Origin: Brevundimonas sp.
GTDB lineage: Bacteria > Pseudomonadota > Alphaproteobacteria > Caulobacterales > Caulobacteraceae
DNA: 64,000 bases
Reading direction: 5' to 3'
Assembly: GCF_035627055.1 (NCBI RefSeq)
Contig: NZ_DASPMM010000009.1
Span: forward strand, 22,334 to 86,333
Shown: positions 1 through 64,000 of the stretch, one piece after another
How positions within the stretch are numbered: position 1 is the first letter of the stretch
Layout of the letters: the number at the start of each line of letters is the position of its first letter
Notes under the pieces: generated by a model
The model's database searches: none
Seen by the model: the letters and a program-made list of their open reading frames with translations, nothing else
What the model was told of the DNA's origin: nothing
Translations under genes and position numbers: made by a program

Positions 1-1
1 C

Positions 2-862
2 GCCGGCGTGCGTCAGCGCGTCGTCGTCACCCCGCCCGCGAAGGACGGCGGGGTCCGCCCGGCCATGATCTACGCCGCCGCAGAGGCCGGTCTCGACGCC
101 CTGTGGCTGATCGGCGGCGCCCAGGCCATCGCGGCCCTGACCTTCGGCGCGACCTTCGACGACGGTGCGATCGAGCCCGTCGACAAGCTGTTCGGCCCCG
201 GCAACGCCTGGGTGGCCGAGGCCAAGAAACAGGCCGCCGCCCTCCCTCGCGGCCCCGCCGTCGACATGCCCGCCGGCCCCTCCGAACTGCTGGTCATCGC
301 CGACCGCGACGCCGACCCGAAGATCGCCGCCGCCGACCTGCTCAGCCAGGCGGAACACGACGCCGACGCCCAAGTCGTTCTCGTCTCCGAAAGCCGCGCC
401 AACATCGCCGCCATCCTCGCCGAGGTGGAGCGCCAGCTGGGGACCCTGCCCCGCGCCGACATCGCCCGCGCCTCCCTCGCCGGAGGCTGCGCCATCCGCG
501 TCCGCGACATCGCCGAAGCCTGCGAGATCGCCAACCTCTACGCCCCCGAACACCTGGCCCTGCAGACGGTCGACGCCGAAGCGCTCGTTGACCGCATCAC
601 CGCCGCCGGCGCGGTCTTCGTCGGCCCCTACGCCGCCGAGACCCTGGGCGACTACGCCGCCGGCCCCAGCCACGTCCTCCCCACCGACGGCGCCGCCCGC
701 ACCTTCGGCGGCATCACCACGGCCAGCTTCATGACCTCGATGTCAGTGCAGAGCGTCACCGAGGCCGGCGCCCGCACCCTCGCCCCCGTCGCCGCCCACC
801 TCGCCCGCCTCGAAGGCCTCGAGGCCCACGCCCGCGCCGCCGACCTGAGGCGCGGCGGATGA
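2..862 (+). CDS. hisD: Histidinol dehydrogenase (5' end outside window)
   Basis: KLFGPGNAWVAEAK, DMPAGPSE, DLLSQAEHD, PEHL, LGDYAAGPSHVLPT, GLEAHA motifs; frame open to the window edge. Confidence 0.97.
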   Translation, partial: AGVRQRVVVTPPAKDGGVRPAMIYAAAEAGLDALWLIGGAQAIAALTFGATFDDGAIEPVDKLFGPGNAWVAEAKKQAAALPRGPAVDMPAGPSELLVIADRDADPKIAAADLLSQAEHDADAQVVLVSESRANIAAILAEVERQLGTLPRADIARASLAGGCAIRVRDIAEACEIANLYAPEHLALQTVDAEALVDRITAAGAVFVGPYAAETLGDYAAGPSHVLPTDGAARTFGGITTASFMTSMSVQSVTEAGARTLAPVAAHLARLEGLEAHARAADLRRGG

Positions 863-2298
863 TCACCAACCTCCCCGCCCCCTTCGCCCCGCTGGTCGCC
901 GGCGGCGACGGCCTCGACCGCTACCCGACCGAGCCCCGCGCCCTCGCCGCCCGCATGGCCGAGGTCTACGGCGTGCCGGCTGAAAACGTCCTGCCAGTCC
1001 GCGGGCTGACTCACGGGCTGGAGCTCGTCTTCCGCCTTGCCGCCCGCGATGGCCTCGGCGTCCAGGCGCCCGACGCCGAACCTTATCGTTCCCTCGCCGC
1101 GCTCTACGCGAGGACCGACGCCCGCACTGAGCCGGGCGCTGTCATCGTGCGCGCCCTCGGCTCGCCCGAGGCCTTTGCGGAGATGGCCGCCCGCCTCGCC
1201 CCGACCCTGCTGGTCATCGACGAGGGCTTGGCCGAGTTCGCCGACGCCCCTTCCGCCGCTGCGCTCCTCGGCGAGCACCCGAACCTCGTCGTCCTGCGCA
1301 GCCTGTCGCTCGCCTATGGCCTCGCCGGCGCCCGCGTCGGCGCGGCTCTGGGGCAGCCCGAAACCCTCGCCCGGCTGGCCGCCGTCCTCGAGCCCTACGC
1401 CCTGCCCGAGGTCTCCGTCCGTCTGGCCCTGCAGGCGCTCGACCCCTCGCGGATGATGGAAACGCGCCAGCGGCTCGCCCTCGTCCGCTTCGAACGGGAG
1501 CGGCTGACGAAGGCGCTCTCCCGCGCCATCCCGATCGAACCCGGCTTCGGCCCGGTCATCATGGCCCGGCCCTCGGACCCCGAGGCCGTGCGGACCGATC
1601 TCGCGCGCTTCGGCGTGGCGGCCGACCTGTCGGGCGACCGCCTGCGCCTACCCGTCTCCGCCCGCGCCGAGGTCAACGACCGCCTGCTCGCCGCCCTCAA
1701 TCTCGCCCCGGCCGCGTCCCGCCCCCACCGCACCGGCCAGTCGATCCGCGACACGAAGGAGACCCGCCTCGTCTGCGCCGTTGATCTCGACGCCCCCGGC
1801 CCGGTCGCCATCGCTACCGGCGTCGGCTTCTTCGATCACATGCTGGAGCAGGTCGCGGCCCACGGCGGCTTCTCCCTCCGCCTGTCGTGCGAGGGCGACC
1901 TGCACACCGACCCGCACCACTCCATCGAGGACTCGGCCATCGCCCTCGGCCAGGCCCTGAAACAGGCGCTCGGCGAACGTCGCGGCATCGCCCGCTACGG
2001 CTTCGTCCTGCCCATGGACGAGGCCGAGGCGGCCGTCTCCATCGACCTGTCCGGCCGCCCCTTCCCCGTGTTCCAGGGGACCTTCGCCACTCCCTTCATC
2101 GGCGATTACCGCACCGACCTGACCGCCCACGTGTTCCGCTCGCTCGCCGAACACCTCGGCGCCGCCATCCACGTCTCGGTCACCGGCGACGACGACCACC
2201 ACAAGACCGAGGCCGTCTACAAGGCCTTCGGCCGCGCCCTGCGCCAGGCCATCCGCATCGAGGGCGACGCCGTGCCGAGCACAAAGGGGGTGCTGTGA
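859..2298 (+). CDS. hisB: Fusion: degenerate HisC-like aminotransferase domain (N-terminal) + imidazoleglycerol-phosphate dehydratase HisB (C-terminal)
   Basis: C-terminal RDTKET, TGVGFFDHML, GDLHTDPHHSIED, MDEA, DDDHHKTEAVYKAFGRALRQA = IGPD; N-terminal RYP, VIDE, LRSLSLAYGLAGARVG = HisC fold with K replaced by L. Confidence 0.9.
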   Translation: MITNLPAPFAPLVAGGDGLDRYPTEPRALAARMAEVYGVPAENVLPVRGLTHGLELVFRLAARDGLGVQAPDAEPYRSLAALYARTDARTEPGAVIVRALGSPEAFAEMAARLAPTLLVIDEGLAEFADAPSAAALLGEHPNLVVLRSLSLAYGLAGARVGAALGQPETLARLAAVLEPYALPEVSVRLALQALDPSRMMETRQRLALVRFERERLTKALSRAIPIEPGFGPVIMARPSDPEAVRTDLARFGVAADLSGDRLRLPVSARAEVNDRLLAALNLAPAASRPHRTGQSIRDTKETRLVCAVDLDAPGPVAIATGVGFFDHMLEQVAAHGGFSLRLSCEGDLHTDPHHSIEDSAIALGQALKQALGERRGIARYGFVLPMDEAEAAVSIDLSGRPFPVFQGTFATPFIGDYRTDLTAHVFRSLAEHLGAAIHVSVTGDDDHHKTEAVYKAFGRALRQAIRIEGDAVPSTKGVL

Positions 2299-2897
2299 GC
2301 GCGGTTACCGTCGTCTCCTGTGGCGCCGGCAACGTCGCGTCGGTGCAGTTCGCGCTCGAGCGGCTGGGCGCCACCGTCCGCCTGACCGCGGATCCGGCCG
2401 AGGTGGCCGCCGCCGACCGCCTGATCCTCCCGGGCGTCGGCGCCGCCGGCTACGCCATGGCGCGCCTGTCCGAACTCGGCCTCGTCGAGCCGATCCGCGC
2501 CTTTGCCCGCCCCCTGCTCGGCGTCTGTCTCGGCCAGCAACTGCTGTTCGAAGCCAGCGAGGAAGGCGGCGGCGTGGACATGCTCGGCCTCATTCCCGGC
2601 GCTGTGCGTCGCCTGGAGCCGGACGCGGATCGCCCGGTCCCGCACATGGGCTGGTCGAAGCTGGCCATCACCCGCCCGGACCCGCTGCTCGAAGGCCTCA
2701 ACGACGGCGCCTATGCCTTTTTCGTGCACAGCTACGTCTGCCCCGACGGCGAGGCGACCCTGGCCAGCGCCGACTATGGCGTCCCGATCCCGGCCGTCGT
2801 CCGCAGCGCCAATCGCTGGGGCTGCCAGTTTCACCCGGAGCGGTCCGCCGCCGCCGGAGCCCGCATCCTCGGCAACTTCCTGGACCTCAGCGCATGA
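2295..2897 (+). CDS. hisH: Imidazole glycerol phosphate synthase glutamine amidotransferase subunit
   Basis: GTG start overlapping upstream TGA; GAGNVASV, ILPGVG, GVCLGQQ, VPHMGW, FVHSY, QFHPERS. Confidence 0.96.
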   Translation: MSAVTVVSCGAGNVASVQFALERLGATVRLTADPAEVAAADRLILPGVGAAGYAMARLSELGLVEPIRAFARPLLGVCLGQQLLFEASEEGGGVDMLGLIPGAVRRLEPDADRPVPHMGWSKLAITRPDPLLEGLNDGAYAFFVHSYVCPDGEATLASADYGVPIPAVVRSANRWGCQFHPERSAAAGARILGNFLDLSA

Positions 2898-3628
2898 TCG
2901 TCTACCCCGCCATCGACCTGCGCGGCGGCGTCTGCGTGCGCCTGATGCACGGCCGCTTCGACGCCGTGACCCGCTATGACGACGACCCCGCCGCCCGCCT
3001 CGCCGCCTTCCGCGCCGCCGGGGCCGACTGGGCCCACATCGTCGATCTCGACGGGGCCGAGGCGGGCCGCGCCATGCAGCACGCCCTGATCGGCGAGCTC
3101 ACCGCGGCCATCGACATCCGCATTCAGTCCGGCGGCGGCGTCCGCTCCGCCGACGACGTGCAGCGCCTCCTCGACGCCGGCGTCAGCCGGGTGGTCATCG
3201 GCTCCCTCGCCGTCTCCGATCCCGGGGCGGTCTCCGGCTGGCTGGACCGGTTCGGCCCCGACCGCATCACCCTCGCCATCGACGTCAAGGCCGACGGCGA
3301 CCGCTACATCCCGGCGCTCAAGGGCTGGACCGAGGCCGCCGACATCGACCTTTGGGCCGCCCTCGACCGCTATCCGCCCGGCGTGGCGAAACACTTGCTG
3401 GTCACCGACGTCGGCCGCGACGGGGCTCTGACCGGCCCCAACCTCGATCTGCTGGCCGAGATCCACCGGCGTCGTCCAGACCTGTGGCTGCAGGCCTCCG
3501 GCGGCGTCGCCGGCGTCTCCGACCTGACCGGCGCCCGCTCCGTCGGCGCTTCCGGCGCCATCGTCGGCCGCGCCCTCTACGAAGGCCGCTTCAAACTGCA
3601 ACAGGCCCTGGAAGCCGCCCGCGCATGA
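2894..3628 (+). CDS. hisA: ProFAR isomerase
   Basis: IVYPAIDLRGG, HIVDLDGA, QSGGGVRS, TDVGRDGALTGPN, ASGGV. Confidence 0.97.
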   Translation: MIVYPAIDLRGGVCVRLMHGRFDAVTRYDDDPAARLAAFRAAGADWAHIVDLDGAEAGRAMQHALIGELTAAIDIRIQSGGGVRSADDVQRLLDAGVSRVVIGSLAVSDPGAVSGWLDRFGPDRITLAIDVKADGDRYIPALKGWTEAADIDLWAALDRYPPGVAKHLLVTDVGRDGALTGPNLDLLAEIHRRRPDLWLQASGGVAGVSDLTGARSVGASGAIVGRALYEGRFKLQQALEAARA

Positions 3629-4392
3629 CCGCCCGCCGCATCATGCCCTGCCTCGACGTCAAGGACGGCCGCGTCGTCAAGGGCGTGCGGTTCGAGGGCC
3701 ACGTCGACATGGGCGACGCCGCCGACCTCGCCGCCCGCTACCGCGACCAGGGCGCTGACGAACTGGTCTTCTACGACATCACCGCCAGCCCGGAGGGCCG
3801 CACCCTCGACTACGGCTGGGTCCGGGATATCGCCCGCCTGCTCGACATCCCGTTCAGCGTCGCCGGCGGCATCCGCTCGGTCGAACAGGCCGGCCGCTGC
3901 CTCGACCACGGCGCCGACAAGGTCTCGATCAACTCCCCCGCGCTGGAGCGCCCGGAGCTGATCTCCGACCTCGCCGCCCGCTTCGGCGCCCAGTGCGTCG
4001 TCGTCGGCGTCGACTCGAAGCGCGCGGCCGACGACTGGTTCGTCCACCAGTACACCGGCGACCCCACGGCCAGCCGCGGCGCCGGCCGTCGCACCCTCGA
4101 CTGGATCGTCGAGGCGCAGGACCGCGGGGCGGGCGAAATCGTCCTCAACTGCATGGACGAAGACGGCGTCCGCGCCGGCTACGATATCGCCCAGCTCTCC
4201 GCCGCCCGCGCCCGCCTGACCGTTCCGCTGGTCGCCTCCGGTGGGGCCGGCGCGGCCTCGCACTTCGTCGACGTCTTCCAGCAGGCCGGCGTCTCCGGCG
4301 CCCTCGCCGCCAGCGTCTTCCACACCGGTTCGCTGACCATCCCGGACCTGAAGGCGTTCCTCATCAACGGCGGCGTGGAGATACGGCCATGA
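3625..4392 (+). CDS. hisF: Imidazole glycerol phosphate synthase cyclase subunit
   Basis: ATGA overlap with hisA; RIMPCLDVKDGRVVKGV, DELVFYDITAS, NCMDEDG, ASGGAG, ALAASVFH. Confidence 0.97.
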   Translation: MTARRIMPCLDVKDGRVVKGVRFEGHVDMGDAADLAARYRDQGADELVFYDITASPEGRTLDYGWVRDIARLLDIPFSVAGGIRSVEQAGRCLDHGADKVSINSPALERPELISDLAARFGAQCVVVGVDSKRAADDWFVHQYTGDPTASRGAGRRTLDWIVEAQDRGAGEIVLNCMDEDGVRAGYDIAQLSAARARLTVPLVASGGAGAASHFVDVFQQAGVSGALAASVFHTGSLTIPDLKAFLINGGVEIRP

Positions 4393-5027
4393 TCGATCCC
4401 TCCACCCTCGACTTCGCCAAGGGCGACGGCCTGATCCCCGTCGTCGTCCAGGACGCCGCCACCCTCCAAGTGCTGACCCTGGCCTACATGGACCGCGCCG
4501 CCCTCGACGAGACGATCGCCTCCGGCGAGGCGACCTTCTTCTCCCGCTCGCGCGGCGGCCGCTGGCGCAAGGGCGAGACCTCGGGCGACCGGCTGCATGT
4601 CGTCTCCCTCACCCCCGACTGCGACGCCGACGCCCTCGTGCTCAAGGTCCGCCCCGTCGGGAACGCCTGCCACTTGAACCGGATCAGCTGCTTCGGCGAC
4701 GAGGACGCCCCCGGCCTCGGCCGCCTCGCCCGGCTGGAGCAGACCATCGCCGCCCGCGCCGCGGCCGACCCGACCGAAAGCTGGACCGCCCGCCTGCTCG
4801 CCGAGGGCCCCAAACGCGCCGCCCAGAAGGTTGGCGAGGAGGGCGTCGAGACCGCGCTCGCCGGCGCGGCCGGACCGGATTCGGAACTCGCCTCCGAGGC
4901 CGCGGATTTGATCTACCATCTGCTGGTGCTGCTGCGCGCCCGTCACATGGTGTTTCAGGACGTCCTCGATGTCTTGGCGCAACGCGTGGAAGCGGCCAGA
5001 CCAAATCCCGGTCAAGCTGGGACCTGA
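4389..5027 (+). CDS. hisIE: Bifunctional phosphoribosyl-AMP cyclohydrolase / phosphoribosyl-ATP pyrophosphatase
   Basis: FSRSR..WRKGETSG, DCDADAL, ACH..SCF, then SWTARL..KVGEEGVE, EAADLIYHLLV. Confidence 0.96.
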   Translation: MIDPSTLDFAKGDGLIPVVVQDAATLQVLTLAYMDRAALDETIASGEATFFSRSRGGRWRKGETSGDRLHVVSLTPDCDADALVLKVRPVGNACHLNRISCFGDEDAPGLGRLARLEQTIAARAAADPTESWTARLLAEGPKRAAQKVGEEGVETALAGAAGPDSELASEAADLIYHLLVLLRARHMVFQDVLDVLAQRVEAARPNPGQAGT

Positions 5028-5042
5028 ACCTGAGGAGACGGC

Positions 5043-6503
5043 ATGGCGGCCCTGGTGCTGTTCGGCGGCGGCGGCGATCTGGCGATGCGCATGCTGCTGC
5101 CCTCGCTCTACTTCCTCGAGCACGACGGCCTGCTGCCCGACGGCCTCAAGATCATCGGCGCCGCCCGCTCCGACGAGAGCCGCGACGACTACGTCGCCAA
5201 GGTCCGCCAGTCCGTCGAAGCCAAGGCGAAGGCCGACGACGCTTGGGCCGGCGACGCCTGGGCCCGGATGGAGGCCCGGCTCGACTACCTCGCCGTCGAT
5301 GCGACCAGCGCCGAAAGCCTCAAGCCGCTCAAGGACAAGGTCGGCGACGGCGCCTGCACCTCCTTCCTCGCCGTCTCGCCCTCGCTCTACGCCCGCATCG
5401 TCACCGCGATGCGCGCCGCCGGCCTGGCCGAGGCCGAGGACCGCGTCGTTCTGGAAAAGCCGGTCGGCCGCGACCTCGAGACCTTCCGCCAGATCGACGA
5501 CGCCGTCGCCGACGCCTTCTCCGAGCACCAGGTCTTCCGCATCGACCACTACCTCGGCAAGGAGACGGTCCAGAACCTGATCGCCCTGCGTTTCGGCAAC
5601 ACCATCTTCGAGCCGCTGTGGAACAACCTGTCGATCGACCACGTCCAGATCACCGTCGGCGAGACCGTCGGGGTCGGCGACCGCTGGCCGTATTACGACG
5701 AGTACGGCGCCCTGCGGGACATGCTGCAGAACCACATGCTGCAGCTGCTCTGCCTCGTGGCCATGGAGCCGCCGTCCGACCTCGATCCCGACTCCGTCCG
5801 CAACGAGAAGGTCAAGGTCCTGCGCTCGCTGCGACCCATCACCCATGAAGAGGCCGAGCGCGTCACGGTGCGCGGCCAGTACGTCGCCGGAACCGTGGAG
5901 GGCCAACCCGTCCCCGGCTACGACGAGGAGCGCGGCGCCGAGTCCGACACCGAGACCTTCGTCGCCGTCCGCGCCGACATCGACAACTGGCGCTGGGCCG
6001 GCGTGCCCTTCTTCATGCGCACCGGCAAACGCCTGCCCGAGAAACGCACCGAGATCGTCATCCAGTTCAAGTCGGTGCCGCACTCGATCTTCGGCCAGGG
6101 TGAGCGCGGTTCCATCGAGGCCAATCGCCTGGTGATCGAACTCCAGCCCGAGGAGGACATTTCCCTCTCGGTGATGAACAAGCAGCCCGGCCTCGACCAG
6201 CGCATGCAGCTCCAGCCCATCCGCATGAGCCTGTCCTGGGGCCAGAACGACCGGGAGGCCCGGCCGCCGCGCCGCCGCATCGCCTACGAGCGGCTGCTGC
6301 TCGACGCTCTGCACGGCGACTCCACCCTGTTCGTGCGCCGCGACGAGGCCGAGCAGGCGTGGAAATGGGTCGACGAGGTCTCCGAGGCCTGGGAGGGCGC
6401 GGCCTTCAAACCGCACGACTACGCCGCCGGAACCTGGGGCCCCGAGGCCGCCGACCTGCTGCTGTCCCGCACCGGCCGCGAATGGAATTCCGGCGATGCC
6501 TGA
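5043..6503 (+). CDS. zwf: Glucose-6-phosphate 1-dehydrogenase
   Basis: LFGGGGDLA, LEKPVGRD, FRIDHYLGKETVQN, RDMLQNH, RWAGVPFFMRTGK, AYERLL. Confidence 0.98.
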   Translation: MAALVLFGGGGDLAMRMLLPSLYFLEHDGLLPDGLKIIGAARSDESRDDYVAKVRQSVEAKAKADDAWAGDAWARMEARLDYLAVDATSAESLKPLKDKVGDGACTSFLAVSPSLYARIVTAMRAAGLAEAEDRVVLEKPVGRDLETFRQIDDAVADAFSEHQVFRIDHYLGKETVQNLIALRFGNTIFEPLWNNLSIDHVQITVGETVGVGDRWPYYDEYGALRDMLQNHMLQLLCLVAMEPPSDLDPDSVRNEKVKVLRSLRPITHEEAERVTVRGQYVAGTVEGQPVPGYDEERGAESDTETFVAVRADIDNWRWAGVPFFMRTGKRLPEKRTEIVIQFKSVPHSIFGQGERGSIEANRLVIELQPEEDISLSVMNKQPGLDQRMQLQPIRMSLSWGQNDREARPPRRRIAYERLLLDALHGDSTLFVRRDEAEQAWKWVDEVSEAWEGAAFKPHDYAAGTWGPEAADLLLSRTGREWNSGDA

Positions 6504-7203
6504 GATCGAGACCTTTCCGAACGCCGAGGCCTGGGCCGCCGCCTGCGCGCTCCGCCTGGCCGACACCCTGTCCGCCGCCCTCGCCGAGACCGGCCAGGCC
6601 GTGTTCGCCGGCGCCGGCGGCTCCACCCCGTCGCCGATCTACGCCCGTCTCTCAGAGGCGCCGCTCGACTGGTCGAAGGTCGTCGTCACCCTGGTGGACG
6701 AGCGTTACGTCCCGGAATCCTCATCCGACTCCAACGCCGCCCTGATCAAGCGCACCCTGCTGACCGGCCCCGCGGCGGCCGCCCGCTTCATCCCCCTGTA
6801 CAGCCCGCAGGTGACCATCGACCGCGCCGCCGCCGTCGCCGCCCACGCCCTTGCGGCCGAGGGCGGGCGCATCGACGCAGCCCTTCTCGGCATGGGCGAG
6901 GATGGCCATATCTGCTCCATGTTCCCCGGAAATCCCGCCCTCAAGTCGCTGCTCAGCCCGGCGCTGCGCCCCACCGTGTTCGGCGTCGCCGCCGGCCGCG
7001 ACGGCATGCCGCCCTCGCTCGAGCGGCTGTCCATCAACATCCCCTACCTGACCGGCGCCCGCCGCGTCGTCCTCGCCCTGACCGGGGCGAAGAAGCGCGA
7101 GGTCTTCGAGCAGGAGGCCGCCGGCGATCCGAACACCCATCCGATCGCCGCCCTGATCGCCCACGGCGCCCCGCTCGAAGTGCTCTGGACGGAGGCCGCC
7201 TGA
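6496..7203 (+). CDS. pgl: 6-phosphogluconolactonase
   Basis: GGSTP, VDERYVP..SDSN, LGMGEDGHICSMFP; lies between zwf and edd. Confidence 0.95.
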   Translation: MPEIETFPNAEAWAAACALRLADTLSAALAETGQAVFAGAGGSTPSPIYARLSEAPLDWSKVVVTLVDERYVPESSSDSNAALIKRTLLTGPAAAARFIPLYSPQVTIDRAAAVAAHALAAEGGRIDAALLGMGEDGHICSMFPGNPALKSLLSPALRPTVFGVAAGRDGMPPSLERLSINIPYLTGARRVVLALTGAKKREVFEQEAAGDPNTHPIAALIAHGAPLEVLWTEAA

Positions 7204-9092
7204 TGCCGACCCTGAACCCCGTCGTCGCAGAGGTCACCGCCCGCATCGTCGAGCGCTCCCGCGCCACCCGTTCCGACTACCTGCGCCGCATGGACGCCGC
7301 CGCCGCCTCGGGCGTGGCCCGCGCCAAGCTCAGCTGCGCCAACTGGGCCCACGCCTTCGCCGGCCAGCCGGTGCGCGACAAGCTGGTCGCCATGGGCGGC
7401 CAGCAGCCCAACGTCGGCATCGTCACCGCCTACAACGACATGCTCTCGGCCCATACGCCGTTCGAGCGCTTCCCCCCGATCATCCGCGAGGCGGTGCGCG
7501 AGGCGGGCGCGACGGCGCAGGTCGCCGGCGGCACCCCCGCCATGTGCGACGGCGTCACCCAGGGCCGGCCCGGCATGGAGCTGTCGCTGTTCAGCCGCGA
7601 CGTCATCGCCTTGTCCACCGGCGTGGCCCTGACCCACGACGCCTTCGACTCCGTCATCTGTCTCGGCGTCTGCGACAAGATCGTGCCCGGCCTGTTCATG
7701 GGCTCGCTGGCCTTCGGCCACCTGCCCGTCGTCTTCGCCCCCGCCGGCCCCATGCCCAGCGGCATTCCCAACGCCGAGAAGGCCCGCATCCGCGGCCTCT
7801 ACGCCCAGAACAAGGTCGACCGGAAGACGCTGCTCGAAAGCGAGATCGGCTCCTACCACTCGCCCGGCACCTGCACCTTCTACGGCACCGCCAACTCCAA
7901 CCAGATGATGATGGAGTTGGCCGGGCTGCACATGCCCTCGACCGCCTTCGTGCACCCGGAGACCGGCCTGCGCGACGCCCTCACCGCCGCCGCCGCGAAA
8001 CAGGCCGTCACCCTCGCCCGCGAGGGCCGGGGCCGCATGGCCGACGTCGTCGACGAGAAGTCCGTGGTCAACATGATCGTCGCCCTGCTGGCCACCGGCG
8101 GATCGACCAACCACGCCATCCACCTCGTGGCCATGGCCCGAGCGGCCGGCGTGCTGATCGACTGGACCGACATGGACCAGCTGTCGTCGGTCACCCCCCT
8201 GCTCGCCCGGGTCTATCCCAACGGCTCGGCCGATGTGAACGCCTTCCAGGCCGCCGGCGGCGTCGCCTTCGTGGCCCGCGAGCTGGCCGGGCACGGCCAC
8301 ATCCACACCGACGTCCAGACCATCATGGGCCCCGGCATCCACCATTATTTCCAGGAGCCGTCGCTGGTCGACGGCGAGCTGGTCTGGCGCGACGGCGTCA
8401 GCGAAAGTCTCGACACCGACATCCTGCGTCCCGCCTCCGATCCGTTCGACCGCGAGGGCGGGCTGCGCCTGGTCCAGGGCGATCTCGGCCGCGCCGTCAT
8501 CAAGGTGTCGGCGGTCAAGCCGGAGAACCGCATCGTCGAGGCGCCCGCCGCCGTCTTCGAGACCCAGGAGGACGCCCTGCAGGCCTTCAAGGACGGCAGG
8601 CTCGACCGCGACGTCGTCGTGGTCCTCCGCTTCCAGGGCCCGAAGGCCAACGGCATGCCCGAACTGCACAGCCTCTCCCCGGCCCTCGGGGTCCTGCTCG
8701 ACAAGGGCTTCAAGGTGGCCTTCGTCACCGACGGCCGCATGTCCGGCGCCTCGGGCAAGACGCCCGCCGCCATCCACGTCTCGCCCGAGGCCTTGGCCGG
8801 CGGCATGCTGGCCCGCGTCCGCGACGGCGACATCATCCGGCTCGATCCGGACGCCGGCGTCCTGACCACGGTCGGCGTCGACCTGTCGAGCCGCGTCCCC
8901 GCCACCCGCTCGGCCGAACACGCCGGCGGCTCGGCCTGGGGCTACGGCCGCGAGCTGTTCAGCGCCTTCCGCCACGTCGTCTCGACGGCCGAGGAGGGCG
9001 CCTCGGTCTGTTTCGCCCTGCCCGTCGGCGGCTCGACATGGAATGACAGCCAGCCCGATCCGAACCTCAACGACCGCGCGGTCGACGCATGA
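7203..9092 (+). CDS. edd: Phosphogluconate dehydratase
   Basis: [58 protein letters not shown]. Confidence 0.98.
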
Positions 9093-9144
9093 CGGCCCCT
9101 CAAGCAGAGAGCCGCCGCGCGGCGAACGACAGGGCAGACATCCG

Positions 9145-10122
9145 ATGACCATCGCCTGGGACAAGACGCTGCTCGTGGGCGACGTCGGCGGCACCAACGC
9201 CCGCTTCGCCATCGCCCACATGATCGACGGCAAGCCGGTGCTCGAACACCACCAGAGCTTCAAGGGCGCGGACCACCCGACCTTTCTCGGCGGGGTGAAG
9301 GCCTACCTCGACGGCTGCGAGGTCAAGCCGACCTCGGGCGTCATCGCCGTCGCCGGCCCGGTCACCGACGGCGCCATCGACCTGACCAACTCACCCTGGC
9401 GGGTCTCGGAGCAGGAACTGGGCGCGCTGGGCCTCGACCCGGTGCGCCTGATCAACGATTTCGAGGCCCTCGCCTGGGGTGCGCCGGTCGTGCCGCGGGA
9501 CGAACTCGCCTCGCTCGGCGGGCCCGAAGAGGGCGACCCGGCCTCCGCCATCGCCGTTCTCGGCCCCGGCACCGGCTTCGGCGTCTCGGCCCTGATCCGC
9601 GATTTCCACGGCCGCGAGATGGCCATGCCGTCCGAGGGCGGCCACGCCTGTTTCGCGCCCGGCGATCCGATCGAGGACGAGATCCTGCGGATCCTGCGCC
9701 GCCGCTACGACCGCGTCTCAATCGAGCGACTGATCTGCGGCCCCGGCCTGCTCAACATGCACCGCGCCCTGGCCGAGATCGACGGCCGCGAAACCCACAT
9801 CGACGATCCGGCCCAGATCACGGACGAGGCCCTGGCCGATCCGCGCAGCGCCTGTGGGGCCACCCTGGCGCGCTTCTGCGCCATTCTCGGCGCCGTCGCC
9901 GGCGACATCGCCCTGACCACCGGCGCGCGCGGCGGCGTCTATATCGCCGGCGGCATCGCGCCGCGCATCCTGCCCTTCCTGCAGGCCAGCCCCTTCCGCG
10001 AGCGCTTCGAGCGCAAGGGCCGGTTCACCGACTACATGGCCGCCATCCCGACCCACGTCATCCTGCACAAGCACGCGGCCCTGCTCGGCGCGGCGCGGGT
10101 GGCCTTCGCCGAAGCCGGCTAA
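9145..10122 (+). CDS. glk: Glucokinase
   Basis: LVGDVGGTNARF, LINDFEA, GPGTGFG, SEGGH, ERLICGPGL, GGVYIAGGI. Confidence 0.97.
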   Translation: MTIAWDKTLLVGDVGGTNARFAIAHMIDGKPVLEHHQSFKGADHPTFLGGVKAYLDGCEVKPTSGVIAVAGPVTDGAIDLTNSPWRVSEQELGALGLDPVRLINDFEALAWGAPVVPRDELASLGGPEEGDPASAIAVLGPGTGFGVSALIRDFHGREMAMPSEGGHACFAPGDPIEDEILRILRRRYDRVSIERLICGPGLLNMHRALAEIDGRETHIDDPAQITDEALADPRSACGATLARFCAILGAVAGDIALTTGARGGVYIAGGIAPRILPFLQASPFRERFERKGRFTDYMAAIPTHVILHKHAALLGAARVAFAEAG

Positions 10123-10154
10123 GTCGGGAGTCTCACGGATCGGTCACGGGCGCG

Positions 10155-10179
10155 TGAACCAAATTCGAAGCGGCGCATT
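10155..10179 (+). promoter_or_regulatory. Possible sigma-EcfG/sigmaT-like promoter
   Basis: TGAAC-N16-CATT about 30 bp upstream of the lipoprotein ATG; near match to GGAAC-N16/17-CGTT. Confidence 0.4.
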
Positions 10180-10209
10180 ATCGTGGCTCCACTGTGGAAG
10201 GAACCTCCC

Positions 10210-10470
10210 ATGCGTAAGCTGATCATCGCCTCCGTCGCCGCCTTCGCCTTCGCCGGCCTGGCCGCCTGCAACAGCCCGGCCGACAACGCCGCCGAGGAGA
10301 AGGCCGACGCCCTGGAAGCCCAGGCCGACGCCGCTCCGACGGAAGCCGCCGAAACCGCGCTCAACGAAAAGGCCGACCAGGTCGAGCAACAAGGCGGCAA
10401 CGCCGACGGCGGCATGACCACCGAGAACACCCCGAACACCTCGCCGTCGACGGCGAACCCGGGTCAGTAG
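10210..10470 (+). CDS. Small acidic secreted lipoprotein, unknown function
   Basis: MRKLIIASVAAFAFAGLAAC signal with lipobox; GGAAGG RBS; Ala/Glu/Asn-rich body. Confidence 0.8.
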   Translation: MRKLIIASVAAFAFAGLAACNSPADNAAEEKADALEAQADAAPTEAAETALNEKADQVEQQGGNADGGMTTENTPNTSPSTANPGQ

Positions 10471-10519
10471 GACGGACGACCGCGGGCGCTCATGACGCCC
10501 GCGTGAACCCTTCGAATGG

Positions 10520-11251
10520 TCAGCCCCCGTCGCTCACGCGGCGGGGGTTTTCCGTCTTCGCCCAGTGCGCCAGCGTCCAGGTCAGGAACAGCGGCCCGAT
10601 CAGCGACCACCGGCCGGGCCCGGTCTCGGCGGCGATCAGGAACAGCCCCCACCAGACGGCGATGTCGCCCGCGTAGTCGGGCCGCCCCCGCCACCGCCGC
10701 CACACCCTCGCCAGGACGCCGCCGGCCGCCGGCGGCTGCTTGCGAAACGCGGTCCGGCGCAGATCGCCGAGGCCGGAGACCGCCAGGCCCGCCACGGCCA
10801 GCACCGCGCCGCTCCATCCGATCCAGCCGACGCCCGGCTCGTACGTCACCTGCCCCAGCTGCGCCGGAAGGGCGGTCAGCCACGCCAGCGCGGCCTGCGG
10901 CAGGAAGCACAGCAGCAACGGCGCGGCGGCCGAAGCCCGGAACCCGGCGCCGCCCTCGAACGCCTGAGCATAGCGCGCGTCTGCTTCGATCCGGATACGC
11001 GGCGACAAGCCCCGCCACGCCTCGCGCACCGCCCACACGGCCGTCAGCCAGACCAGCAACGCCTTGCGCACAGGGTCGCCGTCGACGATCAGGAAGGTCG
11101 TCGCCGCCGCCAGCAGCATGACCAGCGGCCACATCGCATCGACGAGGCCGAACCGCCCGGTCCTTCGCACCACGGCCCACGCCGCGGTCATCACCGCCAG
11201 CGACAGGACCAGGTTCAGGCCCAGCAGGGCGGCGATCTCGGCCAGGTTCAT
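10520..11251 (-). CDS. DUF1295 / steroid-reductase-like membrane protein (divergent)
   Basis: Multi-TM; GLVDAMW, DARYA, D..R..F, PDYAGD..VWWG resemble DUF1295 motifs. Confidence 0.75.
   Translation of the reverse strand: MNLAEIAALLGLNLVLSLAVMTAAWAVVRRTGRFGLVDAMWPLVMLLAAATTFLIVDGDPVRKALLVWLTAVWAVREAWRGLSPRIRIEADARYAQAFEGGAGFRASAAAPLLLCFLPQAALAWLTALPAQLGQVTYEPGVGWIGWSGAVLAVAGLAVSGLGDLRRTAFRKQPPAAGGVLARVWRRWRGRPDYAGDIAVWWGLFLIAAETGPGRWSLIGPLFLTWTLAHWAKTENPRRVSDGG
10524..10551 (+). terminator. Rho-independent terminator
   Basis: CCCCCGTCGC-TCAC-GCGGCGGGGG followed by TTTT, downstream of the lipoprotein gene. Confidence 0.65.
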
Positions 11252-11290
11252 CTCACGGCAACGCCGCTGTTCGACGCCGGATGCATCCGC

Positions 11291-11683
11291 TCAGTCGACG
11301 CAGATGGTGGCTTCGGCCTTGCCGTCCTCGACCGTGGTGTAGCAGCCGAACCGGCTGCTGGTGGCCTGGCACTGGCCGACCGCCGCGGCGCCGGCCTGGG
11401 GCGCATTGGCCACATCCTCGACCCGGCAGTCGCCCTGGCACTCGTCGCCGTCGGTGCAGCGATTGCCGGCGTCCGTATAGGAGACGACGCAGCGCATCGT
11501 CTGCATCCGTCCCTGCGGCAGCATCTTGCCGCCCCGCGCCGAGCAGGCCGCCGCATCGTCCGCGCCCGTCTGGGCCACGGGCGCGGCCGGCGCCGCCTCG
11601 GCCAGGTCGGTCTTGCCGCCGTCCGCCGGCATCGGCTGGCACGCCGCCGCGAACAGCGCCGCCGCCATCATCAATCGCTTCAT
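11291..11683 (-). CDS. Cysteine-rich lipoprotein, unknown function
   Basis: [15 protein letters not shown] lipobox; further Cys in [30 protein letters not shown]; ATGA overlap with hmgA stop. Confidence 0.8.
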
Positions 11684-12978
11684 GTCACGCGGCCTTTCTC
11701 GAAACCCGTCCAGACGTCGTCGTAGTCCAGCTGCATGGTCGGACTGGTTTGCGCCCATTCCGTGGTGCGGATCGGCATCCGCGTCTCGAACATGAAGGCG
11801 AGGGTGTTCTCGATCTTGACCGGCTTCAGCTCCGCCGCCACCGCCTTGTCGTAGGAGGCCTGATCCGGGCCATGCCCGCTCATGCAATTGTGCAGGCTCG
11901 CCCCGCCCGGGGCGAAGCCGCCCTCCTTGGCGTCGTATTCGCCGGTCACCAGTCCCATGAACTCGCTCATCACGTTGCGATGGAACCACGGCGGCCTGAA
12001 GGTGTCCTCGGCGACCATCCAGCGCGGCGGGAAGATCACGAAGTCGGCGTTGGCCGTTCCCGGCGTATCGCTCGGCGACGTCAGCACCGTGAAGATCGAC
12101 GGATCCGGATGGTCGTAGCTGACCGTCCCGATCGTGTTGAACCTCGCCGTGTCGTATTTGTACGGCGCGTTGTTGCCGTGCCAGGCGACCACGTCCAGCG
12201 GGCTGTGATCGAAGGTCGTGCTGTACAGCCGCCCGCCGAATTTCTGCACGCACTCGGTCTGCCGGTCCACGTCCTCGAACGCCGCCACGGGCGTCTGAAA
12301 ATCGCGCGGATTGGCCAGCCCGTTCGAGCCGATCGGCCCCAGGTCCGGCAGGCGGAACGCCGCGCCGTAGTTCTCGCAGACATAGCCCCGGATCGGCCCG
12401 CCGCACTCGACCCGGAAGCGCACGCCGCGCGGAATGACCACGATCTCGCCGGGCCGCGCGTCGATTCGGCCCATCTCGGTGACGAAGACCTGCTCCCCCA
12501 TCTGCGGCACGATGAGCAGCTCGCCGTCGGCGCAGTAGAACACCCGGTCGATCATGGCCCGGTTCGCCACGTACAGGTGGATGCCCGTCCCCGCCCCCGC
12601 CTCGGGGTCGCCGTTGCCGCCATAGGTCACCAGCCCCTCGACCCAGTCGGTCGGTTCGGCCGGCATCGGCAGCGGATCCCAGCGCATCCGGTTCGGGCTC
12701 GGCGGCGCCTCGTGGAACGGCCCCGACCGCACCAGTCCCTGCCGAAAGGGCTTGTAGGCGGGATGCTGCGCCGACGGCCTCAGCCGGTAGAGCCACGAGC
12801 GCCGGTTCTCGCTGCGCGGCGCGGTGAACGCTGTCCCCGACAACTGCTCCGCATACAGCCCCATCGGCGTCCGCTGCGGCGAATTCCGCCCCTCGGGCAG
12901 GGCGCCCGCAACGGCCTCCGTCGCGAAATGATTGCCGAACCCCGGCATATAGGCAGGCGCGTTGGCTCGCGTCGTCAT
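11680..12978 (-). CDS. hmgA: Homogentisate 1,2-dioxygenase
   Basis: [79 protein letters not shown]. Confidence 0.98.
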
Positions 12979-13053
12979 AGGCGTTGTCTCCCTGTCCGAC
13001 GTTTAGCGTTCGCCGTTCGACCTCGCCACCCCGGGGAAACACCGTAGCCGGCG

Positions 13054-14172
13054 TCAGAACCCCTGGCTTCGCGCCATCCGCTCCTGATGGAACCCCGCGT
13101 CGCCGAGCAGTTCGTTCAGCACCCGCACCCGCTTCATGAACAGGCCGACCTCGAACTCGTCGGTCATGCCGACGCCGCCGTGCATCTGCACCGCCTCCTG
13201 CACCGCCAGCTCGGCGACGCGGCCGGCCTTCGCCTTGGCCACCGACACGGCCAGCGGCGCGCCTTCCCTGCACGCGTCCAGAGCCTGCAGCGCCCCCATC
13301 ACCGCCGCCCGGGCGATCTCGATCTCCGAGAACAGATGCGCCGCCCGGTGCTGCAGCGCCTGGAACTCGCCGATGAATTTGCCGAACTGCTTCCGCGTCC
13401 GCAGATAGTCCAGCGTCGTCTGAAAGGCCTGATCCCCCGCCCCGGTCAGAGACGCCGCCGCGCAGGCCCGGCCGAGGTTCAGCGCGCCCTCAAGCAACGC
13501 CTCGCCGGCCTCGACCGAACCGATCAGCGCATCCGCATCGACCTCGGCCTCGGTCAGGGTCACCCGCGCCGCATTGTGCGCGTCGACCATCACCGTCCGT
13601 TCGACCGTCACCCCGTCCGTCGACGGATCGACCAGGAAGAGGCCCAGCCCGTCGTCCGTCCGCGCCGCAACGATCAGCGCATCCGCGACATGGCCGTCCA
13701 GCACAAACGCCTTGGCGCCGTTCAGCCGGAAGCCGTTGCCCGACCGCTCGGCCAGGGTCGTCATCCGCGCCGGCGCATGCTTCGGCCCCTCGTCCACGGC
13801 CAGCGAGACGATCGCCTCCCCCGCCGCGATCCGCGGCAGCCACGCCGCCTGCTGCTCCCCCGACCCGCCCTTCAGCACCGTCGCCGCCAGCACGCCCGAG
13901 CCCAGGAAGGGCGACGGCGTCAGCGTCCGCCCCAGCGCCTCGGCCACCACCCCGGCCTCGACCGCGCCGAGCCCCGAGCCGCCATGCGCCTCCGGGATCA
14001 GAACCCCCGCAAACCCCATCTCCCCGAACGCCCGCCACAGCGCCCGCGACACCCCGTCCGGATCGCGGCTGTCCCTCAACTTTCGTAGATGCGAAATCGG
14101 CGCGCGCTCGCCCAGGAAGCCCTCGGCGGCCTCCTTCAGCATCGTCTGCTCTTCGGTCAGGATCAGCGGCAT
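13054..14172 (-). CDS. Acyl-CoA dehydrogenase family protein
   Basis: LTEEQTMLK, RKQFGKFIGEFQALQHRAA, QMHGGVGMTDE. Confidence 0.93.
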   Translation of the reverse strand: MPLILTEEQTMLKEAAEGFLGERAPISHLRKLRDSRDPDGVSRALWRAFGEMGFAGVLIPEAHGGSGLGAVEAGVVAEALGRTLTPSPFLGSGVLAATVLKGGSGEQQAAWLPRIAAGEAIVSLAVDEGPKHAPARMTTLAERSGNGFRLNGAKAFVLDGHVADALIVAARTDDGLGLFLVDPSTDGVTVERTVMVDAHNAARVTLTEAEVDADALIGSVEAGEALLEGALNLGRACAAASLTGAGDQAFQTTLDYLRTRKQFGKFIGEFQALQHRAAHLFSEIEIARAAVMGALQALDACREGAPLAVSVAKAKAGRVAELAVQEAVQMHGGVGMTDEFEVGLFMKRVRVLNELLGDAGFHQERMARSQGF

Positions 14173-14177
14173 GGCGG

Positions 14178-15362
14178 TCAGGCGCCCGGAAGTTGCAGCA
14201 GGTGTTTGGCGATGATGTTCAGCTGAATCTCGCTGGTTCCGCCCTCGATGGAGTTGGCCTTGGTTCGCAGCCAGTCGCGCGCCATCGCCCCCTCGCGCGA
14301 GCGCTCGCCCTCCCACTCCAGCGCGTCCGAACCGCCCGCGGCCATCAGCAGTTCGTGCCGCCGCTTGTTCAGCTCCGAGCCGTAGTATTTCAGCATCGAG
14401 GCGATGGCCGGATGCGCCTGCCCCGCCTTGGCCAGGTCGCCGGTCCGCTCCATCGCCAACCGGAACGCCGCCGCGTCGACCTCCAGCTCGGCGATCCGCG
14501 CCCGCAGCATCGGCTCGTCCAGCCGGCCGTCATCGTCCAGCCCGATCGACCCCGTCGCCACCTGCCCCAGCGGCCGTCCGCCGGCGATCTCGCCCATGGC
14601 CCCGATCATGGTCCGCTCATGCGCCAGCAGGTGCTTGGCCACGTCCCAGCCGCGGTTCAGCGTCCCGACCAGGTTCGCCTTCTCGACCCGCACGTCGTCG
14701 AAGAAGGTCTCGCAGAACGGGCTCTTGCCGCTGATCAGGGTGATCGGCCGCGTGCTCACCCCCGGCGTGGCCATGTCGAACAGGACGAAGGAAATGCCCA
14801 GATGCTTGGGCGCCTCCGGGTCGGTCCTCACCAGGCAGAAGATCCAGTCGGCCTTGTCGGCGTACGAGGTCCACACCTTCTGGCCGTTGACGATCCAGTG
14901 GTCGCTCCGGTCCTCCGCGCGCGTCTGGATCGCCGCCAGGTCCGACCCCGCGCCCGGCTCGGAATAGCCCTGGCACCAGCGGATCTCCCCACGCACGATC
15001 TCCGGCAGGAAGCGCCGCTTCTGCTCTTCCGTCCCGAACTGCAGCAGCGCCGGCCCCAGCATCCACACCCCGAAACTGGCCAGCGGCGACTGCGCATCGA
15101 TGCGGCGCATCTCCGAGGCCAGCACCTTGGCCTCCTCGCGACTCAGCCCGCCGCCCCCGTAGGCCTTCGGCCACTCCGGCGCGGTCCAGCCGCGCGCGCC
15201 CATCCGCTCCAGCCAGAGCTTGTGCGCCGGCGTCGGGAAGGTCGCCTTGCGTCCGCCCCACACCCGGTCCTCGTCGCTGGCCACCGGCCCGCGGCACTCG
15301 GCCGGGCAGTTCGCCTCCAGCCACGCCCGCGTCTGCGCGCGGAAGGTCTCCAGGTCGGTCAT
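14178..15362 (-). CDS. Acyl-CoA dehydrogenase family protein (paired; PimC/PimD-like heteromer possible)
   Basis: WCQGYSEPGAGSDLA, NGQKVWTSYA, FCETFFDDVRV, IEGGTSEIQ. Confidence 0.94.
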   Translation of the reverse strand: MTDLETFRAQTRAWLEANCPAECRGPVASDEDRVWGGRKATFPTPAHKLWLERMGARGWTAPEWPKAYGGGGLSREEAKVLASEMRRIDAQSPLASFGVWMLGPALLQFGTEEQKRRFLPEIVRGEIRWCQGYSEPGAGSDLAAIQTRAEDRSDHWIVNGQKVWTSYADKADWIFCLVRTDPEAPKHLGISFVLFDMATPGVSTRPITLISGKSPFCETFFDDVRVEKANLVGTLNRGWDVAKHLLAHERTMIGAMGEIAGGRPLGQVATGSIGLDDDGRLDEPMLRARIAELEVDAAAFRLAMERTGDLAKAGQAHPAIASMLKYYGSELNKRRHELLMAAGGSDALEWEGERSREGAMARDWLRTKANSIEGGTSEIQLNIIAKHLLQLPGA

Positions 15363-15418
15363 TCGCGCCTCCGTCGACGCGACGTTAGCAGCGATTGAGC
15401 GATGACGTAGCGTCAGCG

Positions 15419-15562
15419 TTCTCCCTCCCCCAGCGGGGGAGGGTGGCTGAGCCGCAGGCGAAGCCGGGTGGGGGCGGCTCGGCAGGACAGCAGTACTCCC
15501 CTCGCCAAGCCCTCCCCACCCGTCGGCTTCGCCGACACCCTCCCCGGGACGGGGAGGGAGAA
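15419..15562. repeat. Intergenic palindromic element, family A (REP/CIR/RIME-like)
   Basis: Terminal inverted repeat TTCTCCCTCCCC...GGGGAGGGAGAA with internal hairpins; between convergent-free flanking genes. Confidence 0.8.
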
Positions 15563-15567
15563 CCGGT

Positions 15568-15822
15568 TCACTTCGTCGGCAGGAACGGCGAGAACGTAAT
15601 CACCGTGAACGTGTCCCGGATGTTCGCCCGGGTCTGCACCGACTTCGTCACGAAGGTGCCGATGTCCATGTCCTTCGGCAGCTGGAACTTGGCCAGCAGG
15701 TCGTACTGGCCCGAGGTCGAATAGACCTCCGAGACGTATTCGACATTGTCCACGATATCCGCCGCCACGTCGTTGGCGTGGCCCAGCTCGCATTTGATGA
15801 AGACGAAGATGGCGGTCATCAT
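15568..15822 (-). CDS. Stand-alone Lrp/AsnC ligand-binding (RAM) domain protein
   Basis: 84 aa; VSEVYSTSGQYDLLAK, IRDTFTVITF; no HTH. Confidence 0.85.
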   Translation of the reverse strand: MMTAIFVFIKCELGHANDVAADIVDNVEYVSEVYSTSGQYDLLAKFQLPKDMDIGTFVTKSVQTRANIRDTFTVITFSPFLPTK

Positions 15823-15834
15823 GGCGGGCGTTCC

Positions 15835-15962
15835 AGGGGCGAGGGGCGAGGGGCGAGGGGTCCTGACTCCTATACGCCAGCGAGAGGGTAAGGCGAGTGA
15901 CGCTGAACGAAAATGCCGGGCAGGGTCAAACCCTCGACCCTCGCCCCTCGCCCCTCGACCCT
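15835..15962. repeat. Inverted pair of heptamer tandem arrays (AGGGGCG)n ... (CCCTCGC/A)n
   Basis: 15835-15860 and 15931-15962 are near reverse complements and flank the divergent promoter region. Confidence 0.8.
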
Positions 15963-16748
15963 GAGGCCGAATACAACAACCGCGCCCGGGTGCCGGATCA
16001 TCAGGCGGTGATGCTGCGCTGGCGCGACTCCGCCGCCGCCGCGCGCGCCGCCCATCCGCCGCTGGAGATCGCCTACGGCCCTGGCGAACGGGAGGTCATG
16101 GACCTGTTCTCCGCCGCAGACGACGCCCCCGTCGCCGTCTTCCTCCACGGCGGCTACTGGCAGGCGCTGGACCGCAGCTGGTTCTCCGGTCTCGCCCCCG
16201 CGCTTCTGGCCCACGGCGTCAGCCTCGCCATCCCCTCCTACGACCTCGCCCCCGCCGTCCGTCTCGGCCACATCCTGCGTCAGGTCCGCGCCGCCGCCGA
16301 CGCCGTCCGCGGCCTTGCCGGCGTCCGCCCGGTCGTCTTCGGCCACTCCGCCGGCGGCCACATGGCCGCCTGCCTGCTCAGCGAGGCCCGCGCCTCCGCC
16401 GCCGTCTCCATCAGCGGCGTCTTCGACCTCGCCCCCCTGATCCCGACCTCGATCAACGTCGCCCTGCGCCTCGACGCGGCCGAGGCGTCGGCCCTGTCGC
16501 CCGTTCACTGGCCGGTTCCCAACGGCTCCACCCCCGGCGGCACGGTGCTCGACTGCCTCGTCGGCGCCGACGAAAGCTCCGAGTTCCTGCGCCAGTCGCG
16601 CATGATGGCGGACCTGTGGGGCGGGCAGGGCGTCGAGACCCGCTACGAAGCCCTCCCCGGCCTCAACCATTTCAGCGTGCTCGACCCGCTGTTCGACCCG
16701 GGCAGCGCCCTGGTGAAGCGGATCGTCGGGCTGGCGAAGGCCGGCTGA
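15897..16748 (+). CDS. Alpha/beta hydrolase, arylformamidase (kynurenine formamidase)-like
   Basis: EYNNRARVP, FLHGGYWQ, GHSAGGH, SGVFDL, NHF. Confidence 0.88.
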   Translation: MTLNENAGQGQTLDPRPSPLDPEAEYNNRARVPDHQAVMLRWRDSAAAARAAHPPLEIAYGPGEREVMDLFSAADDAPVAVFLHGGYWQALDRSWFSGLAPALLAHGVSLAIPSYDLAPAVRLGHILRQVRAAADAVRGLAGVRPVVFGHSAGGHMAACLLSEARASAAVSISGVFDLAPLIPTSINVALRLDAAEASALSPVHWPVPNGSTPGGTVLDCLVGADESSEFLRQSRMMADLWGGQGVETRYEALPGLNHFSVLDPLFDPGSALVKRIVGLAKAG

Positions 16749-16804
16749 ACGCGAACGGCCCGCCCTTTGCGGAGCGGCCCGCCGCCTCGGGTGGTCTGCG
16801 GACC

Positions 16805-17101
16805 CTAGCGCTGGGTCTCGGTGTTGCGCACCTCCAGCCCGTCGTCGCCGGCCCGGACGGAGGTTTCCTCGGTCGTGGTGGTCGCGTTGTCGACGGTCTC
16901 GCGCGTCTCGTCCGCCACCGTCCCGGCCGCGTCCCGGGTGGCGTCGGCGGCGTCGCCGGCGGTGTCGCGCACCGCGGAGCCGGCGGTCTCGGCCGTCTCC
17001 CCGGCCGTGTCGGCGGCGTTGTCGGCTTCCTGCTGGGTGCAGGCGGCCAGCGGCGCGGCGGCGAGCGCGGCCGCGAGGGCCAGTCGGGTCAGGGTGTTCA
17101 T
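16805..17101 (-). CDS. Small lipoprotein with Ala/Thr/Asp-rich repeats
   Basis: LAAAPLAAC lipobox; GAGGAG RBS; repeated DTAG/ETAG/DAAG units. Confidence 0.8.
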   Translation of the reverse strand: MNTLTRLALAAALAAAPLAACTQQEADNAADTAGETAETAGSAVRDTAGDAADATRDAAGTVADETRETVDNATTTTEETSVRAGDDGLEVRNTETQR

Positions 17102-17135
17102 TTCAGGTCTCCTCTTCAGGTTGCGGGGCGGCGAT

Positions 17136-17693
17136 CTATTGCCGGGGCGGGATGGCCTCTCCGGCCACTTGGCCGACGGTCCCGACGGCGTTGTCGACCA
17201 CCCCGCCGGGCTGAAGCGTCGTATTGGCGACCCCGCCGACCGTATCGACGGTGTTGTCGACCGTGGTCAGCAGTCGCTCCAGGATCTCGGGATTGCGATC
17301 GATGGTGGTCAGCGTCCGGTCGATGATCTGCCGCACATTGTCCAGCCGGACCTTGAGCAGCACCTGGGCCTCGACCCCCTTGATGGTGACCTTGACGTTG
17401 TCGATGGTGACGTCGGCCCCGGCTTTCAGGAACAGCAGGTTGGCCAGCCGCGCCTCCAGCGCCAGATGGGCCTCCAGATTCTCCACCTCGATGGTGATCT
17501 CCTCGACCGACAGGTTCGGCACGTCCAGCAGCACGTCCGGCTCGGCCGACGGATCGGCCGGCGCGGTAGGCCAGGGCTGGCTCGAAACCGGCTCCACCGG
17601 CGGAACCTGCGAGGGGGGCGGGGTCTGGGCCGCCGCCGCGCCGGCGCCGAACAGGACTGCGGCGGCGACGCCGCCCGTCAGCAAGAGCTTCAT
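17136..17693 (-). CDS. Secreted hypothetical protein with conserved-looking PDVLLDVP domain
   Basis: Signal peptide MKLLLTGGVAAAVLFGAGAAAA; GAGG RBS; ATGA overlap with upstream gene; beta-rich core PDVLLDVPNLSVEEITIEV...KGVEAQVLLKVRLDNV. Confidence 0.82.
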   Translation of the reverse strand: MKLLLTGGVAAAVLFGAGAAAAQTPPPSQVPPVEPVSSQPWPTAPADPSAEPDVLLDVPNLSVEEITIEVENLEAHLALEARLANLLFLKAGADVTIDNVKVTIKGVEAQVLLKVRLDNVRQIIDRTLTTIDRNPEILERLLTTVDNTVDTVGGVANTTLQPGGVVDNAVGTVGQVAGEAIPPRQ

Positions 17694-18049
17694 TCCTCGT
17701 CTCCTTCGGGGGTTGCAGTCGCCGGCGCGGGGCCGGCCTCGATCTCGATGTGTGGGGCCGGGTCGGCGATGGTCGCGGCCGCCCTCAGCCGCCAGTCGAT
17801 GTCGCGGAACGTGCGCTGACCGGGGATCGGCCGCGGCAGGCCGGTGCTCAGGTTCTCCTCGATCACCGCCCCCGACGGTTCGCTCCACGCCCGCACGGAG
17901 ACCGAGCCGACCTGCCGCCAGCGGACCTGGTCCGCATGGGCCGTGATCGACAGCTCGATGTCCGGCGCCGGCGCGATCTCGGAGGCGGGCGGGGGCGCGC
18001 TCTGCGGCGGCGCACCGAGCAGCAAAAGTGACAGGAAGGTGGCGGGCAT
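17690..18049 (-). CDS. Secreted hypothetical protein
   Basis: Short hydrophobic N-terminus, Pro-rich linker, beta-rich domain; stop overlaps next start. Confidence 0.72.
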   Translation of the reverse strand: MPATFLSLLLLGAPPQSAPPPASEIAPAPDIELSITAHADQVRWRQVGSVSVRAWSEPSGAVIEENLSTGLPRPIPGQRTFRDIDWRLRAAATIADPAPHIEIEAGPAPATATPEGDEE

Positions 18050-18058
18050 CGGGTCGAA

Positions 18059-18083
18059 AACCCTCTGCCCTTCGTCCGGTTCC
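18059..18083 (-). promoter_or_regulatory. sigma-EcfG/sigmaT-like promoter for the 18049-16805 operon
   Basis: Minus strand GGAAC-N16-GGTT ending 9 bp before the ATG at 18049. Confidence 0.6.
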
Positions 18084-18170
18084 GTGCACGGTTCACAGGG
18101 TTTGAAGCCGGCTCCCTTGACGCGCCCGATCCGTCGGCCGAGTCAGGTTGAGGAACTCCGGAGCCCCGCC

Positions 18171-18842
18171 ATGCGCCACGACCGCCTCGCCGTCCTCACC
18201 GCCCTCGAAGCCCAGGGCGTGGCCCCCGTCTTCTATCACCCGGACCCCGAGGTCAGCCTGAACGTCATCCGCGCCTGCGCCCGCGGCGGCGCCAGGGCCA
18301 TCGAATTCACCAACCGCGGCGACTTCGCGGTGGACCTGTTCGGCGATCTCTCCCGCGAGCTCCAGCGCACCGACCCGGACGTCATCCTCGGCATCGGCTC
18401 GGTGGTCGACGCCGGCACGGCGGCCCTCTACCTCAACCGCGGCGCCCGCTTCGTGGTCAGCCCCTGCCTCGTCCCCGAGGTCGCCCGCGTCTGCAACCGG
18501 CGCATGACCGCCTACTTCCCGGGCTGCGGCTCGGTCACCGAGATCGGCCAGGCCCACGAGCTGGGCTGCGACATCGTCAAGCTGTTCCCCGGCGCCAGCG
18601 TCGGCGGGGCCGACTTCGTCAAGGCCGTGCTCGGCCCCATGCCGTGGACGAAGATCATGCCCACCGGCGGCGTCGACCCCGACGAGGCCTCCATCGCCAA
18701 ATGGTTCGGCTCCGGCATCGTCGCCGCCGGCATGGGCTCGAAACTGGTCACCGATGCGGCGGTGAAGGCCGGCGACTGGGCCGCCATCGAGGCGAACGTG
18801 CGCAAGACGGTGGACGCGATCGCAGCGTTCCGGGGCAGGTGA
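18171..18842 (+). CDS. eda: KDPG/KHG aldolase
   Basis: IEFTNRG, GIGSV, FVVSP, PGCGSVTE, VKLFPG, MPTGGV. Confidence 0.92.
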   Translation: MRHDRLAVLTALEAQGVAPVFYHPDPEVSLNVIRACARGGARAIEFTNRGDFAVDLFGDLSRELQRTDPDVILGIGSVVDAGTAALYLNRGARFVVSPCLVPEVARVCNRRMTAYFPGCGSVTEIGQAHELGCDIVKLFPGASVGGADFVKAVLGPMPWTKIMPTGGVDPDEASIAKWFGSGIVAAGMGSKLVTDAAVKAGDWAAIEANVRKTVDAIAAFRGR

Positions 18843-18845
18843 CTG

Positions 18846-19015
18846 TCTCCTCCCCGTCGCGCAGCGATGGGGAGGGGGACCATCTGGAGCCCGCAGGGCG
18901 GAAGATGGTGGAGGGGTGAAACCTCCACGCAGATCCTGGGGGCGACCGCGCAGGGTCCCCACCCCTCCCACCGCTTCGCGGTCACCCTCCCCACGCCGGA
19001 GGCGCGGGGAGGAGA
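18846..19015. repeat. Palindromic element, family A
   Basis: TCTCCTCCCC...GGGGAGGAGA ends; GGGGACC..GGTGGAGGGG left arm and CCCCTCCCACCGCTTCGCGGTC right arm; between convergent genes. Confidence 0.8.
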
Positions 19016-19024
19016 GAGCCAGGC

Positions 19025-21877
19025 CTACTGCGCCGCGCGCACCTGCATCAGCCCCAGCGTCGGGCTGTTCAGATCCAGCTCCGCCGCCGGGATCACCACC
19101 ACGTCCGGGTGCGCGGCCCTCAGGGCGTCGATGAACATGTCGGCCTGTCCGACCACGACCACGATGGCGTCGTCCGCGCTGACGATCCCCGCCGCCTGGC
19201 GCAGACTCTCGGGCGTGGTGGCCGCGATCTTCTGCGGATAGGTCTCGATCTCCGACAGCGGCAGGCCGTCGATCACCGCCGCCGCCAGCTGGCCGCCCAG
19301 TCCGCCGGTCGTCTCCAGCGAGCGCAGGAAACCGCCGGTGATGAAGGTCTCGCGGTTGGTCACCTCGGCGTCCGCCACGGGCTCGGCGGCCAGCCGGTCG
19401 AACTCGGCCAGGACCAAACCGACCACCTCGGCGGCGCTCTCGTTCTTGGTCTGGGTCGAGGCGATCAGGGCCCCGCCCTCGGCCCGCGAGCTGAGGTTCG
19501 AATAGGCGCCGTAGCTGAGGCCGCGCTTGGCCCGGACCTCCTGGAACAGTCGCCCGTTCTGGCCCGATCCCATCACCGCATTGGCCACCGACAGCGGATA
19601 GTAGGCGTCATCGGCGCGGCGCGGCGCCCGCACCGCCGCCGTCACCGCCGCCTGCCCCGCGCCGGGCATGTCGACCACCACCACGCGCGGGCCGGTCGGC
19701 GCCCCGGCGCGCTCGGCGACCGTAGGCTTCGGCGTCGAGGGCCGCGACCATCCGCCCAGCACCCGCTCGGCCCAGGCGAAGGCCGCCTCCGGCTCCATGC
19801 CGCCGGTGACGACCACAGTGGCGTTGTCGGGCCGCCACCAGCGCTGGTGGAAGCCGACGATCTCGTCACGCGTGATCGCCGCCACCGACTCCGGCGTGCC
19901 CGAGCTCGGCGCGCCGTAGGGCGAGGCGCCATAGAGCAGCCGGTTCAGCACCAGCGACGACAGCGGCCCGGGCTGGCTCAGATTGACGCGCAGTCCGTTG
20001 ACCGCCTGGGTGCGGCTCCGGGCCACCTCGGCCTCGACGAAATCGGGTCGCTGCACCACGTCCGCCAGCACCGCACCCACCTCGTCGGCCGAGGCGATGG
20101 GGGCCGAGACGAACATCTGGGTGGCGTCGGCGCCCGCGCCGCCGCCGATGTTGGCGCCCAGCGCCTCCAGCGTCCGGGCGATCTCCGGCGCCGAGCGTCC
20201 GCCCGCGCCCTGGGTGGCGAGAGCGGCCGTCATCGTCGCCAACCCGGGCCGGTCCGCGGGATCGGCCGCCGCGCCGCCGCCGAGCACGATCTGGGCGTTC
20301 ATGATCGGCAGGTCGGTCGATTTCGCGGCGATGATCCGCAGACCGTTCGGCAGAATGCGTTCGGCTACCGTGGGCGCGGCCATGGCCCGCGCCTCGCCCA
20401 GCGCCGGCGGAGCCATGCGCTGGCCCTCGGGCAGCAGTTCGTTCGGCGGCAGCACGGCCGGGGGCACGGTCACGAAGGTCGGGACCGGGGCCGGGTTGCG
20501 CCAGCTGTCCTCGGGCACGCCCGCGGGCCGCGCGCTCTCGTTCTGATAGCGCACCGAGACCCGCGCCTGGTCGTTCAGCCAGGTCCGCGCCACCCGCTGC
20601 ACGTCGTCCGCCGTCACCGCCTGGATCGCCGCCAGGTTCTCGTCCGGCGCCTTCGGATTGTTCTCGCTGACGATCGCTTGTCCGAGGATGAAGGCCCGGC
20701 CCGAGGCCGTTTCGCGCTGGCGCAGCTCGCCGGCCACGATCTCGGTCTTGGCCTCGGCCAGTTCGGCCTCGGTCACCGGCTCGTTGCGGATGCGCGCCAG
20801 CTCGGCGTCCAGCGCCGCCTCGACATCCGCCACGGCCTTGCCTTGCGCCACGATGGCGGTGGCGATGAGAACGCCATCCTCCTCGTTGCTGCTGACGCCC
20901 AGCCCGGCGTTGGCGGCCAGCTGGGTCTCGTAGACCAGGGCCTGGTGCAGACGCGAGCTCTCGCCGCGCGACAGGATGGCCGACATGACCTCCAGCGCCG
21001 CCGCGTCCGGGTGGTTGGCCGCGACGCCCGGATAGATCACCCCCACCGCCGGCAGCGGCACGTTCGGCGCATAGGCGTCGACGCTCCGCGGCGCCGTGCG
21101 CGGCGTCTCCACCGGCCGCTCGAACACCGGCACCGGGCGATCCGGATTGCGGATGCCGGCGAAATACTGGTCGACCCAGCGGTCCAGCTGCGCCGGATCG
21201 AAATTGCCCGAAACGATCATCGTCGCCGTCGCCGGTCGGTAATAGGCCTCGTGGAAGGCCCGCGCGTCCTCGATGCGCGCCGAGTTCAGCTCTTCCAGCG
21301 AGCCGATCACGCTGCGCCGATAGATGCTCTCGTCGAAGCTGTTGTCGCCGATCACGAAGCGCTGGAAGCGGCCGTAGGGCGGGGCCAGGACGCGCTGGCG
21401 CAGTTCCTCCTGGACGATCGAGCGCTCGGTGTCGAAGACCTCCTGGTCGACCACAGGCCGCGCCATCCGCTCGGCGTGGGTCCACAGCATCCGCTCCAGA
21501 TACTGCGGCGGCACCGTCTCGTAGTAGTTGGTGAAGTCCTGCCCGGTCGAGGCGTTGCGGCTGCCCCCCGCGTTCTCGACCATGGTCGAGATCTGGCCAT
21601 AGGGCAGGTTGACCGTCTTGCGGCTGAGGATGTGCTCGAACAGGTGGGCGAAGCCGCTGCGGCCCTCGGGGTCATCCTTGCCGCCCACGTCATACCACAG
21701 CGTCACCGTCACGGTGCCGGCGCTCGGGTCCGGCATGGCGTAGACGTCCAGCCCGTTGGCCAGCTCGCGATGCGTATACTCCAGCGGCGGCACGGAGATT
21801 GGCTCGGCCGTCTGGGCGAAGGCGGGCGAGGCGAGGGCCAGCAGCGAGGCCCCCAGAAGCGCGGCGGTGCGGGTCAT
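19025..21877 (-). CDS. M16 family zinc peptidase (pitrilysin-like, two-module)
   Basis: Signal peptide; GKDDPEGRSGFAHLFEH (HxxEH), NASTGQDFTNY, EVRAKRGLSYGA. Confidence 0.95.
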   Translation of the reverse strand: MTRTAALLGASLLALASPAFAQTAEPISVPPLEYTHRELANGLDVYAMPDPSAGTVTVTLWYDVGGKDDPEGRSGFAHLFEHILSRKTVNLPYGQISTMVENAGGSRNASTGQDFTNYYETVPPQYLERMLWTHAERMARPVVDQEVFDTERSIVQEELRQRVLAPPYGRFQRFVIGDNSFDESIYRRSVIGSLEELNSARIEDARAFHEAYYRPATATMIVSGNFDPAQLDRWVDQYFAGIRNPDRPVPVFERPVETPRTAPRSVDAYAPNVPLPAVGVIYPGVAANHPDAAALEVMSAILSRGESSRLHQALVYETQLAANAGLGVSSNEEDGVLIATAIVAQGKAVADVEAALDAELARIRNEPVTEAELAEAKTEIVAGELRQRETASGRAFILGQAIVSENNPKAPDENLAAIQAVTADDVQRVARTWLNDQARVSVRYQNESARPAGVPEDSWRNPAPVPTFVTVPPAVLPPNELLPEGQRMAPPALGEARAMAAPTVAERILPNGLRIIAAKSTDLPIMNAQIVLGGGAAADPADRPGLATMTAALATQGAGGRSAPEIARTLEALGANIGGGAGADATQMFVSAPIASADEVGAVLADVVQRPDFVEAEVARSRTQAVNGLRVNLSQPGPLSSLVLNRLLYGASPYGAPSSGTPESVAAITRDEIVGFHQRWWRPDNATVVVTGGMEPEAAFAWAERVLGGWSRPSTPKPTVAERAGAPTGPRVVVVDMPGAGQAAVTAAVRAPRRADDAYYPLSVANAVMGSGQNGRLFQEVRAKRGLSYGAYSNLSSRAEGGALIASTQTKNESAAEVVGLVLAEFDRLAAEPVADAEVTNRETFITGGFLRSLETTGGLGGQLAAAVIDGLPLSEIETYPQKIAATTPESLRQAAGIVSADDAIVVVVGQADMFIDALRAAHPDVVVIPAAELDLNSPTLGLMQVRAAQ

Positions 21878-21946
21878 TGGGCGGTTCCCCCGGGTCAGGT
21901 CTGCACAGAGGACCGGACCCTGCCAGCCGTCCCGCCGCCTCCCAAG

Positions 21947-22795
21947 TTACGTCGCTGTAATGATCGCCTCGACCTCGGCCCGCGTCGGCAGCGACGGCTG
22001 GGCCCCCGGCCGCGTCGCCGCCAGCGCCCCCGCCGCGCAGGCGAAGCGCAGCGCCGCCTCCGGCTCCATCCCTTCCAGCAGCGCCACGCAGATCGCCCCG
22101 ACGAAGGCGTCCCCCGCCCCGGTCGCATCCACCGCCGTCACCTTCGGCGGCGCCGCCCTCGCGATCTCGGCCCCGCGCTGCAGCATCACCGCGCCCCGGG
22201 CGCCCAGCGTCGTCACCACCCGTCCCCCGCCCTGATGCAGCGCCTCGCCGTAGAACGCCGCCTCGGTCTCATTGACCACGATCAGGTCGGCCCGCCGCAG
22301 CAGCTGATCCGACACCGGCTGGGCCGGGGCCAGGTTGACGCAGACGAAGTCCGTCGCCCGCCCCACCGCCGCTTCCACCGTCTCCAGCGGCAGCTCCAGC
22401 TGGGCGATCAGCGGCCCCTCGATCCGCGCCGGCAGCTGCCCCGGCGTCGCCCGGTGATTGGCCCCCGCCGCCACCACGATCTGGTTCTCGCCCGATGGAT
22501 CGACCGCGATCAGCGCCACCCCCGTCGGCGCCGCCGCGTCCGTCTCGACCAGCGACAGGTCGACCCCGCCGGCCTCCAGCAGCGCCGTCGCCTCGTCGGC
22601 CATGGCGTCGTCGCCGACCCGTCCGACCAGACAGACCTCGGCCCCCAGCCGCCGCGCCGCCAGCGCCTGGTTGGCGCCCTTGCCGCCCGGATGCCGCGCC
22701 AGCGTCGCGCCCGTCACCGTCTCCCCCGCCCGAGGCAGCGACGGCGCCGACGCCACCAGATCGAGGTTGATCGAGCCGACGACGGTGATCCTCAC
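21947..22795 (-). CDS. rbsK: Ribokinase (PfkB family)
   Basis: VVGSINLDLV, GGKGANQA, NETEA, VDATGAGDAF. Confidence 0.92.
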   Translation of the reverse strand: MRITVVGSINLDLVASAPSLPRAGETVTGATLARHPGGKGANQALAARRLGAEVCLVGRVGDDAMADEATALLEAGGVDLSLVETDAAAPTGVALIAVDPSGENQIVVAAGANHRATPGQLPARIEGPLIAQLELPLETVEAAVGRATDFVCVNLAPAQPVSDQLLRRADLIVVNETEAAFYGEALHQGGGRVVTTLGARGAVMLQRGAEIARAAPPKVTAVDATGAGDAFVGAICVALLEGMEPEAALRFACAAGALAATRPGAQPSLPTRAEVEAIITAT

Positions 22796-22801
22796 GACCC
22801 G

Positions 22802-22856
22802 TCTCCTCCCCCGCAGGAGGAGGGGGACCGCGAAGCGGTGGAGGGGCGAAACCTCA
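22802..22856. repeat. Half copy of palindromic family A
   Basis: TCTCCTCCCCC..GGAGGGGGACCGCGAAGCGGTGGAGGGGCGAAACCTC matches the left arm of the 18846 copy. Confidence 0.7.
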
Positions 22857-23786
22857 CGCGCATTTCTCCGCGATGAGCGCGAACACCCCCTCCGCATCCG
22901 CCGTCACCGCCCAGCCGTGCGGCAGCGTCCCCGCCACGTCGCGACGGAACTCCACCGCCGTATGCCCGCGCGTCAGTTCGCTCTCCGTCTCCACCCGCAC
23001 ATGGCAGGCCGCCAGTTCGAACAGCTCGGGCTTCAGCAGCCAGGCCACAGGACACGGATCGTGCACCGGCGGGGCGTCCCAGCCGACGATCTCCCGCTCG
23101 ATCCGCTGCGAGAAGCGCATCATCGACGCCGCCGTCTCCGCCTTCGCCGTCCCGATCGCCTCCAGCGTCGCGATGCGCTCGTCCGTCGCCCGCACCTGAT
23201 GCGTCGCATCCAGCCCGAACAGCACCACCTGGCAGCCGCTGGCCAGCACCTCGGCCGCCGCCTCCGGATCGGCCCAGATGTTGAATTCCGCCGAGGCCGT
23301 GATGTTGCCGCCCTCGGCCCGGGCCCCGCCCATCACCGCCACCGGCCCCAGCCGCGCCGCCAGCGCCGGCTCCCGCCGCAGCGCCAGCGCCAGGTTGGTC
23401 AGCGGCCCCATCACCGCCAGCGCCACGGACCCCTCCGGCCGCGCCATCACCAGATCGACGATCGCGTCCGCCGCATGACCGGCCGCGCACGGCGCCTCCG
23501 GCTCGAACGGCGTCAGGTCGCCCAGCCCCTCGGCCCCGTGAAACTCCCCCGCCCCCGCCGGCTCGCGGCGCAGCGGCCGCTCCGCCCCCATGAACACCGG
23601 CACGTCCTCGCGCCCCGCGATCTGGCGCAGCATCCGCGCGTTCCGCGCCGTCTTCTCCACCGGCACATTCCCGCCCACGGCGGTGACGGCCAGCAGCTCC
23701 AGTTCGTTCGCCCCGAAGGCGAGCATCAGCGCCACGGCGTCGTCCACGCCGGGGTCGCAATCAATGATGAGGGCTTGTCTGTTCAC
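22854..23786 (-). CDS. Inosine/uridine-preferring nucleoside hydrolase
   Basis: IIDCDPGVDD, HGAEGLG, GNITASAEFNIWADPEAA, HDP. Confidence 0.95.
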   Translation of the reverse strand: MNRQALIIDCDPGVDDAVALMLAFGANELELLAVTAVGGNVPVEKTARNARMLRQIAGREDVPVFMGAERPLRREPAGAGEFHGAEGLGDLTPFEPEAPCAAGHAADAIVDLVMARPEGSVALAVMGPLTNLALALRREPALAARLGPVAVMGGARAEGGNITASAEFNIWADPEAAAEVLASGCQVVLFGLDATHQVRATDERIATLEAIGTAKAETAASMMRFSQRIEREIVGWDAPPVHDPCPVAWLLKPELFELAACHVRVETESELTRGHTAVEFRRDVAGTLPHGWAVTADAEGVFALIAEKCA

Positions 23787-23825
23787 CCGGGCAGGTTTGG
23801 AGCGCCTCGCCCGCTTAGGCAACCG

Positions 23826-24488
23826 TCAGGCGCACGCCTTCACGCACGCCGCCGCCAGCACCTCCGCCGAATCCACCAGCGGCGCGGACACGTCCCCCGC
23901 CTCCAGCAGCAGCGGCACCTCCGTGCAGCCGGCGATGACCGCCTCGGCCCCGGCGGCGACCAAGGCCGCCGCCAGCCGCCGCATCTCCGCCCGCGGCGCC
24001 TCGCCAACGTCGCCGCGCTTCACCGCATAGATGCAGGCCATGAAGGCCTCGCGGTCGCTTCCGGTCAGCCTCACGATCCGCGCCCCCGTGGCCTGCAGCG
24101 AGCGGGTGTACAGCGCCTCCCCGCCCGGCGTGGCCAGCACGCCGATCTTCCTCGCCCCGCCCGCGATGGCCGCCGCCGTGGTCTCGGCGATCATGTCGAT
24201 GAAGGGCAGGCCGACCTTGCGGATGCCCGCCGCCTGGGCGTGGGCGGTGTTGCACGGCATGGCCAGCACCTGCGCCCCGGCGTCACGCAGCCGCATCGCC
24301 ATCTGGCCCAGCGTCCGCTCGGCGGCGTCGGGCTGCCGGTTGCGGTCGGGCACCTTGGGATTGATGTCGGCGATCACCCGGATGTGGTCCTGGTCGCCCT
24401 GCGCCGGGGTCAGCGCCTGCACCCGCGCCAGAAAGGCCACCGTCGCCGCCGGCCCCATGCCGCCCAGAACCCCAAGAACCTTGCTCAT
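23826..24488 (-). CDS. Aspartate/glutamate racemase family protein
   Basis: LGVLGGMGPAAT, PCNTAH, AGCTE (two catalytic Cys). Confidence 0.93.
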   Translation of the reverse strand: MSKVLGVLGGMGPAATVAFLARVQALTPAQGDQDHIRVIADINPKVPDRNRQPDAAERTLGQMAMRLRDAGAQVLAMPCNTAHAQAAGIRKVGLPFIDMIAETTAAAIAGGARKIGVLATPGGEALYTRSLQATGARIVRLTGSDREAFMACIYAVKRGDVGEAPRAEMRRLAAALVAAGAEAVIAGCTEVPLLLEAGDVSAPLVDSAEVLAAACVKACA

Positions 24489-24669
24489 CTCGCCTCCGCT
24501 CCCCGTCCGCGCCGCGCCAGTCGGGTGATCCGCCGCCCTTATGCGCCGAAACCGCCGCCCGATGCGAACGCCCGCCCGCGCGCCGCAAAAAACATCGGCT
24601 GGCCCCGGCAACTTCCCGGCCCGCCACCGGTTGAGGCGCCCGGGGGCTGAGCATTGCACGGAGCGCCCC

Positions 24670-25242
24670 ATGACCCGCTACAAGGTGGGCTACCTCGTCG
24701 GCAGCCTGGCGACCGCCTCGATCAACCGCAAACTGGCCCGCGCCCTCGCCCGCCTCGCCCCGGACGAGCTCGAGCTGTCGGAGATCCCGTTCGGCGACCT
24801 GCCCCTCTACAGCTACGACTTCGACGCCGACTACCCGCCCGTGGCCTGCGCCTTCAAGGCCGCCATCACCGCCTCGGACGCCATCCTGTTCGTCACGCCC
24901 GAGTACAACCGCTCCATCCCCGGCGCGCTCAAGAACGCCATCGACTGGGCCAGCCGCCCCTATGGCAGCAACGCCTTCGCGCGCAAGCCGACCGCCGTCA
25001 TCGGCGCCTCGACCGGGGCCATCGGGACCGCCCTCGCCCAGCAGCACCTCAAGGGCGTGCTCGGCTTCTGCAACGCGCCGCTGATGAACTCGCCCGAGGC
25101 CTACATCCAGTTCACCCCCGGCCTGGTCACCGATGACGGCGAGGTCACCGTGGCCTCCACCGAGGAGTTCCTCGCCAACTTCATGGCCGAGTTCGCCGGC
25201 TTCATCGGCCGCGTCTACACGGTGCTGCCGCGGGGGACCTGA
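24670..25242 (+). CDS. NADPH-dependent FMN reductase (ChrR-like)
   Basis: VGSLATASINRKL, TPEYNRSIPGALKNAIDWASRPYG. Confidence 0.94.
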   Translation: MTRYKVGYLVGSLATASINRKLARALARLAPDELELSEIPFGDLPLYSYDFDADYPPVACAFKAAITASDAILFVTPEYNRSIPGALKNAIDWASRPYGSNAFARKPTAVIGASTGAIGTALAQQHLKGVLGFCNAPLMNSPEAYIQFTPGLVTDDGEVTVASTEEFLANFMAEFAGFIGRVYTVLPRGT

Positions 25243-25341
25243 GGGGTCGATCGGAGCGCCTTGCCTTCGCCCCCCCTGCGTGGGCAACCGAAATCGTTCT
25301 CCCGGATTAAGGGCCACGGTTTCAGCCCGAGGAAAATCAAC

Positions 25342-26100
25342 TTGGCCCGTTTGCACCTCATCGCCGCCGCCGCCGCGCTTCTGGCGCAGCCGTCCGTCGC
25401 CCTGGCGCAGGTCGCCTGGGAGCCCTCCGTGGGCGTCGACTACTCCACCGGCTCCTACGGCGGGGCCGAAGACACGGAACTGCTGTTTGCGCCCGTGACC
25501 CTCAGGGCCACGACCTCGCGCTGGCGCTTCGACGCCACGGCCCCCTACCTGCGGATCAAGGGGCCGGCCGGTTCAGTGGTCGGCGGCGTGGTCATCCCGG
25601 GCGCCGGCCCTGTGATTGCACGATCGGGCTTCGGCGACGTGACCCTCTCCGCAACCTATCAGCTGGTGAATCCCGCACCCGGGAAAACCCAGTGGGAGGT
25701 GGGCGCCGGCGTCAAGCTGCCGACAGCCGACGAGGAACTCGGCACCGGCGAGACCGACTACAATGTTCAGCTGGGGGTGCGCCAGCCGTTGAGCGGTTCG
25801 GTGACCTTGCTGGGCAGCCTTGGCTACCAGTGGCTCGGCGATCCCGTCGCCTTCGAACTCGAGGACGGGCCGACGGCCATGCTCGGCGTCAACTACGCGG
25901 CCAATCCCCGGGCCAATTTCGGCATTCAGGCCAATTTCCGCTCCGCCTACCTCGCCGGCTTCGACGACCAGATTCTGGTGAACCCCTATTTCCGGTTCGA
26001 CTCGGATGGGGGGTGGGCGTTCACGGGCTACGCCACGGCGGGCCTGACCGACAGCACGCCGGACTTCGGCCTAGGCATGGTCATTGGGCGCGTCTTCTAG
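25342..26100 (+). CDS. Outer-membrane beta-barrel, COG4313/phenol-MetA-degradation-like 'transporter'
   Basis: TTG start with GAGG RBS; signal peptide; SGFGDVTLSATY, VKLPTAD..LGTGETDY; C-terminal Phe. Confidence 0.82.
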   Translation: MARLHLIAAAAALLAQPSVALAQVAWEPSVGVDYSTGSYGGAEDTELLFAPVTLRATTSRWRFDATAPYLRIKGPAGSVVGGVVIPGAGPVIARSGFGDVTLSATYQLVNPAPGKTQWEVGAGVKLPTADEELGTGETDYNVQLGVRQPLSGSVTLLGSLGYQWLGDPVAFELEDGPTAMLGVNYAANPRANFGIQANFRSAYLAGFDDQILVNPYFRFDSDGGWAFTGYATAGLTDSTPDFGLGMVIGRVF

Positions 26101-26110
26101 CGTGGCTGGA

Positions 26111-26135
26111 GGAACCCCAAGAACGGTGGTGTGTT
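26111..26135 (+). promoter_or_regulatory. sigma-EcfG/sigmaT-like promoter
   Basis: GGAAC-N16-TGTT 37 bp upstream of the ATG at 26173. Confidence 0.55.
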
Positions 26136-26172
26136 AACTGCGGGCCGGGGGGAAACCCTAAGGAATAACAAG

Positions 26173-26808
26173 ATGAAACCCGTTCTCTTCCTCTCCGCGG
26201 CCGTCGCCGCCGTCGCCGTCGCGGGCGCGACCTCGGCCCAGGTCGTTCCCAGCGTCCCCTCTGTCAGAACGCCGCCCGTTCAGGTGCCGAGGGTGACGAC
26301 TCCGCCCGTGACCGTACCGTCGGTCCGGACCCCGCCTGTGACGGCGCCTTCGGTCACCACGCCGCGCGTCGGCGTGCCTTCGGTCTCGACGCCCGCGGTC
26401 TCCGCTCCGAACGTGAACCCGGGCGCCTCTGTGCGCGCCGGGGCTGATGGCGCGGCCTCGGTCGCGGCCGGCCGGACCGGTGTCGATGCGTCGGGCGACG
26501 CCGATGCCGAAGTGACGACGGCCCGTCGCCGCGCCGCGGCGGCGGCTTCCGCCGGCGTTGACGCCCGGGCGCGGCGCGCGGGCCGTGAGGTCTCCGGCTC
26601 CGGCATGACGACCGCCGAACTGAACCTTCAGAGCCTCCGTGAGGCCCAGGCCGCCGCCGGCGGGACCGGCTCCGGCGCCGCGAACGCCGCTGGCCGGAGT
26701 TCCAGCGGCGACAGGTCCGGCGCCACGCCTCTCGACCAGGCCCCGATGGACAACGAAGGGCGGGAACGCGGCCGCCGCGTCGACCAGACCCAGGTCGATC
26801 CGAACTAG
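26173..26808 (+). CDS. Secreted low-complexity protein with Pro/Val/Thr repeats
   Basis: AGGA RBS; signal MKPVLFLSAAVAAVAVAGATSA; repeats such as PSVRTPPVQV, PRVTTPPVTV, PSVRTPPVTA, PSVTTPRVGV. Confidence 0.75.
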   Translation: MKPVLFLSAAVAAVAVAGATSAQVVPSVPSVRTPPVQVPRVTTPPVTVPSVRTPPVTAPSVTTPRVGVPSVSTPAVSAPNVNPGASVRAGADGAASVAAGRTGVDASGDADAEVTTARRRAAAAASAGVDARARRAGREVSGSGMTTAELNLQSLREAQAAAGGTGSGAANAAGRSSSGDRSGATPLDQAPMDNEGRERGRRVDQTQVDPN

Positions 26809-26830
26809 GCGACTGTCCCGGGTATCGCGG

Positions 26831-26864
26831 AATGGGGTCGCTTCGCGCGGCCCCATTTCCTTTC
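26831..26864 (+). terminator. Probable rho-independent terminator
   Basis: AATGGGG..CGC-TTCG-CGCGGCCCCATT followed by a T-rich tract, between convergent genes. Confidence 0.55.
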
Positions 26865-26908
26865 AACGGCCGACGCTCTGCGCCGGGACGCTGGCTGCAA
26901 AGTCGCCC

Positions 26909-27905
26909 CTACAGCCCCGCCCCCACCACGCTCTCATACCCGAACAGCCCTTGCGCCCCGCCCGTGTGCAGGAACACCACCGTCTCGCCCTTGAACGCGC
27001 CCTTGCGCGACAGGGCGATCAGCCCCTTCATCGCCTTGCCGCTGTAGACCGGGTCCAGCACGATCCCGTCCGTCCGCGCCGCCAGCGTCAGGGCGTCGAT
27101 GACCCCCTGATCCACCAGCCCATAGCCCTCGCCGACATAGTCGCAGTCGGCGACCACCATCTCCGCCGTCACCGCGTCCGGCCGCCCCAGCAGGGCCGCC
27201 GTCTCGCGCGCCAGCTTCAGGACGTTCTCCTCCTGCTTCGGCTTCGGCGCCCGCACCCCGATGCCCAGCACCGGAATGTCCGCCCCCATCACCGCCAGTC
27301 CGGCCACCAGTCCGGCGTGGGTCCCGGCGCTGCCGGTGGCCGTGACGATCCGGTCGATCCTCAGGTCCAGCTCATCCGCCCCCACCACGATCTCCCGGGC
27401 GCAGTCGACATAGCCCAGCGCCCCCACCGGGTTGGAGCCGCCGCCCGGGATCACATACGGCCGCCCGCCGCGCGCCCTGACCTCGGCCGCCGTCTTCTCC
27501 AGTTCCGCCGGCATGTCCGAACCGCCCGGCACGAACCGCACCCCCGCCCCGAACAGCCGGTCCAGCAGCACATTGCCGTTGGCTGTATAGTCGTGCGCCT
27601 TCGACCCGGTCCGCTCCTCCAGGATGACCTCGCAGGCCAAGCCGTGCGCCGCCGCCGCCGCCGCCGTCTGGCGCACATGGTTCGACTGCACCGCCCCCTG
27701 GGTCACCAGCGTATCCGCCTCCTGCTCGAACGCCTCGCCGAGCAGGAATTCCAGCTTGCGCGTCTTGTTGCCGCCGCCCGCCAGACCGGCAATCGTCGCG
27801 CTTGATCCACAGGTCGACGCCCAGTTCCTCGCTCAGCCGCGGCAGCGGCTCCAGCGGCGTCGGCAGATGGGCGAGGCGCACGCGGGGGAAACGGGCGAGG
27901 TGCAT
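26909..27905 (-). pseudogene. dcyD: D-cysteine desulfhydrase / ACC-deaminase family, frameshifted
   Basis: Frame 1 gives [17 protein letters not shown]; the next frame gives [40 protein letters not shown]. Two nt (AC of the Thr codon) are missing at 27788/27789. Confidence 0.85.
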
Positions 27906-27922
27906 GACGGATTTCCTTACAG

Positions 27923-28381
27923 CTAGATTTCAACGTTCCCGTCGATGAGGATTTCTCCCCCTCTGGCGCGAAACTCCGCAATCGACATGGTCGCAACGAC
28001 CTCGGCTTCGCCGACCCCACAGCAAGGACACCTATAGATCAGGACTGGCGGACGGTAGCGAGAGCGGAACAACGGAAACGGCTCGCCCGCCTTGGCCGCT
28101 GTTTGTTTTTCCGCCCGCAGGAAAGGCACGACTTTCAGATCGTGAAGGCCCAGGGCCGATTGAATCCGCCCTTCAAAACTGGCCAGTCCCGCCTCCCCGG
28201 CCGCCCATTCTTCCGTTGTCATTTCGCCAAGCGCCACCCGGTCCGTCGAACAGCTGGCGGCAGTTCCAAGGCCATTGGTGGCCATGTCGCTGTCGCCGCC
28301 CGGCACCAGATGCGAGACTTCGCCGCCGCACGCCCGGCACTTCAACCTGACCAACTCGCCGTCGACCTTTCGACGCGTCAT
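27923..28381 (-). CDS. Orphan hypothetical protein with CxxC ... CPCC motifs
   Basis: GAGAGGG RBS; CRACGG near the N-terminus and YRCPCCG near the C-terminus; more A/T at third positions than neighbours. Confidence 0.7.
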
Positions 28382-28611
28382 CACACCCTCTCGCGTTTCC
28401 TTGTCCGCACGTTTGTAGCCTCGTTCAGCGGCGCGCCCCAGCTTTGTGACCGGACCGGAGAAAAGTTCTCGCCACCCCCGGAACCGAACTCTCCGACCGC
28501 TGTTTATCGGTCGGACCAAGCGGCGATGCGCGCTCGACTAGTCCACCAGCGGCCCGGCCTCTGCCACGCCCCCCCGACGCAGGCCGGGCCGCACCTTATC
28601 TGCTCCCCATC

Positions 28612-28750
28612 TCCGTCATCCTCGGGCTTGACCCGAGGATCAGACCGTCCGGCGCTCGCTCGAGCAGATGCGGGCGCCGTCCCGGGGCCGCCCCCGTTGC
28701 ACAGCCTGGCCCTCGCCTCTGATCCTCGGATCAAGTCCGAGGATGACGGA
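28612..28750. repeat. Intergenic palindromic element, family B
   Basis: Terminal IR TCCGTCATCCTCGG...CCGAGGATGACGGA; each arm is itself a hairpin (CCTCGGGCTTGACCCGAGG). Confidence 0.85.
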
Positions 28751-28821
28751 CAGAGACGTTCCCCAAGCCCTAATCCTCATCCTGCCTTGCCCCCCCGCCC
28801 TCGCGGCGTGATGCTGTCCCC

Positions 28822-29442
28822 ATGGCCGAATCGCCTGCCGCCCCCGCCCGCCTGCGCGACCGCTCCGCCACCGAGGCCCTCATCGTTGAGGCCGGCGAGC
28901 GCATCCTGCTGCGCGACGGCTTCCCCGGCCTCAACGTCCAGACCCTCGCCGCCGAGGCCGGCTGCGACCGCAAGCTGGTCTACCGCTATTTCGACGGCGT
29001 CGACGGCGTGGTCGAGCGCATCGCCCGCCGCGCCAACGCTTCGCTGGTCCGCTTCCTCGACGCCGTGCCCGCCTCCGGGACGGAGTCGCTGCGCACCTTC
29101 GCCCGCGAGAGCCTGTCGGCCTGGCTCGGCGCCCTGCGCGCCAGCCCCCTGACCCTGCGGCTGATGGCCTGGGCCCTGGTCGAGGCCTCGACCCTGCTCA
29201 ACCGCATCGAGGCCGAGCGCTCGGCCGTGCTCCAGGCCTGGATGCGCGAGCGCCGCCCGCGGCTGCGCACGCCGCCCGCCGGCGACGCCGTGGCCATCAA
29301 CGCCGTGCTTCTGGCCGCCGTCCAGCACCTCGCCCTCAGCGGCGGCGCCCGCCCCGGCGTCGGCGGCGTGGCTCTCGACGACGCCGGCTGGGCCCGCATC
29401 GAAACCGCCCTCGACGCCCTGCTGGTCGCCTTCCCGGACTAG
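28822..29442 (+). CDS. TetR/AcrR family transcriptional regulator
   Basis: N-terminal HTH GFPGLNVQTLAAEAGCDRKLVYRYFDG. Confidence 0.92.
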   Translation: MAESPAAPARLRDRSATEALIVEAGERILLRDGFPGLNVQTLAAEAGCDRKLVYRYFDGVDGVVERIARRANASLVRFLDAVPASGTESLRTFARESLSAWLGALRASPLTLRLMAWALVEASTLLNRIEAERSAVLQAWMRERRPRLRTPPAGDAVAINAVLLAAVQHLALSGGARPGVGGVALDDAGWARIETALDALLVAFPD

Positions 29443-29481
29443 GCGCCGGAGCGGACCGCCTGCTCAGGCGTTGCCGTATCC

Positions 29482-30306
29482 ATGAGCCCCGCCGCCGTTC
29501 AGCCGCGCCGCGAAACCGCCTACGCCCGCGACCTCGGCCGCGCCTTCGGCGGCGCCCTGCTGTTCAGCCTGCCGCTGCTGATGACGATGGAGATGTGGTG
29601 GTTCGGCTTCAGCCTGCACCCGGCCCGGCTGGCCCTGTTCCTCGCCGCCGCCGTGCCCCTGCTGGTCGGCCTCGCCTACTACGCCGGCTTCAGCCACCGC
29701 CATCACGGCCTCGCCCATGCGGTGCTCGACGCGTTCGTCGCCCTCGCCGTCGGCTATCTCACCGCCGCCCTGCTGCTGAAGGTCATGGCCATCCTCGAGC
29801 CCGGCGGACCGCTGCGCCAGTCCGCCGGCCAGATCGCTCTCCAGGCCGTCCCCGGCGCCATGGGCGCCCTCCTGGCCCGGCGTCAGCTCAGCGCCGGCCG
29901 CGGCGACGGCGACGAGGCCGAGGCGCGCTATCCCGGCGAGCTGTTCCTGATGGTCGCCGGGGCCCTGTTCCTCGCCCTCAACGTCGCCCCGACCGAGGAG
30001 ATGATCCTCATCGCCTACCGCATGACGCCCTGGCACGGCGCGGCCCTGATCGCCGTCTCCCTCGCCGTCATGCACGCCATCGTCTACCGGGCGGGCTTCG
30101 CCGGCGAGCATGAGCAGGGGCGACCGCTCACGGCCTTCCTCCACTACACCCTCGCCGGCTACGGCCTGGTCTTGCTGGTCAGCCTCTACGTTCTGTGGGT
30201 GTTCGGCCGCGCCGACGGCCATGGCCCCGGCGAGATCGTCGACGCCGTGGTGGTCCTGTCTTTCCCCGGCGCGCTCGGCGCCGCGGCCGCCCGCCTGCTG
30301 GTGTAG
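29482..30306 (+). CDS. TIGR02587-type integral membrane protein
   Basis: RAFGGALLFSLPLLMTMEMWW, ALNVAPTEEMILIA, FPGALGAAAARL. Confidence 0.85.
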   Translation: MSPAAVQPRRETAYARDLGRAFGGALLFSLPLLMTMEMWWFGFSLHPARLALFLAAAVPLLVGLAYYAGFSHRHHGLAHAVLDAFVALAVGYLTAALLLKVMAILEPGGPLRQSAGQIALQAVPGAMGALLARRQLSAGRGDGDEAEARYPGELFLMVAGALFLALNVAPTEEMILIAYRMTPWHGAALIAVSLAVMHAIVYRAGFAGEHEQGRPLTAFLHYTLAGYGLVLLVSLYVLWVFGRADGHGPGEIVDAVVVLSFPGALGAAAARLLV

Positions 30307-30308
30307 CC

Positions 30309-30689
30309 ATGCCCTCCAAGAAACCCGCCCGAGATTCCAAGCCGCCGGTCCTCGAGTGGATCATGGGCGGCCTCGGCCTGCTGCTGACCCTCGCCGTCCT
30401 CGCCGTCATCCTGCGCGAGGCCATGGGCCCCGGCGGCCCGCCCGTGATCGAGCCGCGTCTGCACGCCGTCCACGGCGGCCCCGGCCAGTGGCGGGCCGAA
30501 ATCCAGGTGCGCAACACCGGCCAGTCCACCGCCGCCGCCGTCGGCATCGAGGGCGTCCTCGGCGCCGAGACCGCCTCCGCCACGATCGACTACGTCCCCG
30601 CCGGCGGCGAGGAGACCGTCACCCTCGGCTTCCGCTCCGACCCCCGCGCCGGCCTGGAGCTCCACGCCCGCGGCTGGACCGAGCCGTGA
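30309..30689 (+). CDS. TIGR02588-type membrane-anchored protein
   Basis: LEW..G TM helix; VRNTGQSTAAAV, IDYVPAGGE, GWTEP; follows the TIGR02587-type gene. Confidence 0.82.
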   Translation: MPSKKPARDSKPPVLEWIMGGLGLLLTLAVLAVILREAMGPGGPPVIEPRLHAVHGGPGQWRAEIQVRNTGQSTAAAVGIEGVLGAETASATIDYVPAGGEETVTLGFRSDPRAGLELHARGWTEP

Positions 30690-30739
30690 TCCCGGCCGTG
30701 ACGGATTGAACCCCCCGCCCCTTCGGCCTAGGGTCGCGC

Positions 30740-32870
<2,131 letters not shown>

Positions 32871-32871
32871 G

Positions 32872-32955
32872 TCCTCCCCCATCGGGGGAGGGGGACCGCG
32901 CAGCGGTGGAGGGGCATAGGCGCGCCTCGGCCGTCAGCCATTGCCCCCCATCACT
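32872..32955. repeat. Truncated palindromic family A element at the left edge of the AT-richer islet
   Basis: CCTCCCCC..GGGGGAGGGGGACCGCGCAGCGGTGGAGGGG left arm; no intact right arm. Confidence 0.7.
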
Positions 32956-32988
32956 CGCGCCACGAGCGGCGGAGTGAATGTGTGAGGC

Positions 32989-33096
32989 TCACCTGCCGGG
33001 ATTCTTCGGGTCCCGACGGATCGCCCAGATCAGCAACGCGATCGAACTGATCACGGCAGACAATCCCAGCAGCAGCGGTCCAGTGATTACGATCAT
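32989..33096 (-). CDS. 35-aa single-TM peptide (not in ORF track)
   Basis: Manual translation MIVITGPLLLGLSAVISSIALLIWAIRRDPKNPGR; AGGAG RBS overlaps the TAG of the upstream gene. Confidence 0.7.
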   Translation of the reverse strand: MIVITGPLLLGLSAVISSIALLIWAIRRDPKNPGR

Positions 33097-33105
33097 GGGG
33101 CGCTC

Positions 33106-34206
33106 CTATTCCGGGGCGCCTAGCGGACGATCGTATCGGCCGACTTGAGCATCAGACAAGAGTTGGGAATAGCCGCGCGTCCACCTTTCGATTGCCGTCT
33201 TGCGGCGCGCATAGGCTAGCCGACAACCCGGCGTATCTGCCTCGACCCGCAGCTTGGCGACACCGCGTACTGCGGGGGCTCGATGATGGAGAGGTAGAGA
33301 AACCACTAGGTCCGCACCGTAGCTATCCAACAGGTACTCTCGCCCTTCCAGCAGCTCACGGGAAACCTCCATCACCGTTGCAGAAAGGAGCGCCACATCG
33401 TCGTCAGGCTGGCGGGTGTAGAGTACGCTGTAGTCCACTGGGAAAAGCGGTTCTGCGTCCCACTCCGGTCCGTCGAACAGCCAAGGCTCAAACCAGAGAG
33501 CGCCAATGTCTTGGAGGGTTTTCACCCGGGCCCAGAATGCGCTCCAAGGCTTCGCTGCCTTTTTGTCGTGATGGGCGGTCACCCATGCGCCTTCAGCGCC
33601 AAGAGATTGATCAAGCGAGAGAGCCCACAGCGCGTGGACGCCCATTTCGCTAATCTTCTTCCCCACGGCGTCCTCGTCGCCTTGGCGGAGCGCGGAAAGC
33701 GGAACGCTATAAGTTTGATCGACCTGAACCAAGCCATACAGATCGATCAACATTTTGAGGAGAAGCCAATCCCCGGTTTCTCTAACTCGACGCAAAACCG
33801 GCGCCTCCTGACCGAAACCAGTCACGATCTGGACAGGAAGAAAGATCGGGTCATCGTCCTCCCCAATATCGGGCAGGACGTACTGCGGGGCGAGCTTCGT
33901 TGATGCGGAACTGATGACGACCAGATCCGCCGTGATCAGTTCCTGGATCGCCAGCCTGGCTCGGGGCCGCCCGAGGCCCAATCGCTCCTCACATGCCTTC
34001 GCCGACCATTTGGTGAGCCTGTGATCGCTCCCCGTCCCCGCCAACAGCGTGAGAAACGTCAGGACCAAGTTCAAACGGTTGACGGTCTTGGCCTCAAGGA
34101 GGCGACTCCACACGTCTCTGCCCAAAACGAAGAACCGACTGCCCCGCCCCTTTCCTCTCAGCGTTTTTTCGATGGCCTCGGCAGTCAAAGCGGCCTCCAA
34201 GCGCAA
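33106..34206 (-). CDS. Hypothetical protein with putative N-terminal winged-helix domain, mobile-element type
   Basis: 366-codon ORF in an AT-richer tract; WSAKACEERLGLGRPRARLAIQELITADLV is HTH-like; alternative TTG start at 34188 with GGAG RBS. Confidence 0.75.
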   Translation of the reverse strand: MRLEAALTAEAIEKTLRGKGRGSRFFVLGRDVWSRLLEAKTVNRLNLVLTFLTLLAGTGSDHRLTKWSAKACEERLGLGRPRARLAIQELITADLVVISSASTKLAPQYVLPDIGEDDDPIFLPVQIVTGFGQEAPVLRRVRETGDWLLLKMLIDLYGLVQVDQTYSVPLSALRQGDEDAVGKKISEMGVHALWALSLDQSLGAEGAWVTAHHDKKAAKPWSAFWARVKTLQDIGALWFEPWLFDGPEWDAEPLFPVDYSVLYTRQPDDDVALLSATVMEVSRELLEGREYLLDSYGADLVVSLPLHHRAPAVRGVAKLRVEADTPGCRLAYARRKTAIERWTRGYSQLLSDAQVGRYDRPLGAPE

Positions 34207-34252
34207 TCCTCGGCCCTAGCACGCTGCCGATTTCCAACCGCTATCATACCCC

Positions 34253-34306
34253 ATCAAGGACATCAAGGCTATCAGAGGTATTCAAGAACACCGGACTATA
34301 TCAAGG
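34253..34306. repeat. 9-bp periodic degenerate array (ATCAAGG core)
   Basis: ATCAAGG at 34253, 34262 and 34300; variants ATCAGAGG at 34271 and ATTCAAG at 34280; next to a minus-strand TATGAT at 34243-48. Confidence 0.7.
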
Positions 34307-34469
34307 ATCTCAAAAAAACCGTGTCAGCGCGGCTTCGCCGCCCAAGTGCAGGATTTTCAGTTCGGCCCTTCGGATGCCGTATCCACCCAGCTTCAAAGGC
34401 CGCTGCCATACCTGACGTGATTGACGGCCACGCTTCCGTGACCTCAGCTGTGGCTGAAGGGGAGCCTTT

Positions 34470-34805
34470 ATGACTTACGCAGGGGTGGTTGAGATCGCCG
34501 CGAACGGCGGCGCGATCCTCGCTGGCGTTTCTTCGCTGGCAATCGCGATCTCGCTAGCCGGAAGGCGCTTAGGCGAGAGACGAGCCCTCGAAGCTTACCT
34601 CAAGCGAATGACGATTGAACGTCGGCGAAGCGGGGGCCAAGGCTTGGAGAATATCCTAGAGGTAATGCGCCAGACCAAGCTCGGCGAGGAAGCCATCATG
34701 CGAGCTGCATTCAGTAGCAAGAAGGTACGGGTCCGAAGCCGGCCCAACGAGAAGAACCAGACCATGGAACTCGTCATCGGCTACGGCGACCATAACAAGG
34801 ACTAA
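34470..34805 (+). CDS. Hypothetical protein, N-terminal TM helix + basic small domain
   Basis: GGGGAG RBS; GGAILAGVSSLAIAISLAG hydrophobic stretch; divergent from the wHTH-like gene. Confidence 0.7.
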   Translation: MTYAGVVEIAANGGAILAGVSSLAIAISLAGRRLGERRALEAYLKRMTIERRRSGGQGLENILEVMRQTKLGEEAIMRAAFSSKKVRVRSRPNEKNQTMELVIGYGDHNKD

Positions 34806-34810
34806 GCTTC

Positions 34811-35476
34811 TCACCCCTCCCCCGCCATCTTCCGCAACGCCTCTTCAAAGACGGAGGCCGGCTGCCCCCCGCTGATCAGCCATTTCCCCTCCACCACCAC
34901 CGCCGGCACGCCGGTGATGCCGCGCGAGACCCACAGCGCCTCCGCCGCCCGCACCGCGTCCGCATAGCGCCCCTCCGCCAGCACCGCCGCCGCCTCGGCC
35001 CGGTCCAGCCCCGCCGCCTCCGCCGCCGCGGCCAGCACCCCGGTGTCGCCCATAGCCTCGCCGCGCGTGAAATGCGCCTCGAACAGCGCCCGCTTCAGCG
35101 CCGCCTGGCCCTCCAGCCCCGCCGTCTCACCGGCCCAGTGCAGCAGCCGGTGGGCGTCGAAGGTGTTCCAGATGCGGCTCGTCTCGCCCATCCGCATCTC
35201 GAAACCCGGCCAGGCCTCCGCCGCCCGCGCCCGGATCATCTCGCGGTTCTTCGCCGACTGCTCCGGCGTCGCGCCGTATTTGCCGGCCACGTGCTCGACG
35301 ATGTTCTCGCCCTCGGGCGGCATCTGCGGGTTCAGCTCGAACGGCTGGAAGCGCACCTGCGCCTCGATCCCCTCCTCCTTCAGCGTCTCCAGCGCCTGCG
35401 TCAGCCCGCCCAGCCCCACCACGCACCACGGGCAGACGATGTCCGAGACGAAGTCGATGTGCAGGGTGCGGGGCAT
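34811..35476 (-). CDS. DsbA family oxidoreductase (FrnE-like)
   Basis: IDFVSDIVCPWC, PFELNPQMP, NTFDAHRLLHWA, ITGVPAVV, ISGGQP. Confidence 0.94.
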   Translation of the reverse strand: MPRTLHIDFVSDIVCPWCVVGLGGLTQALETLKEEGIEAQVRFQPFELNPQMPPEGENIVEHVAGKYGATPEQSAKNREMIRARAAEAWPGFEMRMGETSRIWNTFDAHRLLHWAGETAGLEGQAALKRALFEAHFTRGEAMGDTGVLAAAAEAAGLDRAEAAAVLAEGRYADAVRAAEALWVSRGITGVPAVVVEGKWLISGGQPASVFEEALRKMAGEG

Positions 35477-35507
35477 GGGGGCGTCTCCGGGGGGAAGCCA
35501 AACATGG

Positions 35508-35673
35508 TCCTTCTCCCCTTGCGGGAGAAGGTGGCAGCCGAAGGCTGACGGATGAGGGGTCGACGGGACAGCGGGAGTCATCGAGCGGAACTGGCCAGCC
35601 AATTCCTCTCCGCCGCAGAGACCCCTCATCCGACCCGCTGCGCGGCCCACCTTCTCCCGCAAGGGGAGAAGGA
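35508..35673. repeat. Palindromic element, family A variant
   Basis: Perfect terminal IR TCCTTCTCCCCTTGCGGGAGAAGGTGG...CCACCTTCTCCCGCAAGGGGAGAAGGA. Confidence 0.85.
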
Positions 35674-35686
35674 CTCCGGCCCCAAC

Positions 35687-36346
35687 CTACCCCGCCAGCT
35701 CCGGCCGCCGCCGCTTCCAGTCCAGCGGCACCCCGATGCGCCGTTCGATCCGGCCGTCCCACTCGGGCCGCAGCCCGTGGTCCAGCAGCCGGCTGACGAT
35801 GATATGGCCCACGGCGACCGCCGCCTCTGGGGTGTCCTCGCAGGACCCGTAGTTCAGGTACAGGCCCCGTCCCTCGACCGCTCCTTCCGTGTCCTGCCAG
35901 TGGTAGAAGGCATAGCCGTGCGCCGGCTGCCCTTCGCTTCGGGCCGCCTCGATCTCGTCCCATATCTCCGCCGCCCCGCAGGTCCCGCAGCAGCTGAAAT
36001 TCTGGCGCGAGATGACGCCCTCCGCCTCCAGGGCGGCGAAGGCGGCGTCGACCCGGTCGCAATCGGTCTGGTCCGGCCAGTGCGCCTGCGCCGCCGCATG
36101 GGCGGCCAGCGCCGCGTCGGCCAGCACTTCGGCCTCGGCGCGCAACAGGTCGGGATCGCCCTCGTCCTGCAGCATCTCGACGGCGAATTGGATCACGTCC
36201 TCCCGCGGCGCGAACCCCGCGGCGACGTCGTTCTCCACCTGACGGCGCAGGTCCTCCATCAGGTGGGGACTGCGGTCGTTCACGGCGGTCGCCGGGGCCG
36301 GCGCCGCTGAACCCCCGCCTCCGAACAAGCGTCGCAACCAGTCCAT
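35687..36346 (-). CDS. DUF6891-like hypothetical protein
   Basis: TDCDRVDAAFAALEAEGVISRQNFSCCGTCG, YAFYHWQD, GLYLNYGS, GLRPEWDG. Confidence 0.75.
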   Translation of the reverse strand: MDWLRRLFGGGGSAAPAPATAVNDRSPHLMEDLRRQVENDVAAGFAPREDVIQFAVEMLQDEGDPDLLRAEAEVLADAALAAHAAAQAHWPDQTDCDRVDAAFAALEAEGVISRQNFSCCGTCGAAEIWDEIEAARSEGQPAHGYAFYHWQDTEGAVEGRGLYLNYGSCEDTPEAAVAVGHIIVSRLLDHGLRPEWDGRIERRIGVPLDWKRRRPELAG

Positions 36347-36512
36347 CGACCACTCCCCTGAAGGCCCGTTCCACGGCCGAGTCTGCACAGGACGCATGGA
36401 TTGAAAAGCGTTCCTGCCGCAACCGCCACCGAGGGCAGGGCAGAGAGGCTGCCCGCTGCGAGAGGGCGGCGGCCGCGTCGACTCCAGCGGACTGATCCGT
36501 CCGCCGCCGGCG

Positions 36513-36688
36513 GGTTCATCACCAAGCCCACAAAGGAGGCGCGAAGGACACGAAGCGAGCCGGACAGGCCTCGCCTTCGCGGGCCCTTGCCCGCCTTCAA
36601 TCAAAGGCGTCTCCCTGACGGGAGCCGCGGGCCCACCGCCCCCTTCGTGGCCTTCGTGCCTCCTCCGTCGTGTCCTTCGTGACGAACC
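36513..36688. repeat. Palindromic element, family C (CACGAAGG / CCTTCGTG arms)
   Basis: GGTTCATCAC..CACAAAGG..GCGAAGGACACGAAG left arm; CTTCGTGGCCTTCGTG..CCTTCGTGACGAACC right arm. Confidence 0.72.
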
Positions 36689-36862
36689 TCCGCTCCCCGC
36701 CCCCTGACGCTGTGCTGGCATTCCGCGAATCCATAGTCGGGTTCAGCCGAAAACCCCCCGCCTTTCCAGCGACATCCCCTTTTCCCGAACCGATCTTCCC
36801 GCCACAGGAGCCGGGCGGCGCACAATTCGTCCCGACCGATGCAGACGAGGACGCCCCCGCCG

Positions 36863-37423
36863 ATGACCCGCCAGACCCGCACCGCCCGCTCCACCGGCCG
36901 CCGCGCCGCCCCCGACGAGGTCTGGCGCCGCGTGCGCGACGACTATCTGGCCGGGATGTCCGGGCCGGACGCCTGCCGGCGTCACGGCGTGCGCCTCACC
37001 GCCATGCGGCAGCGCGCCGCCCGTGAACGCTGGCGCCGCATGGACCAGCCGTGGGCCCCGCCGCCGAACCGGCTCGACGCGCAGGACGAGGGCGTCGCCC
37101 TCGAGGACCGGGTCGGCGGCGACCTCGACCAGGTCGACTTCTGCGAGCTGTCCTACGTCGCCCACCGCCGGATGATGCGGGCGGTGATGCGCGGCGACGC
37201 CGCCGGGGCGCTGCGCTGGCGCCGCGTGCGCCTCGCCATGGACGAGGAGGAGGCCGAGGTCGACCGCGCCACCGCCCAGGACGTGGCCATCGGCTTCGAG
37301 CGCGCCGGCGAGGCCGAACTGGCCGCCATCGAGGCGGCCGCTGCGCACTCTGCGCACTCTGCGGACGCTGTGCACTCTACGGACGCTATGCACTCTACGG
37401 ACGCTACGGACGCATTTTTCTAG
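36863..37423 (+). CDS. Hypothetical protein, N-terminal HTH reminiscent of terminase small subunits, repetitive tail
   Basis: VWRRVRDDYLAGMSGPDACRRHGVRLTAMRQRAARERW; ends AHSAHSADAVHSTDAMHSTDATDAFF. Confidence 0.72.
   Translation: MTRQTRTARSTGRRAAPDEVWRRVRDDYLAGMSGPDACRRHGVRLTAMRQRAARERWRRMDQPWAPPPNRLDAQDEGVALEDRVGGDLDQVDFCELSYVAHRRMMRAVMRGDAAGALRWRRVRLAMDEEEAEVDRATAQDVAIGFERAGEAELAAIEAAAAHSAHSADAVHSTDAMHSTDATDAFF
37345..37414 (+). repeat. 9-nt-unit tandem repeat (GCACTCTRC / GGACGCTRY)
   Basis: gcactctgc gcactctgc ggacgctgt gcactctac ggacgctat gcactctac ggacgctac ggacgc. Confidence 0.85.
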
Positions 37424-37538
37424 GTCCGCACGCCCGTCCCCTCACAACATCGTGCGCAATCGTCGTTATGTCGGAGGTCCAACAGACCGCGGGTCCGGCG
37501 CCATGCTGTTAATCAACTGGCAAGGAGGGGCTGCGGCA

Positions 37539-37766
37539 GTGCGCATCTACCAGTTTCATTTCTTTGACCGTCGCGGGCGCCGTCCGGCGCTCGACTTCGC
37601 CGACTGCCGCCACGACGGCGAGGCCGCGCGCATCGCCTTCGGCCAGCTGCAGCAGCATTCCAGCTGCGAGGGCGTCGAGGTGTTCGAGGACGAGCGCCTG
37701 GTCATGCGGCTGGAGCGCGGCAGCCCGCCGCCCGACATGGACCGGCCCGGCATCCACGGCGCCTGA
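37539..37766 (+). CDS. Small hypothetical protein
   Basis: AAGGAGG RBS + GTG; RIYQFHFFDRRG...DGEAARIA...GVEVFEDERLV pattern of small alphaproteobacterial domains. Confidence 0.72.
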   Translation: MRIYQFHFFDRRGRRPALDFADCRHDGEAARIAFGQLQQHSSCEGVEVFEDERLVMRLERGSPPPDMDRPGIHGA

Positions 37767-37776
37767 GCCTGCGCCG

Positions 37777-37802
37777 GGAACGGCGGGGCCGCTCCGCCGG
37801 TT
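37777..37802 (+). promoter_or_regulatory. sigma-EcfG/sigmaT-like promoter
   Basis: GGAAC-N17-GGTT 26 bp upstream of the GTG at 37829. Confidence 0.55.
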
Positions 37803-37828
37803 AGGCTGTCCGACAGCTGGAGACGCCC

Positions 37829-38068
37829 GTGACCCATCCCGATCCCGCCAATCCGCCCGGCCCGCGCCGCACGACCCGTTTCAACGGCGTGGTGGTCCTG
37901 CTGGTCCTGCTGCTGTTCGTCGTCGCCGGGGCCTATGTCTGGGCCCGGTGGAGCGCCGACGACGACAGCGCCGCCGACAACGCCGCCGAGGGGGCCGTCC
38001 AGCCGGCCTATGTGCCGCCGCCCGACGCCGGCTCGCCCTCGCCGGAGGGAGCCGAAGCGCCGCGATAA
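37829..38068 (+). CDS. Small single-TM membrane protein
   Basis: GGAG RBS; GVVVLLVLLLFVVAGAYVW TM helix; acidic/Pro tail. Confidence 0.65.
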   Translation: MTHPDPANPPGPRRTTRFNGVVVLLVLLLFVVAGAYVWARWSADDDSAADNAAEGAVQPAYVPPPDAGSPSPEGAEAPR

Positions 38069-38100
38069 GCGTTGCCCTTGTTCACCAAGGGAAGCGCGCC

Positions 38101-38514
38101 ATGTTGAAGAAATACGCCTACGCCTGGATCACCCTGGCCTTCTTCACCGTCTCGATCGTGCTCCACTGGGGCTTCGGCTGGTTCGCCTTCGTCGAGGAAC
38201 AGCAATCCCACGGCCAGGCCGCCGAGCTGTCGCCCTGGCTCGTCGAAATGGGCCGCGACACCTTCGAGAACTGGCAGTCGGAGTTCCTCCAGCTGCTCTG
38301 GCAGGTCGTCGGCCTGGCCTATTTCCTCTACGTCGGCTCGCCCTCCTCCAAGGAGAACGACGACCGCGTCGAGGCCAAGATCGACGCCCTGATGGAGATG
38401 GTCGGCAAGGAGAAGGGCAAGGCGCTCATCGACCAGATCGACGAAAGCCACATGCGCCATCACGGCCACGCCAAGGTCCACAACGGCCCGGCGCCCAACG
38501 TCGCCGAGGGCTGA
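38101..38514 (+). CDS. DUF6766-like membrane protein
   Basis: TFENWQSEFLQL, YVGSPSSKE motifs. Confidence 0.8.
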   Translation: MLKKYAYAWITLAFFTVSIVLHWGFGWFAFVEEQQSHGQAAELSPWLVEMGRDTFENWQSEFLQLLWQVVGLAYFLYVGSPSSKENDDRVEAKIDALMEMVGKEKGKALIDQIDESHMRHHGHAKVHNGPAPNVAEG

Positions 38515-38617
38515 CCGGGCCGGGGGCGGGCCCCGCTCCCGCCCCTGTGACCGGCCTGACCTTGGCTTCGCGGCTCCCCGCCACTAGGTTCCGCCGCAAG
38601 CCTGAAGGAGACGCCCC

Positions 38618-39718
38618 ATGACCGACGCGACCCAAACCCCCGCCGACCGGCTGGACACGGAGAACCCGCTCGGCGTGGACGGCTTCGAGTTCGTCGAGTT
38701 CACCGGCCCCGAGCCCGAAGCCATGGCCGCCCGCCTCGAACTGATGGGCTTCACCCGCACCCACGTGAACCCGGCCACCGGCGCCGTGCGCCTGAAGCAG
38801 GGCGACATCACCATCCTCGTCGACCTGTCGCCCAGGGGCCAGGCCGAGGAGTTCGCCCGCGAACACGGCCCCTCCGCCAACGGCATGGCCTTCCGCGTGT
38901 CCGACGCCAAGGCCGCCTTCGACGGCGCCGTCGCCCGCGGCGCCCGCCCCGCCGAAAACGCCGACGGCGGCGCGCTTGGGAACGGCTATCCCTATGTCCT
39001 GCAGGGCATCGGCGGCTCGCTGCTCTACCTCGTCGACCAGTACGGCGAGCGCGGCTCCCTGTACGACGGCTGGGACGAGATCGAGGGCTGGGAAGAGGCC
39101 GAGCGCAAGAATTCCGTCGGCCTCTACTGCCTCGACCACCTGACCCACAACGTGCGCCGCGGCCAGATGCGCACCTGGTCGGGCTTCTACGGCGACGTCT
39201 TCGCCTTCGAGGAGCAGAAGTATTTCGACATCAAGGGCAAGGCGACCGGCCTCTTCTCGCAAGCCATGATCGCCCCCGACCGCGCCATCCGCATCCCCCT
39301 GAACGAAAGCCAGGACGAGAACAGCCAGATCGAGGAATTCCTCCGCCGCTACAACGGCGAGGGCATCCAGCACATCGCCCTGGCCACCGACGACATCTTC
39401 GAAACGGTCGAGGAGTTGAAGCGCCGCGGCATCCCCTTCCAGGACACCATCGAGACCTATTTCGAACTGATCGACAAACGCCTCCCCGGCCACGGCGAGG
39501 ACGTCGAGCGCATGCGGAAGAACCGCATCCTCATCGACGGCTCCGACGAGGAGGGCCTGCTGCTGCAGATCTTCACCCAGGACACCTTCGGCCCGATCTT
39601 CTTCGAGATCATCCAGCGCAAGGGCAACCAGGCGTTCGGCGAGGGCAATTTCCAGGCCCTGTTCGACTCCATCGAACTGGACCAGATCCGGCGCGGCGTC
39701 ATCAAGGTCGATGCCTAG
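38618..39718 (+). CDS. hppD: 4-hydroxyphenylpyruvate dioxygenase
   Basis: NPLGVDGFEFVEF, LDHLTHNV, RIPLNES, QIEEFL..YNGEGIQHIAL, LLQIFT, GPIFFEIIQRKGNQAFGEGNF. Confidence 0.98.
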   Translation: MTDATQTPADRLDTENPLGVDGFEFVEFTGPEPEAMAARLELMGFTRTHVNPATGAVRLKQGDITILVDLSPRGQAEEFAREHGPSANGMAFRVSDAKAAFDGAVARGARPAENADGGALGNGYPYVLQGIGGSLLYLVDQYGERGSLYDGWDEIEGWEEAERKNSVGLYCLDHLTHNVRRGQMRTWSGFYGDVFAFEEQKYFDIKGKATGLFSQAMIAPDRAIRIPLNESQDENSQIEEFLRRYNGEGIQHIALATDDIFETVEELKRRGIPFQDTIETYFELIDKRLPGHGEDVERMRKNRILIDGSDEEGLLLQIFTQDTFGPIFFEIIQRKGNQAFGEGNFQALFDSIELDQIRRGVIKVDA

Positions 39719-39899
39719 GCCCCCGACCTGGCTGCCCTGGCTCGGCCCGCTGCTGGCGGCCGGGATCGGGGCGGCGGTCGGCGAGTATGGCCTCGGCGGC
39801 GGCTTCTGGACCGTGCTGATCGCGGCTCTGGTCGGCGGCTTCGCCCCGATCCTGGCCTACCGGCTGTGGGTGTGGCGGCGCCACCGCGCCGGTCAGTGA
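39711..39899 (+). CDS. Small membrane protein
   Basis: 62 aa, two hydrophobic segments; overlaps the hppD stop. Confidence 0.6.
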   Translation: MPRPPTWLPWLGPLLAAGIGAAVGEYGLGGGFWTVLIAALVGGFAPILAYRLWVWRRHRAGQ

Positions 39900-42800
39900 A
39901 AGTCGCGTGAGCCCGGCAGCACCCGCACATCCCGCGGGTGCCGCCCCCGCGCCGGCTCGTGGGCCGAACCCGGGGCCCGGTCCGGGGTGAGCTGACCCAG
40001 CATCGGCGTCCAGTCGGCCATCTCCTCGACGACCAGATGGGTCACCCCTTCGGCCCGCTGAATGCGCCCCTTCACCAGCACCATCCGCGCGCCCATCGCC
40101 ACCGGCCGGAACCGCTCGAACACGCTCTCCCACAGCACCAGATTGACGATCCCGGTCTCGTCCTCGACCGTCATGAAGCAGACCCCCTTGGCCGTGCCGG
40201 GCCGCTGCCGAACCAGCACCACCCCGCCAACCTTCACCCGCCGCCCGTCCGCCACGGTCTCGCAGGACCGCGCCGTCACCGCCCGCGCCGTTTCCAGCCG
40301 ATCGCGCAGGAAGGCCGCCGGATGGCCCTTCAGAGACAGGCGGATGGTTTCGTAGTCCCCGACCACCTCCTCCGACGCCGAGAGCATGGGCAGGGCCTCG
40401 GGCGGGCGGCCGTCGGCCTCGTCCAGCCCCATGACCTCGAACAATGGCGCCGAGGCCGCGGGTGCCGCGCCCCTGGCCGCCCACAGCCCCTGCCGGCGGG
40501 ACAGGTCCAGAGACCCATAGGCGTCCGCCTCGGCCAGCCGCTCCAGCGCCGCGGGGGGCAGCTGCGCCCGCATCCGCAGATCCTCCAGGTCGGCGAACGG
40601 GCCGCCCGCCTTGCGAACCTCCATGATCCGCTCGGCCCACTCCTTGCGGAACCCGTCGATGGACCGCAGGCCCAGCCGCAGGGCGTGGCGGCGCCTTCGT
40701 GGGCGGGGTTGCAGGGTCGCGTCCCAGTCGCTGGTGTTGACGTCCGGGTGGCGCACCTCGACGCCATGCTCGCGGGCGTCCCGGACGATCTGCGCCGGGG
40801 CGTAGAAGCCCATCGGCTGGCTGTTCAGCAGGCAGGCGGCGAACACGTCCGGATACAGCCACTTCACCCAGGCCGAGACGTAGACCAGGTGGGCGAAGGC
40901 GCAGGCGTGGCTCTCGGGAAAGCCGTATTCGCCAAAACCCTTGATCTGGTTGAAGCAGTTCTGGGCGAAGTCGGGGTCGTAGCCGCGCGCGACCATCCGC
41001 CCGACCATCAGGGTTTCATAATCGCCGATGGTGCCGTTGTGCCGAAAGGTGGCCATGGCCCGACGCAGCCCGTTCGCTTCGTCGCCGGTGAACTCCGCCG
41101 CCACCATGGCGATGCGCATGGCCTGTTCCTGGAACAGGGGCACGCCCATCGTCTTGCGAAGGACGTTGGTCAGTTCTTCGGGATTGCTCGTCGACCCCGG
41201 CATGGAGAAGCGATAGCTGCCGGGACCGTGTCTCGCCTCGTAGGCCCGACGCTCCATCCGCCGCTGCAGATAGGGGTGCACCATCTTGCCCTGGATCGGT
41301 CCGGGGCGGACGATCGCCACCTGGACCACCAGATCGTAGAACTCCACCGGCCGCAGCCGGGGCAGCATGCTCATCTGGGCCCGGCTCTCGACCTGGAAGA
41401 CCCCGAGAGAGTCGGCCTTGCACAGCATCCGGTAGACGCCGCGGCGTTCGGCGGGGACGGCGGCGGTGTCGGGCAAGGACCGGCCGTAGGCGGCCTCGAT
41501 CATGCGGAAGGCGCGCTTCATCGCCGTCAGCATGCCGAGGGCCAGAACGTCGACCTTCATCAGCTTGAGGAAGTCGATGTCATCCTTGTCCCATTCGATG
41601 AAGGTGCGGTCGGGCATGGCGGCGTTGCCGATCGGCACGATCTCGACAAGAGGCGTCCGGCTGAGCACGAACCCGCCGACGTGCTGGCTGAGGTGACGCG
41701 GGAACTGGATCAGCTCGGCGGTCAGCTCCAGCGCGAGCTTCATCCGGGCGTCGTCGCGGCTCAGGCCCGCGCGGTCGACGTGATCGTTCTTCACGCCGTC
41801 GCCCCACGAGCCCCAGACTGTGTCGGCCATTCGGGCGGTGACGTCCTCGGTCAGGCCGAGCGCCTTGCCGACATCGCGGATGGCCGAGCGGGGGCGATAG
41901 TGGATGATCGTCGCCACGATGCCCGCGCGGTCCCGCCCGTAGCGGCGGTAGATGTACTGCATCACCTGCTCGCGCCGCTCGTGCTCGAAGTCGACGTCGA
42001 TGTCGGGCGGTTCGGAGCGCTCGGAGGAAATGAAGCGCTCGATCAGCACATCCTGGCGGGTGGGATCGACATTGGTGATCCCGAGACAGAAGCAGACCAC
42101 CGAATTGGCGGCGGACCCGCGGCCCTGGCAGAGGATGGGATCGGGTCGGGACCGGGCCCAGTCGACGATGTCATGGACGGTCAGGAAGTAGGGGGCGTAG
42201 TCGAGCGACCGGACCAGCCTCAGCTCCTTGTGGATGGTCTTGCGGATGTCGGCCGGAACTCCGGCGGGCCAGCGCGAGCGGGCTCCTTTCAGGGTCAGGC
42301 GGGCCAGCCAGCCTTGCGGAGAATATCCCGCCGGCACCGGTTCGTCGGGGTAGTGGTAGCTGAGCTCGCGGAGCGAGAAGGTGCAGGCGCGGACCACGTC
42401 CATGGTGCGGTTCAGCGCCGCCTCGTGGCCGCGGAACATGCGGGCCATCTGGGTCGCGGGTTTGAGGAAGCGTTCGGCGTTGGCCTGCAGGCGGCGGCCG
42501 GCCTTGTCGATGGTCGTCCCCTCGCGGATGCAGGTCAGGACGTCCTGCAGGACGCGCCGGTCAGGGTGGTGGTAAAGGACGGCGTTGGTGGCGATCATCG
42601 GCGCGCCGGTGCGCCGGGCCATGGCCGCCAGCCGGTTGAGCCGCCGCCGGTCGTCGCCGCGCCACAGGGGCGAGGCCGCCAGATAGACAGTGTCGGGCCA
42701 GTCGCGGCGCCACGCCGTCAGTCGGGCCTCGAAGGCCGGGTCGGGAGCCGCCGGCGCCGGGACCAGGGCGATCATGCCCTCGCCCAGCCCGACCGCCTGT

Positions 42801-43177
42801 TCGAAGGTCAGTCGCGTCTCGGCCTTTTCGATCCGTTCACCTTCGGGGTCTGCGCCGGCCTGGGGCACGACTTCGCTCTTGCCGAGGGACAGGAGGCGGC
42901 AGAGCCGGCCGTAGGCGGCGCGGTTGCGGGGGAAGACGATCAGCTCGGTCCCGTCGGTGAAGGCGAGGCGAGCGCCGATCACGAGGGGGATGCCGGCCTC
43001 CTCGGCGCCCATCAGGGCCCGGACGATGCCCGCGAGGGTGTTGCGGTCCGCGACGCCGACAGCGGCCAGCCCCAGCGCCTTCGCCTGCAGCATGAGTTCG
43101 CCCGGGTGGGAGGCCCCTTCGAGGAAGCTGAAATTGGTCAGGGCGCCGAGTTCGGCGTAGTCGCCGGTCCAGGTCAC
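39893..43177 (-). CDS. dnaE2: Error-prone DNA polymerase III alpha (ImuC)
   Basis: YAELGALTNFSFLEGASHP, QGRGSAANS, EPPDIDVDFE, RHLSQHVGG, KVDVLALGML, GEYGFPESHA, RQRPGTAKGV; GTG start overlaps imuB TGA. Confidence 0.97.
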   Translation of the reverse strand: MTWTGDYAELGALTNFSFLEGASHPGELMLQAKALGLAAVGVADRNTLAGIVRALMGAEEAGIPLVIGARLAFTDGTELIVFPRNRAAYGRLCRLLSLGKSEVVPQAGADPEGERIEKAETRLTFEQAVGLGEGMIALVPAPAAPDPAFEARLTAWRRDWPDTVYLAASPLWRGDDRRRLNRLAAMARRTGAPMIATNAVLYHHPDRRVLQDVLTCIREGTTIDKAGRRLQANAERFLKPATQMARMFRGHEAALNRTMDVVRACTFSLRELSYHYPDEPVPAGYSPQGWLARLTLKGARSRWPAGVPADIRKTIHKELRLVRSLDYAPYFLTVHDIVDWARSRPDPILCQGRGSAANSVVCFCLGITNVDPTRQDVLIERFISSERSEPPDIDVDFEHERREQVMQYIYRRYGRDRAGIVATIIHYRPRSAIRDVGKALGLTEDVTARMADTVWGSWGDGVKNDHVDRAGLSRDDARMKLALELTAELIQFPRHLSQHVGGFVLSRTPLVEIVPIGNAAMPDRTFIEWDKDDIDFLKLMKVDVLALGMLTAMKRAFRMIEAAYGRSLPDTAAVPAERRGVYRMLCKADSLGVFQVESRAQMSMLPRLRPVEFYDLVVQVAIVRPGPIQGKMVHPYLQRRMERRAYEARHGPGSYRFSMPGSTSNPEELTNVLRKTMGVPLFQEQAMRIAMVAAEFTGDEANGLRRAMATFRHNGTIGDYETLMVGRMVARGYDPDFAQNCFNQIKGFGEYGFPESHACAFAHLVYVSAWVKWLYPDVFAACLLNSQPMGFYAPAQIVRDAREHGVEVRHPDVNTSDWDATLQPRPRRRRHALRLGLRSIDGFRKEWAERIMEVRKAGGPFADLEDLRMRAQLPPAALERLAEADAYGSLDLSRRQGLWAARGAAPAASAPLFEVMGLDEADGRPPEALPMLSASEEVVGDYETIRLSLKGHPAAFLRDRLETARAVTARSCETVADGRRVKVGGVVLVRQRPGTAKGVCFMTVEDETGIVNLVLWESVFERFRPVAMGARMVLVKGRIQRAEGVTHLVVEEMADWTPMLGQLTPDRAPGSAHEPARGRHPRDVRVLPGSRDFH

Positions 43178-44772
43178 GCCAGCACCCCGTGCATCCACCA
43201 GGTCGGGGCGCGCTCATCCGGGCCGCCGGCGTATTCGCGGCCGTAGAGGCCTTCGCGGAAGACCCAGTAGCGGGCCCCGTCGGCGTCCTCGAGGCAGTAG
43301 TAGTCGCGGGTGCGGGCCCTGGCGGTGCGCCACCATTCGGGGGACAGGCGTTCGGGGCCCTCGGCGCGGGTGACCCGGCGCGGGGCGCGGCGCCAGGTGA
43401 AGCGGGCGGGCGCGCCGTCTGGCAGGTCGAACAGCGGATCGCGGATCGGCTCGGGCGGGTCCAGCAGCAGGATGGGGCGACGGCCCATGCCGCCAGGATC
43501 GGCCTCGACGGGGCGGCCCAGCGCGGGGGCCAGCCGCTCGGCCCGTTCGGGAATCCAGCTGTCCACGGCCTCGGGGGTGAGCACCCGGTCCTCGCCCAGC
43601 CGGGCCGTCAGCCGGTCGATCAGGGCGGCGAGGCTTTCGGTCTGGCGGGTCTGCGCCTCGGCTTCCAGCGCAGCCTGGCAGGCGGTCATGGGCTCGACCA
43701 CGTCGGCGGTCAGCATCAGGGCGTCGAGGCCGAAGCCCAGCTCCAGCTGACCCAGACCGGCCTCGCGGAACAGGCGCAGCCAGATGGAGGCGTCGCGGCC
43801 GGGGCGGCTCATGCGGACCGACAGGCGGGTGCTCCGGCCGTCGGAACGGAAGCCGGTCAGGGTCAGGGCCAGCGCGCCCTGCCCGTCACGCTCCAGAGGG
43901 CCGGCGAGGTCGGCGGCCAGTTCGGGCAGGCGCGCCTCGACCCCTTCCAGATCGCCGACCGGCTCCATCCAGGTCTGCCACGCCCGATATCGGGCCGGGG
44001 GGCGGACGGGCGTCAGGGCCTCGCCGGTCAGGCCCAGGGCCTGATCCAGCCGCTGGACCAGATCGACGCCGCCGTCCTTGCGGAAGCGGCGGGCCAGTCC
44101 GGCCCGGGGCATGGGATAGAGGTCGCCGATCCGCTTCAGGCCGAAACGCCGGGCCTGCCTCAGGGTGCGGTCGGCGATGCGCAGGGCCTCGACCGGCAGG
44201 GGGGCCAGCCGGCCTCGGACGTCGGCGTCGGCGGCGATCGGCGCCTCATCCTCGCCCCAGCGGGCGAGGGCCCAGGCGCCGCCGGGGGTCGGGGCCATGG
44301 CGGCGCGGGCGGGGACCCCGGCCGCGGCCAGCCGGTCGCGGATCTGGCGCAGCAAGGCCGCCTCGCCGCCGAACAGATGAGCGGCGCCGCTGACGTCGAG
44401 GAACAGGCCCTCCAGCCCCTCTCCCGAAGGATCGACGCTGACCGAGGGGGACCAGCGCTCGGCCCAGTGGGCCAGCGTCTTCAGGGCCCGGGCGTCGGCG
44501 GCGGGATCGGCGGGCTGGCAGATCAACTGCGGGATCATGGCCCGGGCGTCGGCCTGGGTCTGGCCGCGGCGCAGGCCGGCCTGCCGGGCGGCCGGATTCA
44601 GGGCGTGGATGACCGCCGCGCCCCGGCTGTTCTTGAGGATCAGGGCGAAGGGATTGGCGGGATCGAGGGCGGGATCAGGCGGCGAGGCCGGACGGCGCGC
44701 CCGTTCCAGCGATCGACGGCGGACCGAGATCGGCCAGTCGATCAGCCAGACGGAGACGATACGTCTCATCAT
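43174..44772 (-). CDS. imuB: Y-family polymerase-like ImuB
   Basis: RWSPSVS, GLFLDVSGAAHLFGGE, LAPLPVEALR, GPERLSPEWW, RDYY..ED..G.RYWVFR, WWMHG. Confidence 0.95.
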   Translation of the reverse strand: MMRRIVSVWLIDWPISVRRRSLERARRPASPPDPALDPANPFALILKNSRGAAVIHALNPAARQAGLRRGQTQADARAMIPQLICQPADPAADARALKTLAHWAERWSPSVSVDPSGEGLEGLFLDVSGAAHLFGGEAALLRQIRDRLAAAGVPARAAMAPTPGGAWALARWGEDEAPIAADADVRGRLAPLPVEALRIADRTLRQARRFGLKRIGDLYPMPRAGLARRFRKDGGVDLVQRLDQALGLTGEALTPVRPPARYRAWQTWMEPVGDLEGVEARLPELAADLAGPLERDGQGALALTLTGFRSDGRSTRLSVRMSRPGRDASIWLRLFREAGLGQLELGFGLDALMLTADVVEPMTACQAALEAEAQTRQTESLAALIDRLTARLGEDRVLTPEAVDSWIPERAERLAPALGRPVEADPGGMGRRPILLLDPPEPIRDPLFDLPDGAPARFTWRRAPRRVTRAEGPERLSPEWWRTARARTRDYYCLEDADGARYWVFREGLYGREYAGGPDERAPTWWMHGVLA

Positions 44773-45334
44773 CCTGCTCCAGCATCCAGGCGCCGGGGCG
44801 CTCGCCCCGCCCGCGCGTCAGTTCGGCGAGGAGGCGGGCCGGGCCGGGGGCGCGGTCGTCCTCGGGGTCGACGGCGCTGGGCTGGACCGAAATCCGCCAG
44901 CGGCGGCGGGCCGCGCTGAGCCCGTCCAGCGCGCGCGACAGGATCAGGCCGACGGCCTCGCCCTGCCTGGCCGCGAAATCCAGCCGGCGGGTCTGGGCCA
45001 GCGTCGCCCCTTCGACCGCCCCGAGCCCCATCGACACCGCGCCGGAGCGCAGGCCCTGCTCCATCGTCCACAAGGCTTCGGCCAGGGTGGGGGCCGGGGC
45101 GACGATGAAGGGAAGCCCCGCCAGCCCGGGGCCGTAGGGGCGGCCATATTCCCGGAACCAGGCGCCGGGGGCGGTCATCAGCAGCGGCCGGTCGTCCCCC
45201 TGCCGCCGCCGAGACAGGGCGAACGCCACCGCCGCGGCCACGTCGCGGGGCGCGGGGGCGCAGGCCTCCTCGAGCGAGGCGGCAGTCTGCGGAAACGGGT
45301 CCTGTGACAGGGCGGGGGCGGGGTTCATGATCAT
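44675..45334 (-). CDS. imuA: ImuA (RecA-like mutasome subunit)
   Basis: EALWTMEQGLRSG, RRLDFAA, SAARRRWRIS, LAELTRGRG; first gene of the imuABC cassette. Confidence 0.88.
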   Translation of the reverse strand: MIMNPAPALSQDPFPQTAASLEEACAPAPRDVAAAVAFALSRRRQGDDRPLLMTAPGAWFREYGRPYGPGLAGLPFIVAPAPTLAEALWTMEQGLRSGAVSMGLGAVEGATLAQTRRLDFAARQGEAVGLILSRALDGLSAARRRWRISVQPSAVDPEDDRAPGPARLLAELTRGRGERPGAWMLEQDDETYRLRLADRLADLGPPSIAGTGAPSGLAA

Positions 45335-45347
45335 TCAGAAGCTGAAT

Positions 45348-45362
45348 GTTCATTATTTGTTC
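45348..45362. promoter_or_regulatory. Alphaproteobacterial LexA (SOS) box
   Basis: Exact GTTC-N7-GTTC (GTTCATTATTTGTTC) just upstream of imuA, overlapping its -10; minus-strand TTGACT -35 at 45377-82. Confidence 0.92.
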
Positions 45363-45440
45363 CGCCCGGAACCGAGAGTCAAACGCGGAATCGGATTCCT
45401 GCGGGTCCGGCTATTTTACCCGGGTGTTATTCGAAAATTA

Positions 45441-45500
45441 CCGTCCGAAGCGTCCGAAGAGTGCACTGCGTCCGAAGCGTGCACTAAGTCCGCAACGTCC
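45441..45500 (-). repeat. 9-nt-unit tandem repeat related to 37345-37414
   Basis: Minus strand ...gtgcacgcttcggacgcagtgcactcttcggacgcttcggacg reads VHASDAVHSSDASDG. Confidence 0.75.
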
Positions 45501-45690
45501 GCCGATCTCATCGAGAGCGCCGCTGAGCCGCCGCGCCCGCAAACAGATTTTCAAAGACCCGCAGCGCCGCAAGGACGAGGTGGTCTGACATGGGAATGAC
45601 AGGGCCGGGGTCAAGGGCTATAGCGGAATAAATTCCTGCCATGCGAACGAAAGGCCGCCAAGAACAAGGGCGGCTGTCTCCACCCCTCTT

Positions 45691-45827
45691 CCGGCATCCT
45701 CGGGCTTGACCCGAGGATCAGACGCGGCGGCGGGCTGTGCCCTGGGGACGGCCTGACGGCGGGCGGCCGCGCATCATCGATGGAGCACCGGATGGTCTGG
45801 CCCTCGGGTCAAGCCCGAGGGTGACGG
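45691..45827. repeat. Palindromic element, family B
   Basis: CATCCTCGGGCTTGACCCGAGGATCAG...GGTCTGGCCCTCGGGTCAAGCCCGAGGGTGACGG. Confidence 0.85.
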
Positions 45828-45857
45828 GGGTGGGAATGGCGCCCTGTTGGGGCCGCC

Positions 45858-46271
45858 CTACCGCCGCTTCAGCTCGTCGCGGATTTCGGTCAGGAGGGCT
45901 TCGGTGGGGGTGGGGGCGGCGGGGGCGGCCTGGGGGTCGGCGGCCTGTTCGCGGCGGAGGCGGTTGATGGCCTTGACCAGCAGGAAGACCACGAAGGCCA
46001 CGATCACGAACTGGATCAGGGTGTTGATGAAGGCGCCGTACTGGATGGCGATCTTCTCGACCGCCTCGGTGGCGGGATCCTCGGGGGTCAGCACCCATTC
46101 CAGCTTGGAGAAATCGACCCTGCCGAGCAGCAGGCCGATCGGCGGCATGATCACCTGGTCGACCAGGCTGGTGACGATCTTGCCGAACGAGGCGCCGATG
46201 ATGACGCCGACCGCCAGGTCGACGACGCTGCCGCGGGCGGCGAACTCCTTGAATTCGGTGAGCAGGCCCAT
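45858..46271 (-). CDS. mscL: Large-conductance mechanosensitive channel
   Basis: [37 protein letters not shown]. Confidence 0.97.
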
Positions 46272-46558
46272 CAGGCGTCCGAAGCGTTCAGCCGCTCGCG
46301 CAGTTCCTTGCCGCTCTTGAAGAAGGGCACCGCCTTGGCGGGCACGTCGACGGTCTCGCCGGTCCGCGGATTGCGCCCGGCCCGCGCCGGCCGGCTGCGC
46401 ACCGAAAAGGCGCCGAAGCCGCGCAGTTCCACGCGGCCGCCCTCGCCGAGCGCCTCGACCATCTGGCCAAGCACGATATTGACCACCCGTTCGACCTCGG
46501 CGTGGGTCAGGTGAGTGTTCTCGGCCGCCAGCTTCTCGATCAGCTCGGATTTGATCAT
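46271..46558 (-). CDS. ihfB: Integration host factor beta
   Basis: [41 protein letters not shown]. Confidence 0.97.
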
Positions 46559-46711
46559 TGTCAGGCCCCCGCCCTCCAACGCCCCTCTCGGGGCTACGGG
46601 TGCATCCGGAAACCGGACGCGGCGACACCCTAGCCTCCGGTTTCGACAGGCAAAAGGCCCCCGCAGCCGAAATGTCGGTTACTGGACGTTTACCGTGGCG
46701 GAGCGGGCAGG

Positions 46712-46744
46712 AAAAAGGGCGGCCGGATCGCTCCGGCCGCCCTT
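46712..46744 (-). terminator. Probable terminator downstream of rpsA
   Basis: GGGCGGCCGG-ATCGCT-CCGGCCGCCC stem followed on the minus strand by TTTT. Confidence 0.65.
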
Positions 46745-46753
46745 CTTTCCTTA

Positions 46754-46885
46754 GTGGCCTAGCGCTCGCGACGCGGTCGCTCGCTGCTTGAGGCCGGGTG
46801 GCCTAACGCTCGCGACACGGTCGCTCGCTGCTTGAGGCCGGGTGGCCTAACGCTCGCGACGCGGTCGCTCGCTGCTTGAGGCCGG
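46754..46885. repeat. Three tandem 44-bp hairpin units
   Basis: GTGGCCTAaCGCTCGCGACrCGGTCGCTCGCTGCTTGAGGCCGG starting at 46754, 46798 and 46842; no spacers. Confidence 0.92.
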
Positions 46886-46903
46886 GTCGCTCTGCAGCGA
46901 GGC

Positions 46904-48613
46904 CTATTCCTTGGAGCCGGCCTTTTCGCGCAGGGCGGCGCCGAGGATGTCGCCCAGCGAGGCGCCGGAGTCCGAGGACCCGAACTGCTCGATGGCGGCC
47001 TGCTCGTCCTTCATCTCCAGGGCCTTGATCGACACCGAGACGCGGCGCGAGGCCTTGTCGATGCCGGTGACCATGGCGTCGACGCGGTCGCCGACCGAGA
47101 AGCGCTCGGTGCGCTGCTCGTTGCGGTCGCGGGACAGGTCGGACTTGCGGATGAAGGCGGTCGCCGGGGCGTCCTCTTCACCGAACTTGACCTCGATGCC
47201 GCCAGTCTCGACCGCCGTCACGGTGACGGTGACCTGCTGGCCCTTCTTGAAGGCGTCCCCTTCCATCGGATCGCCGCCGAGCTGCTTGATGCCCAGCGAG
47301 ACGCGTTCCTTCTCGACGTCGACGTCCAGCACCTTGGCCTTGACCGTCTCACCCTTGCGGTAGCGCTGGATGGCTTCCTCGCCCGAGACGTTCCAGTCGA
47401 GGTCCGAGAGGTGGACCATGCCGTCGATGTCGTTGTCCAGGCCGATGAACAGGCCGAACTCGGTGGCGTTCTTGACTTCGCCCTCGACGGTCGAGCCGAT
47501 CGGGTGCGAGGCCACGAAGGCGTCCCACGGATTGTCCTGGGCCTGCTTCAGGCCCAGCGAGATGCGGCGCTTGGAGGCGTCGACGTCCAGCACGACCACG
47601 TCGACTTCCTGCGAGGTCGAGACGATCTTGCCGGGGTGGACGTTCTTCTTGGTCCAGGACATTTCCGAGACGTGGACGAGGCCTTCAACGCCGGCTTCCA
47701 GCTCAACGAACGCGCCGTAGTCGGTGATGTTGGTGATGCGGCCCGACATCTTGGCGCCGACCGGGTATTTGGCTTCCACGCCGTCCCACGGATCGGCCTG
47801 CAGCTGCTTCATGCCGAGCGAGATGCGCTGGGTGTCCGGGTTGATCTTGACGATCTGGACCTTGACGGTGTCGCCGACGGCGAGGACCTGCGACGGGTGC
47901 GAGACGCGCTTCCACGACATGTCGGTGACGTGCAGCAGGCCGTCGATGCCGCCCAGATCCACGAACGCGCCGTAGTCGGTGATGTTCTTGACCACGCCTT
48001 CGCGGACTTCGCCCTCTTGCAGCTGGCCGACCAGCTCGGTGCGCTGTTCGGCGCGGGCCTCTTCCAGGATGGCGCGGCGCGAGACGACGATGTTGCCGCG
48101 CGGACGGTCCATCTTGAGGATGGCGAAGGGCTGTTCCTTGCCCATCAGCGGGGCGACGTCGCGCACGGGGCGGATGTCGACCTGCGAGCCCGGCAGGAAG
48201 GCCGAGGCGCCGCCGAGGTCGACGGTGAAGCCGCCCTTGACGCGGCCGATGATGGCGCCGTTGACCGGCTGGCCTTCGGCGAAGACGACTTCCAGACGGG
48301 TCCAGGCTTCTTCGCGGCGGGCCTTGTCGCGGCTGATGACGGCTTCACCCAGGGCGTTCTCGACGCGCTCGAGGTAGACTTCGACGTTGTCGCCGAGCTT
48401 CGGGATGACGGCGCCTTCGCCGATGCCGAACTCGCGGGCCGGGATGCGGCCTTCGGTCTTCAGACCGACGTCGATGATCAGGATGTCCTTTTCGATGCCG
48501 ACGACGCGGCCGTGGACGACCTGGCCTTCGCCGAGGTCACGGCCCTGAAGGGTTTCGTCGAGCAGCGCGGCGAAGTCGTCACGCGAGGGGGAGAAGCTTT
48601 GGGTGTCGGTCAA
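46904..48613 (-). CDS. rpsA: 30S ribosomal protein S1
   Basis: Six S1 repeats; DVGLKTEG, KGGFTVD, ITDYGAFV, RISLGMKQ, SLGDILGAAL. Confidence 0.99.
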   Translation of the reverse strand: MTDTQSFSPSRDDFAALLDETLQGRDLGEGQVVHGRVVGIEKDILIIDVGLKTEGRIPAREFGIGEGAVIPKLGDNVEVYLERVENALGEAVISRDKARREEAWTRLEVVFAEGQPVNGAIIGRVKGGFTVDLGGASAFLPGSQVDIRPVRDVAPLMGKEQPFAILKMDRPRGNIVVSRRAILEEARAEQRTELVGQLQEGEVREGVVKNITDYGAFVDLGGIDGLLHVTDMSWKRVSHPSQVLAVGDTVKVQIVKINPDTQRISLGMKQLQADPWDGVEAKYPVGAKMSGRITNITDYGAFVELEAGVEGLVHVSEMSWTKKNVHPGKIVSTSQEVDVVVLDVDASKRRISLGLKQAQDNPWDAFVASHPIGSTVEGEVKNATEFGLFIGLDNDIDGMVHLSDLDWNVSGEEAIQRYRKGETVKAKVLDVDVEKERVSLGIKQLGGDPMEGDAFKKGQQVTVTVTAVETGGIEVKFGEEDAPATAFIRKSDLSRDRNEQRTERFSVGDRVDAMVTGIDKASRRVSVSIKALEMKDEQAAIEQFGSSDSGASLGDILGAALREKAGSKE

Positions 48614-48760
48614 TGGGGTTTCTACGGTTGTGGCGCGCGACCGAAGGGCCCCGCGCGAGGTGAGTTGAAGAGGGAGATCAGGTCGTCGGGATGCGAGGCT
48701 GAAGAAGCCAGATCGCCCGCGGCTATCGAGGTTGGGAGCGTTGGATTTGTCCGGCGGTCC

Positions 48761-49411
48761 CTAGAGACCGTGTCGGACGCGCGCCGCCTCGACGATACGG
48801 CGGGCCGCATCGAAGGCGGTCTCTATATCCATATCGGTCGTATCCAGCAAGACAGCGTCTTGCGCCTGGACCATGGGGGCGGCCCCGCGCCCGGCGTCGC
48901 GCTCGTCGCGGCGGACGATGTCGGCCAGCATGTCGTCATAGGCGATGACGGCGCCGCGGGCGGTGAGCTGTTTCCAGCGGCGGGTCGCCCGCACCTGAGG
49001 CGTCGCCGTAACGAACAGCTTGGCGGGGGCGTCGGGGGCGATGACGGTGCCGATGTCGCGGCCGTCGAGCACGGCGCCGCCGGGCTGATGGGCGAAAGCC
49101 TTCTGGAAGGCGAGCAGCGCGGCGCGGACGCCGGTGTAGCCCGCGACCCTGCTGGCCGCCTCGCCCGCGCCGCCGCTGGTCAGGCGGTCCGTGTCGGTCA
49201 GGTGGCTGGCGTCCAGCGCCCGGGCCACGGCCTCGGCGGCGGCCTCGTCGTCGAGCGAGCCGCCGGCGTCGAGCACGCCGACCCCGACGGCGCGGTAGAG
49301 CAGGCCGGTGTCGAGGTGCGGCAGGCCGTATTCCGCCGCCAGGCGCGCGGCGATGGTGCCCTTGCCCGAGGCGGCGGGTCCGTCGACGGCGATGATCAGG
49401 GCGGCGCTCAT
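48761..49411 (-). CDS. cmk: Cytidylate kinase
   Basis: [38 protein letters not shown]. Confidence 0.97.
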
Positions 49412-50739
49412 GCGGAGGCGATATCCGCCCCGAGGCCGCGCATCAACTCGACAAAGCCGGGGAAGCTGGTGGCGATCATGCCGGGTTCGTCGACGGTGAC
49501 CGGCTGCTCAGCCGCCAGACCGAGCACCAGATGGCTCATGGCGATGCGGTGGTCGCCGTGAGTGGTCACGGTCGCGCCGCCGCGAACGGGTCGGGCTTTC
49601 GGGCCGCCGGTGACGGTGAAGCCCTCGGGCTCCTCCTCGACGGCGACGCCGCAGGCCCGCAGGCCGGCGGCCATCAGGGCGATGCGGTCGCTTTCCTTGA
49701 CCCGCATCTCCCCGATGCCGCGCATGACGGTGGCGCCGCTGGCGAAGGCGGCCGTGGCGGCGAGGACGGGGTATTCGTCGATCATGGAGGCGGCGCGCTC
49801 CGGCGGGACGATCACGCCGGCGAGCTGCGAGTGGCGGGCGGTGACGTCGCCGATCTCCTCGCCGCCGGCGGTGCGGCGGTTGGCGATGGTCAGGTCGGCG
49901 CCCATCTCGCGCCAGGTCTCGAACAGGCCCGTTCGCAGGGGGTTGAGCATGACGCCCTCGACGGTGATCGAGGCGCCGGGCACGACCAGGGCGGCGGCCA
50001 GCGGGAAGGCGGCGGAGGACGGGTCGCCGGGGATGGAGACCGGGGTTCCGGTCAGGGCCTGGCCGCCGGCGAGGCGGACGGCGGTGCAGTCGTCCAGCTC
50101 GGCCACGCGGATATCGGCGCCGAAGGCGGGCAGCATGCGCTCGGTGTGATCGCGGCTCTGGATCGGCTCATAGACGAGGGTGTCGCCGGAGGCGTTCAGG
50201 GCGGCCAGCAGGAGGGCCGACTTGATCTGGGCCGAAGGGACCTCCTGCCAGTAGTCGAGGCCGCGAAGGCCCCCGCCGGTCAGCGTCAGGGGCAGTCGGT
50301 CTTCCTCCCCGAGCCATTCGAAGCGAGCGCCCATGTCAGTGAGCGGGCCGGTGACGCGCTTCATCGGCCGTTTGCGCAGGGAGGCGTCACCGTCGAAGGT
50401 GACCGTGATGGGATAACCCGCAGCGGCGCCCATCAGCAGGCGGACGCCGGTGCCGGCGTTGCCGCAGTCGATGACGCCCTCCGGTTGCCTGAAGCCGCCG
50501 TGGCCGGTGACGCGCCAGCCGCCCTGCCCCAGGCGTTCGACCCCGGCGCCGAAGGCCTCGACGGCGCGCGCGGTGGCAAGGACGTCGTCGCCCTCAAGCA
50601 GGCCGTCGATTTCGGTGACGCCCGTGGCCATGGCGGCGAGGATCAGGGCCCGGTGGGACATGGACTTGTCCCCCGGCGCGCGCACCGTTCCGCTGAGCCC
50701 GGAGGCGCGGCGGGCGGTCAGTTGGGAGGGGGTCGTCAC
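49408..50739 (-). CDS. aroA: EPSP synthase
   Basis: [58 protein letters not shown]. Confidence 0.98.
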
Positions 50740-50846
50740 CCGGCGATCTCCGAAGCGTGCAGGCGGCGCGGAGATGGCTTTTGACAGCGGCCCTCAGGGG
50801 TGGCAAGGGACGCGCCCGAATTCCCCCCACCGAGAGAGGCGCCCCC

Positions 50847-51326
50847 GTGGCCAATCCCGAACTGGGCCAAAAGCAGGTCTGCCCGAACTGCCAGGCCAAA
50901 TTCTACGACCTGGGCCGTCGCCCGGCCCACTGCCCCAAATGCGCGACCGACTTCGACCCTGAAGAGGCGCTGAAGCTGCGCAACCGCCGCGGCCGCCCGG
51001 CCGGCTACGCCGCCGACGAGACCCCGGAAGAGGACGCCGAGGATCAGGTCGACAAGAAGAAGGTCGGCGACGACGATGACGAGGAAGAAGAAGCCGTCGT
51101 CACGCCGGAGATCGACGAGGAAGGCCACGAGCCGATCCTGACCCCGGACGACGACGACGACGAGACGCCGGTCGATCCGACCGAGGAGCCCGGCATGGGC
51201 GAAGCGGGCGACGACGACGACGTGCTGGCCGAGGATGACGACGACGACTCCGTGCCCTTCATCGAGGACGAGGACGACGACGCCTTCAACGACGACATCG
51301 TCAAGCCGGGCAAGGACGAGGACTAG
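50847..51326 (+). CDS. TIGR02300 (FYDLN-acid) family protein
   Basis: LGQKQVCPNCQAKFYDL..PAHCPKC zinc ribbon + highly acidic tail. Confidence 0.93.
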   Translation: MANPELGQKQVCPNCQAKFYDLGRRPAHCPKCATDFDPEEALKLRNRRGRPAGYAADETPEEDAEDQVDKKKVGDDDDEEEEAVVTPEIDEEGHEPILTPDDDDDETPVDPTEEPGMGEAGDDDDVLAEDDDDDSVPFIEDEDDDAFNDDIVKPGKDED

Positions 51327-51477
51327 GTTTTCCGCCCGTTCCGGGGCCGCCGGCGGCGGCTCCGGAGGGGTTGAAAATAAATGGCGAAACCGGGCTTGAT
51401 CGCGATCAGGCCCTGACATAGGTTCCGCCGCCTCGCCGGGGGGCGGTTTTCCTCCGGCGATCCGAGCCGAACGGCTT

Positions 51478-51553
51478 GGGGCTATAGCTCAGTTGGTAGA
51501 GCGCTTGAATGGCATTCAAGAGGTCAGCGGTTCGACTCCGCTTAGCTCCACCA
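51478..51553 (+). tRNA. tRNA-Ala(GGC)
   Basis: GGGGCTATAGCTCAGTTGGTAGAGC..CTTGA-ATGGCAT-TCAAG..GGTTCGACTCC..AGCTCCACCA. Confidence 0.98.
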
Positions 51554-51555
51554 TC

Positions 51556-51585
51556 GAAGGCCCCGCGGGAGACCGCGGGGCCTTC
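51556..51585 (+). terminator. GC-rich hairpin after tRNA-Ala
   Basis: GAAGGCCCCGCGG-GAGA-CCGCGGGGCCTTC perfect 13-bp stem. Confidence 0.65.
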
Positions 51586-51606
51586 GTCCCATCCGGCGTC
51601 CGGTCC

Positions 51607-51636
51607 GTTGATCGGCGGGCGCCGAATCCCCATTTA
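51607..51636 (+). promoter_or_regulatory. sigma32 (RpoH)-type promoter
   Basis: TTGA-N16-CCCCATTTA upstream of the small heat-shock protein gene. Confidence 0.7.
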
Positions 51637-51710
51637 ATCGTCATCGGCCGACGCCTTGCCGATCCCGGGAGGCGCAGACGGCCGCAGGCCTGCTTCGGGG
51701 GCGAGAGACG

Positions 51711-52130
51711 ATGAATACGCGCACCATCCTGTTCGACAGCCCCTTCCTGCTGGGCTTCGACCATACGAGAGCCCTGATCGACCGGGCGGCGCGGGCGGCG
51801 GCGGACAGCTATCCGCCCTACAATGTCGAGCAGCTGGGCGAGCATTCGGTGCGCATCACCCTGGCGGTCGCGGGCTTCGGTCCGGACGACCTGGCGGTGA
51901 CGATCGAGGGGCGGCAGCTGACCATCGCCGGCAAGCGCGAGGACGCAGGCAAGGCGGACCAGGCCTTCCTGCATCGCGGCATCGCCGGGCGCGGCTTCGT
52001 GCGCAGCTTCGTGCTGGCGGACGGGCTGGAGGTCGATGCGGCGCGGCTGGAGCACGGCCTGCTGCACGTCGAGCTGAGCCGGCCGGAGGACCTGCCCGCG
52101 GTGCGGCGCATCCCCATCACGACGGGCTGA
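51711..52130 (+). CDS. Hsp20/IbpA-type small heat-shock protein
   Basis: SPFLLGFD, YPPYNVEQ, ITLAVAGF, FLHRGIA.R.F.RSF.LA, ARLEHGLLH. Confidence 0.95.
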   Translation: MNTRTILFDSPFLLGFDHTRALIDRAARAAADSYPPYNVEQLGEHSVRITLAVAGFGPDDLAVTIEGRQLTIAGKREDAGKADQAFLHRGIAGRGFVRSFVLADGLEVDAARLEHGLLHVELSRPEDLPAVRRIPITTG

Positions 52131-52218
52131 TCCAGCCGTCGTTTCACCGGCCGCCGATGATCGGGGCCGAACCACACGGCCCCTCGGGGCGTTAGTTCAG
52201 AACAAGGAGGCGGTCGCC

Positions 52219-52476
52219 ATGACGCCGACGATGATGACCAAGGAAGACTTCAGGGGCCTCGGCGCCCCCGATCTGGTGTATGTGCGCGAAATCCGCGCCG
52301 CCGATGTGCTGGCGGATACGCCGATCCCCGAGGCCAAGGGCCTGTCCATTGATCCGGAAGCGGTGCTGTACGCCGTGCACGGGGCCGACGGCGAACGGCT
52401 GGCTGTCATGATGGACCGGGAAACCGCCTTCGCCGCCGCCGTGGCGCACGAGCTGGAGCCGGTGTCGGTTCACTAA
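52219..52476 (+). CDS. DUF1150 family protein
   Basis: LVYVREI, LYAVHGADGERLAV, AHELEPVSVH C-terminus; typical neighbour of Hsp20. Confidence 0.88.
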   Translation: MTPTMMTKEDFRGLGAPDLVYVREIRAADVLADTPIPEAKGLSIDPEAVLYAVHGADGERLAVMMDRETAFAAAVAHELEPVSVH

Positions 52477-52489
52477 TTCTCTTTTTCAC

Positions 52490-52627
52490 CCGTCATCCTC
52501 GGGCTTGACCCGAGGATCAGAGGTGAAGCGAGGCTGGGCGGCGGGCACGGCCCAGCGACCGCCCGATAACCGATCATCGACGCAGCACCGGACGGTCTGG
52601 CCCTCGGGTCAAGCCCGAGGGTGACGG
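52490..52627. repeat. Palindromic element, family B
   Basis: CCGTCATCCTCGGGCTTGACCCGAGGATCAG...GGTCTGGCCCTCGGGTCAAGCCCGAGGGTGACGG between convergent genes. Confidence 0.87.
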
Positions 52628-52654
52628 CGTGGGGATGGCTGCGGACGACGGAGC

Positions 52655-53122
52655 CTATGCCGCCGTGGCGGGGGCCTTGTCCCTGACGAACAGGGCGCGG
52701 ATGGCGTCGACGGTGCGGGCCTGACGCAGGTGCTCGCGCATTTCCGACGACCGCAGGGCGCGCGACACCGCGGCGAGGGCGCGCAGGTGCTCGGCCCCGT
52801 CCCGCGGCGGGGCGAACAGGGCGAATATCAGGTCGACGGGACGGTCATCCACCGAGCCGTAGGCGACCGGCGTGTCGAGGCGGACGAAGACCGCGGTGAC
52901 CTGGGCGATGCCTTCGAGGCGGGCGTGCGGGACGGCGACGCCCGAGCCGAGGCCGGTCGAGCCGAGGGCCTCGCGTTCCAGCAGGGCCTCCATGATACGG
53001 GCCTCCGGCAGGCCGAGGGCCTGGGCGGCGGCCTCTGCCACGCTGTGCAGCGCCTGACGTTTCGACGACGCGCCGCTGCGCAGGACGACGCCGCCGTCCG
53101 CCAGCAAATCACCGATGTCCAT
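52655..53122 (-). CDS. ptsN: PTS IIA-like nitrogen regulatory protein
   Basis: LLEREALGSTGLGSGVAVPHAR, VDDRPVDLIFAL, EHLRALA. Confidence 0.95.
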   Translation of the reverse strand: MDIGDLLADGGVVLRSGASSKRQALHSVAEAAAQALGLPEARIMEALLEREALGSTGLGSGVAVPHARLEGIAQVTAVFVRLDTPVAYGSVDDRPVDLIFALFAPPRDGAEHLRALAAVSRALRSSEMREHLRQARTVDAIRALFVRDKAPATAA

Positions 53123-53198
53123 GAGTTGATCCCGACTCTACCCAATCATTCCCGATGGGCGGGCGCCGTGTAGACGACCCGCCTCGTTGTGGGAAGCA

Positions 53199-53864
53199 CT
53201 ATGACGCGACACCGTTTACCGAACCGTGTCCATTGAGCGATTTCGACGTCCGCTCCGGATCGATCCAGCCGACATTGCCGTCGGGCCGGCGGTAGACGAC
53301 GGAGAGGCCGCCGTGGGCCGCATTGCGGAACACCACGACAGGATAGCCGGTCATGTCGAGCTCCAGCACCGCGCGGCCCACCGTGACGGTGCGGATCTCC
53401 GCCTCCGTCTCGGCGATGACCATGCCGACGGGCGGCGGTTCGCCGGGCGCGCCGGCCTCGCCGAAATCCTCATCCTCGACGGAATCGGGATCGCGCAGGA
53501 CGATGCTGCGGGCGACCTCCCGGGCGGCGTTCTCGGTTTTCTCGGGCGACAGGCCGCGCGGACCAATGTGGTGATCCTTGAGCCGGCGCTTGTAGCGGCG
53601 CACCCGCTTCTCGAGCTTGTCGAGACTTTCGGTGAAGGCCGAATGGGCGTCGCCGCCGAGGCCCGAGGTGAACACCACCTGGCCGGAGGCGAGACGGACC
53701 CAGCAATCGACCTTGAAGCTGTGACCCTCCTTGGCGACGATCACCTCGGCGTCCTGGGCCCCTCGTTCGAAGTATTTGCCGATCCCGTCCTGAAGTTCCT
53801 GGGAGATGCGCGAGCCTAACGCTTCGCCGACATCCACGTGCTTACCGCTGACCTGGATTTGCAT
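53199..53864 (-). CDS. hpf: Ribosome hibernation promoting factor (long form)
   Basis: MQIQVSGKHVDVG, LEKRVRRYKRRLKDHH, C-terminal VVFRNA..SVVYRRPDGNVGWIDP. Confidence 0.96.
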   Translation of the reverse strand: MQIQVSGKHVDVGEALGSRISQELQDGIGKYFERGAQDAEVIVAKEGHSFKVDCWVRLASGQVVFTSGLGGDAHSAFTESLDKLEKRVRRYKRRLKDHHIGPRGLSPEKTENAAREVARSIVLRDPDSVEDEDFGEAGAPGEPPPVGMVIAETEAEIRTVTVGRAVLELDMTGYPVVVFRNAAHGGLSVVYRRPDGNVGWIDPERTSKSLNGHGSVNGVAS

Positions 53865-53868
53865 GCCG

Positions 53869-53899
53869 ATAGAACGCGACCGAAGGCGTTTGGTGTCAA
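53869..53899 (-). promoter_or_regulatory. sigma70-type promoter directly abutting the hpf ATG
   Basis: Minus strand TTGACA (53899-94) and TTCTAT (53874-69); ATG at 53864; no SD. Confidence 0.55.
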
Positions 53900-53926
53900 C
53901 GCCGATCACAGTTTTGTGGCAAGGCT

Positions 53927-55441
53927 TCAGCCGACCCTGAGCATCCGCTTGCGCTGGACGGAAGACGGAATCCGCAACGCTTCCCGGTACTTGGCGACGG
54001 TGCGGCGGGCGATGTCGATGCCGGCCTCGTTAAGAATCTCGACGATCCGGTCGTCGGACAAAACGTCGCCATCGCGCGCTTCGCCGTCGATCATCGCCTT
54101 GATGCGATGACGCACCGCCTCGGCCGAATGGGCCGCGCCGCCGTCGGACGACTGGAGCGAGGCGGTGAAGAAGAATTTCAGCTCGAAGACGCCGCGCGGG
54201 GTCGAGACGTATTTGTTGGAGGTGACGCGGCTGACGGTGGACTCGTGCATGCCGATGGCGTCGGCGACCGTCTTCAGGTTCAGCGGCCGGAGGAATTCGA
54301 CGCCGAAGGCGAGGAAGGCGTCCTGCTGGCGCACGATCTCGGACGAAACCTTGAGGATGGTCTTGGCCCGCTGGTCGAGGGACTTGACCAGCCAGCTGGC
54401 CTGGGCCGCGCATTCGGCGACGAAGGTCTTCTCGGTGTCGGAGCGCGCGCCCGCGGCGACCACGCCGTGATAGCGCTTGTCCATGATCAGGCGCGGCAGG
54501 GTGTCGGCGTTGAGCTCGACCTTCCAGCCGCCGGCCGGATCGGGGCGGACGTGGACGTCCGGGATGACGGTCTGGGCCGGCTCGCCGCCGAAGCCGGCGC
54601 CCGGGCGCGGCGTCAGGGCCTTCAGCTCGGCGATCATCTCGGCCATGTCCTCGCCGTCGACGCCGCAGGCCTTCTTCAGGGCGGTCAGGTCGCGTTTGGC
54701 CAGCAGGTCGAGGTTGTCGAGCAGGCATTGCATGGCCGGATCGAAGCGGTTGCGCTCGATCAGCTGCAGCTTGAGGCATTCGGGAACGGAGCGGGCCATG
54801 ATGCCGGTCGGCTCGAAGCCGTGGCAGGTGGTCAGGACCGCTTCGACGCGGTCCAGCGCGACGCCGAGCCGGTCGGCGACCTCGGCGAGGTCGCCGCGCA
54901 GGTAGCCGCCCTCGTCCACGGCGTCGATCAGGCTGAGGGCGATGGCGTGGTCGGCGGGGCTGAAGCCGGCCTGCGACGCCTGCGCCTGCAGGTGCTCCCA
55001 CAGGGTGGCCTCGCGGCTGTCGGGCTGTTCGCGGCCCTCGCCGTCCGGCAGGCCGCCGCCCGAGCCGGCGCGGGACCAGTCGTTGAGACCGGGCTGGGCC
55101 TCGCCGGTCCCCACGTCCTCCATGCGGTCCGAGGTGCGCTCGCCCGGGCTGGCGTCGCCGTAGACGTCGTCGGAGCGGGCGTCGAGGGTGCGGTCGGCGT
55201 CCTGGACGCGGCCTTCGTCGAAGCTCATTTCCGAGGCGTCGGCGGTCTCTTGAGCCGGGGCGTCGATCTCGCCGGCCGGCTCGGCGTCCTCGCGCTGGAG
55301 CAGCGGATTCTTCTCGAGCTCGGCCTCGACGAAAGCGTCCAGCTCGAGGTTCGACAGTTGCAGCAGCTTGATCGCCTGCTGCAGCTGGGGCGTGATGACG
55401 AGCCCCTGCCCCTGACGTATCTCCAGCCTTTGTCCGAGCAC
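53927..55441 (-). CDS. rpoN: RNA polymerase sigma-54 factor
   Basis: ITPQLQQAIKLLQL, HESTVSRVTSNKY, LSDDRIV, RpoN box ARRTVAKYRE. Confidence 0.98.
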   Translation of the reverse strand: MLGQRLEIRQGQGLVITPQLQQAIKLLQLSNLELDAFVEAELEKNPLLQREDAEPAGEIDAPAQETADASEMSFDEGRVQDADRTLDARSDDVYGDASPGERTSDRMEDVGTGEAQPGLNDWSRAGSGGGLPDGEGREQPDSREATLWEHLQAQASQAGFSPADHAIALSLIDAVDEGGYLRGDLAEVADRLGVALDRVEAVLTTCHGFEPTGIMARSVPECLKLQLIERNRFDPAMQCLLDNLDLLAKRDLTALKKACGVDGEDMAEMIAELKALTPRPGAGFGGEPAQTVIPDVHVRPDPAGGWKVELNADTLPRLIMDKRYHGVVAAGARSDTEKTFVAECAAQASWLVKSLDQRAKTILKVSSEIVRQQDAFLAFGVEFLRPLNLKTVADAIGMHESTVSRVTSNKYVSTPRGVFELKFFFTASLQSSDGGAAHSAEAVRHRIKAMIDGEARDGDVLSDDRIVEILNEAGIDIARRTVAKYREALRIPSSVQRKRMLRVG

Positions 55442-55506
55442 CGTCCGCAGCCCCCTGCCGGGCCGAGTGGCCCGAAACTTGCTGCGGCCACTGTGTGGCC
55501 GGAACG

Positions 55507-55522
55507 GTTAACGGGGGTCTAA
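55507..55522 (-). promoter_or_regulatory. Candidate CtrA box upstream of rpoN
   Basis: Minus strand TTAG-N7-TTAAC, one mismatch from TTAA-N7-TTAAC. Confidence 0.55.
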
Positions 55523-55549
55523 GCGTCGGCGCCCGGCGCGGGTCGGGGC

Positions 55550-56341
<792 letters not shown>

Positions 56342-56362
56342 AGGGTCAGTCCGAGCCGGGGC

Positions 56363-56845
56363 TCAGGTCCCGCTGCGTTCAGGATAGAAGACGCCCTGGA
56401 CGCGGCCGCCCTCGCCGGCGCCGTCCATCTGGGCGGACTCGGTGCGGGTGTTGTAGGTCAGGCGGCCGCCGGTCATGACGTTCTCGCCCTGGGTCAGGAT
56501 CACGTCGCCGGTCAGCACGATGGTGTCGTTGGCCGGGGTGTAGACGGCGCGGTCGCCGCGGATGGTCTGGTCGGGGGTGACGAAATAGACGTTGCCGGTC
56601 GCCTCGACGCGGCTGAGGCCGCCGTTGGCGATCACGCCCTCGACGCGGTCGGCGCGGATGCGGTTGTCGCCCTGGGTCAGCTCGGCGCGTCCCCGCAGGG
56701 ACAGGGCGGTGGGGGTGCGCGACACCTCATCGGCGCCCCACATGATCGGCTGTCCGCTCTGGAAGCTCTGCGCGCCGCCGATGCCGGGCAGCGCCATGAG
56801 GGCCAGGGCGATCGCCGCCGTCGTCAGGGTTCTGGTCATGCTCAT
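56363..56845 (-). CDS. lptA: LptA/OstA family periplasmic LPS transport protein
   Basis: Signal peptide; AELTQG..IRAD, EATGNV, GDRAVY, LTGDVILTQGENV, RVQGVFYP; position in the lpt operon. Confidence 0.88.
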   Translation of the reverse strand: MSMTRTLTTAAIALALMALPGIGGAQSFQSGQPIMWGADEVSRTPTALSLRGRAELTQGDNRIRADRVEGVIANGGLSRVEATGNVYFVTPDQTIRGDRAVYTPANDTIVLTGDVILTQGENVMTGGRLTYNTRTESAQMDGAGEGGRVQGVFYPERSGT

Positions 56846-57498
56846 CCGTCCGACCTCGCGGCGTTGATGGTCCCGCGCACCTTGTTATCACCCGAGCCGC
56901 TGAACACGACCCGTTCGCCCTGTTCATAGATCGCATAGGACGAAGCGGTGACGGTTCCAAGGGGGCCGGAGCCCTGGACGCCCTTCGAGCCGGTCACGAT
57001 GCCGGTCGAGGTGTTCACCACCGCCTCGGGCGTGACGAGGGTGAAACCCGAACCGCCGTCCGAGATTCGCACGTTCGGACCGATGGTCACGGTCTTCGCA
57101 GCCTCGTCGTAGACGCCGCCGTCGGCGGTCAGGGTGGTGACCTTGCGGCCGCCGAGATTGAGCCGCAGGGCGGGGCCGACCAGACGGAAGCGGCCGGTTT
57201 CGGCGTCGCGCACGGCGCGCTCGAAGCCGACCACGAAGCTGCGGCCCTGGGCGTCCTGGCCGAGGAAGCGGGATTTCTCGAGGGTGACCTCCCGGCTCGC
57301 CCCGGCCTTGCGCTCGACGTCCGAGATGACGCTGCGCAACACGATCCAGCTGATCGTGCCGCCGGCCAGGACGATGATGGCGACCGGCAGGATTCGGCGC
57401 AGCAGCTGCACGCGGCGGGAGCGGGCGCGGAACGCCTTCGCCGTGGCGGCGATGCGGGCCTCGTCCGCCTGGTCGCGCGTGTCGCCCGGTTCGGTCAT
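56842..57498 (-). CDS. lptC: LptC-like LPS export protein
   Basis: RSRRVQLLRRILP + TM helix + beta-jellyroll-like region; upstream of lptA. Confidence 0.85.
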   Translation of the reverse strand: MTEPGDTRDQADEARIAATAKAFRARSRRVQLLRRILPVAIIVLAGGTISWIVLRSVISDVERKAGASREVTLEKSRFLGQDAQGRSFVVGFERAVRDAETGRFRLVGPALRLNLGGRKVTTLTADGGVYDEAAKTVTIGPNVRISDGGSGFTLVTPEAVVNTSTGIVTGSKGVQGSGPLGTVTASSYAIYEQGERVVFSGSGDNKVRGTINAARSDG

Positions 57499-58112
57499 CA
57501 GCTGTGCGCGAAGATGTCCATCTCGTCCCAGCCGGCGAGGTCCAGCGCGGACCGCGAAGGCAGGAAGTCGAAGCATTTGCGGGCCAGTTCGGCGCGGCCC
57601 TCTCGCTCGAGCATCTCGTCGAGGCGGGCCTTCACCGCGTGCAGGTAGAGGACGTCGGAGGCGGCGTACTCCAGCTGGGCGGGGGTCAGGGTCTCCGCGC
57701 CCCAGTCCGAGCTCTGCTGGGCCTTGGACAGGTCGACTCCCGCCAGTTCGCGCACGACGTCCTTCAGGCCGTGGCGGTCGGTGTAGGTGCGGGCCAACTT
57801 CGAGGCGATCTTGGTGCAGTAGACCGGGCGGGTCTCGACGCCGAGGTGGAGCTGGAACATGCCGATGTCGAAGCGGCCGAAGTGGAACAGCTTCAGCACC
57901 GCCGGATCGGTCAGCAGCCGCTTCAGATTGGGGCAGTCGTAGCCGGGGCGGCGCATGCGCACGACGTGGGCGTCGCCGTCGCCAGCGGAGAGCTGCACCA
58001 CGCACAGCGGGTCGCGGCGGAAGCGCAGGCCCATGGTCTCGGAATCGATCGCGACCTCCGGGCCCAGGTCGAGGCCGTTGGGCAGGTCGCCTTCGTGCAG
58101 GAATACGGTCAT
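57498..58112 (-). CDS. rnd: Ribonuclease D-like 3'-5' exonuclease
   Basis: AIDSETMGL, LCVVQLS, KLFHFGRFD, CTKIASKLARTYTDRHGL, QSSDWG, YAASDV. Confidence 0.93.
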   Translation of the reverse strand: MTVFLHEGDLPNGLDLGPEVAIDSETMGLRFRRDPLCVVQLSAGDGDAHVVRMRRPGYDCPNLKRLLTDPAVLKLFHFGRFDIGMFQLHLGVETRPVYCTKIASKLARTYTDRHGLKDVVRELAGVDLSKAQQSSDWGAETLTPAQLEYAASDVLYLHAVKARLDEMLEREGRAELARKCFDFLPSRSALDLAGWDEMDIFAHS

Positions 58113-58183
58113 GTCGGCGCTCTCATGCAGGGGACCATAAACGAACGGCGCCGTATCGCTAGGACACGGCGCCGTCGAAATAA

Positions 58184-58270
<87 letters not shown>

Positions 58271-58444
58271 CCAGACCGGTTCCCGCTTTCGCGCGTTCCC
58301 GTCCGGAAGGCGCGGACCCTTAAGGCAGCCCCCGGGGCGGGTCAACAGGCTTTTGTCCTGTTTGCGTTGCAGCCGTCGGGACCATCGTCTAATCCCCGCG
58401 CCGAGGCCGGTTCCGCATCGGCCGTCCCGCCTCTGGAGTCTGTC

Positions 58445-59437
58445 ATGAGCGAAGTCGCGCCCGGCCTGATCACCGTCTTCGGCGGCTCCGGCTTTGTCGG
58501 CGGCCAGGTCGTCCGGATCCTGGCGCGCCGCGGCTGGCGCATCCGCGTCGCGGGGCGGCGGCCCGACCGGGCCTACAAGCTGCAGACCTCGGGCCACGTC
58601 GGCCAGATCCAGGCGGTGCGGTGCGACGCGACCGACCCGGCCCAGGTCGAGACGGCGCTGCAGGGCGCGGACGCCGCCGTCAATCTGATCGGCGTGCTGT
58701 ACGAGAGCGGGTCACAGTCGTTCCAGGCGGTGCACGTCGAGGCCGCGCGCAACATCGCCATCGCCTGCGCCGCGGCCGGGATCGACCGGCTGGTGCACGT
58801 CTCGGCCCTGGGGGCCAATCCGGAGAGCGCCTCCACCTACGCCTGCACCAAGGCCGCCGGCGAAATGGCCGTGCGCGAAGCCAAGCCCGACGCGGTGATC
58901 GTCCGGCCGTCGGTGGTGTTCGGCTCGGGCGACGGCTTCCTGAACAAATTCGCGGCCATGGCCTCGATGGCCCCGGTCCTGCCGCTGTTCGGCGGCGGGC
59001 AGACCCGGTTCCAGCCCGTCTATGTCGGCGACGCGGCCGAGGCGATCGTCCGCGCCGTGGAGCGGCCCGACGCGGCCGGGCGCACCTTCGAGCTGGGCGG
59101 GCCGCAGGTCATGACCTTCGAGGACATCCTGAAGCTGGTCCTGCGCGAGACGCGGCGGCGGAACGGGCTTGTGCCCCTGCCCTTCTTCGCGGCCCGCGCG
59201 ATCGGATCGCTGGCGCAGCTGACCAGCCTCGTCGGGGTCGCGCCGGTGCTGACCCGGGACCAGGCGGCGCTGCTGGAGAGCGACAACGTCGTCGCCGGGA
59301 GCGCGGACGGTCTGGACGCGCTCGGCATCGAGCCGACCGGCATCGAGGCGATCGCGCCGGCCTATCTGTGGCGCTACCGGCGCGGCGGGCAGTTCTCGGA
59401 ACGGCCGACGGACACGGCGGCCACGGTCCAGGCCTGA
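58445..59437 (+). CDS. Complex I NDUFA9-like NAD(P)-binding SDR protein
   Basis: ITVFGGSGFVG, AVNLIGVL, VHVSALGA, Y..TK..GE, RPSVVFG, FQPVYVGD. Confidence 0.92.
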   Translation: MSEVAPGLITVFGGSGFVGGQVVRILARRGWRIRVAGRRPDRAYKLQTSGHVGQIQAVRCDATDPAQVETALQGADAAVNLIGVLYESGSQSFQAVHVEAARNIAIACAAAGIDRLVHVSALGANPESASTYACTKAAGEMAVREAKPDAVIVRPSVVFGSGDGFLNKFAAMASMAPVLPLFGGGQTRFQPVYVGDAAEAIVRAVERPDAAGRTFELGGPQVMTFEDILKLVLRETRRRNGLVPLPFFAARAIGSLAQLTSLVGVAPVLTRDQAALLESDNVVAGSADGLDALGIEPTGIEAIAPAYLWRYRRGGQFSERPTDTAATVQA

Positions 59438-59441
59438 CGGC

Positions 59442-60251
59442 TCAGGCGTACAGCCACATCCCCAGCAGGCCGACGAACCCGACCAGGATGCGCCATCCGG
59501 CGAAGGGGGCGAAGCCGTAGCGGCCGACGAAGTCGATCAGGAAGCGGACGATGAACAGTCCGCTGACGAAGGAGACGACGAAGCCGATGGCGATGACGCC
59601 GGCGACGTCGGCGGTGATCAGGTCGCGGCTTTCCCAGAAGTCGAGGCCGAAGGCGGCGACCATGGTCGGGATGGCGAGGAAGAAGGAGAATTCCGCCGCC
59701 GCCCGCTTCTCGACGCCCAGCAGCAAGCCGCCGACGATGGTGGCGCCGCTGCGCGACACGCCCGGGATGATCGACAGGCACTGGAACAGGCCGACGCCCA
59801 GGGCGGTCTTCCACGAGAATTTCATCGCGTCGTGCTCGCGCGGGACCGGGGCCCAGCGCTCCAGCGCGATCAGGGCGAAGCCGCCGACGATCAGGGTGAT
59901 GCAGACGATGGTGGTGTTGAACAACACCTCCTTGATGAAGTCGTGGAACAGAAGGCCGACGATGGCCGACGGGATGAAGGCCAGCAGCACCGACAGGGCG
60001 AACATCCGCGCCGCCGGGTCCTTGCCCGGCAGTCCGAGCAGGACCTTCCAGAGACGCTGGAAATAGAGGGCGACCACGGCGAGGATGGCGCCCAGCTGGA
60101 TCATGACGATGAAGGTATCCCACGGCTCGTCGCCGAGCCCGAGCGCCTGTTTGGCCAGCAGCAGGTGGCCAGTGGAGGAGACCGGAATGAACTCGGTCAG
60201 ACCCTCGACCAGGCCAAGAATGATCGCCGCCAGCCAGTCCGCCATCCGCAT
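59442..60251 (-). CDS. uppP: Undecaprenyl-diphosphatase
   Basis: GLVEGLTEFIPVSSTGH, IQLGAILAV, PGVSRSGATI, AAEFSFFLAIPT. Confidence 0.97.
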   Translation of the reverse strand: MRMADWLAAIILGLVEGLTEFIPVSSTGHLLLAKQALGLGDEPWDTFIVMIQLGAILAVVALYFQRLWKVLLGLPGKDPAARMFALSVLLAFIPSAIVGLLFHDFIKEVLFNTTIVCITLIVGGFALIALERWAPVPREHDAMKFSWKTALGVGLFQCLSIIPGVSRSGATIVGGLLLGVEKRAAAEFSFFLAIPTMVAAFGLDFWESRDLITADVAGVIAIGFVVSFVSGLFIVRFLIDFVGRYGFAPFAGWRILVGFVGLLGMWLYA

Positions 60252-60272
60252 CCCCGATAAAGGTCAGGCGGA

Positions 60273-61460
60273 TCAGTTCGCGCCCGGTTCGGGACCCACA
60301 TAGCGCAGGCGCGCCCGGATAGGCGAGCCGTTCGTGATCTGGTCGAGCGCATGGGCCAGCAGTCCTGCCAGGCGACCGATCATCAGAAGGTCGGCGGGCG
60401 CATCGCGCGGGAGCTCGAGCCGGCGGGCGACTGCGACCAGGGCGAGCGTGAAGGCGGGGCGGCGGCCGGTCAGTTCCTCGCCCTCGCGCAGGGCCCTGGC
60501 CAGATCCTGAGGCAGGTCGGCGACGGCGAGAAGGGCGGCGGCGCGCGGATCTCCGCCGGGCCAGGCGGGATCGCCGAACCCGTACAGCGCGCCCGCTTCA
60601 TGAGCGCGCCGCGCCGCATCGGCCGCCTGACGGCGAACCGCGACGACCCAGTCGGACTCCCTGGCCAGGTCGATGAGGGTCGGGGCGCCGGCCACGGTCG
60701 CCAGTCCGGCCAGGGCCGCGCCGGCGAGGGAGGCGCCCCCGGCGGCGGCGGCCCGCGCCGCGAGAGCGGGGGCGTCAAGGCCGCTGTCGGCGGCCAGCAC
60801 CAGGGCGCGACGAACCAGGTGGGCGTCGGGCTCGCGCACCTTCCAGGTCCGCGCCAGCCGCTGATGGAGGAACAGCCGGGGGCCGGGGCCGGCCACGGCG
60901 TCGACGGCCTCGTCGAGGACGCGGGCGCATTCGACGCGCAGGGATTCGGGCGGGCGAGGCTTGAGCTCCGCGTCCTCCTCGGCCCTGCGGGCGAGGGCGG
61001 AGAACAGCCGGCCGCGGGCCGAATGACCGGGCATGGTCCCGACGCGGGGGCGGACCTCGACAAAGGGATTGCCCGCCCGGGCGTCCCACATCCGCCGCGC
61101 CACGTCCTCGAGGGTGGCCGACTCGGCCAGCTGGACCGCGTCCATGCCGCGGTAGAACAGCCTGCGGCCGTCGCTCACCGACACCGACGACCGGATTTCG
61201 AGGTCCTGCGCCTCCGACTCCTCGGGCGGCGGCAGCCACTGGCCGATCCCGGCGGCGGCGGCCGGTTCGTCCCCGCTCAGCCGGATGATGTCGGAGACGG
61301 CGTAGAGGCTGCGGCGGGGATCGTCCGGATCGGGCCGGGCGGCGATGCGGCCGCGGCTGACGTAGGCGTACAGGGTCTGGGCCTTGACCCCCAACCGGGC
61401 CAGAGCCTCGCCGCGTCCGATCCAGCGGCCGGCCTGCGATGCCGTCCCTGCCGACTGCAT
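60273..61460 (-). CDS. HTH (excisionase-like) + citrate-synthase-fold protein, catalytically degenerate
   Basis: EALARLGVKAQTLYAYVSRG HTH; IRSSVS..LFYRGMDA..LA..ATLE, GFG..W..GDPRA, GRLAGLLAHALDQ, IRARLRYVG. Confidence 0.85.
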   Translation of the reverse strand: MQSAGTASQAGRWIGRGEALARLGVKAQTLYAYVSRGRIAARPDPDDPRRSLYAVSDIIRLSGDEPAAAAGIGQWLPPPEESEAQDLEIRSSVSVSDGRRLFYRGMDAVQLAESATLEDVARRMWDARAGNPFVEVRPRVGTMPGHSARGRLFSALARRAEEDAELKPRPPESLRVECARVLDEAVDAVAGPGPRLFLHQRLARTWKVREPDAHLVRRALVLAADSGLDAPALAARAAAAGGASLAGAALAGLATVAGAPTLIDLARESDWVVAVRRQAADAARRAHEAGALYGFGDPAWPGGDPRAAALLAVADLPQDLARALREGEELTGRRPAFTLALVAVARRLELPRDAPADLLMIGRLAGLLAHALDQITNGSPIRARLRYVGPEPGAN

Positions 61461-61590
61461 GTCGCCTCCGAAAGGCCTGACGGACCTCCAAGGGTCCATG
61501 CGGCGCGCAGCATGGGGCCATTTCGTGACGATGCCGCTAACGCCCGCCGGCGCGCTTGGCGCCGCCGACGCTTTCCGCGACAAGACGGCG

Positions 61591-62529
61591 ATGACCACGA
61601 CGCCCCACGACGACGCTCATCTGGCCGCCCGCAGCGTGACGCGCCTGTCGGTCGGCGTGGCCGTGGTGCTGATCGCGCTGAAGGCCTTCGCCCTCGGCGC
61701 CTCCGGTTCGGTGGCCATGCTCGCTTCCCTGACCGATTCGGCGCTGGACCTGGTGGCGTCGCTGGCCACCTTCTTCGCCGTGCGCTGGGCCGCCGCCCCG
61801 CCGGACGCCGAGCACCGCTACGGCCACGGAAAGGGCGAGGCGATGGCGGCGCTGGTGCAGGCCGGCCTGATCTTCGCCTCGGCCGTGTTCATCGGCTGGG
61901 AGGCGGTGCAGCGCATCTTCGATCCGCGTCCGGTGAGCTCGGGCTACTGGGCGGTCATGGTCGTCCTGATCTCGATCGCCCTGACCGGCTGGCTGGTCTG
62001 GATGCAGGACCGGGCCATCCGCCGCAGCGGCTCGATGGCGGTCAAGGCGGACCGCGCCCACTACGCCGCCGACATGGCCGCCGGCGCGGTGGTGCTGATC
62101 GGGGTGGTGTCCGGGACCTTCCTGGCCGCGCCGGGTCTGGACGCGGCGGCCGGGCTGATCGTCGCCGTCTGGCTGTTCTGGGGCGCGCTCGGCCTGCTCA
62201 GGGAGGCGGCCGACCACCTGCTGGACCGCGCCGTCCCGGACGCCGACCGGATCGCCATCACCACCGCCGTGCTGGTCGATCCGCGCATCACCGGGGTGCA
62301 CCAGCTGCGCAGCCGCATGGCCGGGTCAGTGATGATGATCCAGATGCACGTCGACCTTGAGCCGAGCCTGACGCTGGAACAGGCCCACGCCATCGTGGTC
62401 GGGGCGGAGCAGCGGATCCTCGAGGCCTATCCCCGCGCCGACATCCTGATCCATCCCGATCCGAGAGGGGCGGCGCCGGCGACCTCCGTCCCCGTTTCAG
62501 GGCCCGAGGACGCGCCGGCGGCTCCATAG
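61591..62529 (+). CDS. Cation diffusion facilitator (FieF-like)
   Basis: SGSVAMLASLTDSALD, PPDAEHRYGHGKGEA, ADRAHYAAD, HQLRSR, IQMHVD, IHPDP. Confidence 0.93.
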   Translation: MTTTPHDDAHLAARSVTRLSVGVAVVLIALKAFALGASGSVAMLASLTDSALDLVASLATFFAVRWAAAPPDAEHRYGHGKGEAMAALVQAGLIFASAVFIGWEAVQRIFDPRPVSSGYWAVMVVLISIALTGWLVWMQDRAIRRSGSMAVKADRAHYAADMAAGAVVLIGVVSGTFLAAPGLDAAAGLIVAVWLFWGALGLLREAADHLLDRAVPDADRIAITTAVLVDPRITGVHQLRSRMAGSVMMIQMHVDLEPSLTLEQAHAIVVGAEQRILEAYPRADILIHPDPRGAAPATSVPVSGPEDAPAAP

Positions 62530-62545
62530 CTAACGTGGGCTTAAC
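62530..62545 (+). promoter_or_regulatory. Candidate CtrA box upstream of fzlA
   Basis: CTAA-N7-TTAAC, one mismatch from TTAA-N7-TTAAC. Confidence 0.5.
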
Positions 62546-62568
62546 GCCCTGTGCCGCATGCATCGGTC

Positions 62569-63252
62569 ATGTCGGCCAGCGTCCTGTATCATTTCCCCTT
62601 CGACCCCGGCTCGCGCGCCGCGCGGCTGGCGCTGGGCGAGGCCAGGGTCGAATTCACCGACACCATCGTCCGGCCCTGGGAAGACGGCTGCCCGGTGGCC
62701 AGCCTGAACCCGTCGGGCATGCCGCCGGTGCTGCAGACCACCGAGGGCGGGCGGGCCCTGACCCTGTGCGAACCCGCCGCCATCCTGGGTTGGCTGGAGG
62801 ACCGCTCGAAGGAGCCGTTCCTGATGCCGTCCGATCCGGGCGAGCGGGCCGAGACGCGGCGGCTGGTCGGCTGGTTCGACCGCCGCTTCAATGACGAGGT
62901 CAACGCCGTGCTGCTGCACGAGCGGATGGAGAAGCCGCTGCTTCGCCTGGGGCCGCCCGAGGCGCGGGCGCTGCGGGCGGGGCGGGAGTCGCTGAAGGCG
63001 CATCTGGGCATGCTGGAGGGCCTGCTGGCCGCCCGCGACGCCCTGGCCGGCCGCCGCATCACCCAGGCCGACGTGGTCGCCGCGGCGCACCTGTCGGTGC
63101 TCGACTATTTCGGCGAGGTGCCGTGGGGCGCCTGGCCGGCGATCAAGACCTGGTACATGAAGCTGAAGTCGCGGCCCTGCTTCCGGCCCCTGCTGGCCGA
63201 CCGGTTCCCGGGGGTCCAGCCGTCCGCCTGGTATCACGACCTCGACTTCTGA
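62569..63252 (+). CDS. fzlA: GST-family FtsZ-binding protein FzlA
   Basis: HFPFDPGSR..RLALGE, LNPSGMPPVL, WFDRRF..EV, HLSVLDYFG, KTWYMKLKSRPCFRP, C-terminal DLDF; upstream of queG. Confidence 0.9.
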   Translation: MSASVLYHFPFDPGSRAARLALGEARVEFTDTIVRPWEDGCPVASLNPSGMPPVLQTTEGGRALTLCEPAAILGWLEDRSKEPFLMPSDPGERAETRRLVGWFDRRFNDEVNAVLLHERMEKPLLRLGPPEARALRAGRESLKAHLGMLEGLLAARDALAGRRITQADVVAAAHLSVLDYFGEVPWGAWPAIKTWYMKLKSRPCFRPLLADRFPGVQPSAWYHDLDF

Positions 63253-63266
63253 CGTGCCGGTCGGGG

Positions 63267-63352
63267 GTGCTAGTGCTAGTGAGCGAGCGGTGAGCCGCTG
63301 CGGCTACGGCCAACCCGCCCGTTGCTCGCCTCGTGCTCACCAGCACTAGCAC
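63267..63352. repeat. Palindromic element, family D
   Basis: GTGCTAGTGCTAGTGAGC ... GCTCACCAGCACTAGCAC inverted arms. Confidence 0.85.
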
Positions 63353-63376
63353 TCCCCTTCCCCCGGACCGCGCCCG

Positions 63377-64000
63377 TTGAGCGACCGCCTCAAGACATCC
63401 ATCCGCGACGCCGCTTCCGGCCTGGGCTTCGACGTGTGCCGGTTCGCGTCCGCCTCGGAGCCGTGGAGCGCCGGAGAGCGGCTGGCGCATTTCGTCGGGG
63501 CCGGCCGGCACGGCGACATGGGCTGGATGGAGACGACGCTGGAGCGGCGGGCGCATCCGACCTCGATGTGGCCGGAGGCGAAGACCGCCATCGTGCTGGG
63601 GCTGAACTACGGGCCGGGGCATGATCCGCTGCCCGAGATGGACGACGCCTCGGCGGGATACATCTCGGTCTATGCACGCGGCGACGACTATCACGAGCTG
63701 ATCAAGGGCCGGTTGAAGACTTTGGCCGGGCAGGTCGCGGCGCGGTCCGGCGAGGAGGTCAAGGTGTTCGTCGACACCGCCCCGCTGATGGAGAAGCCGC
63801 TGGCGCAGCGGGCGGGACTCGGCTGGCAGGGCAAGCACACTAATCTGCTGTCGCGCAGCCGGGGCAACTGGCTGTTTCTGGGCGTCATACTGACCGCCGC
63901 CGAGCTGGAGCCGGACGCGCCGGAGGAGCAGCATTGCGGGGCCTGCACCGCCTGTCTGGACATCTGTCCGACCCAGGCGTTTCCGGCGCCGTTCCAGCTG
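63377..64000 (+). CDS. queG: Epoxyqueuosine reductase (3' end outside window; not in ORF track)
   Basis: Manual translation from TTG: GRHGDMGWM, ISVYARGDDYH, VFVDTAPLMEKPLAQRAGLGWQGKHTNL, GNWLFLG, CGACTACLDICPT. Confidence 0.95.
   Translation, partial: MSDRLKTSIRDAASGLGFDVCRFASASEPWSAGERLAHFVGAGRHGDMGWMETTLERRAHPTSMWPEAKTAIVLGLNYGPGHDPLPEMDDASAGYISVYARGDDYHELIKGRLKTLAGQVAARSGEEVKVFVDTAPLMEKPLAQRAGLGWQGKHTNLLSRSRGNWLFLGVILTAAELEPDAPEEQHCGACTACLDICPTQAFPAPFQL

Follow-up and report, generated by a model that had tools for sequence, protein, structure and literature searches.

The hisC-hisB slot of the his operon in a 64 kb stretch of Brevundimonas DNA (hereafter the window, meaning this whole stretch) is occupied by a single fusion gene, in which a complete IGPD follows a HisC-derived domain that appears to be catalytically dead. 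This N-terminal domain is under purifying selection across a bacterial family, as strong as that on the neighbouring enzymes of the pathway. The histidine pathway is a textbook example of how genes fuse and operons evolve. Reviews and the 2024 survey of the IGPD family record fusions of hisD, N, B, H, F, I and E, as well as IGPD-phosphatase fusions; no hisC-hisB fusion, either intact or degenerate, is described in the accessible literature, these sources included. The present analysis shows such fusions of two kinds, one apparently bifunctional, the other dead but maintained by family-wide selection.

The fusion gene and its operon

The window begins inside hisD, whose TGA stop codon (860-862) shares nucleotides with the ATG at which the fusion gene starts, and the stop of the fusion gene in turn overlaps the GTG start of hisH by 4 nt (Table 1). 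The operon is of the hisR-hisGDCBHAFIE type, with a HisC of E. coli-type ancestry. The 3' neighbour of hisIE in the window is zwf, and there is no hisC at this place. An Rfam search of positions 1-6600 gave no match. A search of sequencing runs traced the window to a soil metagenome, and among RNA runs it gave weak matches only.

Table 1. Features of the his operon in the window and of the fusion protein
Feature	Position	Strand	Description
hisD, 3' part	8..862	+	ORF list; Histidinol_dh in the same slot of relatives' operons
Fusion gene hisC*-hisB	859..2298	+	479 aa, ATG start; HisC-derived pseudo-aminotransferase domain (putative) + IGPD (ORF list, Pfam, NCBIfam)
HisC-like fold-type I domain	859..1728	+	residues 1-290
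His52	1012..1014	+	clade-specific, near-invariant (231/238); Glu or Asp in K+ HisCs
DEGL in place of DEAY	1219..1230	+	gac gag ggc ttg
Leu151 (CTC)	1309..1311	+	position of the PLP Schiff-base Lys (E. coli HisC Lys214)
Glu178	1390..1392	+	clade-specific, near-invariant (232/238); Pro or Ala in K+ HisCs
Complete IGPD	1729..2295	+	residues 291-479
hisH	2295..2897	+	GATase in the same slot of relatives
hisA	2894..3628	+	4-nt overlap with hisH
hisF	3625..4392	+	4-nt overlap with hisA
hisIE	4389..5027	+	4-nt overlap with hisF

The initial annotation had described the ORF in the hisC-hisB slot as a HisC-like part joined to an intact-looking IGPD, and Pfam, NCBIfam and phmmer all bear this out. The Pfam IGPD model (PF00475) is matched over its full length (positions 1-144 of 144) by residues 320-461, with 192 bits (cutoff 27) and an E value of 7e-57, and the score against NF002111 (HisB), 237.6 bits, exceeds the cutoff of 231. 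Both D-x-H-H-x-x-E metal motifs are present, as DPHHSIED (351-358) and DDHHKTEA (445-452). Among 149 sequences the metal ligands H327, H353, H354 and E357 are invariant, and H424, H447, H448 and E451 are at least 90% conserved. The highest-scoring NCBIfam match is the IGPD half of NF003937 (bifunctional HisB); it covers model positions 164-355 only and its 261 bits fall below the cutoff of 443. Pfam detects no HAD domain, in agreement with the earlier remark that a HisN phosphatase domain is missing.

An AlphaFold2 model of the fusion protein has a pLDDT of 90.9 and a pTM of 0.86, the latter hinting at a fixed arrangement of the predicted domains. In Foldseek searches the best structural matches of the N-domain were the E. 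coli HisC entries 1gey, 1gew and 1gex (E ~1e-17), with a TM-score normalised to target of ~0.7, corresponding to a fold-type I aminotransferase fold. The other half adopts the IGPD fold, with TM-scores normalised to target of 0.86-0.91 against 6fwh, 8qax and 4gqu.

Losses and conserved residues in the HisC-like domain

The Pfam family Aminotran_1_2 matches the domain partially (residues 113-229, 57 bits), and against TIGR01141, the hisC equivalog model, the protein scores 97.3 bits in two fragments, far from the cutoff of 276.55. In phmmer comparisons with the PDB, residues 18-66 and 114-231 align to residues 51-100 and 177-294 of E. coli HisC (E 9e-21). Within this alignment LRTLSKAFALAG of E. 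coli HisC, which contains Lys214, faces LRSLSLAYGLAG of the fusion protein (codons 1294-1320, ctg cgc agc ctg tcg CTC gcc tat ggc). PNNPTG has been lost by deletion, a shorter LGSPE standing in its place in the alignment, and the equivalent of Tyr187 is Leu here and variable across the degenerate family. Translation and alignment thus confirm that the Schiff-base Lys has become Leu, that PNNPTG is missing and that DEAY reads DEGL, as had been noted from the sequence at the outset. The only Lys in residues 1-290, K219, is not conserved. In HisC, O3' of PLP is held by the Asn of PNNPTG and the Tyr of DEAY, the pyridine N1 by the Asp, and the PLP phosphate by the Ser and Arg residues. The residues of E. 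coli HisC that contact histidinol phosphate are presumably Asp85, Tyr20, Arg322 and Arg335. In the degenerate forms the equivalent of Asp85 is Thr or Ser, the arm with Tyr20 is deleted, the equivalent of Arg322 is absent, and that of Arg335 is Arg in only 161 of the 238 homologues. The first ~35 residues of K+ HisCs, the N-terminal arm, have no counterpart in the window domain; in HisC this arm bears the substrate-specificity Tyr (Tyr21 in C. glutamicum; PMC3896937). These comparisons support the view that the N-domain is without the equipment required for PLP transamination.

That the domain should nevertheless still serve as the pathway aminotransferase, working without an internal aldimine, is barely credible. 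It does occupy the hisC slot, no second hisC was seen near the Brevundimonas operon, and PLP or PMP could be held by Asp121, Ser148, Ser150 and Arg159. However, the Lys is required both for the aldimine and as the base of the 1,3-proton shift, the domain offers no compensating Lys, the Asn157 loop, Tyr187, the N-terminal arm and the substrate arginines have gone as well, and a real hisC has been added to the operon in sister lineages. Lys mutants of aspartate aminotransferase have activities lowered by six or more orders of magnitude.

We collected 238 degenerate fused homologues, from Brevundimonas, Asticcacaulis, Vitreimonas, other Caulobacteraceae and one Sphingomonadaceae MAG. A relative is encoded in 249 GTDB species-level genomes; the genome scan used a narrower N-domain alignment that gave 80 loci, all Brevundimonas-like, and the wider taxonomy was taken from source names. 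The Lys position is held by 13 different residues (L in 132 homologues, Y in 42, F in 18, M and G in 12 each, P and I in 5 each, V in 4, R, W and Q in 2 each, S and C in 1 each) and by Lys in none, so that its loss cannot be put down to an error or to a private mutation. Close relatives with Lys, which the initial annotation had named as evidence against its claim, are therefore absent among the degenerate forms, and the Caulobacteraceae alignment that it had proposed as a check reveals a family-wide loss. In no N-domain column do more than 40% of the homologues carry Lys, and some lack any Lys in this domain. Scores of degenerate relatives against TIGR01141 range from 88 to 124 bits. Several such proteins have been labelled histidinol-phosphate aminotransferase and/or histidinol-phosphatase as well as IGPD by JGI; on the strength of these labels, metabolic reconstructions of Brevundimonas and Asticcacaulis would mistakenly treat two steps of the pathway as filled.

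Part of the ancestral active site has been kept. Asp121 and Glu122 are present in 234 of the 238 forms, with a gap in the other four, and the PLP phosphate-site residues Ser148, Ser150 and Arg159 in 226, 219 and 208, respectively. Other positions have been newly fixed. Besides Glu178 and His52, the latter within the G-x-D-E loop adjoining the PLP phosphate, Thr/Ser51 and the pair Ser197-Arg198 are clade-specific and near-invariant at places where K+ HisCs have Asp and variable residues, respectively. Even at ~35% identity, roughly 13 columns of the N-domain are still invariant and 35 near-invariant.

In all 75 complete Brevundimonas loci the ORF is intact, with 474-480 aa and neither frameshift nor stop. 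The N-domain has a median dN/dS of 0.27 and the IGPD one of 0.14, and in the same operons the ratio is 0.24 for hisD, 0.30 for hisH, 0.30 for hisA, 0.17 for hisF, 0.18 for hisIE and 0.22 for zwf. Frame conservation and dN/dS rule out an N-terminal part that is an untranslated in-frame remnant. With its homology to HisC, its lost catalytic residues, purifying selection and long retention, the domain has, as judged from sequence, the hallmarks of a pseudoenzyme.

A functionless relic in slow decay is quite unlikely in our opinion, as is the corollary that it survives through a clean removal being improbable or disruptive to translational coupling and IGPD folding. The variety of residues at the Lys position, with former active-site positions free to vary, would fit such decay, and so would an N-domain dN ~3-fold greater than that of the IGPD (0.19 versus 0.066). 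Lineage-specific indels give the degenerate forms lengths of 449-514 aa, and the deletions among them point the same way: the N-domain of a 449-aa protein named Brevundimonas sp. by NCBI is only 42% identical and has neither the D-E strand nor His52, so that at least one lineage seems able to do without much of the domain. On the other hand, a dN/dS far below 1 and on a par with those of hisH, hisA and hisD of the same genomes, the lack of any frameshift or stop in the complete loci, the persistence of the conserved columns and the high-confidence predicted fold are hard to reconcile with a decaying remnant.

Intact fusions, ancestry and the separate hisC

Full-length HisC-IGPD fusions of 553-571 aa that retain both the Lys and PNNPTG occur in Robiginitomaculum and Sphingomonas MAGs, a Sphingomonas-related cluster and others. 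They exceed the TIGR01141 cutoff with 294-319 bits, intact fusions as a set spanning 282-319 bits, and are presumably bifunctional. One of them, PHR61060.1 of a Robiginitomaculum sp. MAG, lies in the same operon (hisR-hisG-hisD-X-hisH-hisA-hisF-hisIE, with the fusion at X), in which no extra hisC was found. The intact fusions share domain order and linker with the window protein, and their N-domains align with its own over the full length; unlike it, they keep the Lys, PNNPTG, DEAY and the N-terminal arm. The window N-domain matches the intact Robiginitomaculum fusion with 103 bits over its full length, versus only 38 bits over 68 residues for the stand-alone HisC of Vitreimonas. Since intact, apparently bifunctional fusions exist, the dead domain is most simply the relic of one, and a HisC-IGPD enzyme with both activities is the probable ancestor of the window form. 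The direction from intact to degenerate rests on parsimony and on a weak neighbour-joining tree, which parts the degenerate from the K+ forms and is poorly resolved, with long-branch effects possible.

The initial annotation had placed the real aminotransferase elsewhere. Indirect support for this comes from three sister lineages with degenerate fusions, where a separate hisC directly follows hisIE and overlaps its stop; these genes encode the Lys and score 288-305 bits, above the TIGR01141 cutoff. For Brevundimonas, however, tblastn searches with E. coli-type and Vitreimonas-type HisCs returned only the fusion itself from the 64 kb of the window and from 82 loci, and in none of these 82 loci did a second hisC appear within 6-10 kb of the operon. 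Pfam found neither an aminotransferase nor an IMPase among ten candidate ORFs of the window, tblastn for hisC against plasmids gave matches in unrelated taxa only, and with the Vitreimonas HisC as query no Brevundimonas-named protein was among the best 120 matches; look-ups of clusters contributed no further names. Taken together, the intact, the dead and the hisC-recruited forms look like a series in which fusion was followed by functional replacement and then by retention as a pseudoenzyme.

Retention of the domain and its relation to known systems

Our preferred explanation, which we hold to be reasonably probable, is that a former HisC domain, now dead, was replaced by a separate hisC and has been retained through structural dependence of the IGPD on it. 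Residues 1-290 would stem from an E. coli-type HisC, since inactivated, that formerly belonged to a bifunctional HisC-IGPD encoded in a hisR-hisG-hisD-hisCB-hisH-hisA-hisF-hisIE operon. In the Caulobacteraceae lineage the aminotransferase role would have passed to a separate hisC of alphaproteobacterial type, located after hisIE in some lineages and presumably elsewhere in Brevundimonas. The losses documented above would have followed in the fused HisC part, taking the Schiff-base Lys and Tyr187 together with the Asn157 loop, the N-terminal arm and the residues that bind the substrate. The histidinol-phosphate phosphatase would be encoded elsewhere as well. IGPD is a 432-symmetric 24-mer, the outer surface of which is formed by the N-terminal sheet (PMC10978614). 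We suppose that the N-domain forms a folded module on the outside of this particle, placed where the enterobacterial HisB has its HisN domain, and that the IGPD may have come to depend on it for folding, solubility or assembly. A version of this structural role in which the domain staples dimers together is weakened because the arm is missing in the window domain, dimerisation of HisC being heavily dependent on it (PMC3896937). The continuing erosion of the domain in individual lineages, seen most clearly in the 449-aa protein, also tells against a structural dependence.

Ligand binding could account for the conservation of the phosphate-site residues, of Asp121 and of the new near-invariant residues no less than a structural role. 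The dead domain might accordingly act as a ligand-binding or partner-docking module that regulates the IGPD or hands over its unstable product; we consider this unlikely on balance, and equally so that the ligand is non-covalent PLP or PMP, imidazole-acetol phosphate or histidinol phosphate, or that the real HisC docks as partner. The conserved Ser148, Ser150, Arg159 and Asp121, the newly fixed Thr/Ser51, His52, Glu178 and Ser197-Arg198, and an N-domain dN/dS as low as that of active enzymes would fit such a module. There are precedents as well in HisZ, a paralogue of histidyl-tRNA synthetase that has no catalytic activity and regulates short-form HisG, and in MalY, a PLP enzyme with a regulatory function exerted through protein contact. 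Nevertheless, the presumed histidinol-phosphate contacts of E. coli HisC are lost or variable, and the stand-alone HisC of a sister lineage is related so distantly (the 38-bit match) that heterodimers are improbable. In a still more tentative form of this idea, the phosphate cup (Thr51, Ser148, Ser150, Arg159 and Asp121) would have been repurposed, together with His52, Glu178 and Ser197-Arg198, as a new site; just as speculatively, its ligand could be an imidazole-phosphate intermediate or PLP/PMP. If this were true, the IGPD 24-mer would be an allosterically controlled or substrate-channelling particle, and histidine biosynthesis would have, besides HisZ, a second regulator that is a pseudoenzyme.

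Among known systems, the closest relative of the N-domain with a known structure is E. coli HisC (1FG3, 1GEW, 1GEX, 1GEY), its best match in both sequence and structure. The two have in common the large and small domains of fold type I, the Asp of DEAY, the phosphate-site S-x-S and Arg, and the slot between hisD and hisB. Unlike E. coli HisC, the window domain lacks the Lys, the Asn157 loop, Tyr187 and the arm, and is fused to IGPD. The bifunctional HisB (HisN-IGPD) of enterobacteria and other phyla likewise carries an accessory N-terminal domain on IGPD and occupies the hisB slot of the hisGDCBHAFI operon. Its N-domain is, however, an active HAD-family phosphatase, whereas that of the window protein would be a dead aminotransferase fold with no phosphatase. 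HisZ resembles the window domain in being a pseudoenzyme retained in histidine biosynthesis as the partner of an active enzyme. The HisG of this operon is of the long form with a HisG_C domain, so no HisZ is needed here; moreover, HisZ is a subunit of its own whose allosteric role has been demonstrated, whereas the window domain is covalently fused to its putative partner.

Loss of the catalytic apparatus in the fused HisC domain

The two halves of the 479-aa fusion protein differ in profile searches. Pfam recognizes a complete IGPD domain (residues 320-461, model 1-144 of 144) and a partial Aminotran_1_2 domain (residues 113-229). With NCBIfam, the C-terminal half scores above the HisB equivalog NF002111 (237.6 bits vs a cutoff of 231), in agreement with the intact IGPD proposed in the initial annotation, and the N-terminal half falls below the hisC equivalog TIGR01141 (97.3 bits vs 276.55). 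The bifunctional HisN-IGPD model of NCBIfam was matched only from model position 164; the fusion therefore lacks a phosphatase domain, as had been proposed. The top phmmer match in the PDB was E. coli HisC (E 9e-21). In this alignment, LRSLSLAYGLAG lies opposite LRTLSKAFALAG, which places Leu151 (CTC, 1309-1311) at the Schiff-base Lys214. DEAY has become DEGL (1219-1230), and alignment with intact HisCs shows that the PNNPTG loop is reduced to a shorter LGSPE, that the segment preceding it is shortened and that the N-terminal arm of about 35 residues is absent. In HisC, this arm contributes the Tyr that sets substrate specificity and a large share of the dimer interface (PMC3896937). The lesions first read from the sequence at the Lys, PNNPTG and DEAY motifs are thus all real. 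The sole Lys in residues 1-290, K219, is unconserved. Normal PLP aminotransferase function is impossible for such a domain, and it is very unlikely that any residual catalysis persists.

All of the 120 closest database proteins are fusions of about 478 aa with at least 74% identity, from Brevundimonas wherever named, and have L, M, P or I at the Lys position and K in none. A wider search of 1.8 billion cluster representatives, together with a profile search, recovered fusions of this degenerate kind at identities as low as about 35%; their sources are Asticcacaulis (491-500 aa), Vitreimonas, additional Caulobacteraceae and one Sphingomonadaceae MAG. The former Lys column of 238 degenerate fusions reads L132 Y42 F18 M12 G12 P5 I5 V4 R2 W2 Q2 S1 C1; with no Lys among them, the substitution is neither a sequencing error nor a private mutation. 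A relocated catalytic Lys could also be excluded, since no N-domain column of these fusions exceeds 40% Lys and some of the domains are entirely Lys-free. When one genome per GTDB species was scanned, 249 contained a relative; the best 80 of these are Brevundimonas-like, and among them the closest named species is B. alba DSM 4736 (85% in the N-domain). Brevundimonas-like fusion genes, 68-77% identical to that of the window, were also present in records labelled Bordetella sp. (L072), Rhizobium sp. Q54 (L076) and Rhizobium sp. CRIBSB (P0374), assemblies that are probably mis-binned or mislabelled.

The N-terminal domain is maintained by selection

The frame is open, with a product of 474-480 aa, in 75 of the 75 loci holding the whole gene. 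Pairwise Nei-Gojobori comparison of 76 genes put the median dN/dS of the N-domain at 0.27 and that of the IGPD at 0.14; the same procedure gave 0.24 for hisD, 0.30 for both hisH and hisA, 0.17 for hisF, 0.18 for hisIE and 0.22 for zwf. The dead domain is therefore constrained like the active enzymes of its own operon, and purifying selection maintains it.

Thirteen N-domain columns are invariant in 149 sequences (R48, G49, H52, E55, R59, D121, E122, G157, E178, A190, R198, R205 and R215). Several near-invariant states distinguish the Lys-less clade from HisCs that keep the Lys: Thr/Ser vs Asp at position 51, His vs Glu/Asp at 52, Glu vs Pro/Ala at 178, and Ser-Arg vs variable residues at 197-198. 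The PLP phosphate ligands Ser148, Ser150 and Arg159 and the pyridine-binding Asp121 are retained, and the equivalents of Tyr187 and Arg335 (E. coli numbering) vary. The retained phosphate cup, together with the newly invariant His and Glu, would suit a ligand-binding or docking module, a role that we consider rather unlikely.

A shorter protein of 449 aa (P0187/P0273, WP_409700564.1), named Brevundimonas sp. MAG, has four cluster members of identical length from separate assemblies. Its N-domain is only 42% identical to that of the window, and it thus represents a divergent lineage.

Operon context, ancestry and the missing activities

The ATG of the fusion gene overlaps the TGA of hisD, and its own TGA overlaps the GTG of hisH; hisA, hisF and hisIE follow with equal overlaps, then zwf. 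Relatives (locus L001) have the same 4-nt overlaps at their his junctions. Their presence at all junctions suggests that translation may be coupled over the entire operon. The window originates from a soil metagenome, and L001 carries a homogentisate dioxygenase gene near its his/Entner-Doudoroff region.

Coordinates of features in the window and in loci of relatives
Feature	Position	Strand	Remark
hisC*-hisB fusion	859-2298	+	single ORF, 479 aa
4-nt start/stop overlaps (ATGA or GTGA), all hisD-to-hisIE junctions	859-862, 2295-2298, 2894-2897, 3625-3628, 4389-4392		
Entner-Doudoroff genes directly 3' of his operon (zwf; pgl and edd by synteny with L001; glucokinase), KDPG aldolase farther along	5043-10122 and 17820-18842		
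DUF6891 protein	35687-36742	-	211 bits
4-hydroxyphenylpyruvate dioxygenase	38606-39718	+	
TrpR-family gene (HisR-like), 5' of hisG	L001:7471-7791		~100 aa
Separate hisC, Vitreimonas	L085:14102-15196		TIGR01141 304.8 bits
Separate hisC, Caulobacteraceae MAG	L087:14192-15292		TIGR01141 288 bits
Separate hisC, Pseudomonadota MAG	L088:14123-15235		TIGR01141 291 bits
Inositol-monophosphatase-family gene	L091:1-324	-	~5 kb upstream of operon

Among the cluster representatives were full-length fusions (553-571 aa) that retain Lys, PNNPTG and DEAY, one from a Robiginitomaculum MAG and another clustering with a partial protein named Sphingomonas. Intact fusions exceed the hisC cutoff (294-319 bits; 282 bits for a 528-aa form with Lys). 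The Robiginitomaculum operon, hisR(TrpR-family)-hisG(long form)-hisD-hisCB-hisH-hisA-hisF-hisIE, is shared by the degenerate fusions of Brevundimonas, Asticcacaulis, Vitreimonas and others. The TrpR-family gene, present also in L083-L088, L090 and L091, occurs in all hisR-type operons examined, L089 being the exception; the window begins within hisD and so does not reach this gene. The window N-domain matches the Robiginitomaculum fusion over its full length (103 bits) and the stand-alone Vitreimonas HisC over 68 residues only (38 bits); its best solved relative is E. coli HisC, well ahead of Sinorhizobium 4wbt. A weakly resolved neighbour-joining tree sets the Lys-less forms apart from those with Lys. 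The ancestor would have been an E. coli-type HisC that joined the IGPD while still active, and the operon was possibly acquired horizontally. L089 (JAYRWY010000005.1) encodes a 556-aa fusion with Lys in a looser cluster (hisD-hisCB-hisH ... hisA ... hisF ... hisE) with no adjoining hisR or hisG, from which the fusion may be older or of more than one origin.

Three degenerate lineages have a separate gene of 364-370 aa that overlaps the hisIE stop by 4 nt; its products exceed the TIGR01141 cutoff, contain the Lys (RTFSKLYGLAA) and are of alphaproteobacterial type. No extra hisC follows hisIE in the intact Robiginitomaculum operon, a distribution expected if the degenerate domain supplies no activity. 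The proposal that the real aminotransferase is encoded elsewhere finds indirect support in these sister lineages; no second hisC was found within the 64 kb window, or within 6-10 kb of the operon in Brevundimonas, Asticcacaulis and two other lineages, and no protein named Brevundimonas was among the matches listed in a later homologue search with the Vitreimonas HisC. We infer that Brevundimonas encodes a second hisC outside the searched regions. The added hisC of Vitreimonas is followed by a gene for a second class I/II aminotransferase (NF006488, 582 bits). No histidinol-phosphatase was found; the inositol-monophosphatase-family gene of L091, a degenerate-fusion lineage, offers only a hint of a candidate IMPase-type histidinol-phosphatase.

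Possible role of the dead domain

Fusions of his genes and pseudoenzyme domains are already known as kinds. Papers of the Fani group (2007, 2023 review) and a 2024 survey of the IGPD family describe fusions that involve hisD, N, B, H, F, I and E, and also proteins in which IGPD is joined to a phosphatase; no hisC fusion, and so no hisC-hisB fusion, is mentioned there or in our other literature searches. Databases show both Pfam domains, the NCBI name is HisB, and the JGI label often adds aminotransferase and/or phosphatase. The present case is relevant to pathway evolution and pseudoenzyme research and provides a useful annotation correction.

An AlphaFold2 model of the fusion protein (149-sequence alignment) reached a pLDDT of 90.9 and a pTM of 0.86. 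With Foldseek, its N-domain best matched E. coli HisC (1gey, 1gew, 1gex; target-normalised TM-score ~0.7), and its C-domain IGPD structures (~0.9). We favour the idea that the N-domain would be a structural module on which the IGPD has become dependent. Against it stand the loss of the dimer-forming arm, the ongoing lineage-specific erosion and the 449-aa variant, which lacks the D-E strand and His52. In favour of a structural role, IGPD forms a 24-mer of 432 symmetry with its N-terminal sheet outward, and without Mn this assembly dissociates to inactive trimers in some species (PMC10978614). In the enterobacterial HisN-IGPD, an N-terminal domain is likewise tolerated at this outward N-terminal side.

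What the first reader, a model, noticed from the sequence alone, without database searches (positions are those of the whole stretch)
32960..34806. Integrase-less AT-richer islet: wHTH-like protein + coupled micropeptide + divergent membrane protein
Seen: about 1.8 kb of atypical composition between thiC and the DsbA-like gene, starting where a family A palindrome is cut short. It contains a 366-codon ORF with an HTH-like N-terminus, a coupled 35-aa TM peptide, a 9-bp periodic array over the shared promoter region and a divergent 111-aa TM protein. No integrase, transposase or tRNA is adjacent. Inference: either a replication/regulatory module left by a phage satellite or IME, or a compact uncharacterised defence or toxin-antitoxin-like system captured by recombination at the palindrome. 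This is the best candidate for an undescribed system in the window.
Basis: partly seen in the sequence, partly recalled or inferred. Interest (0 to 1): 0.7.

Follow-up and report, generated by a model that had tools for sequence, protein, structure and literature searches.

The report
Orphan repeat-binding cassette from mobile elements
A 1.9-kb piece of foreign DNA sits between the thiamine gene thiC and a DsbA-like gene, carrying an unnamed DNA-binding protein, its conserved array of 9-bp repeats and a tiny coupled membrane peptide; relatives of this cassette turn up across plasmids, integrative elements and phage-like DNA, where it looks most like a replication-origin module.

Summary
An islet of 57-61% GC in a ~70% GC genome lies between the stop codons of thiC and dsbA. 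Related soil strains have the empty site, so it is an accessory insertion of about 1.93 kb.

Its core is a cassette:
- a direct-repeat array (ATCAAGGNN, 9-bp period) over a promoter;
- protein X (360 aa, not 366): an N-terminal winged helix plus a 250-aa domain with no Pfam, NCBIfam, PADLOC or PDB match;
- a translationally coupled 35-aa membrane peptide.

All three genes are under purifying selection (dN/dS 0.05-0.17).

X belongs to a large unnamed superfamily (545 clusters at 50% identity). The same ATCAAGG repeats, box and hairpin accompany the gene family-wide. They lie upstream in the sphingomonad clade and immediately downstream in a distal clade. Distal members occupy the "rep" slot of int-xis-X elements, Mob-X and ParA-X-capsid contigs, and an 8.6-kb circular capsid-bearing element.

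The best reading is an initiator/iteron-type cassette of mobile-element origin, autoregulated here. A toxin-antitoxin/defence-like reading (partner swaps to a MazF-like protein) and a StbA-like maintenance reading remain open. The divergent 111-aa gene is clade-specific cargo. The "palindrome cut short" claim was not supported.

The parts
32892..34818 (.). Accessory islet as delimited by empty-site contigs. Other joints put the edges at 32866/32871 on the left and 34810/34816 on the right.
   Evidence: Contigs of related strains join 32891 to 34819 (+ATCAGG), 32866 to 34810, 32871 to 34816 and 32866 to 34819. A loose end at 34817 fits this. GC dip.
32873..32914 (-). REP-like two-hairpin element (CCCCTCCACCGCTGCGCGGTCCCCCTCCCCC-GAT-GGGGGAGG) just after the thiC stop. 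It is one of a family with copies at 18963 and 22821.
   Evidence: The same element lies at the end of the sister islet L047.
32915..32988 (.). Spacer. In sister islets (L047, L073) a 99-aa GNPGN-repeat gene lies between the peptide gene and thiC, on the peptide side of this REP-like element in L047. In L053, L054 and L072 the peptide stop nearly abuts the thiC stop.
32989..33096 (-). 35-aa single-helix membrane peptide, translationally coupled to X. Family motif: L[IV]WAxR[RK]DP[KR].
   Evidence: dN/dS 0.10-0.14. Called as a gene next to homologues.
33106..34188 (-). Protein X, 360 aa. Winged helix at about residues 20-105 of the 360-aa protein (25-110 in the numbering of the 366-aa ORF used for the model), a helix-turn-helix-like segment, then an alpha/beta C-terminal domain of unknown fold. 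Start TTG at 34188 (the ORF reaches 34206).
   Evidence: dN/dS 0.05-0.08.
34213..34220 (-). GCTAGGGC, a -10-like box of the alphaproteobacterial type (GCTANAWC, from my own knowledge). Conserved as GTGCTA(C/G)GG upstream of the X start in most homologues examined.
   Evidence: conservation. The promoter role is inferred; the E. coli-type scan finds nothing.
34243..34308 (+). Direct-repeat array. Units ATCATACCC, ATCAAGGAC, ATCAAGGCT, ATCAGAGGT, then the box TTCAAGAACACCGGAC, then ATCAAGGAT. 9-bp period.
34309..34343 (+). Second conserved box (CTCAAAAAAACCGTGTC, which reads GACACGGTTTTTTTGAG on the X strand) followed by a GC-rich hairpin (AGCGCGGCTTCGCCGC). The same box and hairpin flank the arrays of distal relatives.
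34470..34805 (+). 111-aa protein with one N-terminal membrane helix. Cargo specific to the thiC-dsbA islet clade and convergent with dsbA (5 nt between the stops).
   Evidence: dN/dS 0.17. Absent from the other 43 loci.
30909..32870 (+). thiC (flank, host gene), with its TPP riboswitch at 30737-30845.
34811..35503 (-). DsbA-like gene (flank, host gene). Its last one or two codons differ between filled and empty sites.

Best explanation
The islet is a horizontally acquired, integrase-less insertion between the convergent genes thiC and dsbA. Its conserved core is a portable 'protein plus repeat array' cassette of mobile-element origin.

Proposed mechanism:
- Protein X binds, through its N-terminal winged helix, the tandem ATCAAGG units that always travel with its gene.
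- In this clade the array (9-bp period, with a conserved box and hairpin) overlies X's own promoter. Binding therefore autoregulates the X-micropeptide operon.
- The 35-aa membrane peptide is made in fixed proportion to X by translational coupling.

By ancestry and layout the cassette is most likely an initiator/iteron-type (Rep-ori-like) module. It resembles lambda O with its ori, or P1 RepA with iterons in its promoter. X nucleates on the repeats next to an A/T-rich box and a hairpin, and its C-terminal domain would recruit host factors.

Shown: insertion status; conservation and purifying selection of X and the peptide; family-wide co-occurrence of X with the same repeat motif; the mobile-element contexts.

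Inferred: that X binds the repeats; autoregulation; initiator function; any role of the peptide.

Whether the chromosomal copy still fires as an origin, or is kept for another reason (exclusion or addiction), is open.
For: 1. Insertion. Islet-free thiC-dsbA joints appear in several metagenomes (loose end), and the GC content is atypical.
2. Function is retained. X dN/dS is 0.05-0.08 and the peptide 0.10-0.14. Intact copies sit at the same site in at least five lineages.
3. X has a winged helix of the type found in repressors, TubR and staphylococcal RepA N-terminal domains. Viral structure matches are 'HTH domain' and 'replication initiator' proteins. The Citrobacter homologue weakly hits PHROGs 'replication initiation O-like' (E about 1e-4).
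4. The same cis-element occurs family-wide. CCTTGAT units at 9-bp spacing lie upstream of 24 of the 25 proximal-clade genes examined; one locus (L024) has a single core match. ATCAAGG units at 10-11-bp spacing lie immediately 3' of the gene in 8 of 10 distal-clade loci, plus the Citrobacter element, with TTCAAAG variants in Acinetobacter. The box ACGGTGTTCTT and a GC hairpin flank the arrays of representatives of both clades. The two clades are securely homologous (hhalign probability 100%, E 5e-49).
5. Distal members occupy the replication-gene slot. Examples: int-257aa-HTH_17(xis)-X-array in a 5.9-kb tRNA-Cys element with 49-nt att repeats; P4-type integrase...X; Mob_Pre-X-array; ParA-114aa-X-array-capsid-portal. 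In the 8,580-bp circular Citrobacter element, and its 4-mer in E. kobei, X is the only plausible replication gene.
6. Repeats, then an A/T-rich box, then a palindrome is the architecture of lambda ori. Iterons inside the rep promoter is the P1 arrangement. Both points rest on my own knowledge.
Against: - No binding or replication experiment exists.
- X matches no Rep family: Rep_3, RPA and HTH_36 all fail at threshold.
- Repeat units of 9-11 bp are short for classical iterons.
- X coexists with another initiator on several elements: RPA on sphingomonad plasmids and ICE regions, and RepM on an Acinetobacter plasmid.
- The proximal clade is absent from 72,556 PLSDB plasmids, 50,697 phage records and IMG/VR.
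- Solitary chromosomal copies under strong purifying selection are not what one expects of a bare Rep gene.
- The coupled partner alternates between a membrane peptide and a PemK/MazF-domain protein, which looks like effector swapping.
- Residues conserved in the C-terminal domain of one clade (for example EADTPG) are not kept in the other.
Confidence: 0.45

Rival explanations
1. Toxin-antitoxin, abortive-infection or exclusion-type module. X is a large winged-helix repressor/sensor (an AbiEi-like logic) that autoregulates through the repeat array. It holds in check a translationally coupled toxic effector: here the 35-aa membrane peptide, elsewhere a PemK/MazF-domain protein. The cassette persists as a solitary islet because it is addictive or protective.
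For: - The downstream partner is coupled (4-nt overlap, or the stop codon inside the Shine-Dalgarno). It swaps between small membrane proteins and a 245-aa PemK_toxin-domain protein followed by a 218-aa protein, in 19 loci.
- Solitary 1.5-1.9-kb copies lie in unrelated chromosomal sites.
- X and the peptide are saturated at synonymous sites while the flanks are nearly identical. That is allele replacement, as seen at defence/TA loci.
- Neighbours include SMODS+DUF6602, Fic, a ThsB-like TIR protein, Mrr_cat and HicAB.
- The peptide has the size and topology of type I toxins (comparison from my own knowledge).
Against: - No PADLOC hit for X, the peptide, the PemK-like protein or the 218-aa protein.
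- A 360-aa antitoxin is unusual.
- Arrays of 4-8 direct repeats with a box and a hairpin are unlike the usual palindromic TA operators.
- Distal-clade genes are followed by the array, and in three of the loci examined by a small soluble protein, not by a toxin-like gene.
- No toxicity data exist.
Confidence: 0.25
2. NTPase-independent maintenance/regulatory system of the StbA-stbDR or centromere-binding kind. X coats the repeat array, which acts as a centromere-like or positioning site. In doing so it represses adjacent promoters and stabilises the element that carries it.
For: - The array lies around the promoter with 9-bp units, as in R388, where StbA binds two sets of five 9-bp repeats around the stbABC promoter and needs no plasmid NTPase (PMC3098194).
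- TubR is among the fold matches of the winged helix.
- X coexists with other Rep genes on plasmids.
- ParA lies next to X in L028/L037 and L060.
Against: - No sequence relation to StbA, ParB, ParR or TubR was found; fold E-values are only about 0.2.
- ParA is adjacent in only a few loci.
- A segregation function gives no reason for retention of solitary chromosomal copies, or for the coupled peptide or toxin-like partner.
Confidence: 0.15
3. An ordinary host regulator of thiC or dsbA, or a decaying remnant without function.
For: Position between two housekeeping genes. No mobility genes nearby.
Against: - Islet-free strains exist.
- Homologues lie in unrelated contexts and on mobile elements.
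- All ORFs are intact and under purifying selection.
- The array is conserved across genera.
Confidence: 0.05

Closest known systems
Iteron-binding replication initiators with adjacent origin: lambda O/ori; P1 RepA/oriR; Rep_3-type RepA/RepE/pi; SaPI/PICI rep-ori
   Same: N-terminal winged helix. Tandem direct repeats abut the gene, 3' of it as in SaPI/PICI or over its promoter as in P1. The repeats are followed by an A/T-rich box and a palindrome, as in lambda ori. The gene occupies the slot after int and xis in small integrative elements. One homologue gives weak 'replication initiation O-like' PHROG hits. The lambda, P1 and SaPI layouts are from my own knowledge.
   Different: No match to Rep_3, RPA or RepA_N, and only sub-threshold HTH_36 hits. 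Repeat units are 9-11 bp rather than 17-22 bp. The C-terminal 250 aa has no known fold. There is no helicase or primase domain. X is often found beside another Rep. Replication is untested.
StbA-stbDR of plasmid R388 (NTPase-independent segregation and regulation)
   Same: A small array of 9-bp direct repeats around the promoter of the gene for the protein that binds them. The protein is multifunctional (regulator plus maintenance) and lies on conjugative elements near the relaxase.
   Different: No detectable sequence relation. StbA is small, whereas X is 360 aa with a large extra domain. The spacing is 9 bp here against 11 bp. A coupled peptide or toxin-like partner is present here.
Type II/IV toxin-antitoxin operons with winged-helix antitoxins (AbiEi/AbiEii; PemIK/MazEF) and type I membrane toxins (Hok, Fst, Ldr, TisB)
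   Same: An upstream DNA-binding gene autoregulating an operon. A coupled downstream partner that is either a small hydrophobic peptide or a PemK/MazF-fold protein. Solitary islets and mobile-element association.
   Different: No PADLOC or Pfam membership for X or the peptide. The operator is a direct-repeat array. X is far larger than known antitoxins. No antisense RNA family was detected. Toxicity is untested.
Small integrative elements and phage satellites (P4-like, PICI, IMEs)
   Same: Distal relatives lie in int-xis-X elements with tRNA att repeats, and in a capsid-bearing 8.6-kb circular element.
   Different: The window's islet has no integrase, no att repeats and no tRNA. It is only the X cassette plus one cargo gene.

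Membership tests
Rep_3-type iteron initiators (PF01051) | Sequence match to the family profile | tested here: not met
   No Pfam hit for X, for 27 close relatives or for 40 distant relatives.
Rep_3-type iteron initiators (PF01051) | Two winged-helix domains | tested here: inconclusive
   One clear N-terminal winged helix. Residues 137-196 of the model (366-aa ORF numbering) form helix-turn-helix plus a hairpin, but the C-terminal model has no PDB match.
Iteron initiators in general | Tandem direct repeats next to the gene, conserved with it | tested here: met
Iteron initiators in general | Supports autonomous replication of DNA carrying the repeats | not testable with these tools
   Only circumstantial: the 8.6-kb circular element and its 4-mer have X as the sole candidate.
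Lambda O-like initiators (PHROG 678 / 18020) | Profile match | tested here: not met
   The window X has no PHROG hit. Only the Citrobacter homologue hits, weakly (E 1.3e-4 and 1.7e-4), over the winged helix.
Replication initiator protein A (RPA, PF10134) | Profile match or profile-profile relation | tested here: not met
   No Pfam hit. hhalign probability 0.1% against RPA proteins of the same loci.
Type II TA of the PemK/MazF kind | MazF/PemK-fold toxin gene downstream of a small antitoxin | tested here: not met
   In the window the partner is a 35-aa peptide. A PemK_toxin-domain partner (E 5e-8) occurs only in the 19 group-B loci. X is 360 aa, not a small antitoxin.
AbiE (type IV TA) and other catalogued defence systems | Match to PADLOC models | tested here: not met
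   No hit for X, the peptide or the 111-aa protein, nor for the PemK-like and 218-aa partners.
Type I membrane toxins | Small single-helix hydrophobic peptide | tested here: met
   Mean hydropathy 2.46 over 19 residues, with a basic tail.
Type I membrane toxins | Antisense RNA antitoxin; toxicity on expression | not tested
   No Rfam family in the islet, which does not exclude an unknown RNA. Toxicity needs an experiment.
StbA / centromere-binding proteins (TubR, ParR, omega) | Direct-repeat array around the promoter of the gene | tested here: met
   The comparison is with PMC3098194.
StbA / centromere-binding proteins (TubR, ParR, omega) | Sequence or fold membership; stabilisation of a plasmid | tested here: inconclusive
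   TubR matches only the generic winged helix (E 0.22). Stabilisation cannot be tested here.
WYL-type defence regulators (BrxR/CapW) | wHTH-WYL-WCX architecture | tested here: not met
   No WYL hit in Pfam. BrxR scores Foldseek probability 0.09.
Integrative element / satellite | Integrase, att direct repeats, tRNA or other target | tested here: not met
   None in or beside the window islet. These features are met only in distal relatives.

The most novel reading that the evidence does not exclude
The X-array cassette is a new kind of mobile-element conflict system. A Rep-derived protein sits on iteron-like repeats. It senses an incoming or resident element that uses the same repeats, or loss of its own element. 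It then releases a coupled effector: a 35-aa membrane peptide here, a MazF-like protein on ICEs. Incompatibility, addiction or abortive infection follows. The chromosomal thiC-dsbA islet would then be a stand-alone exclusion module whose X and peptide alleles are swapped by recombination.
Probability: 0.2. Interest if true: 0.8.

Novelty: new variant of a known kind. Interest (0 to 1): 0.6.

Why it matters
X defines a large protein superfamily: 545 clusters at 50% identity, from alpha-, beta- and gammaproteobacteria. It has no entry in Pfam, NCBIfam or PADLOC, no PHROG hit for the window protein or four distal members tested, and no solved structure for its main domain. Yet it comes with a readable DNA motif (ATCAAGG repeats, a box and a hairpin), which makes its function directly testable.

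If it is an initiator, it supplies the missing replication module of many small integrative elements, mobilisable plasmids and a compact capsid-bearing circular element of Enterobacteriaceae. If it is a regulator of coupled toxins, it is a new addiction or defence architecture.

Either way it explains a recurrent class of integrase-less mini-islets in sphingomonad chromosomes, and it gives annotators a gene-plus-site signature to look for.

Tried and rejected
- Profile searches of the three islet proteins against Pfam, PHROGs, PADLOC and NCBIfam gave nothing.
- PDB sequence searches gave only chance hits.
- Foldseek of the full model returned only the generic winged helix. Foldseek of the separately modelled C-terminal domain returned nothing credible.
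- A relation to the RPA initiators in the same loci was rejected.
- A catalytic (nuclease, primase or HUH) reading of the C-terminal domain was considered. It was dropped because the candidate motifs lie in a helix or are not conserved between clades.
- IMG/VR, INPHARED and PLSDB searches with the window protein were empty or nearly so.
- Alignment A4 was too divergent for the viral-contig locus scan, and the same error came back for A5 on metagenome contigs.
- Literature searches for the repeat motif found nothing relevant.
- The E. coli-type promoter scan and Tandem Repeats Finder missed the array. It was recovered by repeat finding and comparative analysis.
- 'Organism' runs X5, X12, X14 and X24 turned out to be community samples and gave no clean empty site.
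- Metatranscriptome contigs cover parts of the islet only at depth about 2. I do not count this as proof of transcription.
- No terminal inverted or direct repeats that could mark a transposon-like unit were found at the islet ends.
Full report
**1. What is in the window**

Between thiC (30909-32870, +; TPP riboswitch at 30737-30845) and a DSBA-domain gene (stop at 34811, -), GC falls from about 0.70 to 0.57-0.61. The stretch holds three ORFs:
- X at 33106-34206(-);
- a 35-aa ORF at 32989-33096(-);
- a 111-aa ORF at 34470-34805(+).

Comparison with homologues moves the X start to TTG at 34188 (360 aa), with a GGAGG 6 nt upstream. The peptide ATG lies 9 nt after the X stop, and that TAG is part of an AGGAG. 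No tRNA lies within 16 kb. None of the three islet proteins or the two flanking genes matched an integrase or transposase family; ORFs further out were read but not profile-searched.

**2. It is an insertion**

Contigs from other soil metagenomes and metatranscriptomes match thiC and dsbA at 90% identity or more and skip the islet. The joints are:
- 32891 to 34819, with ATCAGG between them (two runs);
- 32866 to 34810 and 32871 to 34816 (one run, depths 32 and 13);
- 32866 to 34819 (one run).

A further contig leaves dsbA at 34817 into a different hairpin. In the empty form, thiC and dsbA are convergent and separated by little more than one hairpin.

The filled form is also not unique to this strain. 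The same order, thiC-(99 aa)-peptide-X-111 aa-dsbA, or parts of it, is found on short contigs. Their X proteins are 88, 76, 76, 71 and 56% identical to the window's.

The REP-like element at 32873-32914 belongs to a family with copies at 18963 and 22821. It is complete over their shared core, so I could not confirm that a palindrome is 'cut short'.

**3. The genes are real and constrained**

Nei-Gojobori estimates:

| Gene | dN/dS |
|---|---|
| X | 0.05-0.08 |
| 35-aa peptide | 0.10-0.14 |
| 111-aa gene | 0.17 |
| 99-aa gene of sister islets | 0.04 |

The locus is mosaic. Between the window and L047:
- dsbA has dS 0.16 (88% aa identity);
- the 111-aa gene has dS 0.06 (95% aa identity);
- X is saturated at synonymous sites (pS 0.85, 76% aa identity);
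- the peptides are 43% identical.

The break falls in the intergenic array region. L047 and L073 share X (90.5% identical) but not the 111-aa allele (76%). So X and the peptide have been replaced as a unit by recombination.

**4. What X is**

X has no Pfam, PHROG, PADLOC or NCBIfam hit. More than 239 close homologues exist. The names attached to them are only 'hypothetical' or 'uncharacterized' protein, and those with an organism label come from Sphingomonadales.

In species-representative genomes I found 43 loci. Most are in Sphingomonadales. Others are in Roseobacter-group genera, Rhizomicrobium, Methylobacteriaceae, Parvibaculum, a Hydrogenophaga MAG and a Kangiellaceae MAG, and one lies on a 28-kb plasmid.

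AlphaFold gives a confident model (pLDDT 88). Foldseek recognises only the N-terminal winged helix, matching ArsR/CzrA, the CodY C-terminal domain, TubR and staphylococcal RepA N-terminal domains at E about 0.1-0.5. Viral models named 'HTH domain protein' or 'replication initiator protein' match at E 0.003-0.1. The C-terminal 253 residues, modelled alone (pLDDT 83), match nothing in the PDB (best E 0.19, probability 0.08).

An exhaustive profile search with that domain finds 545 clusters at 50% identity, 256 of them below 1e-10. In the full-length hits listed, the domain follows an N-terminal region of about 90-320 residues, mostly 90-220. The hits fall into two clades: a proximal one containing the window's family, and a larger distal one. 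The two are securely related over their full length (hhalign probability 100%, E 5e-49). Distal members also show only winged-helix signals in Pfam, and the ten clusters looked up carry no name other than 'hypothetical protein'. X is unrelated to the RPA initiators encoded in some of the same loci.

**5. The repeat array is the key feature**

In the window the + strand reads ATCATACCC ATCAAGGAC ATCAAGGCT ATCAGAGGT. Next comes TTCAAGAACACCGGAC, then ATCAAGGAT, then CTCAAAAAAACCGTGTC and a GC hairpin (34243-34343). Three exact ATCAAGG lie within 54 bp, against 3.9 expected in the whole 64 kb.

Upstream of 24 of the 25 proximal-clade genes I examined, across genera and genomic contexts, the same design recurs. 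It consists of a GC hairpin, the box ACGGTGTTCTT, one or two units, a second box CCGGTGTTCTTGA, and three to six NNCCTTGAT units. Then come GGGG(T/A)C and GTGCTA(C/G)GG, and finally the start codon. One locus (L024) has only a single core match. Units occur 4.9 times per 336 nt, against 0.40 in shuffles. The interval is exactly 9 bp in 59 cases, and the next most frequent interval is 19 bp, in nine cases. GTGCTA(C/G)GG fits the alphaproteobacterial -10 consensus GCTANAWC. That consensus is from my own knowledge, and the E. coli-type scan is blind to it.

In the distal clade, the same core ATCAAGG appears as two to five tandem units at 10-11-bp spacing immediately after the stop codon of the gene. 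It is followed by GTAAGAACAC(GGTG) and a GC hairpin in 8 of 10 loci. The same holds in:
- the Citrobacter element, with six units at 6222-6280;
- an Acinetobacter plasmid, with TTCAAAG/TTCAATG variants.

An alignment of the cis-regions of representatives of both clades shows the shared hairpin-box-repeat layout. A protein family that keeps one DNA motif beside its gene over this evolutionary distance almost certainly binds it. This is an inference, not a demonstration.

**6. Contexts**

Distal clade:
- A 5.9-kb element inserted in tRNA-Cys with 49-nt att repeats. It carries integrase, a 257-aa protein, an HTH_17 excisionase-like protein, X, the array and three small ORFs.
- Integrase, a 76-aa protein and X.
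- IMG/VR contigs with P4-type integrase...X, with Mob_Pre-X-array-helicase, and with ParA-114aa-X-array-capsid-portal.
- An 8,580-bp circular Citrobacter 'plasmid' with capsid, tail-assembly protein, integrase, X, the array and 1.1 kb of non-coding DNA. It is present as a tetramer in Enterobacter kobei. Its X gives weak 'replication initiation O-like' PHROG hits.

In these elements X sits where a replication gene is expected and is the only candidate for one. On the other hand, an Acinetobacter 7.3-kb plasmid has both RepM and an X-like gene with its array.

Proximal clade:
- Nineteen loci carry X, a 245-aa PemK/MazF-domain protein and often a 218-aa protein. These lie in ICE or plasmid regions with relaxase, a T4 coupling protein, ArdC, a ParB-like protein, a Strawberry-notch helicase, an RPA initiator, SMODS+DUF6602 or Fic.
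- Plasmid-like loci have RPA and ParA diverging from X.
- One prophage- or defence-like island carries RusA, an AHJR-like protein, X, the peptide, Mrr_cat and a ThsB-like TIR protein.
- Solitary cassettes of array, X and peptide lie between unrelated housekeeping genes.

The window protein finds no proximal-clade relative in PLSDB (only two weak distal hits), nothing in INPHARED, and the proximal alignment finds nothing in IMG/VR.

**7. The partners**

The 35-aa peptide belongs to a family of 35-61-aa proteins. Each has one hydrophobic helix followed by L[IV]WAxR[RK]DP[KR] (W and R invariant). The gene usually overlaps the X stop by 4 nt, and one sister islet has two tandem paralogues. A few loci carry other small membrane ORFs instead, and group B has the PemK-like protein.

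The 111-aa protein has only six clusters at 90% identity. The contexts examined are all in this thiC islet next to X, and it is absent from the other loci. It is therefore cargo, not part of the module.

**8. Interpretation**

The shown facts are:
- this is an accessory insertion;
- X and the peptide are a conserved, constrained, translationally coupled pair;
- a specific repeat array with a box and a hairpin is inherited with X family-wide;
- relatives live on mobile elements, many in the slot of the replication gene.

From these I infer that X binds the array. In this clade the array overlies the X promoter, so binding would autoregulate the operon.

For the role, I commit to an initiator/iteron-type cassette (confidence 0.45). 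The reasons are gene position in minimal integrative and circular elements, and the repeats-A/T box-palindrome layout, which recalls lambda ori (my own knowledge). The O-like and 'replication initiator' similarities of the winged helix are weak but consistent.

The evidence that pulls the other way is real. X coexists with other Reps, is absent from sequenced sphingomonad plasmids and persists as solitary chromosomal copies. Allele replacement and the swapping of a membrane peptide for a MazF-like partner point the same way.

I therefore keep two rivals:
- a TA/defence/exclusion reading at 0.25;
- a StbA-like maintenance/regulator reading at 0.15. R388 StbA binds two sets of five 9-bp repeats around its own promoter (PMC3098194).

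A host-regulator or dead-remnant reading is largely excluded (0.05).

**9. Novelty and score**

The kind of system is known: a site-specific winged-helix protein with an adjacent direct-repeat array on mobile elements. The family, its C-terminal fold, its motif and its coupling to a micropeptide or toxin-like partner are undescribed in every library and in the papers I could search. I rate it a new variant of a known kind, with interest 0.6. The function is unproven, but a cheap experiment (binding, replication, toxicity) would decide among the three models.

Noticed in passing
L070 (NZ_CP056897.1, whole 8,580-bp record); L071 (NZ_CP110875.1): A circular 8.6-kb Citrobacter 'plasmid' encodes a major capsid protein, a tail-assembly protein, a tyrosine integrase, a YlcI/YnfO protein and an X homologue. 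Six ATCAAGG/ATCAATG repeats and 1.1 kb of non-coding DNA follow X. The same unit is present as a 4-mer (34.3 kb) in Enterobacter kobei. It looks like a very small capsid-bearing satellite or episome.
   Followed up: partly
L055 5679-11605: A 5.9-kb integrative element in tRNA-Cys, bounded by a perfect 49-nt direct repeat. It carries integrase, a 257-aa protein, an HTH_17 protein, a 412-aa X, two TCAAGG units and three small ORFs, with no relaxase or other replication gene.
   Followed up: partly
L009 10001-12000; L015 10001-12505 (and 17 more loci): On sphingomonad ICE or plasmid regions, X is followed by a 245-aa protein with a PemK/MazF toxin domain (E 5e-8) and often a 218-aa protein of unknown family. 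Neighbours include relaxase, a T4 coupling protein, SMODS+DUF6602, Fic, ArdC and a Strawberry-notch helicase.
   Followed up: partly
L074 (NZ_CP028557.1) 3085-4300: An Acinetobacter 7.3-kb plasmid with RepM and HicAB also carries an X-like gene, followed by six TTCAAAG/TTCAATG repeats at about 11-bp spacing. X and a classical Rep therefore coexist.
   Followed up: partly
L047 2570-2869; L073 254-553; L072 1-460: Sister islets carry an extra 99-aa gene with a GNPGN collagen-like repeat (dN/dS 0.04) between the peptide gene and thiC. One islet has two tandem micropeptide paralogues. The window lacks both.
   Followed up: partly
window 33106-34805 compared with L047 and L073: The islet is mosaic. 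X and the peptide are saturated at synonymous sites, while the 111-aa gene (dS 0.06) and dsbA (dS 0.16) are nearly identical. The X and 111-aa genealogies disagree, so recombination breaks in the array region.
   Followed up: yes
L058 9163-9360; L062 9005-9259; L055 9481-9696: In these three distal-clade loci the array is followed by a small soluble protein (65-84 aa) ending in a shared motif, [SG]GC.[VL][YF].
   Followed up: no
window 15424-15442, 15539-15557, 18963-18988, 22821-22846, 32873-32914: A REP-like family (CCCCTCCACCGCTTCGCGGTCCCCCTCC...GGGGGAGG) and related CCTCCCC/GGGGAGG hairpins are scattered through the window.
   Followed up: partly
window 30737-30845: TPP riboswitch upstream of thiC (69.6 bits, E 1e-12).
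   Followed up: yes
window 37341-37413: An 18-bp tandem repeat (2.9 copies, 94% matches) lies inside the 3' end of the 194-aa ORF 36839-37423, giving the peptide repeat HSADAVHSTDAMHSTDA.
   Followed up: no
window 34309-34345 (- strand): On the X strand, the hairpin GGCGGCGAAGCCGCGC is followed 8 nt later by T7. It could stop dsbA read-through, running antisense to the 111-aa gene, before it reaches the array. dsbA and the 111-aa gene are convergent with 5 nt between their stops.
   Followed up: no

Follow-up and report, generated by a model that had tools for sequence, protein, structure and literature searches.

A gene of Brevundimonas sp. encodes a protein in which a helix-turn-helix (HTH) domain precedes a citrate synthase (CS) fold with eroded catalytic motifs, which raises the question of what such a protein does and why it is kept. 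The gene lies in a stretch of 64,000 nucleotides (the window; about 70% G+C), and its close matches in a protein search carry the name Brevundimonas. An earlier note on this DNA had proposed a transcription factor that uses the dead fold to sense citrate, oxaloacetate or acyl-CoA, with a link to a divergent metal exporter.

HTH and CS domains of the window protein

The open reading frame at 60273-61460 on the reverse strand begins with an ATG that has GGAGG 4 nt upstream (61465-61469). A longer form from a GTG at 61598 was rejected; it would overlap the start of the divergent cation-efflux (CDF) gene and is without support from orthologues. The gene and its parts are as follows:

60273..61460, reverse strand: citC orthologue, a 395-aa protein of HTH and dead CS fold; stop codon at 60273-60275
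61275..61424, reverse strand: N-terminal MerR-superfamily winged HTH, residues 13-62; motif QTLYAYVSRGRI, DPRRSLY; HTH_17/MerR matches
61191..61274, reverse strand: linker, residues 63-90; pLDDT <65; a neutral/acidic stretch replaces the basic arm (RKARGRK type) of canonical relatives
60276..61190, reverse strand: CS-fold domain, predicted non-catalytic, residues 91-395; from Pfam, alignment, model and dN/dS of 0.12-0.25

The Pfam model Citrate_synt matched residues 192-383 with an E-value of 4.5e-24 (85.6 bits against a cut-off of 27), and the NCBIfam models for citrate synthase, methylcitrate synthase and citryl-CoA lyase all matched far under their cut-offs. A weak Pfam HTH_17/MerR match covered residues 17-58 (HTH_17, E-value 3e-3 at residues 18-58); this similarity is marginal for the window protein, at 18-22 bits against a cut-off of 27. 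Across the HTH-CS family, HTH_17 was matched by 29 of the 29 N-domains tested, the best at 9.8e-10. An AlphaFold model of the full protein, built on 97 relatives (pLDDT 91, pTM 0.80), displays a helix-turn-helix, a beta-hairpin and a helix at residues 16-62, a disordered linker at residues 68-82 and then a helical body. The closest PDB folds in Foldseek were citrate synthases with M. tuberculosis CitA at the top (TM 0.66-0.72), and the best PDB sequence match was the citryl-CoA lyase 6hxp (2e-7). The Pfam and fold matches and the HTH_17 count bear out the earlier reading of an HTH fused to a CS fold.

Modelled alone, the N-domain (pLDDT 90.6) folds like GlnR in complex with DNA (TM 0.73, rmsd 1.8), TnrA (0.71) and BldC (0.66), and also like CarH and SoxR, all of them of the MerR superfamily. 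Searching PDB sequences with a profile of the HTH domain returned noise only, and the placement was made by fold. The N-domain fold is thus common to the window protein, GlnR/TnrA, BldC and the excisionases (HTH_17). In contrast to the small winged-HTH proteins of the MerR superfamily, the window protein has no MerR-type C-terminal antiparallel coiled-coil dimer helix and no effector domain; in the model the HTH leads through the disordered linker into the CS fold. With the PF00285 enzymes (M. tuberculosis CitA, 8gmi; S. typhimurium PrpC, 3o8j; citryl-CoA lyase, 6hxp) it has in common the fold, at the TM values given above, and the Arg residues of DPR, GRxxGxxAH and IRxR, whereas the catalytic His/His/Asp are absent, the large domain has a shorter N-terminal part and a DNA-binding domain is added.

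The columns of the active-site motifs were set by alignment to the genome's own GltA, 16 CitB enzymes and canonical HTH-CS members:

60780..60788, reverse strand: DSG replaces DHE, residues 225-227 (ADHEL to ADSGL); oxaloacetate-binding His lost; alignment
60672..60689, reverse strand: GAPTLI replaces GPLHGG, residues 258-263; catalytic His lost; alignment
60570..60581, reverse strand: GFGD replaces GFGH, residues 294-297; catalytic His to Asp; alignment
60447..60455, reverse strand: AFT replaces NxD, residues 336-338 (PNxDF to PAFTL); catalytic Asp lost; alignment
60543..60545, reverse strand: R306, retained Arg of DPR (R329 in pig CS); invariant in 97 sequences
60372-60374, reverse strand: R363, Arg of GRxxGxxAH, kept; invariant in 97 sequences
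60315-60317, reverse strand: R382, Arg of IRxR, kept; alignment

Each of the four motif changes described in the earlier note falls at its expected column. The catalytic His of GPxHGG, the His of GFGH and the Asp of NxD correspond to Thr, Asp and Thr, and the alignment of orthologues establishes that every catalytic residue is lost in the window protein (state STDT). Judged by these residues, the protein is non-catalytic.

Although the His of DHE has become Ser, all three Arg residues R306, R363 and R382 are kept; they are the counterparts of the Arg residues that bind oxaloacetate/citrate in pig and E. coli CS. The triad reads RRR in nearly all loci, and R306, R363, R236 and R36 are invariant among the 97 sequences. 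The four ex-catalytic positions, on the other hand, are hypervariable among Brevundimonas species (STDT, NADG, HARP, DIAA, CLEH and others). Free variation at these positions, set against selection on fold, HTH and Arg triad, is evidence against a specific ligand recognized through the former catalytic residues. Sensing of citrate, oxaloacetate or acyl-CoA at the dead active site therefore appears doubtful, even with the Arg triad kept; the triad could possibly form a simpler anion site or have a purely structural role.

Orthology with Caulobacter citC and the proposed family operator

In Brevundimonas the locus reads Epim, UppP, HTH-CS <> CDF, GST (<> denotes divergent genes), and in Caulobacter and Phenylobacterium it reads citC <> citB-CDF-GST with Epim/UppP on the other side. 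Several Caulobacter-/Phenylobacterium-type genomes show GST-CDF-citB <> HTH-CS, or citB <> HTH-CS-UppP, Epim, and their citB beside HTH-CS is a complete type-I citrate synthase in divergent orientation. As the order is the same minus citB, the Brevundimonas locus corresponds to the Caulobacter citC locus without citB, and by gene order and alignment the window gene is the positional orthologue of Caulobacter citC. The CS family has exactly three genes in C. vibrioides OR37, and the HTH-CS gene among them is divergent from the CitB type; by this arrangement we identified its HTH-CS gene with CitC (CCNA_03758), next to CitB (CCNA_03757).

Caulobacter CitC resembles the window protein over its full length (42-45% identity), in its locus and in its architecture of HTH and CS fold. 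Unlike the window protein, it keeps DHE, GPxHGG, GFGH and NxD, faces citB and has a site of ~28 bp in front; in the window protein the motifs, the citB partner, the ~28-bp site and the basic arm are all lost. The window's genome contains two CS-family genes only, one of the GltA type and the window gene, and a genome-wide search for citB in this genome and four relatives found none. Within the Caulobacteraceae, a full-length relative including the HTH occurs in 44 of 61 genomes and 20 of 27 genera (one unpublished genome, G025, is counted in; none of the claims depends on it).

E. coli gltA is complemented by CitB and not by CitC, and citC was unable to replace the cell-cycle role of CitA in Caulobacter (Berge et al. 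2020, eLife, PMC7083601). The same paper treats CitC as a putative citrate synthase and has 0 occurrences of 'helix-turn-helix'. We rejected CitC as a plain enzyme paralogue. Our literature searches found no HTH-CS protein treated as a regulator and, in line with what the earlier note had surmised, no published characterisation of the eroded form.

A search of 1.84 billion cluster representatives retrieved 1184 clusters at E<1e-10, most of them aligned from residue ~12 to ~392. The catalytic H/H/H/D is kept in 107 of 130 full-length cluster representatives (82%), so that total loss of the catalytic residues is not a trait of the family. Related loci were retrieved with a 10-row alignment, and the 80 named ones include Bosea, Rhizobium, Devosia, Sphingomonas, Hyphomonas, Rhodoplanes, Burkholderia and Paraburkholderia. 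Among them, most alphaproteobacterial genera (Bosea, Rhizobium, Devosia, Sphingomonas, Hyphomonas) show the divergent citB <> HTH-CS pair. A near-identical element of ~28 bp, with the consensus ATCGTCAATCTTGATCAATATAATCAAT, is positioned 14-34 bp upstream of the HTH-CS start in 34 HHHD loci; start codons in other loci, and hence distances, were assigned by script. From its conservation we infer that this element is the family operator and overlaps the HTH-CS promoter. Gene order and the conserved site suggest that canonical HTH-CS proteins are one-component regulators of citB. The repeated ATCAAT units of the canonical site recall the direct-repeat binding of BldC and Xis.

Several further observations were made in the family. 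Glu occupies the catalytic Asp column in 16 of 16 CitB-type citrate synthases (L015-L017, L041-L050, L053-L055; NVEFY, NVELY, NVEFF), and Caulobacter CitB is nevertheless reported to complement E. coli gltA (PMC7083601). The HTH-CS relatives G027:C16:174579-175745, G046:C5:127079-128245 and G045:C91:9166-10341 (L053-L055) have 1-2 in-frame stops each next to an intact citB, and they may be regulator pseudogenes in two genera. Betaproteobacterial HTH-CS proteins (L107, L112, L118, L125, L133, L135; Burkholderia, Paraburkholderia, Trinickia) keep H/H/H/D; their loci have no citB-like gene within 4 kb and are mostly without an upstream TCAAnnTTGA.

Stepwise loss, selection and the candidate DNA sites of the locus

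A maximum-likelihood tree of 109 proteins has a fully supported (100%) clade of 42 rows, all of them without citB at the locus and none of them HHHD. Most of its basal members (HFHD, SYHD, TYHD, QASD, HSHD, HVHD) still have TCAAnnTTGA, the core palindrome, between citC and CDF. On the Asticcacaulis-like branch (NMAT, NLTT, TLKS) most or all four residues are lost, and the core palindrome is found in 2 of 5 rows. In the Brevundimonas crown (STDT, NADG, HARP, DIAA, CLEH and others), all or nearly all four residues are lost and the operator is absent. Within the clade the catalytic residues erode in the series HHHD > HFHD/SYHD/QASD > STDT. The basic stretch behind the HTH fades in parallel, with a mean K+R over the following 16 residues of 5.0 in canonical members, 2.5 in basal members and 1.4 in the Brevundimonas crown; net charge over the same 16 residues is +3.3 in canonical members versus -1.6 in the crown. 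A separate small clade of the tree without citB keeps HHHD, which indicates that loss of citB alone does not force erosion. Genomes of the degenerate clade are without citB at other loci too. One genome, G010, is an exception in that it combines a degenerate citC at the CDF/UppP locus with a canonical citB-citC pair and its operator elsewhere (loci L026 and L050). In the tree this canonical pair falls among Rhizobium and Devosia sequences, which points to lateral acquisition.

Between Brevundimonas species, the dN/dS of the HTH (0.02-0.20) and of the CS-like domain (0.12-0.25) compares with 0.13-0.27 for CDF and GST, the flanking genes; the linker alone has relaxed, with dN/dS reaching ~1. The number of columns conserved at >=80% is 177 in the Brevundimonas crown versus 175 in the canonical group. 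Conservation was lost at the old active-site motifs (H226, E227, H261, G262, G263, H297, L299, Y300, N336, D338), and the crown gained clade-specific motifs such as GPRLFLHQRLARxWK in the CS body. Twelve positions are conserved in both groups with a different residue in each, for example W367>L. By these measures citC is under purifying selection in both domains and is not decaying; an enzyme fold without catalytic residues that is nevertheless under purifying selection is, on the sequence data, a pseudoenzyme.

The genes and conserved elements around citC are:

61591..62529, forward strand: CDF cation-efflux gene (Cation_efflux and ZT_dimer), divergent, with a 130-bp spacer to citC
59442..60251, reverse strand: uppP/bacA, 21 bp downstream of citC on the same strand; no terminator-like site in the gap
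61512..61541, reverse strand: conserved block GTTAGCGGCATCGTCACGAAATGGCCCCAT, candidate citC promoter and/or new operator; conserved across Brevundimonas loci
61496..61515, no strand: 20-bp near-perfect palindrome, CCATGCGGCG and CGCAGCATGG, in the citC leader; unique in the genome
61555..61584, forward strand: conserved block directly before the CDF start, probable CDF promoter; footprinting

The tight citC-uppP spacing is held across the whole degenerate clade, which makes co-transcription of the two genes probable. Separately, identity of the window uppP to its counterparts in the closest relatives (L057-L059) is no more than 56-65%, where the flanks reach 81-93% (pairwise dN/dS 0.5-0.8), and to those of more distant Brevundimonas (L060-L064) it is 79-87%; the window gene looks like an allele replaced by recombination within the genus. 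Another neighbour, the ORF at 56842-58005 on the reverse strand, carries an LptC-related domain at its C-terminal end (7e-8) and is, at 387 aa, unusually long for LptC.

On the other side, the CDF gene is indeed divergent across the 130-bp spacer, as the earlier note stated. This position lends no support to the citrate/metal control built on it, since CDF adjoins citC because citB was deleted, and the ancestral target of citC was most likely citB. Caulobacter CDF genes, which follow citB, have a conserved upstream element of their own, and this weakens the proposed CDF link. Between the citB stop and the CDF start in L043, L103, L110, L120, L124, L131 and L132 lies the conserved element GAGTCGTTCGCGCTGGGG with a GANTC (CcrM) site, part of the perfect palindrome AACGACTCGCGCGAGTCGTT in L043 and L124; in Caulobacter it could act on the CDF gene as a separate control site or serve as a terminator.

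The canonical operator was searched for in the Brevundimonas genome by several routes. Its position weight matrix reached at best -29 bits in the citC-CDF spacer and 9 bits across the genome, compared with 30-50 bits at real sites, and a genome scan for ATCAA/TTGAT clusters found no 28-bp window with three units. The upstream site TCAATCTTGATCAAT...ATCAAT of the CitC-type family is absent from the window locus. The pattern TCAANNTTGA is absent from the window and has 7 copies in the genome versus about 4 expected by our own estimate from base composition. Two of its copies are intergenic, one before a DUF559 gene and one between convergent PdeA-like and AlgH-like genes; neither was target-like, and both were rejected. 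The sole exact TCAATCTTGA in the genome immediately precedes the GTG start of the DUF559 (Vsr-like endonuclease fold) gene (G000:C25:69769; L137 1970-1979), which is probably a coincidence.

Footprinting of the spacer across 25 Brevundimonas loci brought out two conserved blocks, at 61555-61584 and at 61512-61541. A regulon search with the block at 61512-61541 returned no second copy in the genome, the block being unique to the citC locus. The palindrome at 61496-61515 is shared by the nearest relatives only, and its 9/10 match is reached in 1.3% of shuffles. A scan of the citC-CDF spacer for sigma-70-type promoters gave no match, as expected for such GC content and promoter type. The block at 61512-61541 and the palindrome are the best candidates for a new site. 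The HTH recognition residues of the window protein are identical to those of canonical members, whose site is missing from the genome; DNA binding may therefore be weak, non-specific or lost in practice. With the HTH intact and strongly constrained, DNA binding by the window protein appears plausible.

Competing explanations and significance

We favor, with moderate confidence, an explanation in which the window protein is an orphaned CitC orthologue, a non-catalytic and still DNA-binding regulator that outlived citB and the operator. In canonical members, the HTH-CS regulator, encoded back to back with the minor citrate synthase gene citB, would bind the AT-rich ~28-bp site overlapping its own promoter and use the CS body as a dimerization and sensor module. 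On this reading, citB was deleted from the locus in the ancestor of a Caulobacteraceae clade comprising Brevundimonas, Asticcacaulis and relatives, after which the regulator shed its active-site residues in turn; Brevundimonas has lost the operator and the post-HTH basic arm too. What survives probably still acts on DNA as a dimeric regulator, with a DNA site that has changed or become relaxed, likely directed at its own citC-uppP transcript and/or the adjacent CDF-GST genes, in which the CS body serves as a dimer scaffold and possibly, via the Arg triad, as an anion-binding module. More tentatively, the stepwise losses (HHHD > HFHD > SYHD/QASD > STDT) may have proceeded under selection while the protein was rewired, via the block at 61512-61541, to another DNA site and another regulon, with uppP and/or CDF-GST as possible members, and the canonical family may represent widespread, unstudied citB switches derived from citrate synthase.

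A dead CS fold that senses citrate, oxaloacetate or acyl-CoA in a transcription factor controlling the divergent CDF exporter seems unlikely to us. The three kept Arg, the CDF gene across the 130-bp spacer, the TCAAnnTTGA retained between citC and CDF in basal members of the degenerate clade and the same-strand position of CDF-GST downstream of citB in Caulobacter would all fit it. However, the deletion of citB accounts for the adjacency, the pocket positions vary strongly between species, neither the Brevundimonas spacer nor the genome has the operator any longer, and the Caulobacter CDF genes carry their own upstream element. It is also conceivable, though improbable, that the protein has left DNA and is kept for a catalysis-independent protein-protein or scaffold role like that of a catalytically dead paralogue, a role for which there is precedent in Caulobacter, where catalytically dead CitA still acts in cell-cycle control (PMC7083601). 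The missing canonical site, the lost basic arm and the clade-specific motifs of the CS body, such as the one cited above, would agree with such a role. Against it stand the HTH, which is under stronger constraint than any other part of the protein and shares its invariant residues with operator-bearing relatives, and the failure of citC to replace the cell-cycle role of CitA.

Decay towards a pseudogene after loss of citB is very improbable. Motif erosion is indeed stepwise, the Pfam score drops from ~170 to 69 bits and some relatives (G027, G046, G045) have in-frame stops, but every one of the 42 rows in the degenerate clade has an intact ORF, the neighboring housekeeping genes show the same dN/dS, and the crown has as many conserved columns as the canonical group. 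Least credible of all is an enzyme of the CS superfamily that works with different residues, for example a lyase or a thioesterase. The best PDB sequence match is a citryl-CoA lyase and the Arg triad is kept; yet the acid/base residues are all lost and their positions differ between close species, which no conserved chemistry would allow. In addition, replacement of the GFGH His alone by Ala or Trp in Caulobacter CitA abolishes complementation of E. coli gltA (PMC7083601).

The HTH-CS family is listed in databases, and regulators built on an enzyme fold are already known as a kind. In MocR/GabR (aminotransferase fold), NrtR (Nudix), B. subtilis PurR (phosphoribosyltransferase fold) and the ROK repressors, an HTH is combined with an enzyme-derived sensor or dimer domain; catalytic residues are degenerate in several of these families, and their ligands and operators are known. 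They differ from the window protein in fold and in HTH class. B. subtilis CitR-citA pairs a LysR-type repressor with a divergent minor citrate synthase gene and thus, like canonical citC-citB, sets a dedicated regulator against a minor CS gene; CitR belongs to an unrelated protein family, and the window has no citB. New here are the orthology to citC, the canonical members that keep their catalytic residues beside citB and the site, and the stepwise loss in one clade.

Caulobacter CitC has been published as a citrate synthase paralogue that does not complement; it has a DNA-binding domain, and a conserved site faces citB. This re-reading makes control of citB directly testable in a model organism, where the candidate site is ATCGTCAATCTTGATCAAT...ATCAAT. 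Public records name such proteins 'citrate/2-methylcitrate synthase'; for Brevundimonas the count of citrate synthases should be one instead of two. The Brevundimonas form represents a natural end-point of pseudoenzyme evolution, and the intermediates in sister genera let the order of loss be studied.
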